Below, piece by piece: positions 1 through 64,000 of a DNA stretch of 64,000 nt. Source of the stretch: a virus (taxonomy: Duplodnaviria; Caudoviricetes); the IMG/VR virus record IMGVR_UViG_3300021431_004083, positions 64,001-128,000 of that record. One strand, written 5' to 3'. Under the pieces are notes generated by a model. That model saw only the letters and a program-made list of their open reading frames with translations. It was not told the DNA's origin and did no database searches. Position 1 is the stretch's first letter; the number at the start of each line of letters is the position of its first letter. Position numbers and translations under genes: made by a program.

Positions 1-349
1 GGATATCACAAAAAATACCCGTGAACGGTTTTTGCAAAGCGCCGTTAACAGGCACATAAAAAACGCCGCGACGTGCTGATTTGCGAAGCATTTCAGATAA
101 TGTCATATCACGGAAATCAGCATCCGTTTCATAACGTACACGCCAAATATGACTGTCGTTACAAACAATAATACTTCCATCCTCAAATATGACACGATAA
201 GCGGCAATGCGACCTTGCGGATACACGCCCTTTACACGACAGGACAAACCTCGTTCATCAAAAACGGTATCACCAACCTTGATTTCGCTTATCGGCTTAT
301 ACAACCTGTCGCTATCCAAAACAGGAATCGGAGTATCATTCGCAAGCGC
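1..349 (-). mobile_element. Intein N-terminal splicing region (Ala1, probably class 3)
   Basis: Directly after Walker A GK: ALANDTPIPV...KPISEIKVGDTVFDERG...RVKGVYPQG...YRVIFEDGSIIVCNDSHIW, matching intein blocks A, N2 and B, with block-B His followed by Trp. Confidence 0.85.
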
Positions 350-523
350 TTTACCGGCACCGGCTTCCGCTATCAACATAACATTGCACAGCTCAGGGCG
401 ATGCAGCGCGGCATTTATGGTATCCATCTCATGTTCACGACCTAATATTTCTCGTGTCGGTTTCTGCATGGGATGCGTATACTTCCCAAGATACGGCCAC
501 GTTCTCAGGTCGACGTCGGACAT
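1..523 (-). CDS. Clp/AAA+ ATPase (ClpA/B NBD1-like), 5' part only, interrupted by an intein; runs off the window
   Basis: Not in the ORF track. Manual translation from ATG at 523 (RBS GGAAGGAG) gives MSDVDLRTWP...EILGREHEMDTINAALHRPELCNVMLIAEAGAGK, the Clp NBD1 IGRxxE motif and Walker A. The frame stays open to position 1. Confidence 0.85.
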   Translation of the reverse strand, partial: MSDVDLRTWPYLGKYTHPMQKPTREILGREHEMDTINAALHRPELCNVMLIAEAGAGKALANDTPIPVLDSDRLYKPISEIKVGDTVFDERGLSCRVKGVYPQGRIAAYRVIFEDGSIIVCNDSHIWRVRYETDADFRDMTLSEMLRKSARRGVFYVPVNGALQKPFTGIFCDI

Positions 524-625
524 AAATACCAGCTCCTTCCTTTGTATAAACAATTCTATAGATATAGCATACCATAAACAAAAAGAAATAGCAAGTGTTT
601 CAAGTAAAAACTTTTAAAAAAGAGC

Positions 626-660
626 AAAAAAAGTAACCCCGTGATAAATCACGGGGTTAC
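626..660 (-). terminator. Rho-independent terminator
   Basis: GTAACCCCGTGAT/ATCACGGGGTTAC inverted repeat with a T-run on the minus strand, just after the 685-1215 gene. Confidence 0.8.
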
Positions 661-684
661 GAGAACAATTCTGTTCAAACGAGA

Positions 685-1215
685 TTACATCTCAGGCTGA
701 GCCTCGGCCTGCTCTGCAGGCTGCTCGGGAACCTCAATAGCGGGGCGTTCCGTACCCGCCGCCTTCTCAGCACGCTGTGCTTCACGATAAGAAACAACGT
801 CGCTGTAAGCGGAACGAACATCAGACTGCTTGATGCCGTCGAAAGGACCGCCGTTACCGTAATTCTCTTTCGCGATGCCATACTTCTCTTTCAGACCGTC
901 GAGAGTCTTGTTGGACGGAGCCGCATAAACACGACCTTTGTCGTTCTTGCCGACGCCGACATTAAAGCCGGGCGGAAATGCGAGAAGCTCGGGGGAATCA
1001 CCCTTAGCGGGACACACAAACGCGATCTCTCTCATCTTAGTGAGCATCTGCTCGGAGAGAAAAGCATTGAATCGGGTATCAGCAGGAACCTTACCGTTCT
1101 CATCAGGCTCCGTACCGAAACGAATGAAATGACCGCCGAAATTCTTTGCGCCGTTCTTATCGACCTGCTTGCCGACAACGAAACCGAAACGTCCGTTTAA
1201 ATCCTTTTTAGCCAT
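685..1215 (-). CDS. Hypothetical protein
   Basis: ORF 685..1278; the likely start is MAKKDLNG at 1215 after AAAGGAGA. Biased codon usage, own promoter and terminator. Confidence 0.75.
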   Translation of the reverse strand: MAKKDLNGRFGFVVGKQVDKNGAKNFGGHFIRFGTEPDENGKVPADTRFNAFLSEQMLTKMREIAFVCPAKGDSPELLAFPPGFNVGVGKNDKGRVYAAPSNKTLDGLKEKYGIAKENYGNGGPFDGIKQSDVRSAYSDVVSYREAQRAEKAAGTERPAIEVPEQPAEQAEAQPEM

Positions 1216-1559
1216 AATAGTATCTCCTTTCTTCTTCGTCATCAAACGAAGCGTAACAATAATAAATTTGACAGACATATGGCTTTATATCTGTAACGAT
1301 AGAACTGACTTATCCTTTCGTCAATCTTATAATACTACAAATCGCATATTTGTCAAGATTTTTTTTTCAAAAGGCTTCAGACACAAAAAAAGCAAAAACG
1401 CCGCTCTTTCAGAGAGATCGAGCACGACCTTTCCGATTGAGGACGCATGCGCTTTGTCTACGCGCATGTAACAAAACGACCTCAATCGAAAACCGAAAAA
1501 CAAATTCACATAAAGAGACCTCCTTCAGCTTTGCTGATGGATGTCATGCCGTGCTCTTG

Positions 1560-3626
1560 TTATATACCTGTTTCTCTTACTACCACATCATGGACAGCGG
1601 AACGTATCTCAGTCATATAATCAGCATCAAGACTTACTGTTCTGTTGCGGCGTTTTTCCCCGGAAGCACCAACGCTGGTATGTAACACAGGCTGAACCGA
1701 CATTTTATCGGCAACCTCTTTCATATAATATATATCCCTTTCAGGCAAAGAAAGAATCGACTCACTCTGACCGGAACGAACCAAATACGACTTTGCTTGC
1801 TCATAGAGCTCATAACGACGGTTCGCTGTTTCAACGAACGTCAAGACATTATCATTGGCGACGATCGTATCATATGACCAATCAAAACCGAGATGGTGGA
1901 TATCAAGCGCCTTTACGTCATCGAAATCACGAGGAGATTCCTTTTTTACACCTCTGTCGTCAAGCGAATAGCCTGACAACGACAAACGATACCGAAAATC
2001 GTCCTCCATCGTTTGATATCTATCGCGCATAGCGTCCAATCGCAGCTCCAAAACATGAGGCGCTGTCACCATATAAGAACCACCGTGCATATCATAAGTC
2101 TGCCGACCGTAACGCTCCGCTCTGTCGGAAAGCATACGCGGCATAGACTTATCGGAAAGCATCAACTCCATATTACGGACGCGACGCCGATAATCCATCA
2201 ACTGCTGAAAGCCCTCTTCATAATCCTCATCGGGAGGAAGAAATGACAAGAAATGCTGATACTTCGCCATCAACTGCGCGTTGTATTCTTCTTCAAATCG
2301 AAAGAAATTGTATAACGGCTCAGACGCCTTTGCTACGTTCGGCGTATTCTCATATTCTTTTACAAGGTCATGATATTTCTCTGTTTCTTTTTTGTGATAC
2401 TTCAACCTTGATGAATACGAACGCAAACGAAATCCGAATTCGACCATAGGGTCGCTCGTTTGCGCCGCCATTTCTTCATATGATAACGACATCGCGGAAA
2501 GCATAGGCGTCCATACACGCTTATCCGCCTCATCAACCTGCGCCAATACGGAATACACAGCGTTAATACAGTCATTCATAAACCGACGATGAGCCTGTCT
2601 GGTCATCATACGATAATCCCTATTGCTGAGATTCTCATTATCGACACGACTTTTTGCGTATTCATCGATATTACGCTGTACCGTTTCATAACCCGAATCA
2701 TCAGCGGAAAGAATCTCGGTCACCAACTCACGCACGATTGTATTTGGCTTCTTCATCTCTTTTCGATTAGTGGACGCTCTCCACAATCTCTTATCCGACG
2801 GAAGGCATGATAATAAGAACTGAGGTGTTCCATGCTCCGCCATTAACTTATGCGTAAAGCGTTTTACAAAACCGATAACATTCTGTTTATCATAACCGAC
2901 TGACGCCGCCATCATATGCAAGGATTTCTGCTCATCAAGATACAAGTCGATGCCACGGCGAATAGCGCGTTTGCCCGTTTCATTGATTTTTCCTCGCTGC
3001 ACACCGTTCACCTTATGTTTTCCATCGCCACGGTCAACCATTGCCAAATGGCAATGTACATGTGCTGTATCGACCTGAATGACACCGACGTATTGCAAAT
3101 CATCATAAAAACGAGACAAACCCTTGATTCCGTGCATAATCGCCATACGAAGCTTCATTTGGTCAATATGCCCACGGTAATCCCCTCGATAGGAAAACGC
3201 GAAATCATCAGACACAAGACCATACTCACGCAGATAATCCTCATCAAACGAGATGACTGTCTTCATGACAGTCTTCCCCGCGTCGAAACAACGCTGAATA
3301 TCCTTGGACGCTGATTTCAACTTTGCGTGCGACAAAGACACGTCGCCGTAACCGAAAGCTACGCCGCCGTGCCCTTGCTTGTCTTTCATTTTTCGTTTTA
3401 AGGAAGGAACGCTCATTGTATCGTCAACGGCTGAATCTCTCGCCATATAGCGCGTAACGAAATTGTCAATATCATTGCGCCGAATAGGCGCTAAAATTTC
3501 CGTTGCTTTTTCCCGAGCCATGTAGCGTTCTATATAGCCGCCGGGTGTTCCGCCGCGAGAACCGCCTTTCGCCGTCTTTGTTGTAAACTCGTTAACAATA
3601 ACGATATGTTGCTTCAACCCATTCAC
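1560..3626 (-). CDS. Relaxase, MobL-like (HUH)
   Basis: 688 aa; N-terminal YIERYMARE tyrosines, KTVISF and GVIQVDTAHVHCHLAM HUH motif; sits at the end of a T4SS cluster. Confidence 0.8.
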   Translation of the reverse strand: MNGLKQHIVIVNEFTTKTAKGGSRGGTPGGYIERYMAREKATEILAPIRRNDIDNFVTRYMARDSAVDDTMSVPSLKRKMKDKQGHGGVAFGYGDVSLSHAKLKSASKDIQRCFDAGKTVMKTVISFDEDYLREYGLVSDDFAFSYRGDYRGHIDQMKLRMAIMHGIKGLSRFYDDLQYVGVIQVDTAHVHCHLAMVDRGDGKHKVNGVQRGKINETGKRAIRRGIDLYLDEQKSLHMMAASVGYDKQNVIGFVKRFTHKLMAEHGTPQFLLSCLPSDKRLWRASTNRKEMKKPNTIVRELVTEILSADDSGYETVQRNIDEYAKSRVDNENLSNRDYRMMTRQAHRRFMNDCINAVYSVLAQVDEADKRVWTPMLSAMSLSYEEMAAQTSDPMVEFGFRLRSYSSRLKYHKKETEKYHDLVKEYENTPNVAKASEPLYNFFRFEEEYNAQLMAKYQHFLSFLPPDEDYEEGFQQLMDYRRRVRNMELMLSDKSMPRMLSDRAERYGRQTYDMHGGSYMVTAPHVLELRLDAMRDRYQTMEDDFRYRLSLSGYSLDDRGVKKESPRDFDDVKALDIHHLGFDWSYDTIVANDNVLTFVETANRRYELYEQAKSYLVRSGQSESILSLPERDIYYMKEVADKMSVQPVLHTSVGASGEKRRNRTVSLDADYMTEIRSAVHDVVVRETGI

Positions 3627-3649
3627 AACAACACAACCCCTTTACATCA

Positions 3650-4000
3650 TTATAATGAAATATAAAGCTCTCGCTCAAAATAATCTCCCTCAATATATAT
3701 AGTATCCTGCATAAATTCTTTAGATGCGGCAGGCTGACGTCTCAGCCAAGAAAGAGCCTCAGAAGCTTCTTTATCATTCACGCGTCCACCCTGAATAACC
3801 CAAAATTCTTTTTTTGATATAGCATTAGTCAAACGCAAATTTAACGGAAGAAAGGACGGTGCAGTATCATCAAACCTATCTAACTCGTTATTAAAAACTT
3901 TAATAACGGTTTCTACATATTTATCAACTCTTTTGTATTGTACAAAATCCTCAAACAAACTTGTACCTGCGCCGTTACATTCATCAAATTTCAATTCCAT
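3650..4000 (-). CDS. Hypothetical protein
   Basis: 116-aa ORF with AAGGAG RBS, directly upstream of the relaxase. Confidence 0.7.
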   Translation of the reverse strand: MELKFDECNGAGTSLFEDFVQYKRVDKYVETVIKVFNNELDRFDDTAPSFLPLNLRLTNAISKKEFWVIQGGRVNDKEASEALSWLRRQPAASKEFMQDTIYIEGDYFERELYISL

Positions 4001-4056
4001 AATACATAATCTCCTTAACCATCATATTTTCATTATAATATACAATCGAATAAAAA

Positions 4057-5148
4057 TCAACGATTAGTTTTCTGCAAAGACGTCTTGTCCAATTTACTCG
4101 GAAAAAACAAAGCATTAAAAGCCTTACTGAAAAAGAACGCCAATATGATTGCAGGAAGCATGAACAAACAATAGCTGCCAAAACACTCGCCTTGGCACAA
4201 TGATGTTTCGTAAAAAATCTTTCTCGCCAATATCGTGAGCAAATAAATCTCCAAAGAAAAGGCTCCGAAGAACGCAAATACCTTATCGAGACTGACATAA
4301 GACAACAGCATAAACAACTGCGATAGCAAATACGTGAGAGCCACACCGACAAAAGAACCATAGTACCGATAAATAATATCATAAACATCACGATATCGAT
4401 ACACAGGCAACATACCAAGGATAATAATAACCGAAAGCAGCAACGAAAGAGCAGAGAATCTTTTCTTACTTTTAACTCGCCCACCGATATAGCAACCGAA
4501 AATGAAAATCGTCAAACGAGATACGGCGCGGTCAACAGTATTATAAAAATCAGGAAAACAATAAAACAAAAATAAGGCAAAAGCAATAGATAAAGCAACG
4601 AGAAATAACATACGAAAACACTCGTGTGTTGACTGCGAAAACCGTGATTTTTGTTCTGCGTGCTTACCTAATGGCTCACGATAAATGAATTTATGTATGA
4701 ACGGGTATAATAAATAAAAAACAAGAATAACGCTGATATACCAGAAATCAACAGACGGCGCTGTGCCTGTCCAGAAGTTCAATGTCAAAAGAGCGTGTAT
4801 CAAACCGTCCGTTTTGATTTTACTCTTAAGATAAATGTCAACGATATAAGGCGCTACCAACATGACATACGGCAAATAAACACGCAATATCCGTTTTCCA
4901 TAGAATTTCAAAAGCGGCGGCTTCTTAGAATACGCGAAATACAAACCGACTCCGGATAAAAAAACAAAAATATCAACACCGATATTTCCGCATATAAGAA
5001 TATCATATAAAAACTTACTGCCGCCTTCAAAATGAACAGTATCAAGCTGAGCGCCATGGAACAAAACAATCCATAAAGCAGCAAAACCGAACATCGCGTT
5101 ACGAAATTTACTGAAAGAATAATAATTTAATCCGCATTCTTTAATCAT
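4057..5148 (-). CDS. Acyltransferase-3 (OafA-like) membrane O-acyltransferase
   Basis: About 10 TM helices; RNAMFGFAALWIVLFH, GVDIFVFLSG, KRILRVY, FWYI and FSLEIYL motifs. Confidence 0.85.
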   Translation of the reverse strand: MIKECGLNYYSFSKFRNAMFGFAALWIVLFHGAQLDTVHFEGGSKFLYDILICGNIGVDIFVFLSGVGLYFAYSKKPPLLKFYGKRILRVYLPYVMLVAPYIVDIYLKSKIKTDGLIHALLTLNFWTGTAPSVDFWYISVILVFYLLYPFIHKFIYREPLGKHAEQKSRFSQSTHECFRMLFLVALSIAFALFLFYCFPDFYNTVDRAVSRLTIFIFGCYIGGRVKSKKRFSALSLLLSVIIILGMLPVYRYRDVYDIIYRYYGSFVGVALTYLLSQLFMLLSYVSLDKVFAFFGAFSLEIYLLTILARKIFYETSLCQGECFGSYCLFMLPAIILAFFFSKAFNALFFPSKLDKTSLQKTNR

Positions 5149-5209
5149 AAAGCTCTCCTTTAAGTATATATTTCAGACTAAAACCATTATAGCATACATA
5201 AAGCAGAAT

Positions 5210-5227
5210 TGCAATAACTTTATTGCA
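5210..5227. promoter_or_regulatory. Palindromic operator TGCAATA-N4-TATTGCA over a sigma-A-like -35
   Basis: TGCAATAACTTTATTGCA; the minus strand reads TTGCAA-17-TATAAT upstream of the acyltransferase. Confidence 0.65.
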
Positions 5228-5317
5228 AATCATACAAAAGAAGAAACCACCGCAATGACGGTGATTTCTCCTGTCTGAAATATATCTCCAAACAGCCGTA
5301 TAATACGACCGGGATTC

Positions 5318-5503
5318 TTATTTCCAATTAATCAATCTTTGATGAAAATATGCGTCAACATCGCACAATAAAGGTGTTCGTTCCTTATCAATGAGACGTT
5401 CGATGTCTTCTTTAGGAGGAAGCGGCAGACAACAATCCTTCAAGACCTGAATCTTGAATCTCACATATGCTTTTCTGTTGTCTTCCAATCTTCTTTGTGC
5501 CAC
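5318..5503 (-). CDS. Small hypothetical protein
   Basis: 61 aa, GTG start with AAAGGGAG RBS, follows the 5527-6534 gene. Confidence 0.55.
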   Translation of the reverse strand: MAQRRLEDNRKAYVRFKIQVLKDCCLPLPPKEDIERLIDKERTPLLCDVDAYFHQRLINWK

Positions 5504-5526
5504 AATCGTCGCTCCCTTTCCCTGTA

Positions 5527-6534
5527 TTAATAATTATCGTAACCGTCCATATCGTCTTCGTCGAACTCGTCCTGCTCGCTCTCGTAAATCTCATTCTCAT
5601 GAACGACATCACGCATCTCCTGAGACATCTCATCACGACCTTCGTCGCCTTGCTTGTTCGCGTACTCAGACTCAAGCTCAGGATACTCATCCTCAGGCGA
5701 ATACTCTTCAGGCTTCGCTACGCTCTCAGCGCGCTCGACCATCTTGCTGTCAACGTTCGCTTCGACGCGCTCAAACTGCTCTCTGATGATGTCAGGCAAA
5801 CGTTTCTCGGAAGAATCCTCTTCCTCGTCCTCTTTCTCCTCAGACTCAGGCTCATCAAGCGCGGGGTTCTCTGTATACTCGGTATCATCGTCTTCCATAT
5901 CATCAAATTCGTTCTCGTCGATGTAAACGGTCTGAGCTTCGGGAGACGCGGCCTCTTCTTTATAGAAGTTCACAGCTTCCGTACCAAGCTCATACGGAGC
6001 TGTAGTACTGTCAATCTGAAGATCATGGAAACAGCTCGTATCAACAACGATGATCGGGGTTTCCGTATTATCGCGCGGATAAATCACGAACATCGTAACA
6101 CCCTGCTGCAGGGGCATATCCTCATAATCATTATGTGTAAAGAAATCAGGGAGAACAAACGGACCGTCCTGAGCAAACAGACCATACGGAATCAAATCCG
6201 CAAGCTCCTTATCAGACAACTCATAATGATAATTGGCGCTCGGCCAAATATCCTCGTCGTCAGGAAAGGCTACGAAATCAATATCAGGAAGACCGAGTGT
6301 TTCTTTACCCGCGTCTGTTAAACGCAGACGCTTAATGGCGCCTTTGATTTCGAAATACGGACGGCAGTTCTGAAGAACACTATGGTTATGCTTATATACC
6401 TGCTGAGAAAACAAGTCACAAGAACAAGCGACATTTTTCTTCTCCTCGAAGCCTGAACAATTCGCTAATATGTTACGAGCCTTCGGGGAGTTAATAGGGA
6501 AAACACATAACTCACGAACAACTTTATCGGACAT
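5527..6534 (-). CDS. Hypothetical protein with a highly acidic C-terminal half
   Basis: 335-aa ORF, RBS AAAGGA, D/E-rich tail. Confidence 0.8.
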   Translation of the reverse strand: MSDKVVRELCVFPINSPKARNILANCSGFEEKKNVACSCDLFSQQVYKHNHSVLQNCRPYFEIKGAIKRLRLTDAGKETLGLPDIDFVAFPDDEDIWPSANYHYELSDKELADLIPYGLFAQDGPFVLPDFFTHNDYEDMPLQQGVTMFVIYPRDNTETPIIVVDTSCFHDLQIDSTTAPYELGTEAVNFYKEEAASPEAQTVYIDENEFDDMEDDDTEYTENPALDEPESEEKEDEEEDSSEKRLPDIIREQFERVEANVDSKMVERAESVAKPEEYSPEDEYPELESEYANKQGDEGRDEMSQEMRDVVHENEIYESEQDEFDEDDMDGYDNY

Positions 6535-6579
6535 AATTATATCGTTCCTTTCTTCTCCGCAAACAGACGGAGACTAAAA

Positions 6580-6990
6580 TCATTTTTCCTTCGATTCACG
6601 ATACATCTTCTCATTTCGACGAATACCGTATGCCAAAACTCTACCGACGATATCACTCAATTTCTTATGGATTTTATAAATAATCAAGCATGTCAAAACA
6701 CAAAGCATCAACATAACAAAAACAGACGGCAGCATAAACAAAGAAAAACTCTGCATCAAGGAACCATCCGTCGCCGTTTGCGATACAACAGCGCCTATCG
6801 ACGTCGATATGACCGGCAAGAAATAACAGCCGATAAGAAACGTGAATACATAAAAAACAAACGCTTCAAATATGTACTGAAGAGCTCTCAGGAAAAAACG
6901 CTGCGCGTTTTTCCGGCTCTCAGACCAAAGCTTGACCTTACGGTCGGGGGTTTTAGGGGTTTTCATTTTTTGCTCTCTCCTCTGTATCAA
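6580..6990 (-). CDS. Two-TM membrane protein (transfer region)
   Basis: Two hydrophobic helices; co-oriented with and tightly spaced to its neighbours. Confidence 0.7.
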   Translation of the reverse strand: MIQRREQKMKTPKTPDRKVKLWSESRKNAQRFFLRALQYIFEAFVFYVFTFLIGCYFLPVISTSIGAVVSQTATDGSLMQSFSLFMLPSVFVMLMLCVLTCLIIYKIHKKLSDIVGRVLAYGIRRNEKMYRESKEK

Positions 6991-6993
6991 TCA

Positions 6994-7629
6994 TTAAGCG
7001 AACGCGTACAAGTCGCCGACAGTGCCGTCGTTTGCAACGCTCAACGTAAAAATAGTTTGCGCTGAAGATGTACGACCTTTCTTATCGCTTGTATGCCATT
7101 TGACGAACGCCGTATAATAACACGTATCACCGATTGTATCTGTCAAATACAAATCCATGGAATCATAAGTTACACTCAGACCATTCGTGTCAATATCATT
7201 ATAGTTCGTCTTACCGTCATTGGAAACCTCATTCGGAACCTCAGGCATGAACTCAGTCAATATAGAACTGTCCTTCGCTACCTTATAATCCTCCATTAAC
7301 ATAGCACGAACGTCGTTATACTCATCCCAAGATTTCCAAGACATAACCTTCGTCAAAAACGACTCTATAGCGTTTTTATCCTTTGTCATACGCGCGGAAT
7401 CAAGACCGGTGACAACAGATACGGCTTTCTCTTGCGCCTGTTGCTGCGTGCGCTGTATAATCGTAATACGGTTATTCAACTCTTCGATTTTCGCCTGTTG
7501 CTCACGCAACTGTGTACGGCGACTGTTCGTCATGGCATTACCTAACGTGACAGAAAGAGTAGCAAACGCGATTGCGATTATCACCAATAAATAACGAGCA
7601 AACGCTTCTTTTGCATATTGTTTCTTCAT
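6994..7629 (-). CDS. Bitopic membrane protein, VirB8/TcpC-like candidate
   Basis: N-terminal TM, coiled coil, then an alpha/beta domain; follows the cell-wall hydrolase in the T4SS cluster. The fold is inferred. Confidence 0.55.
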   Translation of the reverse strand: MKKQYAKEAFARYLLVIIAIAFATLSVTLGNAMTNSRRTQLREQQAKIEELNNRITIIQRTQQQAQEKAVSVVTGLDSARMTKDKNAIESFLTKVMSWKSWDEYNDVRAMLMEDYKVAKDSSILTEFMPEVPNEVSNDGKTNYNDIDTNGLSVTYDSMDLYLTDTIGDTCYYTAFVKWHTSDKKGRTSSAQTIFTLSVANDGTVGDLYAFA

Positions 7630-7641
7630 CGAATCACCGCC

Positions 7642-8298
7642 TTACTCTACCGTCGGAACAGAAAGATATTCATTACCGACGGAGGTTACTTGCTTCTCAA
7701 AAGAAACAAACTTGTTTTTATTCGCGTCATACTTTGCTTTAACGCACATCAAAAGTGTTAACGGGTCGTCTGTTTTTGCATAGCATAAAAACAGACAATC
7801 GATATTTGAAGCCGCCACACTATAAGTCGTCTTGAACTGCCAAGTATACTCTTTATCTGTTGCGCACCAAATCGCCTGAGCGTCTAACCCTTCGGCGAAA
7901 CATTCACGCAAAGCGTCAGCTGTTTCCTTCAGACCTTTGTCCCTCTCCTCATCAGATGTATCCTTGATAAACTTACGATAATCATTCTGCAGCGAAGCGA
8001 CTTTCGTGCCGAGGCTCGAAGCTGAATTCAAACCGCTTTCCATCGTCTGCGAGATGACTTCGTCATTTGTCGCGACGTCTGACAAGTCTTCAAGCTGCTT
8101 TTCCAATTCGGCAATTTTTTGCTCATTATCATGATACGACGTATCGAAAGACGAAGAATTTGCGAAATAAACAATTATCGGAATAAGTCCCGCGATAACA
8201 ATAATAACGGGCAAAATGCGTGTAACAAAATTCTTACTGAAAAAATCACGCAAAAAGAACAACGCTCCCTTCTTTTCTTTAGTCAAAACTTTAAGCAC
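7642..8298 (-). CDS. Bitopic membrane protein with coiled coil (transfer region)
   Basis: 218 aa, N-terminal TM and coiled coil, same architecture as the adjacent gene. Confidence 0.65.
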   Translation of the reverse strand: MLKVLTKEKKGALFFLRDFFSKNFVTRILPVIIVIAGLIPIIVYFANSSSFDTSYHDNEQKIAELEKQLEDLSDVATNDEVISQTMESGLNSASSLGTKVASLQNDYRKFIKDTSDEERDKGLKETADALRECFAEGLDAQAIWCATDKEYTWQFKTTYSVAASNIDCLFLCYAKTDDPLTLLMCVKAKYDANKNKFVSFEKQVTSVGNEYLSVPTVE

Positions 8299-8373
8299 AC
8301 AGATAGTATAACACAGACGCCTGCAAAATGCAAGCGTCTGTGCAATATTTTTATTACATTTTTTGATACAGTG

Positions 8374-11181
8374 CTAATCAGCGAAAGTAAATGTTATACT
8401 CGGATAAAATTGTAACGGGTCTATCGATTCACCATTCTGTATCCATTTGAAATCCAAATGCGCGCCAAACGAATATCCCGTACTGCCGGACAAACCTATC
8501 AACTGATTACCGCTAACGGTAGCGCCCTCACTCACTTCTATGAAACTCAAATGAGAATAACGTGTCACATTACCGTCACCGTGGTCAATCACAACAGAAT
8601 TTCCCCATCCATTATTATAACCGTGATTCGCCTCAATTACCGTACCGGAATGGGCCGCATGGACTTCGGCACCGTAACCGCAACCGATATCAACAGCATT
8701 ATGCGTACTACTATAAGAATCCCAATCACGATGAGCGCCGAAACGTTCCGTAATCACATTACAACCAGGTGTCGGCCAAAAAACACCTGTCATGCTCACA
8801 TTACTGAAAGAATAACCCGCAACAGCATTCACATACTTAGAATCTGTTTCTCTCTTAACGTTACGGTAAGCCGTATAACCACCGCCGTGATATCCCGGTG
8901 AAGACGGCGTCAGGTCTTCGGGAAGCTTATCACAATGCGCCGATTGTGTATCATAAGAACCCTCTACCAAATTACCGTCTACCGACGGATGTTTTGCAAG
9001 TATCTCGTCTTTACCCACATAAACCATGATATGACCGGCTGATGATTTATCCGCCGCCTTGTTATTAAACAATATATCACCCGGCTGCAAATCCGATAAC
9101 TTAGACCACGTCACCTTTTTCCATTTATCAGACGTCGAACAATACGAAATCTGATTAGGAACAGCGCCCGGAGGGAAATTATCATCAGAACCCGACCACC
9201 GAACAGCCGAACACGCGACACGGTCACATGACCTGTACAGACCGTCACCGATAACCGCTTTATTGACTTTCTGATATAACGGTGTACCATTATTATAAGA
9301 CTGACTCTCACTGTCCCACGCAAAAGAAGCAGCTGCGGCAGCAATGGAACTGTTATCAAACGACAACTTATCGGTACAATCCTTCTTTGCGTTAGCAGCA
9401 CCGGCGCCTGTCGACGCATCGGACAATGTCACTTGTGCCTTATCAATAATACTTTTGCCATAAGCCTCGTCATAATCCTGACCGGCTTTCCAATTAACGA
9501 TTTTTGTTCGCCATGATGTCGCATTATCGGCTCTGCCGCTTATCGCGTAATTAGAATACAATGTACCCCAACTATAACCGTATTCCCAAGAAGAAAATAC
9601 ATAAGAAGAAGCCGTCGCCGCATCGGGAACAGACATCTCTTTATACGGCTTTAAGCTACGCGCATAACCGCCATTATCAGGTTCTCTCAACAAATGCTCC
9701 AACTGAAGGTCTAAATCCCACCAATTGCGACCGTTATTCTCAGGTCTGTCGGCAAATTCCATCAGTTCCTGAAAAGCGCCGCCTGTAAAACCATGCAAAC
9801 CAACACCCGGCGCATGTACACGGCGGCCGCTGGGAGACTCTATATAATAAGCGTCAGTATAAATATTCGAATAGCCGTATGACGCATACATCTTCTGCCA
9901 ATATGACTCAACACCGTCATAATCCATCGTATCACGAGTGAACGTAGTTGCGTTTCCATACAATGCTTTTTTCTTTTTCGGACCAAGGTCATTCATATTC
10001 ACCTCATCCGAAACACCACATGAAGACGTCCAATCAGATTCAAGACGCGACGGAATAAAAGAACTTTCAGATTGTATATTACCAAACAGTCCGGCAATAT
10101 GGTCATCGTCCATACCATATGCTTTAAATGCTGAATAGCATAATTTAGCGTTAGCTTCCATCAACTCACTCAAATCAAGGGCAGAACCATCCCCCGCGTC
10201 CGTTGTGTTGTCTTTGATAATCTCATCGCAATTATCATCCTCAGAATCCACCTGACGATATTGATTATCCTGAACAGATTTCACAATAGCATATGTACCG
10301 CCGCCGACAACAAGAATAGGAGAAGCTGCAATCGCGATTGCTAAAACCGCTGATGTTGCCCACAAACTAACGAAAACATTGGCAATAAAAGTCGCGGCAT
10401 GAACGATACCGCTCCAAACCGCAGAAAAAAACGCGGCAACAGCAGATGTAACAGCCTGTACGGCGGCAGACAAAAAAGCAAGCAACTTTGCCATTGCCAT
10501 CTTAAGAGCAGCCGCCATCGCAACATGTTTAGCGGCAGCCACACCTGCGTTTACAGCAGCGCCCTTCACCATCTTCTGACCGAGACTTTCGTCTTTCTTA
10601 TTGCCGACAGGCTTTGTCCCGTCATCTTCCGGCTCGATAAGATTATTATTATTCTTATTATCGTTCTTCAGCGGGTCGGGGTCCTTGGCGTCATTTGCTT
10701 TCTTGTCATCTTTGTCTTTATCCTTATCGTCATCCTTATCCTTCTTATCATCCGTCTTGTCTTTATCTTCGATAAGGTCCTTCGACGCATTCTTTGCTTC
10801 CTTTGCTTCCTTTACGTCACCCGCGCTTTCAGCAACATCCTTTGCGTCAGAAGCAGCATCCTTTGCGTCTTTCACATCAGCGGCAGCTTCTTTTGCCTCA
10901 GAGGCGGCGTCAGCCGCTTCCTTCATATCGGAAGCGGTATCAGCTATCTCCTTTGCGTCCTGCGCGTCATCCTTACCTGTACCTGCGACACTACGTCGCA
11001 ACGACTTAACTGCGGCGCCCGCTTTCTTACCGAGACCGCCTTTGGTGGTCATCGCCTTAGCGGCAGCCGCGCCGCCGATAACATAAGGATTCTTTGTCTT
11101 TCGGGCAGCGATTTGGAGGGCTGCAGAGCCCGCCTTCATCGCCGCCTCTTTATTATTTTTATTTAGTTGTTTCTTCGCCAT
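8374..11181 (-). CDS. Conjugative peptidoglycan hydrolase (VirB1-like): phage-tail lysozyme + NlpC/P60-type amidase + M23 peptidase
   Basis: IAGLFGNIQSES (lysozyme), SCDRVAC...GHIMVYVG (Cys/His) and WPTPG...HNAVD...YSHL...GAHLDF (M23); TM segment after a charged low-complexity N-terminus. Confidence 0.85.
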   Translation of the reverse strand: MAKKQLNKNNKEAAMKAGSAALQIAARKTKNPYVIGGAAAAKAMTTKGGLGKKAGAAVKSLRRSVAGTGKDDAQDAKEIADTASDMKEAADAASEAKEAAADVKDAKDAASDAKDVAESAGDVKEAKEAKNASKDLIEDKDKTDDKKDKDDDKDKDKDDKKANDAKDPDPLKNDNKNNNNLIEPEDDGTKPVGNKKDESLGQKMVKGAAVNAGVAAAKHVAMAAALKMAMAKLLAFLSAAVQAVTSAVAAFFSAVWSGIVHAATFIANVFVSLWATSAVLAIAIAASPILVVGGGTYAIVKSVQDNQYRQVDSEDDNCDEIIKDNTTDAGDGSALDLSELMEANAKLCYSAFKAYGMDDDHIAGLFGNIQSESSFIPSRLESDWTSSCGVSDEVNMNDLGPKKKKALYGNATTFTRDTMDYDGVESYWQKMYASYGYSNIYTDAYYIESPSGRRVHAPGVGLHGFTGGAFQELMEFADRPENNGRNWWDLDLQLEHLLREPDNGGYARSLKPYKEMSVPDAATASSYVFSSWEYGYSWGTLYSNYAISGRADNATSWRTKIVNWKAGQDYDEAYGKSIIDKAQVTLSDASTGAGAANAKKDCTDKLSFDNSSIAAAAASFAWDSESQSYNNGTPLYQKVNKAVIGDGLYRSCDRVACSAVRWSGSDDNFPPGAVPNQISYCSTSDKWKKVTWSKLSDLQPGDILFNNKAADKSSAGHIMVYVGKDEILAKHPSVDGNLVEGSYDTQSAHCDKLPEDLTPSSPGYHGGGYTAYRNVKRETDSKYVNAVAGYSFSNVSMTGVFWPTPGCNVITERFGAHRDWDSYSSTHNAVDIGCGYGAEVHAAHSGTVIEANHGYNNGWGNSVVIDHGDGNVTRYSHLSFIEVSEGATVSGNQLIGLSGSTGYSFGAHLDFKWIQNGESIDPLQFYPSITFTFAD

Positions 11182-11218
11182 CTATCACCAACCCCTCTCG
11201 ATTAAACGAGATGTGCGA

Positions 11219-12661
11219 TTAATATAACGTAATGACATCAAGCGCATCATTCGACGTACGACGTTCATAAGCGTTATGACATTCAAGCTCCAAATCGAGA
11301 AGGTCAATCAGCAACTCCGATTCATATGTTTGTTTCAAACCGAAATAGTCTTCGAGAGCCTTCACGTACTTTGAGATATCATTTTGGACGTCTTTCACAT
11401 TACCGTCACGAGACGTACCGCCCGAAGCGGAATATTTAAACTCCGAGCCATCCTTCTTAAACCAACGAAACTCTTTCGTCGATAACGTCGACTTCGTTGC
11501 CGCCGTAATAGAATCCAGATACGCGGCATAATTCTCACCTTTGTATATCTGTTTAAAATAGCCGTCAAAAACATTATTATCCTGCCACGTAAAATCAACA
11601 CCGCCGTCCAATACCTTACCGGGCTTAAAGTAATACAGAACCTCATCATTCGGAACCGTATTACCCTCGTCGTCCTTCCATACATCCGACTTCTTTGTCA
11701 AAATCTTACCCTGAACGTTCTTGACAACAAAGCTATCGCCTTTGATTTCAGGAGGCAACTCGGGAATCTGCATATTATCATCGATATCCAAACGACGAGC
11801 ATACTCATCGATCAAATTCAACTGCGTCACCATTTGAGCCAACTGCTCGTCGAGCTTAGTGTCAATCTCATACTCACGGTCTGTGACAGCAATATTATAA
11901 TAAATACGCTTCACGTCCATTTTAGGAGCGTCAAGGAAGTCCGTTAACTCAGCCTCTGTCGCGGCAGGATTGAAATAAATACGGAACTGGTCATGCTTCG
12001 CGAAAGACGCATCCGCGTACTCAGATGTATTCGAGTCAGATGAATTATTTTTATTATCTTTATCGTCATCCTTGACATGATTGCCGGATTCAACTGTCAA
12101 CTGATTCGTACAGCGAACCGTCAACGACAACACCTGCTGCGGAAAACCACTCTCAGAGAACAAATGGATACCCATAAAACCGGTCGTACCGAACATATAA
12201 ATCGTCGCGCCGGGATGAGATTTCAGTTCTTCCTTCTTCGCCTTTGTATTCGAACCTGTCAAAAACAACTTATAATCCTTTGCGTCGGTACTGATATTAT
12301 CAGTACTCTCGAACTTCAGCAATACAAAACAGTCTGTTTTGTTCTTATTGGAATATATCTTTCGAACTTCACCTTTTGTACTCGACAACGACGATGTGAA
12401 CTTTTCCGTATAAATTGCCTTATTATTCAACGTATCCGCTTTTGTTTTGACAACATGCGCAATCGTCGTAACGCTCAAAATAATCGATAGAATCAATAAA
12501 ACCGATACGAGCATACCGAAACGTTCAATCGCATGATGTGAATCAAAATGCAATACTGACAGTTTCTTTTTCAAAAATAAACGCCCTCTTTCTTTTTTTT
12601 TTTCATAAATAGCAAGGGGTGCGATAGGGGAAAACCCCTGTCGTACCCCCAACGAAATCAA
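11219..12661 (-). CDS. Membrane-anchored hypothetical protein (transfer region)
   Basis: 480-aa ORF with one N-terminal TM; the true start is probably near LKKKLS (~12573). Confidence 0.75.
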   Translation of the reverse strand: MISLGVRQGFSPIAPLAIYEKKKERGRLFLKKKLSVLHFDSHHAIERFGMLVSVLLILSIILSVTTIAHVVKTKADTLNNKAIYTEKFTSSLSSTKGEVRKIYSNKNKTDCFVLLKFESTDNISTDAKDYKLFLTGSNTKAKKEELKSHPGATIYMFGTTGFMGIHLFSESGFPQQVLSLTVRCTNQLTVESGNHVKDDDKDNKNNSSDSNTSEYADASFAKHDQFRIYFNPAATEAELTDFLDAPKMDVKRIYYNIAVTDREYEIDTKLDEQLAQMVTQLNLIDEYARRLDIDDNMQIPELPPEIKGDSFVVKNVQGKILTKKSDVWKDDEGNTVPNDEVLYYFKPGKVLDGGVDFTWQDNNVFDGYFKQIYKGENYAAYLDSITAATKSTLSTKEFRWFKKDGSEFKYSASGGTSRDGNVKDVQNDISKYVKALEDYFGLKQTYESELLIDLLDLELECHNAYERRTSNDALDVITLY

Positions 12662-12695
12662 CGTTCGGCTTTAACCAAACACATCGGTACGAAGA

Positions 12696-13079
12696 TTAGC
12701 CTTCGCCGAGCGCTTCGATTGTACCCTTTGTACCTGTACCGACAGCTTCGAAAATACCCCATACACCTGCAAAAGCAAGGGCAGCGCCGAGCAAAATCAG
12801 AAGAATGGCGATAGGCCAGCTGACCTGTGTTTTACCGTGGGAAATCAAACCCTTCGCAACCTGATAAATACCGGCGACGAGCATAACGATACCGATGATA
12901 GTAATGAGAATACTACCCCAGTTACCAAGCTTTTGGAAAGCGTTTTTGAGAAAGTTCTCAAGCGTCCAACCGTTTGCCGCAAAAACAGGTACATTTAAAA
13001 CTGCACTCATCATAATAAATACACTCCTTCTCTTCCATTTACGGAAATAACAGCAATAAAATATATGTACGAACAACAC
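12696..13079 (-). CDS. VirB2/TrbC-like small pilin
   Basis: About 105 aa from MMSAVL; signal-like VFA then two TM helices; has its own TTGACA...TATAAT promoter at ~13097-13124. Confidence 0.6.
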   Translation of the reverse strand: MLFVHIFYCCYFRKWKRRSVFIMMSAVLNVPVFAANGWTLENFLKNAFQKLGNWGSILITIIGIVMLVAGIYQVAKGLISHGKTQVSWPIAILLILLGAALAFAGVWGIFEAVGTGTKGTIEALGEG

Positions 13080-13181
13080 ACGTTCTTACAAACTCAATTA
13101 TAACACAAATCTTTTGATTGTCAACCCTTTTCGATATTCAATAAACAAACACCGAAAAGGGCTTTTCATCAATCAAAACAA

Positions 13182-16100
13182 TCAATCATCGAAGCCGGAC
13201 TCCGACCAACCGGGACCTTCTGTTCTCACATCACGTCCCGCGCCGCCGGACAACGAATTCAAATTACGCACACTTCTCTGCGGAGGTGCCGAATGCGCCG
13301 CCGACGGTGCCGCTGAAGGCGCTGAAGGCATCGACTGTAAGGGCTGTGAGAAGCCGCTGCCCGAACCGGAAACGATATGTCCTACATTACCTGAACCGCC
13401 GCTTACTTGTCCGCCGCCTACTTGTCTCACGTTCGTATTTGTGCGAATCTCAACGTCACGATTGACATTCACAACCTCACGCTGTGTCACAACAGCGTTG
13501 CTGACAGAATTTCTCGCATCATTATACTGCTTGACCTGCTGCGGTGTCACACCGCCGCTGCGCATTTGCTGCGCATATACGGTCTTAGCAGCCGCGCGAG
13601 CTTGTTGCTGCGATTGTCCCTGTCCGACAGCTTGATAATAAACAGTATCGGCAGCCGCTTTCGCGTTCGTTTGAACCTTAACGACTCTCTGCTGATTACT
13701 ACTGTACTCATTCACAGCCTTCGTGGTTACGCCATATGCCGATGCGGCGTCTTTCATAGCGGATGCGCGCGCCCTTTCAGCGGCTTTCACAGTACCACCG
13801 GACTTAAGCTTACGCTGATAAGCAATATCGCCGGACGCGTTAACGCCACGAACAGCATTCTCCATACGAGCATCACCTGTCAAACCTGCCGTTCTCGCCT
13901 GAGCGGGCGTCATATAAGCGCCTGTCGCGTTAGCATATGACGCATCGGCAGCACGCTGTGCCTGCTCATGAGTACCACCATTCGCACGTACACGGTCATA
14001 TACGGAACGAGACGAATCAACAGCTTTCGCCTGACGTAAACCGTTACTGCGAACGGAATCAGCCATCGCCTGAGCAGATTCTGCCGAACCACCATGAGCA
14101 ATAACATCGTTATAAGCAGTCGCGGCTTCTTTATCAACCTGAGCAACAGCGTTATTGTAAGCAGAAACACGAGAACCATGAGACGCTTCAGCGGAACGTG
14201 CTGCGCGAATAGCAGCCTCTCCGCCCCTACTACCACCTGCGGCGGTATACGCGGCGTTCAACGCTTCCTTAGGCGAAGCGCCATTATTGATAGCATTATC
14301 ATAAGCCGCACGAGCACGAGCACCCGCTGTAGAATTGTCATAACCAGCTGTAGAACTATGACCCGCTGTAGAACTATGACCCGCTGTAGAACTATCATGA
14401 CCCACTATGGAATTATCATAACCCGCTGTAGAATTATCATGATTGGTGCCTGAATCCGTACTATCCGAATCAGCCGCACCTCTCGCGTCAATATTATTTG
14501 TACTGTTCACATTGTCATGTGAATCTGAATCGGAAGAGTGAGAACCACCGGGCAATGCCGCACGAGCGCCATCCGCAAGACTTGCGTTCTCAGCGATATC
14601 ACGACCTTCAGCATCCTCAGATACAGCATCAGAATCATCGTCAGGCAACGCTTCCATGTTACCGCCATTATCAGGTGTATCATAACCACCATCATCACGT
14701 TCACTACCGTCGGCACTATCACCGCCTCCCGCAGTATCCGTGAAGCCTGCGCCGCCGCCAAGACCGCCCATCAGACGATTACCCGCAGCCATAGCAGCGC
14801 CTGTCATAAGACCGTTCGCTATCGGATGATTCTTAGGCTCAGGTGTAGGCATCAAATTATCGGTACCAAATACACGACCGATAAGACCGTTCAGACCTTC
14901 ATCGATTGCTTTGATGATTGTCTTGCGCGCCTTGATTGCCGCAACACCGAAAACAATAAGCGCAATAGACACGACAACCAACATCAACATCAACGTTGCG
15001 GGTGAAGTGCTGTTATCAGACGCAAACAGCGAGCTCGCGCCTTGCATAATAACGGACGTAATAGCGTCCATCATTCGCATGACAATAGAATAAAGAAGAA
15101 TCGTCGCTATAACCTCGACAATCATAGCTACGATATATGCGACAACCTGTGCCATTGAACGCATAACGCCGAGAGCGGCAGCCGGTATCTTAATCAAAAG
15201 TGTAACCATACGCTTAAGATTTTGGAACAGCAGACCTATCGCGTAACACCAACCGATGATAGCGTAAACAGCCAATGTAACCAACGTATGGAACACGAAA
15301 AGGAAACCAAGGAAACCCGTACCAATACTGTTAACGGATTTATGATAAATTTGAGAAAGAACACTGACGGTATCAAGCGGAGAATAAACAACTGCCTCAG
15401 TCGATTTGAATTGCGTGTTCAAATAGTTATACATCGCCATATCAGACAAACCAAGCGTTACATTGCCGCGTCCTTTGATATATCGCTCAGCACCCCATCC
15501 CTGTTGTCCATTCGTAAAGCTCCATGTTTCATCATACCATTTGATACCGGCTTGATGCGAACCCGAAGCGCTGACTGAAAGAGCACCGTTTGTCATAAAG
15601 GAACCCCATTGCGAATCAGTACAGAGCTGATTGATTTGCTGTTCATTCGGATTACCGTCGTCTTTCCAATTATCCTTCCACTTTGTAAACGTATTCATGT
15701 TACGAAACATGATGACGATTGCTTTATCTGACGAGGAAGAATGTGAAGCCGCAATCGTAGACGCGTATGAACCGGACGTTACAACATCGCCCGTAAGATA
15801 GTTGGCAAGCATCTTCATAATACCCGTATTAACGATAGATGACGAATCGGAACCTCGCTCAAGAACCGCCGTCGACCACTCTGTCATCGAACTTTCGATA
15901 TCATTTGAATCATCTGCCAAGAGCGTAATATTACCGATATAATCGGCATACTCCCTATTAAGACTGAGGCAATGATTCTTCAAAGCCCAATAAGACTCTG
16001 TTGTCGGCTCAATTTTATGCGTATCTCTATCAACGATTTGACCGGCGAGAACATTTCCAGTACCACTATATGGCGGTAATAGATTAGAAGAAGAAACCCA

Positions 16101-17150
16101 CGCGCCGAAATCAACGACCGTTGAGGCAACGGCCACATCAGGCGCTGTAGCAGGAGCTTCAACAACTGTTTTCATATCAGTCAAAACAGTTGTATACATC
16201 GTTCCCAATAAAGGAATACCGATTGCCAAAAAGACAATACGTATCAACAGTTTCTTTGCGCGGTTTTTTGTCGAGCCCATGTTCTTAAAAAGAAGAAAGC
16301 CCGCAATCAAAAGAGCGATACAAAGCGGTATCATGATTTGCCATGAGAACTTCGTCATCCAGTTAATCAACCTTGTATACCAATCACGAAGCGCGGCAAA
16401 TGTTCCGCTCGACGCTGTGGCGCTGCTCGACACAGCGCTATTGGTCAACGAAACCGTACCTGTTCCTTTCATGTCCGTATTAATCAACAGACCAAACGGA
16501 TTCAATGTGTTCAAAACATCGATTATCCATGCAAACACACGCGGGACAGATGACGCTGCCATATACCACAGCACCAACATGGAACCGCCGATAATACGAC
16601 CGAATTCAGTTGAACCCTCTTTGCCATATTTATCCAAGCCGAGAGAAGAAAGCAAACTGCCATAAGCAGTATAGCCATAAAAATCAGACTGCGTCTCTCC
16701 GAAACTATACGTCATATTATAAGAATAAGACGCAGACGCCTTCGTAAATGCCGAAATCAGGAAGTTATACTTATTTTCGTCATTCTCAGGACTGTATGCC
16801 AGATAAGAACCCGCGTCTCCGGGAGAACCAATATAGGTATTGTTGGTTCCCTGAAACATTTCAGAATACGAGCTCTTATTTTCATCCATCGATTTTACAA
16901 CACGATAGTTAAAAAACTGAGCGGCGGCGACAGCTACGTGCGCGAAATCCAGAGAACCGGAATCATCATCATCCTTATGACTTTCGGAATAGTCCTTAGC
17001 GGCATCATTGATTTCATCACCCTCTAAGTAACCGTCGACACGAGCATGCGTTTTCACAAGACTGACAGTAAAAACGGAGCCTGCCGCAATCATCAAAATG
17101 AAAAACAGACATAACAGCTTGAACGAATGCCGTTTTATTGTATTAAGCAT
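13182..17150 (-). CDS. VirB6/TrbL-like polytopic membrane protein with a long low-complexity C-terminal tail
   Basis: 1322 aa, multiple TM helices in the first ~750 aa, Ala/Gly/Ser-rich tail, adjacent to the VirB4-like gene. Confidence 0.65.
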   Translation of the reverse strand: MLNTIKRHSFKLLCLFFILMIAAGSVFTVSLVKTHARVDGYLEGDEINDAAKDYSESHKDDDDSGSLDFAHVAVAAAQFFNYRVVKSMDENKSSYSEMFQGTNNTYIGSPGDAGSYLAYSPENDENKYNFLISAFTKASASYSYNMTYSFGETQSDFYGYTAYGSLLSSLGLDKYGKEGSTEFGRIIGGSMLVLWYMAASSVPRVFAWIIDVLNTLNPFGLLINTDMKGTGTVSLTNSAVSSSATASSGTFAALRDWYTRLINWMTKFSWQIMIPLCIALLIAGFLLFKNMGSTKNRAKKLLIRIVFLAIGIPLLGTMYTTVLTDMKTVVEAPATAPDVAVASTVVDFGAWVSSSNLLPPYSGTGNVLAGQIVDRDTHKIEPTTESYWALKNHCLSLNREYADYIGNITLLADDSNDIESSMTEWSTAVLERGSDSSSIVNTGIMKMLANYLTGDVVTSGSYASTIAASHSSSSDKAIVIMFRNMNTFTKWKDNWKDDGNPNEQQINQLCTDSQWGSFMTNGALSVSASGSHQAGIKWYDETWSFTNGQQGWGAERYIKGRGNVTLGLSDMAMYNYLNTQFKSTEAVVYSPLDTVSVLSQIYHKSVNSIGTGFLGFLFVFHTLVTLAVYAIIGWCYAIGLLFQNLKRMVTLLIKIPAAALGVMRSMAQVVAYIVAMIVEVIATILLYSIVMRMMDAITSVIMQGASSLFASDNSTSPATLMLMLVVVSIALIVFGVAAIKARKTIIKAIDEGLNGLIGRVFGTDNLMPTPEPKNHPIANGLMTGAAMAAGNRLMGGLGGGAGFTDTAGGGDSADGSERDDGGYDTPDNGGNMEALPDDDSDAVSEDAEGRDIAENASLADGARAALPGGSHSSDSDSHDNVNSTNNIDARGAADSDSTDSGTNHDNSTAGYDNSIVGHDSSTAGHSSTAGHSSTAGYDNSTAGARARAAYDNAINNGASPKEALNAAYTAAGGSRGGEAAIRAARSAEASHGSRVSAYNNAVAQVDKEAATAYNDVIAHGGSAESAQAMADSVRSNGLRQAKAVDSSRSVYDRVRANGGTHEQAQRAADASYANATGAYMTPAQARTAGLTGDARMENAVRGVNASGDIAYQRKLKSGGTVKAAERARASAMKDAASAYGVTTKAVNEYSSNQQRVVKVQTNAKAAADTVYYQAVGQGQSQQQARAAAKTVYAQQMRSGGVTPQQVKQYNDARNSVSNAVVTQREVVNVNRDVEIRTNTNVRQVGGGQVSGGSGNVGHIVSGSGSGFSQPLQSMPSAPSAAPSAAHSAPPQRSVRNLNSLSGGAGRDVRTEGPGWSESGFDD
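14319..14440 (-). repeat. Coding tandem repeats (18/21-bp units; STAGHS / STAGYDN)
   Basis: Repeated ACCCGCTGTAGAA(C/T)TAT units on the plus strand. Confidence 0.85.
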
Positions 17151-17156
17151 AAAACA

Positions 17157-19037
17157 TCACCCCGTCCTTTCGGGTAAACCCAATGCCAAGTCTTGATGAA
17201 ACACAACATTATCAAAACCACGGCGAATATAACAAACCGACGAAGACTTGTTTGTTACCAAACCCGCCAAATCAGGCGGAATGCTCTGCCCCATTATTTT
17301 TTGATAATCCTTTACGGAATTCGGCGTCATATTACCCAAAATCGAATAATCCGCCTTTTCCAAAAGACAGAAAGCGTTATCGCTCAGCATCTTATCGACA
17401 TTATTGTAAAGATAACATACACGACCGCCTTTATTATGCAATCGTTCAAACTGCAAATTGATATACTCTTTGATACCGTCATCGATTTGTTCGGCGCCGT
17501 GAATGATAACTGTATCACCCTCACCGAGGTTGCCGACAGCAAAACCGATAACATTAACAAGCTGCGCCATCGCGACGCCCTTACCTCTGAGCATCAAACC
17601 GGAGAAATCATAAATAACACGGCGACCGTCCTTCGCGCCGTCAATCACATCCGTAGTAATAGTATTGAACAAATCGCCGTTATTCGACAACAGGTTACGG
17701 AACGTAACAGAAAGAACCTTCAGAGCGTGAATCGCTTCACTGTCCTTTGCCGCCGCATTCAACAGCGCTTTGTATTCCGTATCAAGATAGGATACGAAAA
17801 CCTCAAGCTTCGGAACCTGCTCATGCGGAATTCCGACAATACGCAGACGCTTTCGGTTCGCAATCGCGTTCTCGTACCACATACGTTGGTCAATATAAAA
17901 CTTCGTAGCGATTTGCTCCAACTCGCCTCGAATAATAGAACGATCGGAGTCTGTTGTCTCATACGCCTGCTCCGCCATCAATATCAGCTTTTGCATCTGT
18001 GACGGGAAAACAGAAAGCTCGTCATCGGCGTCGCCGAACATCTCAAACATATTGACGTCGCCCTGTCCCATATCGATACGATATGTCAAATCGGTAAACT
18101 TCGGACCGAGATTATCCAGATTTGCGCCGTTCAAAATCAAATGAACGACCTTGCCGTTGCGAACGAGAACTGACTGGGATATCTTAGAACCCCATACATC
18201 AGAAACATAGGTACGCCCTAATTTCTTTTCAAAACTCTCATTCGCGACAACGATATGATGCTTATATCGATTAACATCAAACAGAACAGCGGAGTTATTC
18301 ACATCACCGACCATATAACCGACATACTCACCCGCAGGGTCTTCCAGACCATGTGTGACAAGGTTATACGAGCCCGCATACTCCGTAGACGTAAAATAAA
18401 AGCCTTTGCCGAGCTTCTTTTCGTTCTTAGCGAACAAATGAGAAAGCTCATTACGCTGTTCCCCGTGATACGCCGCTGCTGACAGCGTAGCGAAACGGTC
18501 GATATATAAACGTTCTATCTTGGAAACAGCATCATCGAGCGCGTCGAGCGTCGGAGCTTTGATGAGCAACCGCCAATGCGCCGACAAATAAACGGCGCCG
18601 TCCTGCAGCTCCTGAGCAACTTCGTACAAATCCTCACTACGACGGGACGCTTTACCCTTTGTTGTATTCGAACCCGCGCGCTGCTGCTCGTTCTCATTCA
18701 TCTTGGCAACGCCCTCAGCTTTATTCTGATGCTCCAATAACCAACCCTCTGTCATACGACGGGTTTGCTCAAAGAGCAATATCGAAACGTCATCACCGAG
18801 GCCCGACGGAATCTTATTAACGCCCCAAAAAGGACCGTAACCGTCGTTTGCGCCGTCTTGGTGGAAAAACGACATGATAGTCGCGAAACTATCGTCGATT
18901 TGGAAATAATCGCTGTGAAACACATAGCGCTCAACGGGCTTAATGGCAAGCAAATCGGGATAGTCACGCAAAGAGCCGGTCATCTTTTTCGCTCTCGCCT
19001 TTTGTTCCTTCGTCTCTTTTCGATTAAATAAACCCAA
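17157..19037 (-). CDS. VirB4/TrsE-like protein with degenerate Walker motifs
   Basis: 626 aa between the VirB3-like and VirB6-like genes; GEYVG...AVLFD, VNMFEM, RVIYDFSGL and IIHGAE follow the VirB4 motif order, but there is no GxxxxGK[ST]. Confidence 0.6.
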   Translation of the reverse strand: MGLFNRKETKEQKARAKKMTGSLRDYPDLLAIKPVERYVFHSDYFQIDDSFATIMSFFHQDGANDGYGPFWGVNKIPSGLGDDVSILLFEQTRRMTEGWLLEHQNKAEGVAKMNENEQQRAGSNTTKGKASRRSEDLYEVAQELQDGAVYLSAHWRLLIKAPTLDALDDAVSKIERLYIDRFATLSAAAYHGEQRNELSHLFAKNEKKLGKGFYFTSTEYAGSYNLVTHGLEDPAGEYVGYMVGDVNNSAVLFDVNRYKHHIVVANESFEKKLGRTYVSDVWGSKISQSVLVRNGKVVHLILNGANLDNLGPKFTDLTYRIDMGQGDVNMFEMFGDADDELSVFPSQMQKLILMAEQAYETTDSDRSIIRGELEQIATKFYIDQRMWYENAIANRKRLRIVGIPHEQVPKLEVFVSYLDTEYKALLNAAAKDSEAIHALKVLSVTFRNLLSNNGDLFNTITTDVIDGAKDGRRVIYDFSGLMLRGKGVAMAQLVNVIGFAVGNLGEGDTVIIHGAEQIDDGIKEYINLQFERLHNKGGRVCYLYNNVDKMLSDNAFCLLEKADYSILGNMTPNSVKDYQKIMGQSIPPDLAGLVTNKSSSVCYIRRGFDNVVFHQDLALGLPERTG

Positions 19038-19054
19038 AAAACATCACCTCATCC

Positions 19055-19930
19055 CTAACCATTGCTCGTATATACAGCGGCAAAGAACTCATGAATATCA
19101 TCTCTGCGCTTCAAAGGAACGCACTGCTTAATCATCAACGCTGAGTTCTCAACCTCTGACTGCAAAATATTACGCGCTCTCAACAACGCTTCTTTATTAT
19201 CAGCCTTCAAAACAAGATATTGATGGACTGATTTGAATGTACCGCCGACTTCGTCCTTGAGAATCTTAAATTGCTCCTCAAGAAGCATCTTCAGTTCGTC
19301 GTTGTCAACAGCAAGATTGTCATACGTCTTCTGCAAATTCGCGATCTGACGATATACCTTTTGCGACTCCTTCGACGTTACGAAGATAAGCTCAACATTT
19401 GCCTCCTGCTTACGATAAAAACTATCGACACGAGATATAATCGCCTCTTGGTCGGACTGGAACAAAAGAATGGACGCAGAACCGACAACGCGATACAAAT
19501 AAGCATATGTATCATCATTGAATGTAATCATACCTTTATCATCGATTTCCGAAATATTGGAAATAGAATAAAAGGCGTTTACCTTTGACGACTTACGTGT
19601 AAAAACATAACGCGCTTTTCTCGGTATGTAAGCAAGCAACGTCACAATCTTTTGGAAGTTCATACGATTCGTCTTGTCTGTTTTGATTAAAAGAACAGAC
19701 CACGCAATCCATAAAAGCGTAAACAATATTTTTTGTACAAGCGTACCGCCCTTAATGAACGTCTGCGTCAGAACGAAAAAGTATCCGATAAAAGCAACCA
19801 AAATCGCCAAAACGACCTTAATGGAAAAGATACGAGCAACAGAACCGTCCTTCGTTGACATAGCGATGTCCATTGAAGTATAACCGTCCGCCAAAGTTGC
19901 CGGTATCTTATAACTGGATTTAACAGCCAA
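19055..19930 (-). CDS. PrgI/VirB3-TrsD-like membrane protein
   Basis: Two N-terminal TM helices, then a soluble domain (GMITFND...LYRV...SILLF) typical of the gene preceding virB4 in Gram-positive T4SS. Confidence 0.55.
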   Translation of the reverse strand: MAVKSSYKIPATLADGYTSMDIAMSTKDGSVARIFSIKVVLAILVAFIGYFFVLTQTFIKGGTLVQKILFTLLWIAWSVLLIKTDKTNRMNFQKIVTLLAYIPRKARYVFTRKSSKVNAFYSISNISEIDDKGMITFNDDTYAYLYRVVGSASILLFQSDQEAIISRVDSFYRKQEANVELIFVTSKESQKVYRQIANLQKTYDNLAVDNDELKMLLEEQFKILKDEVGGTFKSVHQYLVLKADNKEALLRARNILQSEVENSALMIKQCVPLKRRDDIHEFFAAVYTSNG

Positions 19931-20019
19931 TCAAATCTCTCCCTTCTTACCGTTTTTATTGAAGAAAACAACCATAGTCGTCTGCCTGTAAAACAGAGCA
20001 GACGACCATCGAATATATT

Positions 20020-20466
20020 TTATCGCTCAAAAATAAAGCCATCGCTTTCTCTCTCGGCATTGTAACCCCAATGAATCGAAGAAGAAAACGTCTCGCCCTT
20101 CTTATTGACGAAATCGTCACAATGAACGGACTTACCCGCCATAAGCTGCGCGTACTCTTCATCGGTGAAATCATGCTGACAAAAGCGTCTCGGGATGTTC
20201 GGAATAAATTCCGTCATATCAGGGGCAAAAAACGTATATGTATTGCCCGACTGCGCGTCAATACCCGTTTTATGCTGAAGCGTCGCCTTTACCGCATAAT
20301 GCTTCCCCTCTTTATTGATGAGGTCATATACACGGATGGACTCACCGCGAAGCAAAGCCTCGCAGTCGTCATCAGACAAACGTCTTTTCCTGAAAATACG
20401 ATTAAACGAAACGCGCTGCCCGTTAAATTTACCGGAATAGCGCTCTTTTCTTACTGCATCTGACAT
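20020..20466 (-). CDS. Stand-alone topoisomerase C-terminal-repeat protein
   Basis: SGKFNGQRVSFNRIF..RLSDDDCEALLRG and HDFTDEEYAQLMAGK repeats mirror those at the C-terminus of the upstream topoisomerase. Confidence 0.75.
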   Translation of the reverse strand: MSDAVRKERYSGKFNGQRVSFNRIFRKRRLSDDDCEALLRGESIRVYDLINKEGKHYAVKATLQHKTGIDAQSGNTYTFFAPDMTEFIPNIPRRFCQHDFTDEEYAQLMAGKSVHCDDFVNKKGETFSSSIHWGYNAERESDGFIFER

Positions 20467-20483
20467 AATAAATAAAGCTCCTT

Positions 20484-22739
20484 TTATTTAAAATCGGGTT
20501 TAAAGCCGACAAACTTTATACCCTTAAAGGTCTGATTGGCAAGCTTACCTGTTACGGAATACGGTCTCCCCGTTTTCTGAGACGTTGCCTCAAAGGTAAT
20601 CGACTTACCCGAAAGAAGCATCGTGATCTCATCATCGGTAAACTCATGGTTACTCCATTTCCGCTTAAACTTGATATCCTTGCCATGCCACTTACCTGTC
20701 GCGTACTCGCTCATATCAACCTGACGGGGCTGTTTATCAGAACCGTCGTCTTCGATATAACCAAGCGGCTTGAACCCGACAAACTTATGGGAATTTATCT
20801 CCTGCTCAGCAAGAGCTCCTTTTACATTATAACATGAACCCTTGCTGTTAGTCAAGTTAAATACTCGGATTTCATGACCTGCTAACAACTCTGTAACCTC
20901 ATCGTCTGTAAAACGATGACCGCCGTATTCACGGCTGAAGGTGACTTCCCTGCCGTTCCACGTACCGGAAACCTTTTCTTTTTCTTTGACACCGAGATTT
21001 TCTGCGTTCTTTTTCATTGTATCCATATCCTCACGAACATATTCCGCGAACTTTTGAAAGCCCACTGTGTCTTTAAACGTACCGTCGGCGATACCACGCA
21101 TCTGCGCCATCAGCTCCTCAGTGATTTTCAAATCACCGATATGCGTATTCTCAAGGAGCACATAGCTCATTTCGCCGAACTGCGTCATGCCGATTTTACC
21201 ACGTGTATCCGTAAGAAGCGGATATTTATTTTTCTCACCCTGCGGACGTGTCACATCGGCATACGTGCTTGTGCGTGTCGCGCCTGTTCCAACGTCATGC
21301 TTTTCGAGCTGTTTCATCAGCCACTTCATCGTAGGTGTCGGAGGCTTCGGGGGAAAACCCTCATGAACAAAAGGCTTCGCCAATGTACCGAGACCTTTCG
21401 CGTTCAAATCATCAGGCTCGTCATCAACGCTGAAAATCGCCTTATAACCCATCTTCTTCGGAACGGACGCCGTTCCTTTAAAAGCGGGATAACGCTTCAC
21501 ATGACCTTTCTGCAGCTCGTACTCATAATCCTCGCCGAGAATCGACAGCCAGTTCTTTGCCAAAATCTCATAAATCAAAGCGGCGCATTTAGCGTCAGGT
21601 GCTGATGAAGGAAATAACAATGCTAAATCAGCAAGAGACGACGGTACATTCGGACCGGGACGATTAGCGCCATGCGCGCCGCCGTTTTTGACATGTGTCT
21701 TACGAGGTGTACGATGCGTCAACAAGCGTGAATCGACACCAACCACCCTCGCGATTTTATCTGTCAAAGGAAGCAACTCGTTAAATTGCTCGGGCGTAAC
21801 GACCTTATCTTCTGTTCTCGGATACGAAACGACTTGCTTTTCATACATTGTCTGATATACACGAAGAACGTGTTCTGCCTTGAAACCTTTCTGCGACATC
21901 AAGGAAGACAATGCGGCAAGGTCGAGCAGTTTTGGAGGCGAAGACCGCTTCATTTCCTTCGAATCGACAACAACTTCACTCTGCTCATACTTCTGCGGCA
22001 CCTCGTTTTTCGTTCTAAAACAAGGCTCCTCAGCATTCGTATAAACGACGCCGTTTTCGTCACGGAAACGATTCTGATAATACGGAATCTTTTTATACGC
22101 CTTAACAGCGGCAAGACCGTCGCCGACAATACGAATCATCGCGCTTTTCAAACGCCCTTGGCGTAAAACAGGATGTGTCGGTGTAAGACAGTATGCGATA
22201 CGCGTGAACTGCATCGACAGCTTATCCCACTTACAACGATATTCCGCTTTCAGATAATCACTGTCCGTCAACATCGACTTAATGGGCTTGCGTGTCTTGA
22301 ATGCCTTTTGAATCGAAGCAGGTGCTTCGTCATAAAACACCATACGGCTCCATTTACGCGGCATCAAACGCAAGCCTTCGAGAATCTCCCAAGCGAGCAA
22401 TTCACCCTCGCCAGTCGGGTCGATATCTGTACCAATACAAATCTCGTCACAACGAGAAAGCGTCGTTTGGATATTCTGAAGCATCGAAGATACACCGGCC
22501 ACAGCCTTACGTTCCCATTTAAAGTCAGACTCAACCCACGGCAAATTCTCAAGCTTCCATATCTTGTATTTATCACGAAGCGCAGGCGCAACCATTTCAT
22601 CGGGGTCCTTGTACTCATACAAATGACCACGCGCATGAACAATCACATATTGCTCACCGTTATATGTGCCTCTATTTCCGCCAAGCGCTTTCGCGAAATT
22701 ATCAGCGGCGCTTTTCTTTTCACAAAGAATACCAATCAT
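20484..22739 (-). CDS. topB: Type IA DNA topoisomerase (topoisomerase III-like)
   Basis: TOPRIM CEKKS, GHL and TDIDPTGEGE; catalytic SYPRT; GAHGANRP; GTGATR; C-terminal repeats. Confidence 0.92.
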   Translation of the reverse strand: MIGILCEKKSAADNFAKALGGNRGTYNGEQYVIVHARGHLYEYKDPDEMVAPALRDKYKIWKLENLPWVESDFKWERKAVAGVSSMLQNIQTTLSRCDEICIGTDIDPTGEGELLAWEILEGLRLMPRKWSRMVFYDEAPASIQKAFKTRKPIKSMLTDSDYLKAEYRCKWDKLSMQFTRIAYCLTPTHPVLRQGRLKSAMIRIVGDGLAAVKAYKKIPYYQNRFRDENGVVYTNAEEPCFRTKNEVPQKYEQSEVVVDSKEMKRSSPPKLLDLAALSSLMSQKGFKAEHVLRVYQTMYEKQVVSYPRTEDKVVTPEQFNELLPLTDKIARVVGVDSRLLTHRTPRKTHVKNGGAHGANRPGPNVPSSLADLALLFPSSAPDAKCAALIYEILAKNWLSILGEDYEYELQKGHVKRYPAFKGTASVPKKMGYKAIFSVDDEPDDLNAKGLGTLAKPFVHEGFPPKPPTPTMKWLMKQLEKHDVGTGATRTSTYADVTRPQGEKNKYPLLTDTRGKIGMTQFGEMSYVLLENTHIGDLKITEELMAQMRGIADGTFKDTVGFQKFAEYVREDMDTMKKNAENLGVKEKEKVSGTWNGREVTFSREYGGHRFTDDEVTELLAGHEIRVFNLTNSKGSCYNVKGALAEQEINSHKFVGFKPLGYIEDDGSDKQPRQVDMSEYATGKWHGKDIKFKRKWSNHEFTDDEITMLLSGKSITFEATSQKTGRPYSVTGKLANQTFKGIKFVGFKPDFK

Positions 22740-22930
22740 AGATTCACCTCATCCTTAGAATGTCGCCGGATGTACTCTTCGATAGCCAACTCAACTATCG
22801 TTGACTTACACCGACGTGTTGCCGACGAATACTCAGACAAAGAAGACAGCACCCCTTCGTCGATACGATAAGTCGCGGCGACGGATTTCTTAACACGCGC
22901 CGCTTCCTTTTTCTTTTTAACCTTTTCCAT
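22736..22930 (-). CDS. Ribbon-helix-helix protein
   Basis: ATYRIDE...LSEYS...KSTIVELAIEEYI; its stop overlaps the topoisomerase start. Confidence 0.7.
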   Translation of the reverse strand: MEKVKKKKEAARVKKSVAATYRIDEGVLSSLSEYSSATRRCKSTIVELAIEEYIRRHSKDEVNL

Positions 22931-22945
22931 AACAACCTTTCCTTT

Positions 22946-23701
22946 TTATCGAATAGGACGACCGTCACGAATGCGTTCGTCTTTACGGAATGTTTGAGAT
23001 TGCGAACGTAACTGCTCTATCATATCAGAAACACCGTGTTCAAGAAACTGAACCTTCGAAGGCGATAACGGTGAATTCTGTCTGAAACCGAGTTTATCAA
23101 AAAGAAGATAAGCCAAAGCGATTTCATTTTCCGCTTTCGTACCGTCAAGCATGGATGACAAAGACGACAACCGTCTTAATATTACATCAAGCTTTGACGC
23201 CAAAGCAAAACTTCTGTCAGCGCCGTTATACTCTTCAACAAGCGTTCTCACATCATCAGACAACGCTGACATATCAACGATAGCATCCGAATGGACAATA
23301 CAATAAGCCGTTAAAGCAGCGGTTCGCGATGAAGCTTTCGGGAACTCCTTTGCCACAATGGCATATACATCAAGTGGAAAGTTGCGTATTTGTATCGTGT
23401 CCGACTGAGGCTGCTTTTTTCTTTTCTTATCGGAAGAAGATGTTGTATGGCGAACCTTTTGCGAATCCCGATAAACGGGCTTCTCCTGTTCGGCAACACC
23501 TTTGCCTGTATTTTTACCTGTATTTGATAATGGCGCCTTCTCTTTTTCAGGCAACTCAGGTTTACTTTGTGCAGGTGAAGGCGATACCTGTGTACCGGCA
23601 GGTTTACCGTCAGAAGAATTACGACGTAAGGAAGGCTTCGGAACGGATACTTGCTGAGAGCCTCCGCCGTACTTATAAAGGTCATAATCTAAGTTATCCA
23701 A
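22946..23701 (-). CDS. Hypothetical protein (possible RHH-type DNA-binding or mobilisation accessory)
   Basis: 253-codon-scale ORF (251 aa); disordered N-terminus, then TIQIRNFPLDVY and a coiled coil. Confidence 0.7.
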   Translation of the reverse strand: MDNLDYDLYKYGGGSQQVSVPKPSLRRNSSDGKPAGTQVSPSPAQSKPELPEKEKAPLSNTGKNTGKGVAEQEKPVYRDSQKVRHTTSSSDKKRKKQPQSDTIQIRNFPLDVYAIVAKEFPKASSRTAALTAYCIVHSDAIVDMSALSDDVRTLVEEYNGADRSFALASKLDVILRRLSSLSSMLDGTKAENEIALAYLLFDKLGFRQNSPLSPSKVQFLEHGVSDMIEQLRSQSQTFRKDERIRDGRPIR

Positions 23702-24028
23702 TTATAATTCACCATCCTCATCCTCAAGAAGATAATTGTCCCCTCTTGTCAAATTCAGCAAACTGTCAGCCATAGAGTGAAGCTCATCGGACAAATTTGA
23801 CGTATCGGAACGTAAACCTGCGATCATATCAACAAGCTGATTGACACGCTGTACTACAGCGACAGGTACATCGAAATCTTGGTTCTCCCAACCTATCATA
23901 TGCTCCAGAGCATGATACATGTATTCGTTGATACTCATTCCCCTTCGGTCCGCCCAATATTTCAAGCGTTCGTACTCGTCAGGCGTCAAAGTCACTGTCA
24001 CTCTCTTATGAGACGGGTCTCTTGCCAT
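23702..24028 (-). CDS. CopG/RHH DNA-binding protein
   Basis: KRVTVTLTPDEYERLKYWADRRGMSINEY. Confidence 0.8.
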   Translation of the reverse strand: MARDPSHKRVTVTLTPDEYERLKYWADRRGMSINEYMYHALEHMIGWENQDFDVPVAVVQRVNQLVDMIAGLRSDTSNLSDELHSMADSLLNLTRGDNYLLEDEDGEL

Positions 24029-24038
24029 ACTACACCTC

Positions 24039-24848
24039 TTACTCGCTATATAAAACAGATGTATCCTTTTTCAAAGGAACAATGTAACGACCTGATGTTC
24101 CGTCGATTGCCGAATCACAGGTGGACAATACAACAACTTTGTCATGAACAGACGGTTTCGTTGTAAACTTCTCGCCGAACGCTGTATCCAGATTCGACAG
24201 AAGCGAATCGTAATCAGTCTCACCGTCAAGATACGGATACTGATAAACATTGTGTGTCTTCGTCACATATTGCGGCGCCCAAACACACCACCTCTCAACA
24301 TGGTCGGGGAAATACAAATAAACATAGGGATGATTTTCCGCCCACTCTTTGTTTTCGTAGTTCGTCAGCTCCGTAAACATTTTAGCGGGACCGGACAAAT
24401 GATGTCCGTAAATCAAACGAAGCATATCATCTTCCGTCGTATCATAAGTGAAAATACATCCAACCGAGGAAGACTCACCGTAAACGTCTGACCAAACATA
24501 TTTCTGACTGCTGACTTCTGTATGAACAACACAGTAATCAATTTCAGTATCGGGAATGTATAACCAACAATAAAAATCGGGAACCTTTGATTTGAGTTCA
24601 TCAAAATCAAATCGACGAGCCATTGCTTTTTCGTCGACTGTTTGGGCTGTAGTAGACTCGTCATCTCCTGTCGCCGCAACGGAATCAGGAGAAGCCGGAA
24701 GCTCTGCGGAAAGAAGATTGCTTTTATTCGCGTCATTTGACTGGGAATAATAATCATAACCCATATATCCACCGACAGAAACAGCAAACGTCAACAGAAT
24801 ACAAATAGTCATTAAAATAAAATTAGAGAAATTACCTCTACGCTGCAT
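24039..24848 (-). CDS. srtB: Class B sortase
   Basis: N-terminal TM, WLYIPDTEIDY, LIYGHH, MFTEL..Y, LSTC...GR. Confidence 0.85.
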   Translation of the reverse strand: MQRRGNFSNFILMTICILLTFAVSVGGYMGYDYYSQSNDANKSNLLSAELPASPDSVAATGDDESTTAQTVDEKAMARRFDFDELKSKVPDFYCWLYIPDTEIDYCVVHTEVSSQKYVWSDVYGESSSVGCIFTYDTTEDDMLRLIYGHHLSGPAKMFTELTNYENKEWAENHPYVYLYFPDHVERWCVWAPQYVTKTHNVYQYPYLDGETDYDSLLSNLDTAFGEKFTTKPSVHDKVVVLSTCDSAIDGTSGRYIVPLKKDTSVLYSE

Positions 24849-24911
24849 ACAACACTCGTCCTTACATAATCATTTTTTACGCCTTACATTATAACATACC
24901 TTTTTTAAAAT

Positions 24912-24929
24912 TGCAATACTATTATTGCA
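24912..24929. promoter_or_regulatory. Palindromic operator TGCAATA-N4-TATTGCA over the -35 of the srtB-RHH-topB-tra promoter
   Basis: TGCAATACTATTATTGCA; minus strand TTGCAA-17-TATAAT. Confidence 0.65.
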
Positions 24930-25178
24930 ATTTTTATACAAGATAGAGAGTCATTGTTTTTGGAGAGTTGGAACCTTGGATTTTTTACAAAATTCTGAAG
25001 CTAAAGCTTTTAGAGATTGCTTCGAAGAGTTGAAAATCTGAAATACCTTGAAAAGAACAATTCTACGAATTGGACATTTGAGGGGTTGTAAAATCGATAT
25101 CAACAGTGCTAATACATAGTGCTGCGTGATGATAAAAAAAAATTCTATATCCCGAAATACGGGAGGAAAGAGGTTTTT

Positions 25179-25622
25179 ATGGCTACAAATCTGAACAACT
25201 TCGGCGTGGTAAACGGTCGTCTCGCAAGAGACCCTGAGGTCTTCCAGAACAGCGATGGTTCTACCAAGTTCCGTATCGTCGTCGCCTGCCAGAAGAACTA
25301 CAAGGGCAAGGACGGTCAGTATGGCGCTGATTTCGTTACCATCACCAAGTTCGTAGGCGCCGGTCAGAGCGCGGGCATCCTGCCGCAGCTCGCAAAGGGC
25401 GATGGCGTTGCCGTTGAGTACACCGTTACCAACAACAACTACACCGATAAGGACGGCGTAGCGCACTACGAAGAGACCAAGGATATGGTCGGCTATCCCC
25501 AGCTGCGCTATAAGAAGCGCGCGGGCGGCGTCGAGGGTGACGCTGAAGCTGCTGCGAGCGAGGCGCCTGTAGAGCAGGCTCCTGTGACCGCTGCTCCTGC
25601 AGACGGCAATCTCGCAATGTAA
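25179..25622 (+). CDS. ssb: Single-stranded DNA-binding protein
   Basis: NNFGVVNGRLARDPE, FRIVVAC, ADFVTI and LAKGDGVAVE (OB fold); start MATNLN after GAAAGAGG. Confidence 0.88.
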   Translation: MATNLNNFGVVNGRLARDPEVFQNSDGSTKFRIVVACQKNYKGKDGQYGADFVTITKFVGAGQSAGILPQLAKGDGVAVEYTVTNNNYTDKDGVAHYEETKDMVGYPQLRYKKRAGGVEGDAEAAASEAPVEQAPVTAAPADGNLAM

Positions 25623-25803
25623 GAATACGCGAATAGGGGGCTCTCCCGAGCCCCCTTGTGCGTAATACCAAACTGTGTACGGAAGAACACCGCTTATATC
25701 GGACATATTCATTTTTCCTTTCTGATTGATTTATTGGCAAAACGACACCGCAGCAATAGTTGCGGTGTTGTTCCGTGTACAGCTCATTCGTTACCTCCTT
25801 ATG

Positions 25804-25853
25804 AAAAAAGAGAAGCCGTAGGTTATCATGCCTACGGCTTCTTTTTTTTTTTT
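25804..25853. terminator. Bidirectional terminator
   Basis: AGAAGCCGTAGG/CCTACGGCTTCT flanked by A- and T-runs between convergent genes. Confidence 0.85.
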
Positions 25854-25861
25854 CAAATCAA

Positions 25862-26620
25862 TTAGATGCGTGTTGTGCGTTTCTTGTAAACAACGACGCC
25901 GACGATCGCCAGAATAACAGCCGCACCGATGACAACATAAGTAGCAACGGGAGCGCCTGCGGCGGTAGCAACCTCACTGGAAAGCTTATCCGCGGAATCA
26001 CCGGTAGCACCCTTTGACGCGGCTTCAGAAGAAGCGACAGTAGCGTTCTGTGTTGCGGATTGAATAGCAGACGAAGTGGTACCGTCAGTTGTCGGAGCGA
26101 CGACAACGTCACCTGCGGTCTGACCATCTGTCTTCTCGTAATCATCAGCAGGCTGACCTGCTTCGGGAGCGGCGGTAGACTCGCTTGCGAGACCGGTCAA
26201 AGCGGTGTCGGCTTTTGCGGAGAAGAGCGTTACGGTATAAATCTTATTATTATAAGATACCTCAACAGCGAATGTGTTGAAACCTGCCTGAGAATCATTA
26301 AAGCCCGTCGGGTCATAGCTTCCCTTCTCGCCGACAAAGAACGCGCCTACGGTGCGGCCCTCGCCGTCAATCAAATAACCGGCAAGGTCTTCCGCCTTAA
26401 CGACGTCGAAGTCCTTCATAAGGTTCTCGCCGTCTTCATTTATCTCAGCGGAGAAATGATAACCGGCATCCTTTGTTTTGGTCAAAAGCTTCAGCTCCAA
26501 CTTATCGGAGCCTGAAACGACTGTAATGGGTGTAGTAGACGTTTCATCAGCAAACGCAACCATTGTACCCAAACAGGTAATCATGAAAACAGCCAACAGA
26601 AATGCAATAATTTTCTTCAT
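25862..26620 (-). CDS. Secreted cell-surface protein with C-terminal anchor
   Basis: Signal peptide (VAFA), Ala/Thr-rich linker, C-terminal TM plus KKR; possible sortase B substrate. Confidence 0.75.
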   Translation of the reverse strand: MKKIIAFLLAVFMITCLGTMVAFADETSTTPITVVSGSDKLELKLLTKTKDAGYHFSAEINEDGENLMKDFDVVKAEDLAGYLIDGEGRTVGAFFVGEKGSYDPTGFNDSQAGFNTFAVEVSYNNKIYTVTLFSAKADTALTGLASESTAAPEAGQPADDYEKTDGQTAGDVVVAPTTDGTTSSAIQSATQNATVASSEAASKGATGDSADKLSSEVATAAGAPVATYVVIGAAVILAIVGVVVYKKRTTRI

Positions 26621-26644
26621 AACAATACCTCACATATTTTTTTA

Positions 26645-27286
26645 TTAGCACATCAACGTGCGTCCGACAATCAAATAATGACTCGAATCATACACGTTAA
26701 TATAAACAGCAAAGGCATCAGCTTTCGCTGTCGCTTTCATATCTTCAGCCAGAGCTTGATACTCCTGCCAATGGTCTTCTATATATTTCTCCCAATAAGC
26801 GCTGTCTTTGTTCTCCGAATCATCTGTCAATATATAAGAAACAGCAACGATATTATCTTCCATATTGACGATACGTATATCTGTCTGCGACGGAGATACT
26901 TCTTTTAAGTGTTCCTTACGATTCTCAACAGACGACACGCCGACATACTCTTCATCGGACGCGTTCGGATTAACGTCAAAAGAACCGACAGACTTACGGG
27001 AAGCAGAAGAACTATCACTCACTTCATCAGCAGCTTCGTTTTCTGTCGCGGCAACAGTCGGCTCGACTGTCTCCTCAAGCGTATCACCGCCCTCTGTATT
27101 CTCCGAAGAATTCGCGGCAGGAACAATAAGCTGTGATTTCTCATATACAGTCGTAGGAGAAATAACCTCATCAGGCGTTGCAAAATCACGTGTGGCAAAC
27201 GAATCGGAAACATTACCACACGCGGCGGATGTCACAACCATACAAAAGGCACAACCGGCCAAGAGTAATCTTGCCAAACGCTTCAA
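26645..27286 (-). CDS. Lipoprotein
   Basis: Lipobox-like TSAAC after the signal peptide; acidic linker. Confidence 0.7.
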   Translation of the reverse strand: MKRLARLLLAGCAFCMVVTSAACGNVSDSFATRDFATPDEVISPTTVYEKSQLIVPAANSSENTEGGDTLEETVEPTVAATENEAADEVSDSSSASRKSVGSFDVNPNASDEEYVGVSSVENRKEHLKEVSPSQTDIRIVNMEDNIVAVSYILTDDSENKDSAYWEKYIEDHWQEYQALAEDMKATAKADAFAVYINVYDSSHYLIVGRTLMC

Positions 27287-27366
27287 TCACTCAGCCCCCT
27301 CTCGTTTTTTATAACACCCAAAGTATAGCACACTTATTTGTATTTTGCAAGCCTTTCTATAAAAGT

Positions 27367-28593
27367 TTATTTCTTTTTCGCAACAAGCTCGGCGATAATA
27401 TAAAGACCTTCACGGTTCAAATAACGGCTGTACCTCGAATCAAGATAAAGAACCGGGAACATCGTACCCTCACCGCCGAAGCCTTTGACTTCCTTCAAAA
27501 GAAGCGGATGCAGATACTCCTTTACGGCAGTCGCACCGCCGCCGTAAATATATACGACTTCGGTAAATGCGCCGACCTTACGCATCACACGGGAGAATTG
27601 CTCGGCAATCTCCATTGCAAAACCGTTAGCGTGCTTTGCGACCTCTGTTTCGCAAGCAATATGCTTATTGCGTGTAATGTTCGTCACAGGCGTCTGCAGG
27701 AAATCAACAAGCTGCTTACGGTTCTTGAACATATATCTCGGACCGAGAATATCCAGAGCGTTATTGATAACAGACGAATAACCCCTGTCAAAGGTGCTCG
27801 ACGCGTCAGGATTGAATTTACCGTTCTGGAAAACAGGAAAATTGACAGTACCCTCGCCGATATCGATGCCAACAGTATTAGTGGCAGCGAGAACGTCCTG
27901 CGCGGTAATACCCTCAAGCGGCTCGCCGAGACGTCTGACGTCGGAAAGCATCGCTTCCATAAAAGCCGAACCTTTTGCGTTGATAGCGTACTGAGCGGAA
28001 GCGCCTTCCGCAAGCACCTGAACGTCCTCGAAACGAATTTCAACATTCACGGGAACCGTAAAGTTGTGGAACGTCACGATGTGATTGCCGTTCTTAAAGC
28101 CTTCGGCGTATGCTTTTCTGTGACGCATATACTCCGTAATAGGCAACGCGAGAGCGACACGCGCGGTCACTGAAATTGTCTCGGTAGGCAAAGCACCGGT
28201 CTTTGCGTAATATTCTTTCAAAGCCTGTCCCGCGAGTGAACCGAGAACAAGAACAGCGGATAAATCCTGTTCCGCTTTGGAAAGAACAGAATCGACATCG
28301 AATTCCTCGATGATAGCGCCGGACGCCAGACCTCTTTTTCCGAAAAGACGACGTGTCGTATCGGACACAAGATTGGAACCGAATGAAACGTCCATCTGAT
28401 TGAAGATATCATCGATAACAGGCTTTGCGTCAGCGGGCTCTGTTTGGATATCATGCGAATAAATAATGCGCGCAACGCCTGACGGAAAATCAACGCCATG
28501 CGGCTTCTGACCGAGATTCTCAAAGGTGTTAACGGCGCCTTTAACATAACCGTTGCCGATATCAAGACCGGCTACCAATTTCATTTTGCTCAT
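27367..28593 (-). CDS. parM: ParM/StbA actin-like partition ATPase
   Basis: GLDIGNGYVKG, LALP, VLAEG, GIDIGEGTVN and IYGGGA actin-fold motifs. Confidence 0.92.
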   Translation of the reverse strand: MSKMKLVAGLDIGNGYVKGAVNTFENLGQKPHGVDFPSGVARIIYSHDIQTEPADAKPVIDDIFNQMDVSFGSNLVSDTTRRLFGKRGLASGAIIEEFDVDSVLSKAEQDLSAVLVLGSLAGQALKEYYAKTGALPTETISVTARVALALPITEYMRHRKAYAEGFKNGNHIVTFHNFTVPVNVEIRFEDVQVLAEGASAQYAINAKGSAFMEAMLSDVRRLGEPLEGITAQDVLAATNTVGIDIGEGTVNFPVFQNGKFNPDASSTFDRGYSSVINNALDILGPRYMFKNRKQLVDFLQTPVTNITRNKHIACETEVAKHANGFAMEIAEQFSRVMRKVGAFTEVVYIYGGGATAVKEYLHPLLLKEVKGFGGEGTMFPVLYLDSRYSRYLNREGLYIIAELVAKKK

Positions 28594-28614
28594 ATAAAAC
28601 TCTCTCCTCTTCTG

Positions 28615-28950
28615 TTATAATAAATCACTGGGGTCTACAAAACCGTCGGAATCGGTTTTAACGGAAGTCTGCGAAACAGACGGCGAAACAGGCTGCACTC
28701 GCGGCGACACGGGACGAGAAGGTGCGGGAGGCGCCGCAGGCTGTGCGGGCGATTGTGCTTCGGGAACAGGTGCCCGAGGCGTTGTTGCTTGCGCTGTTGT
28801 ATCGATACACGTGGCATCGACATAACCATATTTCGCAACAAACGCTTTTACGACAGCACGCATCGAAAACGAAAAATTATTCTGCGCTTCAGCGAAACGA
28901 CTGAAAACCTTGTCTTCTTCAGGCACCGATATTCTATATCGTTTTACCAA
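28615..28950 (-). CDS. ParR-like centromere-binding adaptor
   Basis: TTG start after AAGGAG; KRYRISVPE...FSFSMRAVVK (RHH-like), Pro-rich linker, acidic/hydrophobic tail; co-transcribed with parM. Confidence 0.65.
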   Translation of the reverse strand: MVKRYRISVPEEDKVFSRFAEAQNNFSFSMRAVVKAFVAKYGYVDATCIDTTAQATTPRAPVPEAQSPAQPAAPPAPSRPVSPRVQPVSPSVSQTSVKTDSDGFVDPSDLL

Positions 28951-28993
28951 ATAGAACCATCTCCTTTTTATTGTTTGGTCATTTCGTAAACTC

Positions 28994-29022
28994 ATTATAA
29001 CCTAATTTTGACCAGATGTCAA
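28994..29022 (-). promoter_or_regulatory. Consensus sigma-A promoter of the parR-parM operon
   Basis: Minus strand TTGACA-17bp-TATAAT, a perfect consensus. Confidence 0.85.
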
Positions 29023-29027
29023 TACCT

Positions 29028-29070
29028 TTACGGACATTTTTGCATTATTTTTTGGACACTTTTTGGACAT
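29028..29070. repeat. Short direct repeats (TTT[T/A][T/C]GGACA), parC candidate
   Basis: CGGACAT, TTTTGGACAC and TTTTGGACAT immediately upstream of the par -35. Confidence 0.4.
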
Positions 29071-29284
29071 CACCTTTTACTCGCATCATTACTATCAGAA
29101 CAAATACGACGTGGGTACTGGACTTACGTGGATAAGGGAATCCGTTGGATGAGCCGCGTTGCGGCGACACTTGACGTGTTGTACCTATGAGAATTTTAGT
29201 TCAGCTTCGCGAACAACAAGTATACATACATTTGCGGAATTGGACATATGAAAGAATAGCATTAAAAAATCAAGGAGGTTCACT

Positions 29285-29608
29285 ATGTATAAGAAAAGCA
29301 AAATCGCCGGAATCACCTTCGGCGACCGACAAAAATACTCAGCAGCAATCCACAGCTGTGAGAGACGCGGCGAGAAGGTCTACCTCTCGCTCAGAAGAGA
29401 AAAGAAGAACAAGTATGACGCAAGCGCCATCTGCGTTATCGCGCATTGTCCTTCGAGAAACCTGCACTTCACACTGGGATACGTCCCGCATGATGAAGCG
29501 ATTCAGCTCGCGCCTTTGATGGACAGCGGGAAAAAGCCGTTCGTTCTCAAACACGACTTCGGTTACGCGAAAAAGACATTCAGCTGCAAGTTCACCTACA
29601 GCATTTAA
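29285..29608 (+). CDS. HIRAN domain protein
   Basis: KIAGITF..RQ, LRREKKNKYDASAI, LGYVP; RBS AAGGAGG. Confidence 0.88.
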   Translation: MYKKSKIAGITFGDRQKYSAAIHSCERRGEKVYLSLRREKKNKYDASAICVIAHCPSRNLHFTLGYVPHDEAIQLAPLMDSGKKPFVLKHDFGYAKKTFSCKFTYSI

Positions 29609-29633
29609 CAAAAAAACGAAAGGACGTACAAAA

Positions 29634-29903
29634 ATGAAAAAGAACCTGTACACGGTCACTTTCAGTGACAACACCCTCATCACTATCACAGGTGAAGAGA
29701 TCAGAGAAGAGAAAATCTCCGGCACAGTCGCCGTCAATCTCGAAAAAGGCACACTGTACCTCGACAATATCAGAGATATCACCGTATCATATACGGACGA
29801 AGACTCCGTCGAATATGACGAAGCCGTCGAGAATACAGAAATGCTCGTTGAAAAGGCTCGCATCAAAGCTGAGATGAGAGCCTATCTCTTCAACGAAGAT
29901 TAA
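29634..29903 (+). CDS. Hypothetical protein
   Basis: 89 aa, RBS AAAGGA, followed by a terminator hairpin at 29911-29948. Confidence 0.7.
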   Translation: MKKNLYTVTFSDNTLITITGEEIREEKISGTVAVNLEKGTLYLDNIRDITVSYTDEDSVEYDEAVENTEMLVEKARIKAEMRAYLFNED

Positions 29904-29982
29904 ACATATCAGCCCTGCTCCGAAAAACGGGGCGGGGCTTCTTTTTTACATCAATTCAGATATCAAAAAGGAGAAACAAAAC

Positions 29983-30312
29983 ATGTATAAAGGACAGCGC
30001 GATGACCACTTGACCATAAGAGTTCCGCAACAACTTTGCCATCTTTACAAATCAAAGCTCGGCGAAGAATTCGTTGAAGTTTGCCTGCCGTGGGGCGGCA
30101 CAAAAATGTGGCGTAGCTTCATGGTAAAGCCATCGCAGGTATGCTATGACTACGATAACCCCGACACCTATAACATCATCGAAAGTCTGAACAGAAACAC
30201 AAAAATCATCATTTCAACCAAAATGGCAACCAACAACGGAACGGGACGTACCGTTGTACCTGACAGCGAAATCGAATACAATCCCATCGATATCAAAAAC
30301 ATGTACCTGTAA
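29983..30312 (+). CDS. Hypothetical protein
   Basis: 109 aa, RBS AAGGAG. Confidence 0.7.
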   Translation: MYKGQRDDHLTIRVPQQLCHLYKSKLGEEFVEVCLPWGGTKMWRSFMVKPSQVCYDYDNPDTYNIIESLNRNTKIIISTKMATNNGTGRTVVPDSEIEYNPIDIKNMYL

Positions 30313-30326
30313 AGGAGGAAACTAAA

Positions 30327-30905
30327 ATGCGTTTTGCAAACGAAACAATAATATACATTGCATTACTTATCGTAACAATGTATGCGATCGTCATGACCGT
30401 CATCAACATCTATGTGTACAAAAAGTACAAAAACATCAAAAACGGAGCAGAACCCGTCATCATCCATGAACTGGAAAGATACGACGGTATCGAAGACTTA
30501 TCCATCTTCGAAGTCGCGAAGTATCTGTTGGAGCTTAACTGCAAGCTCAACACACAGCGACTGCACAAGCTCTGTTATTTCTTACAAATCGAATTCTTAA
30601 AGAAATACAACAGACCTTTATTCAAAGAGAATTTCGTAAGATGGCGCACCGGTCCAGTATGCGTTCCGCTCCACAGCTTCTTTATCGATAGAGGCAAGAG
30701 TGTCATCAACGTCAATGACTTTGATGTCACAAGCAAGCGTATCACAAAAATCCAAAAGCGCGACATCAAAGAAATGCTCAAAGACTACGAAACATACGAC
30801 ACTGTCACACTCAGCTTAATAGCAAATGAGCGAGAACTCATGGACAGGTTTAATATCGGCGACGTCATCGACAACGAAACACTCGTTGAATACTACAACA
30901 AATAG
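30327..30905 (+). CDS. Panacea/SocA (DUF4065) domain protein with an N-terminal TM helix
   Basis: SIFEVAKYLL, RLHKLCYFLQ, PLFKENFVRWRTGPV and C-terminal IDNETLVEYY. Confidence 0.8.
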   Translation: MRFANETIIYIALLIVTMYAIVMTVINIYVYKKYKNIKNGAEPVIIHELERYDGIEDLSIFEVAKYLLELNCKLNTQRLHKLCYFLQIEFLKKYNRPLFKENFVRWRTGPVCVPLHSFFIDRGKSVINVNDFDVTSKRITKIQKRDIKEMLKDYETYDTVTLSLIANERELMDRFNIGDVIDNETLVEYYNK

Positions 30906-30915
30906 GAGGACTATT

Positions 30916-31401
30916 ATGGAAAACACGGTAATCTACATTCCCAATATTATCAACGCAGCTGTAATGAAAAGCATACTCGAAAACAGCAAGCACATCAACT
31001 GCGTCTGGCAGCTCCATATCGACGGCGTATGGAACAACAAAGAAGACTTTGATTTCAACAAAGGCTTCCATGTCATCACTGTGACCGACGGTGATGATAT
31101 GCCGTCCATCATCGAAGAGCTGAGCAAAAACAACATCCCGTCATACTTTGCTCCGATACAATACTCCAAAAGGGTACTCGATATCCTTAAAACTGATGAG
31201 CAAGCAAACGCCTCTTATCAGAATACACTCATGGATATCACACGCAACTATATCGACGAACTCTGCAACAACAGCTACGCCAAGGACGGCTCGCAGCCGA
31301 CTATGTGCGCGGAAAAAAAAGATCGCATCGCTGAATGCGTACTCGCTGTAACAAAGAGCGTGATGCCGAGGGAATTTCTCCGAGATATATCCGCCCATTA
31401 A
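30916..31401 (+). CDS. Hypothetical protein
   Basis: Start MENTVIY after AGGAGG. Confidence 0.7.
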   Translation: MENTVIYIPNIINAAVMKSILENSKHINCVWQLHIDGVWNNKEDFDFNKGFHVITVTDGDDMPSIIEELSKNNIPSYFAPIQYSKRVLDILKTDEQANASYQNTLMDITRNYIDELCNNSYAKDGSQPTMCAEKKDRIAECVLAVTKSVMPREFLRDISAH

Positions 31402-31428
31402 AAATATCAAAACATAAGGAGGTACCAA

Positions 31429-31737
31429 ATGTCTAAGAAGTACAAAAAGGTCAGAAAGCTTGAAACGACAAGAAAAGCCCTGATGGGACTTATCTGTCTT
31501 TTAGCTGTCAGTGTATTCGGTATCGCGGGAGGTGCTGATATGATGAATATCAGCACCAAGACCATCATCATCGAGACTATCACAATATGTATCATCGGCG
31601 CGCTGACTCTTCTTCTCTTGAAGAACACAAAGAAGAAAGAACAAAGCGTGCGTCGATACATCAAAGCGCATAACAAAGTCGCCGCGACAAGAATCGACAA
31701 AGCCATCAACGAACCCTTCCTCAAAATTATCAAGTAA
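31429..31737 (+). CDS. Two-TM membrane protein
   Basis: 102 aa, RBS AAGGAGG. Confidence 0.7.
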   Translation: MSKKYKKVRKLETTRKALMGLICLLAVSVFGIAGGADMMNISTKTIIIETITICIIGALTLLLLKNTKKKEQSVRRYIKAHNKVAATRIDKAINEPFLKIIK

Positions 31738-31749
31738 GGAGGAAGTATC

Positions 31750-32484
31750 ATGAAACCTTTATCAATCGACAGAGTATCTGTCGAAATCACACGAGAATGC
31801 AATATGGCTTGTCTTCATTGCATGCGAGGCGACGCGCAAAAGAAAACGCTCAATCTCACAGCATGGGAAAAGATGTGTGAAAGCATTGATGAAATCGACA
31901 GCATCAATCTCACCGGCGGAGAACCGTCGCTTCGGCCTGATATCATGATGGCAATGCTCGATATCGCGAAAAAGCATAACGTAGAAATCCGTTCATGCTA
32001 CGTTGTGACCAACGCAAAAGATGTCAGCAAAGACTTCATCATCGCTCTCGCCGCTTGGTTCGAATATACCCACAGCTGCGATGACGACACCGCATCAGAG
32101 CTTAACGGGATTTGCGTATCGCATGACTGTTACCATGAAAGTATTCCTGCGGAAAACATCAACAAGCTCAAAATATTCAGAGCGTTCAACGCAGAAGCTC
32201 ATAACAGAGGTGACCGTCACGACATCACCGTACAAGCAAAAGGAAGAGCGCTCGAATACGTCAATCCGCAATACTTGATAAGACCGCAACGCTACGCTCC
32301 TATCATTAGTGAAAGTGAAAACGAGACATACATTTACGATGAATCCGTAACACTCACCGTAGACGGCGATGTTCTCACTGACTGCGATTATGCGTACAAT
32401 GACATCGACGACATCTATGTCGCGAATGTCCTAAAGGACGAAGACTGGGTAGACAGGCTCAAAAACGCCTGCCGACCGGAATAA
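31750..32484 (+). CDS. Radical SAM protein
   Basis: EITRECNMACLHC (CxxxCxxC), LTGGEP, VVTNA, VSHDCYH. Confidence 0.9.
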   Translation: MKPLSIDRVSVEITRECNMACLHCMRGDAQKKTLNLTAWEKMCESIDEIDSINLTGGEPSLRPDIMMAMLDIAKKHNVEIRSCYVVTNAKDVSKDFIIALAAWFEYTHSCDDDTASELNGICVSHDCYHESIPAENINKLKIFRAFNAEAHNRGDRHDITVQAKGRALEYVNPQYLIRPQRYAPIISESENETYIYDESVTLTVDGDVLTDCDYAYNDIDDIYVANVLKDEDWVDRLKNACRPE

Positions 32485-32485
32485 G

Positions 32486-32528
32486 AAAAAGGAACCTGTA
32501 TTTCAAATACGGGTTCCTTTTTTTTTTT
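32486..32528. terminator. Bidirectional terminator
   Basis: AAAAAGGAACCTGTA/TACGGGTTCCTTTTT between convergent genes. Confidence 0.85.
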
Positions 32529-33319
32529 CATTTTACATGCGCGCCGCAATGTTTACAAAAACTGTCTTTCGCCGATAACGCTTTGCCGCAGTTCGAACAA
32601 ATATTAGCGTGTAATCGAGGAGAATAAGCAATATCGAAACCATACTCATTGATAACGTCAAGCTCCGACATATACTGCGTAATGACAATGATACGAAACG
32701 CCAATACAGCAATATACAAAACAATCGGCACGACGACAGATAATAACAACCGTGACATGTTTTGTGTTAAAAACAACCATGCCAAAAGCCCGACAGACAA
32801 AAAGAACAGCAGAATAGTCATTACGGAATAAGGAATCATCCGTTCAGCAGATACCGACGACGACGAAATGTTCAAAATAATTCGACGATAGAAATGATAC
32901 TCAAAAAGACCGTACAAAAAACATATTGCGCCCATAACTGTTCCTGAAACTGAAAAGCGAAGAGGCGACGTTCCAAAAAAGAATAAAGGAACGAACAGGA
33001 CTAATAAAAATAAACCAAGCGCTGCAACAATGACACTATGGGTAAGAATGAACGTAAGCGGATTCACGGCATATGTTTCAAACTCGGACTTAGATATAAA
33101 ATACAAACACAGGAAACAAATACCTGTGTACAAAAACAACGCGGCAACCGCTATATATAAATACTTAAAGCCTCTTGACAAAATCACGAAGTTGTCGGGA
33201 AAGAAAAAGAATGCTATGATTGCGGACACGAAAAGAAACAAGGATGAAATGCCGACAAACAAAACAGAACTCTTCGAAAAAAAGTCCTTATGCAATCTCG
33301 CAGTATAGGAATACCACAC
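32528..33319 (-). CDS. Polytopic membrane protein with a C-terminal zinc ribbon
   Basis: About 6 TM helices; CSNCG...FCKHCG. Confidence 0.75.
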   Translation of the reverse strand: MWYSYTARLHKDFFSKSSVLFVGISSLFLFVSAIIAFFFFPDNFVILSRGFKYLYIAVAALFLYTGICFLCLYFISKSEFETYAVNPLTFILTHSVIVAALGLFLLVLFVPLFFFGTSPLRFSVSGTVMGAICFLYGLFEYHFYRRIILNISSSSVSAERMIPYSVMTILLFFLSVGLLAWLFLTQNMSRLLLSVVVPIVLYIAVLAFRIIVITQYMSELDVINEYGFDIAYSPRLHANICSNCGKALSAKDSFCKHCGAHVK

Positions 33320-33322
33320 AAC

Positions 33323-33850
33323 TCAACCCTCCTTCACGTCAAATCGCCTGAACTCGGGGTATACAGAAAAGGCGACTTTGCCGATTATCTTATCTTTAGA
33401 CACAAACGGATTTTGCCAAAAACGGGAATCAAAACTATTGTTCCGATTATCGCCCATTACGAAATAAGAATTCTCGGGAACCACACCGTAATCCTTATCC
33501 TCAGAAACCATCGTTTCTTTGCAATATGAAGCATCGATAATGGAACCGTTAACGAATACCGAATTGTCTTCGACAATCACATGCTCCCCCGGCAAAGCGA
33601 CGATTCGTTTCACATACGCTTCGCCTGTATCAGGAGCATGAAACGTAATGATATCATATCGCTCCGGGTTCGAATGATTGTATGCCAGTCTGTCAGCGAC
33701 GAAAATGCCGTTAGTCATCAACGTCGGCTCCATCGACTCCGACGGAACGTAACCGTTTAAAAACACGAAATTCGTCAAAGCAAATACAACACCGAGAATA
33801 ACGACAAAACACACGATATCCTTAACTATTACTTTGGTTTTTTCTTTCAC
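33323..33850 (-). CDS. lepB: Signal peptidase I (S26), pilus-associated
   Basis: VPSESMEPTL, YVKRIVALPG, GDNRNNSFDSR. Confidence 0.92.
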   Translation of the reverse strand: MKEKTKVIVKDIVCFVVILGVVFALTNFVFLNGYVPSESMEPTLMTNGIFVADRLAYNHSNPERYDIITFHAPDTGEAYVKRIVALPGEHVIVEDNSVFVNGSIIDASYCKETMVSEDKDYGVVPENSYFVMGDNRNNSFDSRFWQNPFVSKDKIIGKVAFSVYPEFRRFDVKEG

Positions 33851-34631
33851 AGGTAACCTGCCACCTTTCCCTTCCTCTGTCCGCGCATGTAAGCAGCGTC
33901 AATCTATCCTTATGCGGCGCCAAATAAACACCGCTGACATCCGTCGACAATATCTGCTTCGACTCAATCACTTCATACTCCAACGTATAAAAGTAATTCG
34001 TCACAGAAACAGAATCACCGACATCAAGCTCAGAAATATAATCAAAAAACGTACGACCTGTATAACCGTTGTGACCGGCGATGACACAATTTGACGTTTC
34101 GCCGCCAATCGGCAAAGACGTTCCGCCTAAATGGGTGACGCCGATAGACATGTTATAATTCGTCGCGCCGAGATATATAGGGACATCAAGACCGAGAGCG
34201 GGTATCGTCACATACGCGTAAACACCGTTCCATATTCCATAGTCCCCTAAATTCAAAGCAGGCTGCGTAAACTGCCATTCTGACAAATGCTGTCCCGCAA
34301 CAACTTCCGTATTATACGCAAGAGAATCTTTATAGAGCCTGTCAACGTCGTACTTATAAACGACAGGCTTATCATCCGTTCGATTACCCTCTTCGTCAAT
34401 CGGATATCCCTCGTCATCGATTTCACCGTTTTCGAGAGCGTCTTTATAGGAACCATCCTCACGCATTTCTTGCGCTGTCTCCTCGAAGTTGTAAACAATG
34501 GAATCCATATGCGCCTTATTTGCCATCTTCATAATCGACGGGGTGATGAACGTAACAATCGCCGCGAAAAACAAAATACCGGCGATGATAAAACGCCGCC
34601 TTCGTCGGCGTCTCGCAAAATAACCCAACAA
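33822..34631 (-). CDS. Class C sortase
   Basis: HLGGTSLPIGG, IAGHNG, LTLLTC...R. Confidence 0.88.
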   Translation of the reverse strand: MLGYFARRRRRRRFIIAGILFFAAIVTFITPSIMKMANKAHMDSIVYNFEETAQEMREDGSYKDALENGEIDDEGYPIDEEGNRTDDKPVVYKYDVDRLYKDSLAYNTEVVAGQHLSEWQFTQPALNLGDYGIWNGVYAYVTIPALGLDVPIYLGATNYNMSIGVTHLGGTSLPIGGETSNCVIAGHNGYTGRTFFDYISELDVGDSVSVTNYFYTLEYEVIESKQILSTDVSGVYLAPHKDRLTLLTCADRGRERWQVTCERKNQSNS

Positions 34632-34643
34632 AAAACACCTTCT

Positions 34644-35591
34644 TTACATTACGGCACTTTGTTTGCGTCGATGACGAACAGTCACAATAATCGTAACAAT
34701 AGTCACACACAACAATATTCCGCCTATTACGAACATCGCAACCAAACCTCTGTCACCTTCATCATTGATATTTTGTATCTCACGTGAACTGTTCGACCTT
34801 TTGACGACGTCATATAACTCACCCATCACGAGTAAACGATGCGTATTGACAGCATATGGCGTACACGTCACAAGTGTACACAGATTCCTGTCAGGCTGCA
34901 CATGCAGCTTTTCGGAATCCGCCGGACGCACAACATTGATCTCGCATACACGATAATAATAAGTATCGCCGAAAAACTCAACAAAAAAAGTATCGCCCCT
35001 TTTTAACTCTGTCAAACGATTGAAAAGCTCTTTTGTCGGCAACGCCGTATGTCCTGAAATAACGACATGCACGCCGTCACCTTCCATTGGCAAAGAAGTG
35101 CGAAACATATGCTGCGCGCCCTCTTCCAATTTAGAATCATCCGTACCTTTATATACAGGCAGCTTGCAATTGATTGACGGAATCTCAATATTCGCTAAAT
35201 GACCGTTACGGCCAACACCCGCAATCTCTTCATAAATATCAGACTTTTCCGTCAAACCTTCTTCTCCCGCAAACGTATCAATCAATGTTGAACCGACAAC
35301 CATCGTATCATTGTACTCTTTGACCTTCGCAAGATAACCGTCATATTCATCATCTGATAAGTTCTTTACAGCGTCGCTGTACTCGTTTGTGTGCGACGCA
35401 GCCACCAAATTATTGACAAACTCGGATACCGTAGGATAAAGAAACAAACCCGCAGCGAGAAGAAGCCAAATAGAGATAAAAACAATCAACCCGACAGGCT
35501 TTTTCTTTTTCTGAACAACCGTGTCATCCAAAGGTATTCCTTTGGCGACACGTGTCGAACGAGAGGGGACATTATCTGTTTTCTTCTTCAT
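34644..35591 (-). CDS. Class C sortase
   Basis: TSLPMEG, ISGHTALP, TLVTCTPYAVNTHRLLV, C-terminal TM. Confidence 0.92.
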   Translation of the reverse strand: MKKKTDNVPSRSTRVAKGIPLDDTVVQKKKKPVGLIVFISIWLLLAAGLFLYPTVSEFVNNLVAASHTNEYSDAVKNLSDDEYDGYLAKVKEYNDTMVVGSTLIDTFAGEEGLTEKSDIYEEIAGVGRNGHLANIEIPSINCKLPVYKGTDDSKLEEGAQHMFRTSLPMEGDGVHVVISGHTALPTKELFNRLTELKRGDTFFVEFFGDTYYYRVCEINVVRPADSEKLHVQPDRNLCTLVTCTPYAVNTHRLLVMGELYDVVKRSNSSREIQNINDEGDRGLVAMFVIGGILLCVTIVTIIVTVRHRRKQSAVM

Positions 35592-35640
35592 AAAAAACGC
35601 ACATCCTTATAAAGCCAGTATACCACATTGAAAACCAAAA

Positions 35641-35658
35641 TGCAATACTTTTATTGCA
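35641..35658. promoter_or_regulatory. Palindromic operator TGCAATA-N4-TATTGCA over the -35 of the sortase C operon
   Basis: TGCAATACTTTTATTGCA; minus strand TTGCAT-17-TATACT. Confidence 0.65.
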
Positions 35659-35747
35659 ACAAATTGTTCACAAAAAAGGACACCCCCTAAAAAGGGGGTG
35701 TCGCGAAACAAAGAACCGACAAATCGATTCAAGCGTCGATGGCGTTA

Positions 35748-37397
35748 TTACTTAGAAGCCTTGCTTCTCTTCTTCAGATTCATCGCAACGACAACAATAC
35801 CGGCGAGCAGAAGAACTGCGCCTGCGCCGTAGAACATAACGGAACCGATACCACCGGTCTGCGGCAGGAATACTTTGTCATTGGTAACACGAGCGCCTAC
35901 GTAACCAATATGGTCACGACCGCGGAACTTGTAGTTCGCAGGATAAGCAGCAGCAGCATTACCGTCAACAGTGAACTTACCGTCCTCAGTATATTCCTGA
36001 ACCTTGGTCTCATCAGCCCATGTGTTGTTAGTAAAGGACTCCTTATATGCTGTGGTAATGGTAATCGGGATTACCTTAGTAAAAGCAGAATAACTCGCAG
36101 GAGCTTCAGTCTCTCTCACATAATAGGTACCTGCTCTCAGAGCAACAGGCTTACCGGAGATATCACGATTATTAGCAGTCTGACCGTCGAGATAAGTGAA
36201 GAAAACTTCACCCTGAGTATTAGAAGTACCCTCAGCAATAGGATTTGTCAGCGCCTCAGCATTAGCTTCTGTCTTAAACAGCTGGAACTTGGCGCCTTCG
36301 AGAGCCTTATTATCTTGACCGCGCAGCTTACCGATCATCAGACTGTAAGTATAAACCCAAGCGTCATCGGGCTCAGTCTCGCTTGTATTATCAGCGTAGT
36401 TTGTCCACTCAAGCTTAACCTCATTCGGGTTACCCTCATAGCCGATAACAGCATGCTCATTCAAAACACCGCTATAATAAAGACGAACATAAGCAGCCTG
36501 ATAGAACAGCTCCGTAGATTGCAGATACTCAGGCTTCAGAGAAACTCTGATTGTTGTTGCCTCACCATTGCCGCCGGTAACATCGATAGTGTAGTTAGCG
36601 GGGTCAATAACGGATGATTTAGTCTTCTCCGAATTCAGCAAACGTACCTGAACGGAACCGTCGAGATAAGTAAGACCTTTGCTCATGGTATCAACAAAAG
36701 AATAAGCCTTCAGTCTGAAATCCTTTGTGGGGTCAGTTTCGTTATAAGCGCCGACGGTATCAGCGTCAACACAGAAACGAACCGAACCACCCATAGGAAC
36801 CTCGGTATACTCAGTCTGACCTTCGATAGTAGAATTAGTGATAGTCTTATCAACAGTAACAGTATCACTCTCAACCTTAGTAGCGAGCTCAACGGGGTCA
36901 ATGCTGTAAGTCCAACCATTCTCAGCAGCGTAATAAGGCAGAGCGAAGATCGAGTTTCTTACGGACTTAACAGTATTAGGAGTACCTGTCGCGCGAACAT
37001 AGAAGAGGCCCTGTGTCAGATTAGACAGAGTCTTGGTCGCGCCGTCTGTGTCAGACGAATAAGTACCGACAACAACAGCACCCTTAGTCTCAAGCTCAGA
37101 AGTAGCAATATTATCGAGAGTTCTGAGTGTAGTAGTTGCAGCGCCATAAGGCAAGGCGGCCGCAATATCAGTCATAAGAGGCTTATAACTGACCTCATAC
37201 GGGTTCAGCAGCTTCTCTTCGGTATCAGCTACACGATAAACTGTAAATGTGTAACCGGGCTTATCGCAGTTCATTGTGAAACTGACCTTTGCATTAGGGT
37301 CAAATGAACCTGTCGCAGCAGTAACAGACATGGCGCCAAGCATGGCGACGAGCATTACTGCGAGGAAAAGAGCAAGAAGTCTTTTCGTTGTTTTCAT
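35748..37397 (-). CDS. Major pilin (SpaA/SpaH/EbpC-type, isopeptide domains)
   Basis: Signal peptide from MKTTKRL; DTMSKGLTY, E-box YYVRETEAPASY, LPQTGG + TM + basic tail. Confidence 0.88.
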   Translation of the reverse strand: MKTTKRLLALFLAVMLVAMLGAMSVTAATGSFDPNAKVSFTMNCDKPGYTFTVYRVADTEEKLLNPYEVSYKPLMTDIAAALPYGAATTTLRTLDNIATSELETKGAVVVGTYSSDTDGATKTLSNLTQGLFYVRATGTPNTVKSVRNSIFALPYYAAENGWTYSIDPVELATKVESDTVTVDKTITNSTIEGQTEYTEVPMGGSVRFCVDADTVGAYNETDPTKDFRLKAYSFVDTMSKGLTYLDGSVQVRLLNSEKTKSSVIDPANYTIDVTGGNGEATTIRVSLKPEYLQSTELFYQAAYVRLYYSGVLNEHAVIGYEGNPNEVKLEWTNYADNTSETEPDDAWVYTYSLMIGKLRGQDNKALEGAKFQLFKTEANAEALTNPIAEGTSNTQGEVFFTYLDGQTANNRDISGKPVALRAGTYYVRETEAPASYSAFTKVIPITITTAYKESFTNNTWADETKVQEYTEDGKFTVDGNAAAAYPANYKFRGRDHIGYVGARVTNDKVFLPQTGGIGSVMFYGAGAVLLLAGIVVVAMNLKKRSKASK

Positions 37398-37599
37398 GTA
37401 AAAATCACCAAAACCTTTCTTCCCGAACGCGGGATATAAATTTTTCACAAACCTAACGGTTCTCTAACAATATAACACATCGAAAAAGAAAATGCAATAG
37501 TTTATTCACAAAAAAGTAAATAAAATTGTAAAAATCCCCATTCGACATTGAAACAGACGCCGTGCCGTATACAAGACACGGCGTCCATTATCAAAAATA

Positions 37600-40500
37600 T
37601 CACTTAACGATAGTCGAGCGAATCCTGCGGCGTCTGAAGAACAGAACACCGAATACACCGAGAGACAAAGCAAGCAACGCGGCAACATAATAAATCATAT
37701 TACCTGTACCGCCTGTTTTCGGCGCGAAAATCTTGTCGTTAACGAACACAAGTTCATCCATATCATACGTCTGACCACCGTTCATGACACGAACCTTACC
37801 CTCATCTGTCAGTGTAAACGTGACAGGAACATTCGACGTAGAGTAATTCGCCAAAGGTGTTGATTCAAGAATCACATAAGTACCCGGCTCAAGATTCTTA
37901 ATTGTCAGCTTACCCTTATTGGAACCAGTACTACCCGTTCTCATAATATATTCCGAATCAGCAGCAAACGTATTCTTAATCTTCTTATTAGCGCCAGAGC
38001 CTTTGGCACGGAAATAATCCTGAATACCATCAATGATTTCGGCGCCCTGTTTCTTATAAACACCATTGGTGCCTGTTGCCTTGATAACACCATTTCTGCC
38101 GTTTGTGCCTGCACCAAGAACAAAGCCTACGTTTGCTTGTGGCTTAGTACCTTGCAACTGCGCCTCAAGAGACGAAGTGTTGTCGGGCAAAGACGAGCGG
38201 TAGTATTTCTTAACGACGACGTCAAATACCTTATAGGTATTCTGAACAGGAATCGTCTCAGTGAGAACGCCCTGAACAGTGGTCTGTGTATGATTGAGAT
38301 ACTCAGGCTCGTCATAACCTGTAACAGTCGACTCTGTCACATAATAACGACAAGGAATCGCATGCTCACCCACGGTTTCATAAGCCGTAAACTTTTTACC
38401 GTTACTATCGGTACCCAAACGAGAACCAAGGTCCTCAGCAATCTTATCATCGAAAAACGCCGAAGCTACGACAGGCTGACCTGTCACTTTAACAGAACCA
38501 GTGTCTCCTGTAAAGTTATTAATGGTATACGTGCCAACTGTTTTGGTAATGGTCGCGGACTCGCCGTTTGTCGTATAGTATCCCGGAACGACGTACTCAC
38601 GATACAGCGTAAAATCAACGGATGCAGGACGCTTGTTCGCCGCATTGTTTCTGTCATTCCAACGCTTCTCAAGGACAATATTCTTGGTTTCGTAGTTTGT
38701 CAAGGACAAATCACCGGTCTGCTCGGTAACGTAACCGTTACCTACAGGAACCTCTTCTACGTAATACTCATACTGAATACCACGATAATAATTACCGCGA
38801 GAAGAATCGAAATACTGACCTAAGTCAGCAGAAGGTGTATGGTTTTCTGCTTCAGAAACATATGTCGGCAAATGAGAAACCTTAGTGGACCAATTTGACT
38901 CATCAGATAATGTCAAACCAGAAAGAACCTTCTCTGACAAAATACCTTTCGTCGGATGCGTATCTTTATTCTTAACGAAATCGGAAGCATCCCAACGACG
39001 ATACAAATCTACCTTGATAGATACGGGACGAGTCTGATACTTGTTACTCTCATCGACCCAAGCTTTTGTCACATGAACCGATCGTGTATCGGGACGATAC
39101 GAGTTTTCAATATCAACACGTAAAGGTGATACACCCAGAGGCACATCGGATACCGTCCAATTAACAGAACTGCCGTTTACAGTTCCTGTTGCTTGCTTCG
39201 TCGCAACATGACCAATCTCCTGATTGTACAACATCATCTGCCCGTATTGAACCTTTGCTCTATCGTTATTATAAAGAGTAGTATAAGAATCATCGATGTA
39301 TTCTGTCAACTCACTCACAGGAACAAATGCGTCAGAAGAAGAAGCCTTCAATAACACTTCTCGAATCGAATACTCATAACGGACATAATCACCATCGGCA
39401 TTATAATGACCTTCAGGTAATCCGGTAAACGAATAATTATACTGAGAGGAACCATTCTCGCCTGTTCTAAATGCTTCAGCATTATAGAACGTAACACCAT
39501 CACGGTCCTCGGTCACGCCTAACAGCCGAGAGCCGAACGAATCGCCGTCTCTGTACAGCTCGACACGAATACCGTCGGCACGCGTATTAGCAACATTATG
39601 CAAATCGTCCCAAATCTTAGAACCTTCGACAGTAATAGAAGGAATCTTCTCGTTACTATAGCTCAAAGAAACAACAGTAACCTCCGACTTACTAACTGTT
39701 TCTTTGGTTAGCGTATTATCACTAATGATGCCCCATTGAACAGGATTCTGCGAAAGCTTATAGCCATTAGGAGCTTTAACTTCCGTCACACGATATGTAC
39801 CGCCTCTCTTGAAACGACCTTTGTAAACAGGGAGTCCTGCCTGCTCCAAATCAGTGGCGCGCACTACATCTGTCGCGGAACCGTCAGCATTAACATAATG
39901 CGAAGCAGCTCCGGTATAAGCGAATCCGCTCGAATTCGTTCTCAAATAATAAGTATACTCAGAAGTCTCAGGGATTGCGGAAACACTTGAATAGGCATCC
40001 TCGAAGTACTCAAGCTTAAAAACAGCGCCGCGAAGCTTTGCGCCTGTGTTCGCATCTGTTTTCTTAATATATATAGGAACATACTGCTCATTAGGGATGA
40101 CCTTATGACCGATAGTAGCATCATCTTCACCGACGTAAATCACACCAGTCTCATCACCTGTCAAGTTACCGAAGTAAACTTTATCAATAGGATTGTAACC
40201 TGCAGGCGCAGAAACCTCGGTCAAACGATAAGAACCTTCAGGGAAGTAATCACCGTAATGATTATCAATAGCGGAACCAGGACAAGAAGAATCCGTTTTA
40301 GAACCAGGCAAATCGTTACGCAAATCATTATTGTCCGCGTAAATCCTACCTAATGTGGTCACACCGGAACCGTTGTAACCAATCAAAGTACCATTATTAT
40401 CATAAAGCGAAAGCTTATCGATATCCGCACCTGAACCGAGATAATAAACACGAGCAGGCTCGGTATCACCTATCTCAGACTCAGAAGCAAACTGCTTATC

Positions 40501-43500
40501 AAAGAACTCCAACTTAAAAACAGCACCGCTTCGATGGGCTTTTGTTTCAGCGTTAATCTTATCAAAAGCGATAAAGGAACCTCTGTCAACATAGTTCACA
40601 TGCTCAACATCCACTGATTTACTACTGTTACCACCAGGAACTGTTACAGAATAAACCTTGTTTTTATTATTATCATCCTTATACGTTCCATCATCATTCA
40701 TTGGATGTAAATGAGAATCATCCTTAAAGAATTCACGATAATAATAAGTCTTAGATTCCTCTGAAGCTTGCAGCGTCACGTTCAATAAACCATCCTCGTC
40801 GAGACTTATATTTTCAGCCTTCGTCTTCGACGTATCACCGTTAACAGACAAACATTCCAAAACATGTTTTTCATCTTTTTTAACAGCGGCTTCCTCGGAC
40901 GTATAGAAAGTGAAACTCACTGAACTATACGAATACAAATCCTTTATCTCCTCGTTGTGTACAAACGTGACAAGACCGTCGGGAACCTCGTACAAATCAT
41001 CTTTGGTCGGTGTCTTATTCGGATTATTGTTATAATCAGAAGAAACTAACTTCTTAGTAAGATTGATACCTGTTTTTTGTACAGGGTCATCAACCTTAAC
41101 CAATACAGTACGTTGCGTTTCATCAACAGTGACATTCGGCTTATGTTTGCTTACATATGAACTTCTATAAGTTGGTACTATTGAATAACCGACAGGAGCA
41201 CGATTCTCAACAAGATAATACTCACCATAAGGAATATCACTAAATTCAAGATGACCGTTTTCGTCGGTACGACCGGTACACAATTTACCGTTCTTGTTGC
41301 GAACCATACCCCCATTTGTATCAAGAAGTGTAAACTTTGCGTCCTTCAAATGATTATTAGGGTTACCGCCACCTGTTTTCTCGATAGAAACGCTACCATA
41401 AGGTATGTTTGTTACATTCTTTGTATACGCGACAGTACCGTTTTGTGTATTATCAGGATTCAACGAAATAAAATACGTAGATGAACCGTTCGTTTTGAAG
41501 TTGTCATACGAACCTGCATCATTTGCAGCAGTGACAACATCAGAAACAGCAAAACCTGAACTATGCACATCATAAGGCTCAGGAACCTCATCTTCAACAA
41601 GAACATAATCACCGTAAGGAAGCTTATCAACAGAAATCTCACCACGACTGTTTGTTGTCAATACATCCGTATCGAGAACAGGTGTAGCAGCGGTCTTCAT
41701 CTCATAGAAATCATGACTTCTATAAAGCTTAAACTTAGCGTCTTCGATAACAGTATCGGGATTAAAACTCGAAGTTTTCTTTATCTTTAAAGACGCAGAA
41801 GCGACAGGACTGTTCGTCAAATCAATATTGTTAACATTCGAAAGAGCATTTTCATTGCAAACAAACGTTACGGCGTTATGATTTTTATCCATAGCCACAT
41901 AAAAAACATTGTCTTTGTCCAACTGGTCCGTTTGAGCGTCTTTGCCCGACTGGTCCGTTTGAGCGCCATGTTCATCTGTATGAATGCTACTATAATCCTT
42001 CAAATCAAGAATGTTACCGTAATTATTATTAGATGCAGAGATTTCTTGAATACGATACTGAACGTTCGGTCTGGTTACATAAAGACCTGCCTTCCATTCA
42101 TCATCAAGCTTCAATGTCCACGTACTCCCACTCTTATCTAACCACTTACTCGGAACATTTACATCCCAAACGCCTGTTCCGCCGTTCGCGCCGTTACCAT
42201 TCATATCGCCGAGACGGACATCCTTCCAAGTACTGCCTACCTTTTCCTGAACTTTAAAACGAACCTGAGACAACTTACCGTAATACTCAGTGTGGTCAGG
42301 GTGACTACGAAGGTCAACATTATCGCCGACACCTGTCATACCTGTCATATCAGGATACTTCTGAATGCAAATTGGTGTACGGATAATGGCAGAACTCATA
42401 TAAACCTGATAATAATCATTATTATTCTTGTTTTTATAATAATCAGGATTACGAGGATACATATAAAAACACGATACCTCAGCAGGAACACTCGGGATAC
42501 GAGCCATACTGCTATTGCCATCATCAAGATCATATTCACCATAAAGATAAAGTTTATAACCTGTAGGTGATGTCACACCATTCTTTACCGTGTAATAATT
42601 TTTTATTTTGCCATCGCTGCTCTTACCTGCCTCAAAACAAACCTTCAAAAGCTCCTGAACGGACAACGTCCAACAACGACGTGTCTTATTGGCAACGCCG
42701 AGCTGCCATGAGCAACCCAATGCCGTACGTCTGTAGGAATACCCATATTGCTCAGTCTCTTGTTCATACGCGTCCTTATCGTCAACAGTATGGTTGCCAT
42801 GTAAAAACTTATAATCAAAATAGCCACCATTTTGCGCAGCCATAAATGAAATACCCCAACCATCAGGGTCATCCTGAAGATTAACTTTCGAAAGATAAGC
42901 ATGCTCCAAATCAAAGATAACATTTTTATTAAAAACGCATCGTCTTAATGTTCTGTCAACAGTATGTGCTGACCAACCCCAACGAGATTCCCATCGCTCA
43001 TCCCATTCAAGATTATTACCGCTGCTGTTGGTCGTATATTCTCTGACGACAACCTTTTCCTTGTCATCATAAACCCAACCCCAACCAGACTTCTTAGAAC
43101 CATTTGAATCATAATAACAGGATTCGTTTTTCAATTCACTTAACGCTGAATTATCAACAATATCATTTGTCAAATAACCGCAAAATGCCATAGCGTAAAA
43201 GACATCTTCATAAGTGACACGGAACTTTTTCTGTTTTTTCCCGTTTTCGTCAATTTCGTCAACAATACGACCCAGCAAGTGGAACTTCTTATTCGTACCA
43301 GGCGTTGTGCAATAGTCAAAACGACCAGCTTCGTCGGGTTCATTTTGTTCTCTTCTGAGGTCAGCGGTCTCAGGATCGAATGCTTCCTTGATATAAGAGA
43401 AACGATTAAAAGGTCTATGCTCATCATTTACTGTACTGTAATCGCCATAAGAAACATTAGCGGCATCGGGACCCGGACCATCAGTATCATACCAATATTT

Positions 43501-44430
43501 GGCCCATTCATAAAGACAATTTTTAAAATACTCAATCTGTTGGTCAGTCAAATAGTTTTCTGAACCAATAGAACGAATTGTCCTGTTCTCACCATCAGCA
43601 AGCAAACTCGGCGTAGTAACTTCCTGATAATCAAACAAATCGTTTCCGTCACGATGTTTGTACATACGAGGGGTAAAATAATAAAAAAGTCTGGAGCGCA
43701 AAGCATCATTATTTATACCATACAAATTCGGGTCCAAACCCTTTTGTTTGAAATCGCTTGCAGAAGTGAAAGGGTCAGCTTTAGCAGGAGCTACAACACA
43801 CTGTGCAACATTCGTAAAACTACCGAACGCTTCGCCAAAAACAGAATTTGCTGTACCATCAGAATGGAAACCCGGGACAACGATACCATGAGCACCATAA
43901 TCATTAGGCTCCCATATCCAATGCCACTCTTCTTCGCCTTTAGCGTTAATAGTACGAAAAGACTTTTTAAGAGCACCCCAATAAGAAAATTTCGCTGGTG
44001 TGGTGTTAGTTCCCGGTATAGAATCAGGAATCCAGTCAGGATTACTCACAGTACCATCATTAGCCTTATAATCATTACGAGCATTTGTTTGTCGTACATC
44101 TTTAGAAAACGAATTGGTACGGTTATCTGTACGGTTCACGTTTCCTCTACCAACACCGGTATTGTAAACAGAAGACAAAGCACCTGACCCTTTATAAAAA
44201 CTCCAAGAACCTTGGTCAGGTGAAATGATATAATCGTAACTCAAATTACCCGTACGAACTACATTGGAACCCTGATAGCCAGTATACTTAAACGTTAACG
44301 TGCCAGAATTCTGGTTATCGGGTGTCGGCCATTCTGTAACAGCCAACGCTACGGTAAACGTCGACAGCAGCGTCAAAACAACAAGTGCCAACGCAATACC
44401 TGCTTTAGTGAACTTAGAAAATTTAGACAA
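37600..44430 (-). CDS. Large sortase-anchored adhesin / tip pilin with SpaA-like and Cna-B repeats
   Basis: 2276 aa; signal peptide; repeated GxYxLxExxAPxGY and KxWxD...RP motifs; APKTGG + TM + RRRR. Confidence 0.88.
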   Translation of the reverse strand: MSKFSKFTKAGIALALVVLTLLSTFTVALAVTEWPTPDNQNSGTLTFKYTGYQGSNVVRTGNLSYDYIISPDQGSWSFYKGSGALSSVYNTGVGRGNVNRTDNRTNSFSKDVRQTNARNDYKANDGTVSNPDWIPDSIPGTNTTPAKFSYWGALKKSFRTINAKGEEEWHWIWEPNDYGAHGIVVPGFHSDGTANSVFGEAFGSFTNVAQCVVAPAKADPFTSASDFKQKGLDPNLYGINNDALRSRLFYYFTPRMYKHRDGNDLFDYQEVTTPSLLADGENRTIRSIGSENYLTDQQIEYFKNCLYEWAKYWYDTDGPGPDAANVSYGDYSTVNDEHRPFNRFSYIKEAFDPETADLRREQNEPDEAGRFDYCTTPGTNKKFHLLGRIVDEIDENGKKQKKFRVTYEDVFYAMAFCGYLTNDIVDNSALSELKNESCYYDSNGSKKSGWGWVYDDKEKVVVREYTTNSSGNNLEWDERWESRWGWSAHTVDRTLRRCVFNKNVIFDLEHAYLSKVNLQDDPDGWGISFMAAQNGGYFDYKFLHGNHTVDDKDAYEQETEQYGYSYRRTALGCSWQLGVANKTRRCWTLSVQELLKVCFEAGKSSDGKIKNYYTVKNGVTSPTGYKLYLYGEYDLDDGNSSMARIPSVPAEVSCFYMYPRNPDYYKNKNNNDYYQVYMSSAIIRTPICIQKYPDMTGMTGVGDNVDLRSHPDHTEYYGKLSQVRFKVQEKVGSTWKDVRLGDMNGNGANGGTGVWDVNVPSKWLDKSGSTWTLKLDDEWKAGLYVTRPNVQYRIQEISASNNNYGNILDLKDYSSIHTDEHGAQTDQSGKDAQTDQLDKDNVFYVAMDKNHNAVTFVCNENALSNVNNIDLTNSPVASASLKIKKTSSFNPDTVIEDAKFKLYRSHDFYEMKTAATPVLDTDVLTTNSRGEISVDKLPYGDYVLVEDEVPEPYDVHSSGFAVSDVVTAANDAGSYDNFKTNGSSTYFISLNPDNTQNGTVAYTKNVTNIPYGSVSIEKTGGGNPNNHLKDAKFTLLDTNGGMVRNKNGKLCTGRTDENGHLEFSDIPYGEYYLVENRAPVGYSIVPTYRSSYVSKHKPNVTVDETQRTVLVKVDDPVQKTGINLTKKLVSSDYNNNPNKTPTKDDLYEVPDGLVTFVHNEEIKDLYSYSSVSFTFYTSEEAAVKKDEKHVLECLSVNGDTSKTKAENISLDEDGLLNVTLQASEESKTYYYREFFKDDSHLHPMNDDGTYKDDNNKNKVYSVTVPGGNSSKSVDVEHVNYVDRGSFIAFDKINAETKAHRSGAVFKLEFFDKQFASESEIGDTEPARVYYLGSGADIDKLSLYDNNGTLIGYNGSGVTTLGRIYADNNDLRNDLPGSKTDSSCPGSAIDNHYGDYFPEGSYRLTEVSAPAGYNPIDKVYFGNLTGDETGVIYVGEDDATIGHKVIPNEQYVPIYIKKTDANTGAKLRGAVFKLEYFEDAYSSVSAIPETSEYTYYLRTNSSGFAYTGAASHYVNADGSATDVVRATDLEQAGLPVYKGRFKRGGTYRVTEVKAPNGYKLSQNPVQWGIISDNTLTKETVSKSEVTVVSLSYSNEKIPSITVEGSKIWDDLHNVANTRADGIRVELYRDGDSFGSRLLGVTEDRDGVTFYNAEAFRTGENGSSQYNYSFTGLPEGHYNADGDYVRYEYSIREVLLKASSSDAFVPVSELTEYIDDSYTTLYNNDRAKVQYGQMMLYNQEIGHVATKQATGTVNGSSVNWTVSDVPLGVSPLRVDIENSYRPDTRSVHVTKAWVDESNKYQTRPVSIKVDLYRRWDASDFVKNKDTHPTKGILSEKVLSGLTLSDESNWSTKVSHLPTYVSEAENHTPSADLGQYFDSSRGNYYRGIQYEYYVEEVPVGNGYVTEQTGDLSLTNYETKNIVLEKRWNDRNNAANKRPASVDFTLYREYVVPGYYTTNGESATITKTVGTYTINNFTGDTGSVKVTGQPVVASAFFDDKIAEDLGSRLGTDSNGKKFTAYETVGEHAIPCRYYVTESTVTGYDEPEYLNHTQTTVQGVLTETIPVQNTYKVFDVVVKKYYRSSLPDNTSSLEAQLQGTKPQANVGFVLGAGTNGRNGVIKATGTNGVYKKQGAEIIDGIQDYFRAKGSGANKKIKNTFAADSEYIMRTGSTGSNKGKLTIKNLEPGTYVILESTPLANYSTSNVPVTFTLTDEGKVRVMNGGQTYDMDELVFVNDKIFAPKTGGTGNMIYYVAALLALSLGVFGVLFFRRRRIRSTIVK

Positions 44431-45159
44431 ACTAAGTCCTCCTTTCTTGTCGCAGTAGCGACAAATTCAAAAATATGCATATTTTGAAATACATATGCTC
44501 CAATCTACGAAAGGTTCAAATGAACCCCAAAGCGCGTACATCGTAGTCAAAGCGATATTCTTTCAAACAAAATTTTACCACAAAACACTATCGAAAGTCA
44601 ACCCTTATTGCAATAAAAATATTCACAATTAAATAAAATCATACCAGATATATAAATATGTTTATTTATATTACATTTATTACTTTAATATATTACAATC
44701 AAAATAAAAAGACATTCGTATACAAAACACAAACGATTCATAACAAAAAGTCAAGCAAGGGACAAAAACAGACCAGTAACATAACACAAAACGGGACAGA
44801 AAATAACAAACAGCGCAACATAGAAACCCATTTTCGGACCAATATCGAACCAAATAGTCTCAAAACAAAGAGAGCACGGACAAAACGAGACCAAATAAGG
44901 GACAATCTGATAACAATAAAAGACCATAAAAAGAACATAGGGCAACAAAATGAACAAAAACACAACAAATAATGTTAACAAATATAACCAGAAAGTAACC
45001 ATATTATAACCATTGTTTCTTATATAAAAAAGCCGACACGCACCGCCTTATATAATATATAACAAAAGCGACGCGTTGCGCCAAACGCAATCTCGGCTAT
45101 AGGAATCCTCGATAAAGTGACAGCGTACAGAAGATACCGCACGCTGCGCTATGCGCAAT

Positions 45160-45362
45160 AGTGTATTTTTACACTCTATAGTGTAAAGATACACTCTTCG
45201 GTACACACGAAAATACACTCTTACACTGCGTGTCACCGTGGTGTTTTCAAATTACACTTTATAACCCTCAATAACCGCATAAAAATCACACCGATTACAC
45301 TCGATGTAATTTTTACACTCCTACTTTTTTCAAAAATACACCCCAAAGGGGTTTTGAGTGTA
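45160..45362. repeat. Cluster of TACAC(T) repeats in both orientations
   Basis: About 12 copies in 200 bp, including the palindrome TTTACACT-CTAT-AGTGTAAA at 45168-45187. Confidence 0.7.
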
Positions 45363-45969
45363 ATCATGCCGCAAGCATGATAGCGGAGCGACAAGCGCAT
45401 CCGTGCGCGCATAATAGGTATCCCCAAAAACGGCATAAGAATGCCGACTATGCGCGTTTCGGATATGTCGGCTTACACCGCCATAGTCCTCAGGGTGTTG
45501 TGTTGCGAGAAACCATATGTACCAAATTTCTCACACACAAACCCACTCCCGACGCTATGCGACGTGAGTAAAGTAAAAGGGCATAAGGAGTCGTGACACA
45601 ACACTCGCATCATACGATACTCGCTTTTGTGGTCGGCATAGCCGACACGACCGTCTGAAATACAGGCTACACCTGCATTTTCAGCCGCTTTTGCTTTGTG
45701 CCGATACAAGTATCAGACACACGCAAAAGTCCTTCGACGCGGGTCACCCTCGTCGCCGCAAAACGTGCCACCGGCACATTTTTCGGATGCCCTCCTGACA
45801 GAATATCCTATTCCGTCAGGCACAGGAGACAAAGTCACCTGTGTCATTTTCTGGTCACTTTTTGGCACAACGCAATCCCGTCACTTTTGTTCCCGATTAG
45901 CAAAAGTTGTTACCAAGATATTTTCACAAAAAAAAAAAGCCACGAGAAATCTCGCAGCTCATATAATTC

Positions 45970-46575
45970 TCACTTCATCCAAGAAACAAGATTCCCTAAA
46001 AGCAATTTCGTCGCGGGAACAATTTCTTTCAAATGGACCGTTAAAACAGTCAAACAAACGGTAAATAATAAAACAACAATGACAACAATCAACTCACTCG
46101 TTGACGATGTTGTATACAATTTCAAGAAATGATGCTTCCGTTTCTTAATAATAGGATAAATAAAACAAATACCGGACTTACTGAAATTATCCCAAAACAA
46201 ATGAAAAAAGAAAGCGAAAGCAAGCCATATCAACGGTCGAAACCAAATACTCCCTATACCGAAAGCAATGACAAACCAAATCGTATGTGTCCACGTTCGG
46301 TGCTCCACGGGTATATGAACGACACGACCGATCGTCGAATACGGCGAATCGATATCCGGCAGCAAGCTCCCCAAAACGAAAAATGAAACGCACAATCCCG
46401 AAAAAAGATAAGGATTCAGGGCACCGTTATCGTGGAAATACGAAGCGACAGAATCGACGCAAGACGAAACAGCGGCATGACCGGGACCTGTGTAAACATC
46501 ACGCAAAACGGCACCCAGTTCCGCCAAACATACAGCTGTGCAACAATTCATCGCAATATGATTTTTTCCTCTCAA
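45970..46575 (-). CDS. YdjM-like metal-dependent membrane hydrolase
   Basis: TTG start RGKNH; GSLLPDID, EHRTWTH, HLFWD. Confidence 0.85.
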   Translation of the reverse strand: MRGKNHIAMNCCTAVCLAELGAVLRDVYTGPGHAAVSSCVDSVASYFHDNGALNPYLFSGLCVSFFVLGSLLPDIDSPYSTIGRVVHIPVEHRTWTHTIWFVIAFGIGSIWFRPLIWLAFAFFFHLFWDNFSKSGICFIYPIIKKRKHHFLKLYTTSSTSELIVVIVVLLFTVCLTVLTVHLKEIVPATKLLLGNLVSWMK

Positions 46576-46694
46576 AGCAAAAACCTCCGAATTGAATATA
46601 CCTATAATATAGCACACAAAGAAAAGAAAAGCAACCGCAAAAAGACATATGGAAAGTTGGAATACTGTAATAAAATATTGTTAGAACGAGAGGT

Positions 46695-47129
46695 GTGTTG
46701 GGTATGCGAAAAAGCTTTGTTGTCCCGAAAGACATTGTCTCCACAGGAAAACAAAGACTGCTGTTATACAGAAACAGCAAGCTCGTCAAACAAACGACGA
46801 ATGAAAATTGTCGTAAAGAAATGCGAAAATTGATTATCGCCGCCATGAGAAAATTACCTGAGGACGATTTGACAACCATCATATCAAAAATCGAACGCCA
46901 ACAGAAACTAAAACACAAAGGTACTCCTAAAAATAAAAAGGAGCAAATTCAACTGTTGACAACGCTTCTGAAGTTCGCGGAAAAGAAGACACGTTTTCGC
47001 ATCTCGATTTTAATAGAAGAACAAAATCAAGTTGAAATCAACTATGGGAGATATAGCGCGTTTGCCAATATAAACGGTAAAACAACAAACTTATCAATAA
47101 AACCCGCACAAAAAAGGAGGATTTTATAA
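46695..47129 (+). CDS. Basic hypothetical protein
   Basis: 144-aa ORF translationally coupled to the next gene. Confidence 0.6.
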   Translation: MLGMRKSFVVPKDIVSTGKQRLLLYRNSKLVKQTTNENCRKEMRKLIIAAMRKLPEDDLTTIISKIERQQKLKHKGTPKNKKEQIQLLTTLLKFAEKKTRFRISILIEEQNQVEINYGRYSAFANINGKTTNLSIKPAQKRRIL

Positions 47130-47521
47130 TGTTGTATAGAGTTATTATCGCAGGAAGCAGAGACTTCAACGATATCGACAAACTGGCGAAATCGTGTGAC
47201 AGTATCATCGGCGGTTTCACAACCGATGACAAAGACGCCGAAGTCGTCATCATCTCAGGCGGTGCTCGCGGAGCTGACAAACTCGCTGAGAAATATGCGC
47301 TCGCAAAAGGCTACAAAAACGAAATCATGCCTGCCGATTGGAACAGATTCGGAAAAAGCGCAGGGTATATCCGAAACACGGCAATGGCGCAACAGGCAAC
47401 ACGTCGAAACGGTATTGGCTGCTTGATTGCGTTTTGGGACGGTGAATCAAAAGGCACAAAGCACATGATTGATACCGCCAATAAAAAGAAAATGAAAGTC
47501 GCTGTTGTCCGATTCCGATAA
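47129..47521 (+). CDS. SLOG family protein (DUF2493/YspA-like)
   Basis: RVIIAGSRDF, ISGGARGAD, GKSAGYIRN, AFWDGESKGT. Confidence 0.88.
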   Translation: MLYRVIIAGSRDFNDIDKLAKSCDSIIGGFTTDDKDAEVVIISGGARGADKLAEKYALAKGYKNEIMPADWNRFGKSAGYIRNTAMAQQATRRNGIGCLIAFWDGESKGTKHMIDTANKKKMKVAVVRFR

Positions 47522-47555
47522 CAGCGACACATCTATAAAAAGGAGGATATATAAT

Positions 47556-48011
47556 ATGATAGAACGGTACTACAAAGACCTGACAATCATACCACCGAGC
47601 GCAGACGCAGTATGCGTAACAACAAACGGTATGACAAAAAACAATGGTGATGCTGTGATGGGCGCAGGTATTGCGAGAAGTTTCGCTGAAAAGTATCCGT
47701 CGTTACCGAAAATACTCGGAGAAAAACTGCGAACCGAAGGAAACCACGTACACGACATCACAACAACCACAAACACATACAAAGAGCAACACATCGTAAG
47801 TTTCCCGACAAAACATCACTGGAAAAACGATTCCGATATTGCACTGATAAAACAATCAGCTGAAGAACTCAAAGCCCTCGCAGACAAAAACAACTGGACT
47901 TGTATTTATCTGCCGAGACCGGGCTTTGGTTGCGGAAGACTATCATGGTTAGACGTAAAACCTGTTATAGCGAACATACTCGACGATAGATTCATCGTCA
48001 CATGGCGCTAA
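47556..48011 (+). CDS. Macrodomain (ADP-ribose binding/hydrolase) protein
   Basis: VTTNG...VMGAGIA, SFPTKHHWK..S, LPRPGFGCGRLSW..V. Confidence 0.85.
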   Translation: MIERYYKDLTIIPPSADAVCVTTNGMTKNNGDAVMGAGIARSFAEKYPSLPKILGEKLRTEGNHVHDITTTTNTYKEQHIVSFPTKHHWKNDSDIALIKQSAEELKALADKNNWTCIYLPRPGFGCGRLSWLDVKPVIANILDDRFIVTWR

Positions 48012-48091
48012 AAAATAAGGACAAAACATCTGGAGAGTTGTATTAATGTAAACGTAAAAGCTACGAAAAGTTCTTTCGTAGCTTTATATTT

Positions 48092-48162
48092 CCGTTATTA
48101 ATGTAAAAGGCAGCATAATCCGCAAAACGGAAAAGTGTCGGGTTCAAATCCCACATAACGGT
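48092..48162 (+). ncRNA. Degenerate tRNA-like element
   Basis: CCGTTAT/ATAACGG acceptor stem, GGGTTCAAATCCC T-arm, TCCG-CAAAA-CGGA arm with a 5-nt loop; no CCA. Confidence 0.5.
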
Positions 48163-48348
48163 AGTTTGAGAGCTCACAACTCAAATCAAAACCATCATCA
48201 AAAAGTGAGTGAGAGACACCCGGTATAACCATGATGAGGTATGGATGTTGGCACTCGTGAACAGAACGGGAGATATCTAATGTAAATAGTATTCTACCAA
48301 TACTATCCGACATATATTCAAAACACAGCAAAGAAAAGAGGCAACAAT

Positions 48349-48762
48349 ATGACCGAGAACAAGAAAATCATGACATTTGACGACGTTCCCATCGAAGTCG
48401 GCAAAACATATTACCTCGCCGCAACAACGCAGTCGTATATCAAAGAGGTCAAGGTCGAAAGAATCGACTTCGAAGACGAAACCGTTGTCTGCTTTGTAGA
48501 TTTAACAGGTCTCAATTTCAGGAAAGAATTCTTATCACCGAACGACCTGTTTGCAAACAAAGAAACAGCGGCACACGAATGGGACAAACGCTGTCAGCTC
48601 CGTCTGAAGGCCTATGCAGAAAAGCTCGGGGCAAACACAAAGCTCATTCTGAACTTCCCTTTCTGCGAAGGGTTTTTCATGGACTACTGCAAACGGCAGG
48701 CATACAGAAACGCAGTCATCAAAACTTTCGGCTTCGACCCGCTTGACATCAAAGAGGTCTGA
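48349..48762 (+). CDS. Hypothetical protein
   Basis: 137 aa, RBS GAGG. Confidence 0.7.
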   Translation: MTENKKIMTFDDVPIEVGKTYYLAATTQSYIKEVKVERIDFEDETVVCFVDLTGLNFRKEFLSPNDLFANKETAAHEWDKRCQLRLKAYAEKLGANTKLILNFPFCEGFFMDYCKRQAYRNAVIKTFGFDPLDIKEV

Positions 48763-48766
48763 TGGT

Positions 48767-49048
48767 ATGATAAAACAAATCGCATTTTACGGCAGCAGCA
48801 CAAACGCGACTGCATACTTCAAAGACGATGAACAACTCTGGACAGACTACTTTGACATAGAAGTACAGAGATATCATAAACTGGTTGGCTTCGCATATAA
48901 ACGAAACCCCAGATTCGGAATCACAAACGTGAAACCTACGCCATATAAAACCGCGTTTGACATCGATACATTACAAGCATCTGAAAAGATTCCCGAAAAT
49001 CTCGGCAACATACCATATGTCGTGTTTGAATGCGAATGCTACAGTTAA
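48767..49048 (+). CDS. Hypothetical protein
   Basis: Start MIKQI, coupled to the upstream gene. Confidence 0.6.
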   Translation: MIKQIAFYGSSTNATAYFKDDEQLWTDYFDIEVQRYHKLVGFAYKRNPRFGITNVKPTPYKTAFDIDTLQASEKIPENLGNIPYVVFECECYS

Positions 49049-49134
49049 ACAAAGAAATACTATGAGCTTGAAAAGAAGGTAAGTGGGCAAATATGCTGCG
49101 CAAACCATCCCAGTAAAGCTCATATGTTGAGTAT

Positions 49135-49219
49135 GCAGGTGTGGTGGAACAGGCAGACACAAAGGTCTCAAAAACCTTCGGAGAAATCCGTGCGGGTTCA
49201 AGTCCCGCCACCTGCACCA
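49135..49219 (+). tRNA. tRNA-Leu(CAA)
   Basis: GCAGGTG/CACCTGC, loop CTCAAAA, long variable arm, GGTTCAAGTCC, A-CCA. Confidence 0.95.
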
Positions 49220-49320
49220 CGTAGGCTTAAGCTTTGACAGGGGCGGTCACGCCTTGTTGTCCAACACGCGTCACGAACAACAACGGCAACCGTCCCGCCT
49301 ACAACCAAAAAAATATATAT

Positions 49321-49480
49321 GCGGGCTCTGAAAGCAAGGTTCAGCTTCCTTTGGAGAAGTGAGAAGTAAAAACGGCATGATGAAAGGTATCGCAACCATG
49401 GCTCTACGATATTTAGTAATTGGATGAGTCTCTCTCACCGACACAAAGGTTTGGCGGTTCGAATCCGGCAGTCCGTACCG
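49321..49480 (+). ncRNA. tRNA-like RNA with a ~90-nt insert in place of the anticodon loop
   Basis: GCGGGCT/AGTCCGT acceptor, CTGAA/TTCAG D-arm, CCTTTG/CAAAGG stem, CGGTTCGAATCCG T-arm, ends ACCG. Confidence 0.6.
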
Positions 49481-49791
49481 TACATATCAAAACCTGATGA
49501 TACACCGTAACAATAACACAAACGGCGGAAAAATATTTCGACCGAAATCCTTAATGTATCACAAACCGTAAGCAGCCCCGCACACAGAAACAACCTGTTC
49601 TCTGAACAATCCCATAAGCGCCACACCATGCTGTACAGAAAAAATATCTGTGACAAGCCTCGAATAATGACAGACGCTTAAGTAATATTTCGGATTGACA
49701 GACCACAAACGTAACAGACACGGTAATCACTTACAAGCGCCGCCCAGTTTAAGGTCTGGGCGGACACACAATTAAAAAAAGAGGTGCCGAT

Positions 49792-49968
49792 ATGGCGAAA
49801 AACGACCACGAATTTGAACACTGCTTTCGTGACCGTGAAAAAAACAATGCTATTTGCGAATGTCCTGTAGGGATGAGCCCTTCTGAAGAAAAAGCTCTAC
49901 TGAAAAGACACCCCTCATGGTATCGTTCAACCGTTGAATACGACAAAAACGGTTTCCTGAAAAGGTAA
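49792..49968 (+). CDS. Small hypothetical protein (58 aa)
   Basis: Below the ORF-track cutoff; MAKNDHEFEHCF... with GAGGT RBS. Confidence 0.55.
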   Translation: MAKNDHEFEHCFRDREKNNAICECPVGMSPSEEKALLKRHPSWYRSTVEYDKNGFLKR

Positions 49969-49990
49969 AACGTGCAAGGAGGTCATACGC

Positions 49991-50182
49991 ATGAAATACG
50001 TAAGAAAATGTCCGATTTGCGGACGCAAAGCGACACGTCGCACCGGAAAATTAAGTTTCTGCGATGACCACCACAAAACAGTGCGTCGTCACAAAGCTCG
50101 CAAGGTGTACAAAGAGGTTCTTGTGTACTCTCTCGGTCCCGGTTGCGGTATTTATGGTTGGCGTGAACTCAACGTACACTAA
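49991..50182 (+). CDS. Small zinc-finger-like protein
   Basis: CPICG...FCDDH; RBS AAGGAGG. Confidence 0.65.
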   Translation: MKYVRKCPICGRKATRRTGKLSFCDDHHKTVRRHKARKVYKEVLVYSLGPGCGIYGWRELNVH

Positions 50183-50197
50183 AAGGGGGACTCAGAA

Positions 50198-50497
50198 ATG
50201 CTTGAAACATTAATGAACAGCCCATTAACCCAAATCGCCTTGATGACGCTGATTATATTATTAATCAACAAACCCATAACAGAAATAACACAATACATAA
50301 TCGTAAAACAAGAGATGAAAATACTGAGCCGAATACTGAGCGATAAAAACGCAAGCGAAGCAAAAAAAGAATATGCGATTGAAACGTTCAGGCAAAACAT
50401 ATACAACATAATTGAACAGCCCGAAAGTCGAGCTCAGGAACGATACATCGGAAGACTCATTGATAAATGTATCGAAATTGCAAAACAAAAAACATAA
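50198..50497 (+). CDS. Hypothetical protein with an N-terminal TM
   Basis: 99 aa, RBS AGGGGG. Confidence 0.6.
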   Translation: MLETLMNSPLTQIALMTLIILLINKPITEITQYIIVKQEMKILSRILSDKNASEAKKEYAIETFRQNIYNIIEQPESRAQERYIGRLIDKCIEIAKQKT

Positions 50498-50571
50498 TAT
50501 CAAATAGCTAACTTCCTATATATTGGTTTCTGTTTTAACCGTCGAGGGTGCGGTATATCACCCTCACACTA

Positions 50572-50647
50572 TGGGTAGTAGCCAAGCGGTAAGGCAACGG
50601 ACTTTGACTCCGTCATCTCGTGGGTTCGAACCCCGCCTGCCCAGCCA
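50572..50647 (+). tRNA. tRNA-Gln(TTG)
   Basis: TGGGTAG/CTGCCCA, ACGGA-CTTTGAC-TCCGT, GGTTCGAAC, G-CCA. Confidence 0.95.
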
Positions 50648-50780
50648 AAGGAGCTCTTTCTGTCAGCTCCTTCACCGATAAGTCGGCTATAAAAAAACTC
50701 GACAGAACATGTCAGACAGTTGGCGGACCACTTCCTCGTTCCGTCAGCTGTTCTGTACAATAAAAAAGGAGGGCTCGAAC

Positions 50781-51269
50781 ATGCCTGTCTTATTTGTAAA
50801 AAATACCGTAACAGAAAAAACAATCGAGTCCATACTCAAACCTATCAATAGCTTCTGGACATACACAAGCCTTACGGATGTTGTGCAATCCAACGATAGC
50901 AGACTCGACAAAGCGCGTGATTTCGCGGCTATCACCTTCACAGACGAAAAAGATTGCGCTTTCATCGCGGACATGCTGATGGCAGAAAACATACAGGTGT
51001 TCCTGACCTTACCCGTCACCGCCGAAAGCACATACACAAACATATCAAACGACAAAAAAGCCAATATATCCTACTGGGACCATCTCGATAATATTGCCGA
51101 GGACTTCGTACAAAACCTTTTGTATGAATGCTATGACAAAGATACACATGCACAAACACCTTTGTCAGAAGAAGACAGGCAATACGTCCTGAAAGCGGCA
51201 CTTGAAGCCGCCATTGAAAAACTGGAAGACCTCAAAAAGGAATTCCCGTTTATGGATATTCCGTCCTAA
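50781..51269 (+). CDS. Hypothetical protein
   Basis: Start MPVLF after AAGGAGG. Confidence 0.7.
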   Translation: MPVLFVKNTVTEKTIESILKPINSFWTYTSLTDVVQSNDSRLDKARDFAAITFTDEKDCAFIADMLMAENIQVFLTLPVTAESTYTNISNDKKANISYWDHLDNIAEDFVQNLLYECYDKDTHAQTPLSEEDRQYVLKAALEAAIEKLEDLKKEFPFMDIPS

Positions 51270-51276
51270 AAAACAT

Positions 51277-51548
51277 ACGAGGGATGTAGGCTTAGAGGCA
51301 GCCATCATCTAAGGAGTAAGACGCCGGGATTGCGTGTAGTGAAGGTCGGGGAAACCGACACAGCGTGCACGCGGTGGTGATGAGAACACTTAAAGCGATA
51401 ACGTGTCGCTAAACGGTATCATCACCATTGTCAATTCGTCGCTGACGAGCACGGCATAGCAGTAATGAGCGACTGTAATCTATCTGCTATTGCGACACAC
51501 CCTACAGTCGGTAAGAGTCTTTTTGGCGTAACAGCACACCTCGTACCA
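51277..51548 (+). ncRNA. CCA-ended ncRNA containing a split mimic of 23S rRNA H43-H44 (uL11 / GTPase-associated centre)
   Basis: GATGTAGGCTTAGAGGCAGCCATCATCTAAGGAG (51283-51316) and GCGTAACAGCACAC (51526-51539) match 23S nt 1056-1089 and 1091-1104; closed by ACGAGG/CCTCGT plus ACCA; structured ~200-nt insert. Confidence 0.75.
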
Positions 51549-51572
51549 TTATTTCCAAAAAGGAAGGTATTC

Positions 51573-51830
51573 ATGACACGTACTGTGACATATACATGTG
51601 AAGTCTGCGGACGTCAAAGCGGAAGCGCAATTGACATTATAAAATGCGAATGCTCCCATCTTGGAATAACCGTAGACCAACTAAAAGAATGGAAGCTGCT
51701 GAAAGGCGCTGTCCGAATGACAAAAACACATGCAACAACAGAGCAAGTTATTAAAGACGCCATCAAAAATCTGAATGACTTCGAAACAAAACATCAGCTC
51801 ACAGGAAAAACTGTACCCAACCTATGTTAA
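51573..51830 (+). CDS. Small Zn-binding protein (CxxC...CECxH), paralog of 55898-56179
   Basis: YTCEVCG...DIIKCECSHL; RBS AGGAAGG. Confidence 0.7.
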   Translation: MTRTVTYTCEVCGRQSGSAIDIIKCECSHLGITVDQLKEWKLLKGAVRMTKTHATTEQVIKDAIKNLNDFETKHQLTGKTVPNLC

Positions 51831-51852
51831 CAGAAAAAGGAGGAATTTTCGA

Positions 51853-52035
51853 ATGCCCTACACAGCACCGATTGAAAAAGACCATATCCTCGACGTCACA
51901 AACCGTTTTCTCAATGCCAACGAAAACAGCAGCGACGCACAGGCGCTCATCCTCGACATGGCGTCTGAAATCCTCAACGAATCCGTTGACCAAATTATTG
52001 ACGACCTCGATGATGACGGTGACGTAGATACCTAA
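51853..52035 (+). CDS. Small acidic hypothetical protein
   Basis: Start MPYTAP after AAGGAGG. Confidence 0.6.
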   Translation: MPYTAPIEKDHILDVTNRFLNANENSSDAQALILDMASEILNESVDQIIDDLDDDGDVDT

Positions 52036-52050
52036 AAACAAAAAAAATAT

Positions 52051-52470
52051 GGGCCTGCTTGGTTTCGACAGGCTATACGAAAGAATCTATCACGCACGTG
52101 TCCCATCGCGTACGGGGAAACAAAAAATAAACGACACTAATACTGTTGTACTTCATCCCGCATTCTCCGCTGCTTGCGCTCGCGCTGCAGCCTGATTGCA
52201 TTACGGATACCAAAACGGCACGTCCGCTGTTTGATAAGGCCTGAGGTTCGAAGATAAACAGCACACAGTTTCCTGTTTCTGCAAAAAACAGGTGGTGGAG
52301 TGATGAAGAAACCCTTCATCCCTAAACGGCTGATTGCGCCGTACGTCAATTCGTAAAGAAAACGCCGTCCGTCTGACACGGTAATAATCTAAAAGCTCAG
52401 ACTATTGCGTAAGTATGATATTTTCAAGTAGATAGTTTGGACACGGGTTCGACTCCCGTCAGGTCCACCA
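52051..52470 (+). ncRNA. ssrA: tmRNA (SsrA); tag (A)DTNTVVLHPAFSAACARAAA
   Basis: GGGCCTG/CAGGTCC-ACCA with G3:U; 5' GGTTTCGAC; 3' GGACACGGGTTCGACTCCCGT; tag ORF 52133-52195 after ATAAAC, ending in Ala-Ala-Ala. Confidence 0.93.
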
Positions 52471-52651
52471 CGCTGATAAACCCCGTCACGATGACGGGGT
52501 TCAAAATATATCAACAGTCAATCAAACACAACATTCACACAAAATCTCTACTATGATAAACAAAACAGAAAGTAGAGCTAAAGAAGATGTTCTTAAGAGC
52601 ACAAACAATCTCTGCTAAAAAAAGAAGAGAAAAAGAAAGGATGTTTTCAAT

Positions 52652-53203
52652 ATGCCGTTAGAAGCAATCCGTCGCATCGACGACCTCGGACGAATTGTCG
52701 TTCCGAAAGATATAAGAAAAAGATTAAACCTCGAAGAGGGAGACACCGTATCCCTCGAAACAACCAACGACGCGCTTATCATCAAAAAACATTCCGTGAT
52801 AGGCGAAATCACGAAAAAGGCACAGGCTTGTATCGACGCACTGTCGTTCTCAACAAAGAGTATCGTCATTGCTACTGACAAAAACATCATCACAAACGTA
52901 GCAGGCTTATCAAAACGGAATCTCCTTGAGATGAGCATCTCCGACAGGCTCAAAGAGCTCATCAAAAATAACAAAAAGGGATACCGTCACACACCGACAG
53001 ATGAACCTATGCCCGTGATGAAAAACTCTGCAATGCCTTACGTCAAAGCAACGGCTGTAATCTACGATAAAGCGCTGCTGCCCGTCGGGTGCGTGGCAAT
53101 CATCACGTCAAATAAAGCGGAACTGTCGTTGGGTATCACACCCGCCGAAGATGCGTTACTGAACAACACCGCTGACACCATCACACGGCTCATAAGGGAC
53201 TAA
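52652..53203 (+). CDS. spoVT: SpoVT-like regulator (AbrB N-domain + GAF-like C-domain)
   Basis: IRRIDDLGRIVVPKDIRKRLNLEEGD, IIKKHSVIGE, VIATDKNIITNVAG; 183 aa. Confidence 0.82.
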   Translation: MPLEAIRRIDDLGRIVVPKDIRKRLNLEEGDTVSLETTNDALIIKKHSVIGEITKKAQACIDALSFSTKSIVIATDKNIITNVAGLSKRNLLEMSISDRLKELIKNNKKGYRHTPTDEPMPVMKNSAMPYVKATAVIYDKALLPVGCVAIITSNKAELSLGITPAEDALLNNTADTITRLIRD

Positions 53204-53215
53204 AAGGAGACAACA

Positions 53216-53380
53216 ATGCTAACTGAAATCACCATCAGAATCAACACTGATACCGGTGACTGTTCTATCAAGGAACAAAACGCCGAAACTGTAACAACAA
53301 AGCTCGACACGTCATCCCTTGAAGCGACTGCGTGGGACGCGGGTGAAGCGCTGAAAGATTACATCGAAGGGTTGAACTGA
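53216..53380 (+). CDS. Small hypothetical protein (54 aa)
   Basis: MLTEITIRIN... after AAGGAG; below the track cutoff. Confidence 0.55.
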   Translation: MLTEITIRINTDTGDCSIKEQNAETVTTKLDTSSLEATAWDAGEALKDYIEGLN

Positions 53381-53577
53381 AATGCCCGACAACTACTACA
53401 GCAGCAAAAGAAAAAACCCTCACAAGTACAAAATGATGTACCTGTTGGAACGAATCAGAGATTCCGAAACATGGCCGAAAGGTGCCCGCATATGGGCATT
53501 CCAACCTTGTACAGGATGGCGCGTCATAGATAAGCATTATGTCCTGAAAACAAGCCTTTAAAGGAGAAAACTCCGGA

Positions 53578-53946
53578 ATGACCATCAACATCAACAACTA
53601 CGCCGAACTGTTCACAGCTTTGTGCATTCTTGCCGTAGGCGTAATCATCGCAACCGTCTGTGAAACATTTCTTTTACTATCCAACATTCTCAAAATCAAA
53701 GAAAGACTCAACAACGAAACGCTGCACTACTGCCCGAAGTGCGACAAGCTTCAACACACCAAAATTATCAAAATAACAGAGACACGCTGTATCAACAGCA
53801 AAGAAAACTGCAGAACTATAACACTGCCGGTTGCAGTTCGTGTCTGTGAAAAATGCGAAACGGAAATCTTTGACCGTCGGTTAAAAGAAGAAGCCGACTT
53901 TGTTTTCAACAAAAAGTTCAAAGAACGACCGTCTACAGAAGATTAA
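53578..53946 (+). CDS. TM + zinc-ribbon protein
   Basis: N-terminal TM; YCPKC...VCEKC, MqsA/YgiT-like spacing. Confidence 0.65.
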   Translation: MTININNYAELFTALCILAVGVIIATVCETFLLLSNILKIKERLNNETLHYCPKCDKLQHTKIIKITETRCINSKENCRTITLPVAVRVCEKCETEIFDRRLKEEADFVFNKKFKERPSTED

Positions 53947-53961
53947 CAAAAGGAGAAAATC

Positions 53962-54171
53962 ATGCCTGTAAATATCGAAAGTCTCACACTGGGCGAGTTC
54001 AGAGAACTGACAAAAAACTTACCGGACGACGTAAAAATCGTGATTACGTCAGAATCAGATTCCGACAAAGCATTGCCTGTGATTGTATATCCATTTGAAA
54101 CAAGTATCGACAACAATGGATTTTTCCTGCTGTCGCAAAACTGTAACGAAAGTATCAACTTCGAATCATAA
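53962..54171 (+). CDS. Small hypothetical protein
   Basis: LTLGEFRELTKNLPDD; RBS AAGGAG. Confidence 0.6.
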   Translation: MPVNIESLTLGEFRELTKNLPDDVKIVITSESDSDKALPVIVYPFETSIDNNGFFLLSQNCNESINFES

Positions 54172-54208
54172 TACAAAAACACCAACAACCAAAAAATCTT
54201 TTAAATAT

Positions 54209-54243
54209 AATAGCCACCCTTTTCATAGGGTGGCTATTTTTTT
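54209..54243. terminator. Terminator between convergent genes
   Basis: AATAGCCACCCT/AGGGTGGCTATT plus T-run. Confidence 0.85.
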
Positions 54244-54246
54244 CTC

Positions 54247-55764
54247 CTACAACTGTTTTAAATCGTACAAGCTATATAAAACCTCTACAGAATTCCCATT
54301 CAACCGAGATTCTACAAAATCGGGAACTGACATTCCGATGATATAACGCTGAATGTATGTAGCATCGACTGAATCCGCGTTACCGTCGCCATCCACATCA
54401 CCGAGAATATCAGTATAATCAACTTCGTTCCTCACAAAAGGCAATTCCATTCCCACAAGATATCTATGTAAACATGTTACGTCAAGAATATTGACAACAC
54501 CATCAAAATTAACGTCGCCGTAAAGCACCTGTCTCACTTCCATACAGGGAATGGCGCGGCGTTTGCAGTACGAGATGATATACGAAGCGTTCTCTTTGGT
54601 GACAACTGTCAAATCAGACATACCATCGAATGCGTTTTCATGCAGATACGTGATTGTGTCGGGAAGCACAAGCTCCTGCAGGTTCGGGCAATACACAAAA
54701 CCATCTGCGGCAACAAACGAAATAGAAGAATCGACAGAAACACGTTTCAAGTTCGAACAATTAAAAAACAAATGATCGCGAATCGACGGTATACGTTCAA
54801 AATGCACTGTTTCCAACAAAGGACAATCCTTAAAGATATAATAACCCGGACCACCATACATAGAACCGCCGCTCTCATAACGAATAACACCGGCGAACGA
54901 AACAGAACGCAAACTGCTGCAATTCTCAAAAGCATAATTGCCGAGCTTGAAAACATCGGTCTTTGCCGTAAACGTCTCAAGACTTGAACAACCGGAAAAA
55001 GCGAAATTACCGATATGTTCAACAAAATCAGACATCACGGACTTCAAACTTCTACAATTAGCGAACGCTGAATCACCAATACTGCTGCCGCAATCAAAAG
55101 GTATATGCTCCAAAACAAAACAGTCACGAAAAGCGTTGTCCCCAATAAAAGAACACTTAGGACTTTCGACGTAAATGGACGTTAAATTCTCGCAAGACGA
55201 AAACAAACCATAATCGATATAACGAATAGACTTGAAACGAACCGTCTTTAGCGAAGTACAACCACTAAAAGCATAACGCCCAAAATTACAATCTGATGAA
55301 GAAGCATCAAAAAGCTCCAAATGAGAACAACCGTGAAACGCATAATCACCGACGTCAGATACAAAATCTGTATTAGTTACACGCACTAACGAAGAGCATC
55401 CGTCAAATGCGCTTCTCCCAATTGACGTCACACTACAGGAATCAGGGAGCTGAACATCCAATACATTCACAAAATCAGCAAAGGCTGAATCACCTATATG
55501 CGTGACATCTCCTGTAATTTTAATATGACGCACATCAGGCGCATGCTCATACCACACAGGAAATTCGCCCCACGTACAATCATGCATGGCGCCGGAACCG
55601 TTTATAATCAATTCCCCATCTTCTGTAACATGCCATGTAAAACCATCCTCGCTAAAAGAACCGTCTGTACTCGTTTCGGAAGTTTCGGCAAAACAAACCA
55701 AAGTACCCAAACTGAATACAAAAATACCGACAATCAAAAACGTGCAAAAAAATCTCTTAAACAT
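54247..55764 (-). CDS. Secreted BspA-type leucine-rich repeat (LRR_5) protein with a C-terminal type I dockerin
   Basis: Signal peptide from MFKRF; repeated IGxxAFxxCxxL; YGDVNFDGVVNILD...LGDVDGDGNADSVDAT. Confidence 0.9.
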   Translation of the reverse strand: MFKRFFCTFLIVGIFVFSLGTLVCFAETSETSTDGSFSEDGFTWHVTEDGELIINGSGAMHDCTWGEFPVWYEHAPDVRHIKITGDVTHIGDSAFADFVNVLDVQLPDSCSVTSIGRSAFDGCSSLVRVTNTDFVSDVGDYAFHGCSHLELFDASSSDCNFGRYAFSGCTSLKTVRFKSIRYIDYGLFSSCENLTSIYVESPKCSFIGDNAFRDCFVLEHIPFDCGSSIGDSAFANCRSLKSVMSDFVEHIGNFAFSGCSSLETFTAKTDVFKLGNYAFENCSSLRSVSFAGVIRYESGGSMYGGPGYYIFKDCPLLETVHFERIPSIRDHLFFNCSNLKRVSVDSSISFVAADGFVYCPNLQELVLPDTITYLHENAFDGMSDLTVVTKENASYIISYCKRRAIPCMEVRQVLYGDVNFDGVVNILDVTCLHRYLVGMELPFVRNEVDYTDILGDVDGDGNADSVDATYIQRYIIGMSVPDFVESRLNGNSVEVLYSLYDLKQL

Positions 55765-55897
55765 ATAAAAGCCACCTTTCATAATAAATTATATAACAAT
55801 TATAACATAAAAACACAAACGACACAACAATAATCTGCGTAACGAAAAATCATCTGAAGAGTTGAAATCGTGTCAAGGAAAAGGAAGGAGCTCAACG

Positions 55898-56179
55898 TTG
55901 AAAACAAAAACAATCTACGTATGCGATGTCTGCGGAAAAGAAAGCGCTGAGTCTATGGATATAATCAAATGCGAATGCGCGCATCTGAACATCGATATCA
56001 GAACGTTGAATCGATGGAGAGACCTGAGAAAAACAGCTGCTGAAGCGGGCAAGACATACAGTATTCGACACAATGAAGAAACCGACGCTGCTTTCGACAA
56101 AGCTGTAGTAGAACTCGTAGAGTTCGAGAAAAAGCATTCTCTTATTGACAAAAAAGTACCTGAAATAAAACTGTTTTAA
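55898..56179 (+). CDS. Small Zn-binding protein, paralog of 51573-51830
   Basis: TTG start after AGGAAGGAG; YVCDVCG...DIIKCECAHL. Confidence 0.7.
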   Translation: MKTKTIYVCDVCGKESAESMDIIKCECAHLNIDIRTLNRWRDLRKTAAEAGKTYSIRHNEETDAAFDKAVVELVEFEKKHSLIDKKVPEIKLF

Positions 56180-56190
56180 CTAAAAAACCA

Positions 56191-56219
56191 TTGACATGAA
56201 AACAGTTTTGTTATACAAT
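56191..56219 (+). promoter_or_regulatory. Sigma-A promoter for the tRNA-Asn / ncRNA operon
   Basis: TTGACA-17bp-TACAAT, 43 bp before tRNA-Asn. Confidence 0.8.
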
Positions 56220-56262
56220 AAAAGAACGATTAAATCCGTCAAATGATGGATTTAATATATAT

Positions 56263-56338
56263 TCCTCCATAGCTCAGTCGGTAGAGCACTCGGCTGTTAA
56301 CCGAGTTGTCGTTGGTTCGAGTCCAACTGGGGGAGCCA
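56263..56338 (+). tRNA. tRNA-Asn(GTT)
   Basis: TCCTCCA/TGGGGGA, CTCGG-CTGTTAA-CCGAG, GGTTCGAGTCC, G-CCA. Confidence 0.96.
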
Positions 56339-56339
56339 G

Positions 56340-56910
56340 TCCTACACAACACATGGTGTAGGAGAAACAGTACGACATACACCTGTAAACTTAAGCAGGA
56401 GGATTGCATAACGTTCACGATGTATCTGTGCTGTTTATCGCCTCCGAAAAGAGGTCGAATAACCTTACGAAATGGGCGCAGTTGACGCCCGCGTGCCGCG
56501 CAGGTCTACCCTGGGACCTCCGCTTCAAGGGCACGGAAAGTCGGGCGAGCCGAAACAATAATCCGTCCGTACGTCACCGAACGTAAAATCGGCAAAGGGT
56601 CAGACAGCTTAGTGTGTATTGTATAAAGACGCCTCGGCGGCAAGCGCGAAATACGCCTGTGTGCCACGCGCAACCTATACAATGGGTGCTGTACACGCAG
56701 GATAGAAAGAGGTTGAGTCCTGCATCATCTCTATTTTTTGAATTCCGGAACAACGACTACGACGGATATCACTGTTACTCGCATATCAGGGAATGTGAAT
56801 AACAGCAGATGGAAATACGGAAAAATCCATCCTCCTGACCGTGACCGTTAGCAGGAGCTGCGTATGGCTCACCGCAAGAAAACAAACATACGCCACCGAT
56901 GGTGACTTAA
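56340..56910 (+). ncRNA. Putative structured ncRNA block(s)
   Basis: No credible ORF; nested stems, e.g. GCCCG/CGGGC, CGTGCC/GGCACG, AGGTC/GACCT, ATTGTATA/TATACAAT. Confidence 0.45.
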
Positions 56911-56952
56911 AACGTAAAAACGTTTTATCATAAAAGAAAGGATTTATCAAGA

Positions 56953-57534
56953 ATGTTTTGTCCCAATTGCAGAAAACACGTGACAGATGAAAAATTCTGT
57001 CCCAGATGCGGAACAGACCTTTCCCCCTACAGGGAAGAAAGAGACGCGCAAAATCAAATGTCAGCACAAACACAGCCTACGGAAAGCCAAAACGAAACCA
57101 TCGACATGGACAATATCGAACAAAGCGATATCGAACAAAACAAAGGTATAGCTTGGCTCTCCTACTTTGGACTGCTCGTACTCGTACCGATGCTCGCAAG
57201 GAAAACATCAAAATATTGCGCGCATCATGTCAAACAAGGTTGGACACTGTTCGCGACCAACATTGCGTACTTCGCTGTTACGCAAATCCTTCTGGCAATT
57301 ATCGGAGCCATCTTCCCGGGACACGTCTCCTATTTCCTGATTCGTATGCCAAGCGCTGTATATGTAATTTTCAGCATCATATTCAACCTCGGATACATCT
57401 TCTTCACAGTCCTCGGAATCATGGGAATCGTTTACGCGGCAACAGGCAAAACAAAACGTTTACCTGTTATCGGACAAATCCCGTGGATTTCAAAACTCGT
57501 AGATAACTTCTACAAAAATTATATCACAGAATAA
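56953..57534 (+). CDS. Zinc-ribbon + DUF4870-like membrane protein
   Basis: MFCPNC...FCPRCG; NKGIAWLSY, HVKQG, LPVIG. Confidence 0.8.
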   Translation: MFCPNCRKHVTDEKFCPRCGTDLSPYREERDAQNQMSAQTQPTESQNETIDMDNIEQSDIEQNKGIAWLSYFGLLVLVPMLARKTSKYCAHHVKQGWTLFATNIAYFAVTQILLAIIGAIFPGHVSYFLIRMPSAVYVIFSIIFNLGYIFFTVLGIMGIVYAATGKTKRLPVIGQIPWISKLVDNFYKNYITE

Positions 57535-57568
57535 ACGATATCAAAACGCATTGCGTTTTAATATACCA

Positions 57569-58225
57569 ATATCGCAAAGCCGAATAACAACAGTTCGGTC
57601 AGCGATATAAGCTTCGTCGGGTAAGCTTACGGGTGGCGTCACCCATAAAGTCAGTCCAACATCTCTTTTATGATGGCCTCTTCTGTAACATCGGACGACA
57701 ACCCGAAACCACCTTACTCTCAACAATAGAGAACTAAGGGAACGGGAGCGCTCATGCGCAGAGCGGTCCTTGCCAACAGAACGACCGTTTGTGTAAACAA
57801 TTCATCCTATGATTGCAACGATTGCTTCGTGTAACCCACGGCAATCAACACAGGAACATTGCGAAACATGCTTTACCCACGAAAGGTTAACTCTCCTTTT
57901 GTCGCTTTTACAGGATACCGCACACAATCATAAAGAATTGCAATAGCAGGCTCGCAACAGCGAGCGGCGGTATATGAAAAAGTTACGCAATCACGGCCAA
58001 ATTGCGAAATGACAAACCTTTCTATGCTGAACACAAACAAATCTCGGGACAGCGTCCCTCGGAAGCGTTTTGCCCCAAACGTTGCAATTGCGGCAAACCC
58101 CGAAACGCGCCGGTACAAAGACGGCTACAACATATAAGCATGGTGTAAGCCGCCGATATTCGAAGACAAAAACACCAAGACCCTGTGAGGTGTGCTCGCG
58201 AAACATATGTTCGCCTGCGGGTCTT
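57569..58225 (+). ncRNA. Putative large structured ncRNA block(s)
   Basis: About 660 ORF-free nt before tRNA-Thr, with many hairpins and crossing long-range pairings. Confidence 0.45.
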
Positions 58226-58229
58226 ATCT

Positions 58230-58305
58230 GCCGATGTAGCTCAGTTGATAGAGCAGCTGATTTGTAATCAGCAGGTCGTGAGTTTGAGCCTCACCGTCGG
58301 CTCCA
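58230..58305 (+). tRNA. tRNA-Thr(TGT), with A19/U56
   Basis: GCCGATG/CGTCGGC, GCTGA-TTTGTAA-TCAGC, T-loop TTTGAGC, T-CCA. Confidence 0.92.
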
Positions 58306-58318
58306 TCTGTCGCCATCT

Positions 58319-64000: not shown

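Follow-up and report, generated by a model that had tools for sequence, protein, structure and literature searches.

The 64,000-nt stretch of phage DNA analyzed here (the window), which spans positions 64,001-128,000 of virus record IMGVR_UViG_3300021431_004083, carries a conserved structured RNA gene that is predicted to reproduce the fold of the 23S rRNA GTPase-associated center (GAC; E. coli nt 1051-1108, the 58-nt uL11/thiostrepton fragment) outside any rRNA. The element lies at approximately 51276-51545 on the + strand in window coordinates. From sequence comparisons, we cautiously favor the view that it is a phage ncRNA gene whose product would bind uL11, as a putative decoy for the factor site of the ribosome. 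The virus record is a complete gut phage genome of 251,549 bp with terminal repeats, in which a model search found one copy of the element. Its parts are as follows.

51276-51282 (+): 5' strand of the closing stem (H42 equivalent, 23S 1049-1055), UACGAGG, pairing with 51539-51545
51283-51308 (+): G1056 and the H43 equivalent (1057-1081), placed by identity to E. coli 23S
51288 (+): U1061A
51294 (+): A1067 equivalent
51309-51313 (+): 1082-1086 turn, CUAAG, with tertiary pair C1082-G1086, placed by the pair types across the family
51314-51317 (+): GAGU (1087-1090), the 5' strand of lower H44 with A1088; GAGU is conserved in relatives
51318-51521 (+): variable arm of 204 nt between 1090 and 1091, supported by its fold and by covariation of its basal stem
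51318-51322 and 51517-51521 (+): basal stem of the arm, AAGAC/GUCUU
51522-51525 (+): UUUG linker of the three-way junction, UUUR in relatives
51526-51538 (+): upper H44 hairpin, GCGUAACAGC (1091-1100), and ACA (1101-1103), placed by the 12/14 identity to E. coli
51530 (+): A1095 equivalent
51539-51545 (+): 3' strand of the closing stem, CCUCGUA (1104-1110), complementary to 51276-51282 and supported by covariation
51546-51548 (+): CCA after the stem, present in the window copy and not a family feature

An earlier note on this DNA had matched both halves of the element to 23S rRNA. Using the RefSeq genome sequence of E. coli (L001) as the reference, we obtained the same values: 51283-51315 is identical to nt 1056-1088 at 29/33 positions, and 51526-51539 to nt 1091-1104 at 12/14, with the A1067 and A1095 equivalents where the note had placed them. 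When the element was compared with 5426 complete E. coli genomes by blastn, the 23S rRNA gene was matched in all of them (87-89% over ~36 nt). On either side, the element is flanked by its 7-bp closing stem (51276-51282/51539-51545) and then by phage ORFs, with no contiguity with 23S H41 or H45 sequence. The window element folds with a z of about -3, and 0/200 shuffles fold as well. The minimum-free-energy fold of the arm contains three to four hairpins, among them the long hairpins that had been described from the sequence.

Relatives were collected with two pattern scans. The first, an exact pattern for the 27-nt H43 core in IMG/VR, gave 52 listed phage-contig loci, 51 of which are split, self-closed elements and one a contiguous 23S gene (L044). 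The second, a family-specific pattern for the 3' junction (UUUR-GCGUnnnAGC-ACAC), added many further loci as well as at least 12 in bacterial assemblies of several phyla. After de-duplication there are at least 121 distinct elements in phage contigs, cultured phages, and a few bacterial assemblies, all sharing one order of parts: closing stem, G/A1056, H43, the 1082-1086 turn, GAGU, arm, UUUG or UUUA, the H44 hairpin, and ACAC. The closing stem has a median length of 9 bp (range ~3-31 bp), and the arm, present in every member, has a median of 131 nt (22-365 nt). The window element carries the whole family signature (closing stem, H43, GAGU, arm, UUUR, GCGUnnnAGC, and ACAC). A covariance model, R1, built from 40 aligned relatives (alignment 1), matched the window over the full-length element (51270-51551) with 90.4 bits and an E value of 6e-31; R1 was built only from relatives, and at this score the match is far beyond chance. 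The family model also found the E. coli GAC itself, at 46 bits.

Among cultured phages, R1 recovered a full-length element in each of Pseudomonas pf16, Pseudomonas Milchi, Cronobacter GAP32, Pectobacterium CBB, and Xanthomonas XaC1 (82-117 bits). In these five genomes the annotation shows either a gap or small ORFs of doubtful standing at the site of the element; in pf16 it occupies the gap between tRNA-Asn and tRNA-Pro. Matches at the blastn level were found in Serratia BF, Xanthomonas XbC2, Erwinia Kaldavass, and several Erwinia pEa_SNUABM phages. The bacterial assemblies that carry an element are labeled Clostridiaceae/Ruminococcus, Flavobacteriaceae/Saprospiraceae, Acidimicrobiales, Neisseriaceae, and Pseudobdellovibrionaceae, and the MAGs among the carriers mostly lack rRNA. 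One Neisseriaceae MAG (G054) contains two copies, at C95:307-551 (85 bits) and C36:205-455 (65 bits). Four ncRNAs have been published for PA5oct, a relative of GAP32 (PMC7318152); a search of the PA5oct genome with the family model found no element.

Genuine 23S pieces do occur in phage records. Besides L044, a match in Paenibacillus phage Pd_22F (MZ092003.1) was rejected as a family member, as L282:2365-2438 is a contiguous Firmicute 23S stretch in an unannotated region, likely host DNA or an assembly artefact. Such cases lend some substance to the idea that the window element is itself non-functional, as a captured fragment of host 23S rDNA or an assembly chimera, or that it is a cis-acting leader of the ORF at 51573-51830, which has a ribosome-binding site and begins 28 nt past the closing stem. 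The family data contradict each of these versions, however: there are more than 120 independent copies with a family-specific architecture and covariation, the element is present in finished genomes of cultured phages, and the downstream gene is not conserved. We regard this explanation as highly improbable.

The family structure was evaluated in two alignments. In alignment 1, 95.7% of cells at paired positions were paired compared to 73.2% in shuffles, there were 212 double-change cells compared to 63, and the covariation score was 0.584 compared to 0.136 (0/500 shuffles), with slid controls at or below 0.175. Alignment 2, of 85 further sequences, was fitted to the R1 model and is hence biased towards the modeled structure; it gave 93.6% versus 71.2% paired cells and 459 versus 149 double changes (0/500 shuffles). 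Changes on both sides were seen at all 8 modeled pairs of the closing helix, so the H42-equivalent stem that the earlier note had seen in one sequence both pairs (7 bp in the window) and covaries across the family. In H43, compensatory changes occur at 1057:1081, 1058:1080, and 1064:1074, and 97-98% of cells are paired at 1057:1081, 1058:1080, 1059:1079, and 1062-1065:1073-1076. The three basal base pairs of the arm covary (GC/AU/UA/CG), in line with the proposed AAGAC/GUCUU closure and with an insertion between 1090 and 1091, while G1087:C1102 and U1090:A1101 are paired in 99% of cells. The tertiary pair 1082:1086 covaries as well (U-A 47, C-G 20, A-U 9) and 1061 is A in 31% of the family; both substitutions in the window copy had been described as structure-preserving, and the family bears this out. 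Thus, homologues keep both halves and covary, in at least 121 elements and two alignments, and the reading of the element as a stand-alone structured RNA copying the H42-H44 uL11/thiostrepton domain is upheld by this covariation together with a conserved core.

Positional conservation was scored on the half not used to find each element, with 77 relatives found via the other half. G1059, U1060, G1063, C1072, A1077, and C1079 were invariant in these relatives, A1084/85 and A1088 were invariant or nearly so, and G1071 was 97% conserved. In H44, G1091-C1100, C1092-G1099, G1093, U1094, A1098, and A1101-A1103 were invariant, while 1095-1097 vary. We take U1060, A1088, G1071/C1072 with G1091-C1100/C1092-G1099, and 1082:1086 to be the tertiary contacts of the published 58-nt structures; these nucleotides are invariant or 97-100% conserved, with 1082:1086 covarying. 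The contact tips are looser, with A1067 at 84%, G1068 at 69%, A1095 at 88%, A1096 at 74%, and 1097 free.

Several features set the family apart from rRNA. The secondary structure, the tertiary-contact nucleotides, and the covarying 1082:1086 pair are common to the 23S GAC and the element, but the element lies outside rRNA, is closed by a short stem, and is phage-encoded among tRNAs. Unlike the 23S GAC, the family always has an arm between 1090 and 1091 followed by UUUR, has A rather than U at 1101 in every copy examined, and tolerates variation at the factor and thiopeptide contacts A1067, A1095, and A1096. Among 34 relatives found via the 5' half alone, GAGU is present in 32 and the linker is UUUG in 29 and UUUA in 3. 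GAGU is retained even where the phage infects Gammaproteobacteria, the rRNA of which is of the E. coli type and has GAAA. Since A1101, the UUUR linker, and GAGU in phages of Gammaproteobacteria argue for one origin, the family looks, from these sequence features, like a single lineage rather than the product of repeated capture from hosts.

The element resides in a tRNA neighborhood. Rfam identified six tRNAs and a tmRNA in the window, all on the + strand like the element, and no rRNA elsewhere in the 64 kb, in agreement with the surroundings described in the earlier note. Across the family, 75 of the 121 listed elements have a tRNA or tmRNA gene within 3 kb. All 475 of these genes share the strand of the element and none is on the opposite one; the median distance to the closest tRNA on that strand is 81 nt on the upstream side and 106 nt on the downstream side. 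Phage tRNA arrays and tmRNA thus have niche and strand in common with the element, and co-transcription is probable. No conserved protein neighbor emerged when ORFs within 3 kb of the 121 elements were clustered, the best cluster covering 6/121 loci. The window tmRNA is complete (52051-52470, 84.5 bits), encodes a 20-residue tag, DTNTVVLHPAFSAACARAAA, is located on the + strand 500 nt past the element, and has its own high-depth contig in RNA libraries.

This setting, and the CCA that follows the stem in the window copy, had led to the suggestion of a tRNA-like RNA with the processing, and perhaps the aminoacylation, of a tRNA. RNase P/Z cuts at neighboring tRNAs may help to release the element, but as a family feature the tRNA-like end was refuted: the stem is followed by CCA or NCCA in 4/120 relatives (3.3%), which matches the background rate of those flanks (2.8%). 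With 3-31 bp, the stems are unlike an acceptor, neither ARAGORN nor the Rfam tRNA model calls the element, and contigs from RNA libraries reach 51554 or beyond rather than ending at the CCA. A tRNA-like identity is therefore scarcely credible.

Parts of the locus were present in six animal-gut metatranscriptome runs, of which four were compared with the window. The run from the source sample contains a 276-nt contig corresponding exactly to 51279-51554 without differences, a run of a second study contains a 293-nt contig corresponding to 51286-51577, and a third contig likewise ends at 51554, although such contigs give no ends, strand, or level and are not proof of transcription, as DNA may be in the libraries. 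In both studies the element contigs are separate from those of the flanking ORFs. Uncovered stretches and summed depths were given no weight. We read the library contigs as a hint, and the element as probably expressed as a discrete stable RNA of ~270 nt.

Strain variants recovered from these runs also bear on constraint. The 273-nt element carries 1 change, compared to 14 in the 399 nt that follow it (p = 0.006) or to 12 in the 209 nt that follow it (p = 0.0003). Within the 204-nt arm there was 1 change, compared to the 14 in the next 399 nt. These counts offer modest support for constraint on the arm as well as the core in this lineage, with divergence along the locus being patchy.

The arm is otherwise the most changeable part of the family. 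The earlier note had described an insert of 200 nt, and a fixed domain of that size does not hold for the family: arms are hypervariable (22-365 nt), with 114 arms falling into 81 sequence classes, the window arm a singleton, and some arms bare 22-nt hairpins. A recurrent module was nonetheless found at the end of the arm in ~22 members, pf16 and Milchi included, with the form GNC-ACC-CCN-tetraloop-NGG-UAAG-GNC (L286:1300-1350 in pf16, L285, L094, L187, L197, L199, and ~16 more). Its tetraloops are GAAA, UAAC, or GAGA, AGUR usually stands just before it, and its helices covary around an invariant ACC/UAAG internal loop. The window has a loose look-alike of this module, GAC-A-CACCC...GG-UAAG-A-GUC, at 51492-51519. 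No convincing rRNA counterpart of the GGUAAG module was found, and blastn-short comparison of the arms with E. coli 16S and 23S rRNA gave no recurrent match other than the sarcin-ricin loop (SRL; 23S H95).

An arm that is always present, recurring modules such as the UAAG module in ~22 members, and constraint on the arm between strains of this phage would all fit a scaffold, in which the GAC module serves as a stable protein-coated handle for nuclease resistance or localization and the arm carries a lineage-specific function. However, 81 unrelated classes among 114 arms, some of them bare 22-nt hairpins, and family-wide conservation limited to the GAC core and junction are difficult to reconcile with a scaffold, and we consider it quite unlikely.

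Five long arms (L214/L289, L223, L271, L244) contain a hairpin with the SRL core GUACG(A/G)GAGGA, with stems that covary while their sequences differ. In a further arm, L107, the motif is present with no predicted hairpin around it. About 0.004 exact matches to the 11-mer are expected in the ~18 kb of arms examined, and ~5% of those arms carry the SRL. Three of the five matches (L287, L288, L290) of a pattern scan for the SRL plus the 3' half were dropped, as they have no 5' half. In this phage no SRL copy was found, matches in the window and the whole genome being at chance level. Translational GTPases dock at a site made up of the GAC and the SRL (PMC8661411). The SRL-bearing relatives suggest that the whole docking site is imitated.

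That a subset of members has both GAC and SRL in one RNA raises the prospect of a factor sponge, where the RNA, with or without uL11, would bind a translational GTPase or RelA/Rel directly and so alter translation or (p)ppGpp, uL11 not being the main target. Isolated GAC RNA binds translational GTPases and RelA weakly, however, and most members, the window element included, lack an SRL. The factor contacts A1067 and A1095 are free to vary, and loss of EF-G or EF-Tu would harm the phage too. For these reasons direct factor binding seems to us unlikely.

No uL11, uL10, or bL12 gene was found in this phage genome, and uL11 was absent from all 50 carrier genomes searched (0/50); therefore, any ribosomal protein partner must be the host's. 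A protein with a bL12-like domain is encoded in 4/50 carrier genomes (G008, G014, G046, G047; L307-L310), 3 of them above the Pfam cut-off, in a count that covers carriers alone. Given a strict fold core and H43 stem, relaxed A1067/A1095 tips, and no phage ribosomal protein, host uL11 is favored as the direct ligand. Judging from conservation, looser tips fit recognition of the fold by uL11 better than they fit a thiopeptide or factor-tip decoy.

In the uL11 decoy model, a closing stem of a few to ~30 bp would hold the copy of the GAC (the top of H42, H43, and H44), and the arm would branch off H44 between 1090 and 1091 at a three-way junction that contains the conserved UUUR linker. As the 3' strand has no unpaired nucleotide, the upper and lower parts of H44 could stack on each other, leaving the rRNA fold intact. 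Off the ribosome, the RNA would then present the uL11-binding surface, bind host uL11, possibly with uL10/bL12, and so stand in for the ribosomal factor-docking site as a decoy or sponge. One possible consequence is that uL11 is drawn off and RelA activation blunted; alternatively, a host or competitor factor that recognizes the uL11-GAC complex may be drawn off. Three considerations count against the model. A sponge has to obtain a mostly assembled protein in competition with tens of thousands of ribosomes, the exit of the arm might block the uL11 or uL10 surface, and an arm that is constrained and never absent speaks against a pure GAC decoy, as function may reside partly in the arm.

An RNA of this kind could instead be a substrate decoy, soaking up an enzyme (ADP-ribosyltransferase, nuclease, glycosidase, or methyltransferase) by which a defense system or competitor toxin attacks the factor site, and so shielding ribosomes much as phage tRNAs guard against tRNA-targeting defenses. 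The SRL, the other classic toxin target in 23S, is added in some arms. We know of no anti-phage system aimed at the GAC, but a GAC-modifying toxin does exist in Tre23, an ADP-ribosyltransferase that modifies H44 at nt 1095-1098 (PMC8661411). That H44 loop is the least conserved part of the element (A1095 88%, A1096 74%, 1097 free), which weakens the case. The element lives in tRNA arrays, and phage tRNAs are a documented form of counter-defense (PMC11555353). With hosts spanning many phyla, however, a universal rather than sporadic threat would be needed, and we judge a substrate decoy somewhat unlikely.

Returning to the uL11 decoy, we tentatively extend it, with confidence falling a little short of even, to large phages of hosts from many phyla: these may express, along with their tRNAs, a new trans-acting replica of the factor-docking site (the GAC, in some cases with the SRL) that captures host uL11 or a GAC-directed factor, such as the stringent factor or a defense enzyme, and thereby keeps phage translation running.

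No match of the family to a described RNA was found, in line with the earlier note, which had recognized no described family. A permissive Rfam 15 scan of 51100-51700 returned only chance-level GAIT and YrlB matches at E ≤10, with no match to group I/II introns, GOLLD, ROOL, or Y RNA, and Rfam scans of four cultured-phage loci returned tRNAs only. No account of an RNA of this kind emerged from full-text literature searches; the nearest topics were counter-defense by phage tRNAs (PMC11555353) and phage-encoded bL12 and other ribosomal proteins (PMC6375957). With no Rfam 15 family and no published description found, we consider the family probably new.

Among known systems, leaders of ribosomal protein operons (the L10 leader, RF00557, and the L1 site of the L11 operon mRNA) also imitate an rRNA site of a ribosomal protein off the ribosome. 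These are cis-acting, loose mimics upstream of ribosomal protein genes, whereas the element is free-standing and nearly a base-for-base copy, with no ribosomal protein gene near it, no uL11, uL10, or bL12 in the phage, and no match to an Rfam leader. Phage tRNAs work in translation, while an isolated rRNA domain cannot join the ribosome and thus can act only by binding. GOLLD and ROOL are, like the element, structured ncRNAs that are often phage-borne near tRNAs, and 6S and Y RNA resemble it in being mimics, but none of the four copies an rRNA domain and the element has no Rfam match to any of them.

If the proposed function is correct, the element would be the first free-standing mimic of an rRNA domain acting in trans, and a new form of viral interference with the translation apparatus beside the tRNAs, tmRNA, and ribosomal proteins that phages encode. 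The family is large, extends across phages of hosts from several phyla, and is unannotated in well-known jumbo phages, which makes it directly testable. It may bear on why big phages carry islands of translation RNAs, and on how phages handle the stringent response or ribosome-targeting immunity. As natural, self-folding GAC variants with tolerated insertions, its members should also be of use to structural work.

Three further observations concern the surroundings of the element and its relatives. The product of an ORF at 52652-53203 of the window combines an N-domain of AbrB/MazE type (Pfam E 5e-11) with a SpoVT C-domain (3e-10), which suggests a spore-forming Firmicute host. In three relatives (L003, L082, L205) the closing stem reaches ~31 bp; RNase III processing stems flank rRNAs, and by analogy these long stems recall them and may bear on release of the RNA. 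Finally, in three runs from two studies (X3, X6, X8), contigs such as one of 315 nt in X6 share with the window only the 32-nt H43 core (51284-51315) and have different, AT-rich flanks; these are probably family members of other phages in the same samples.
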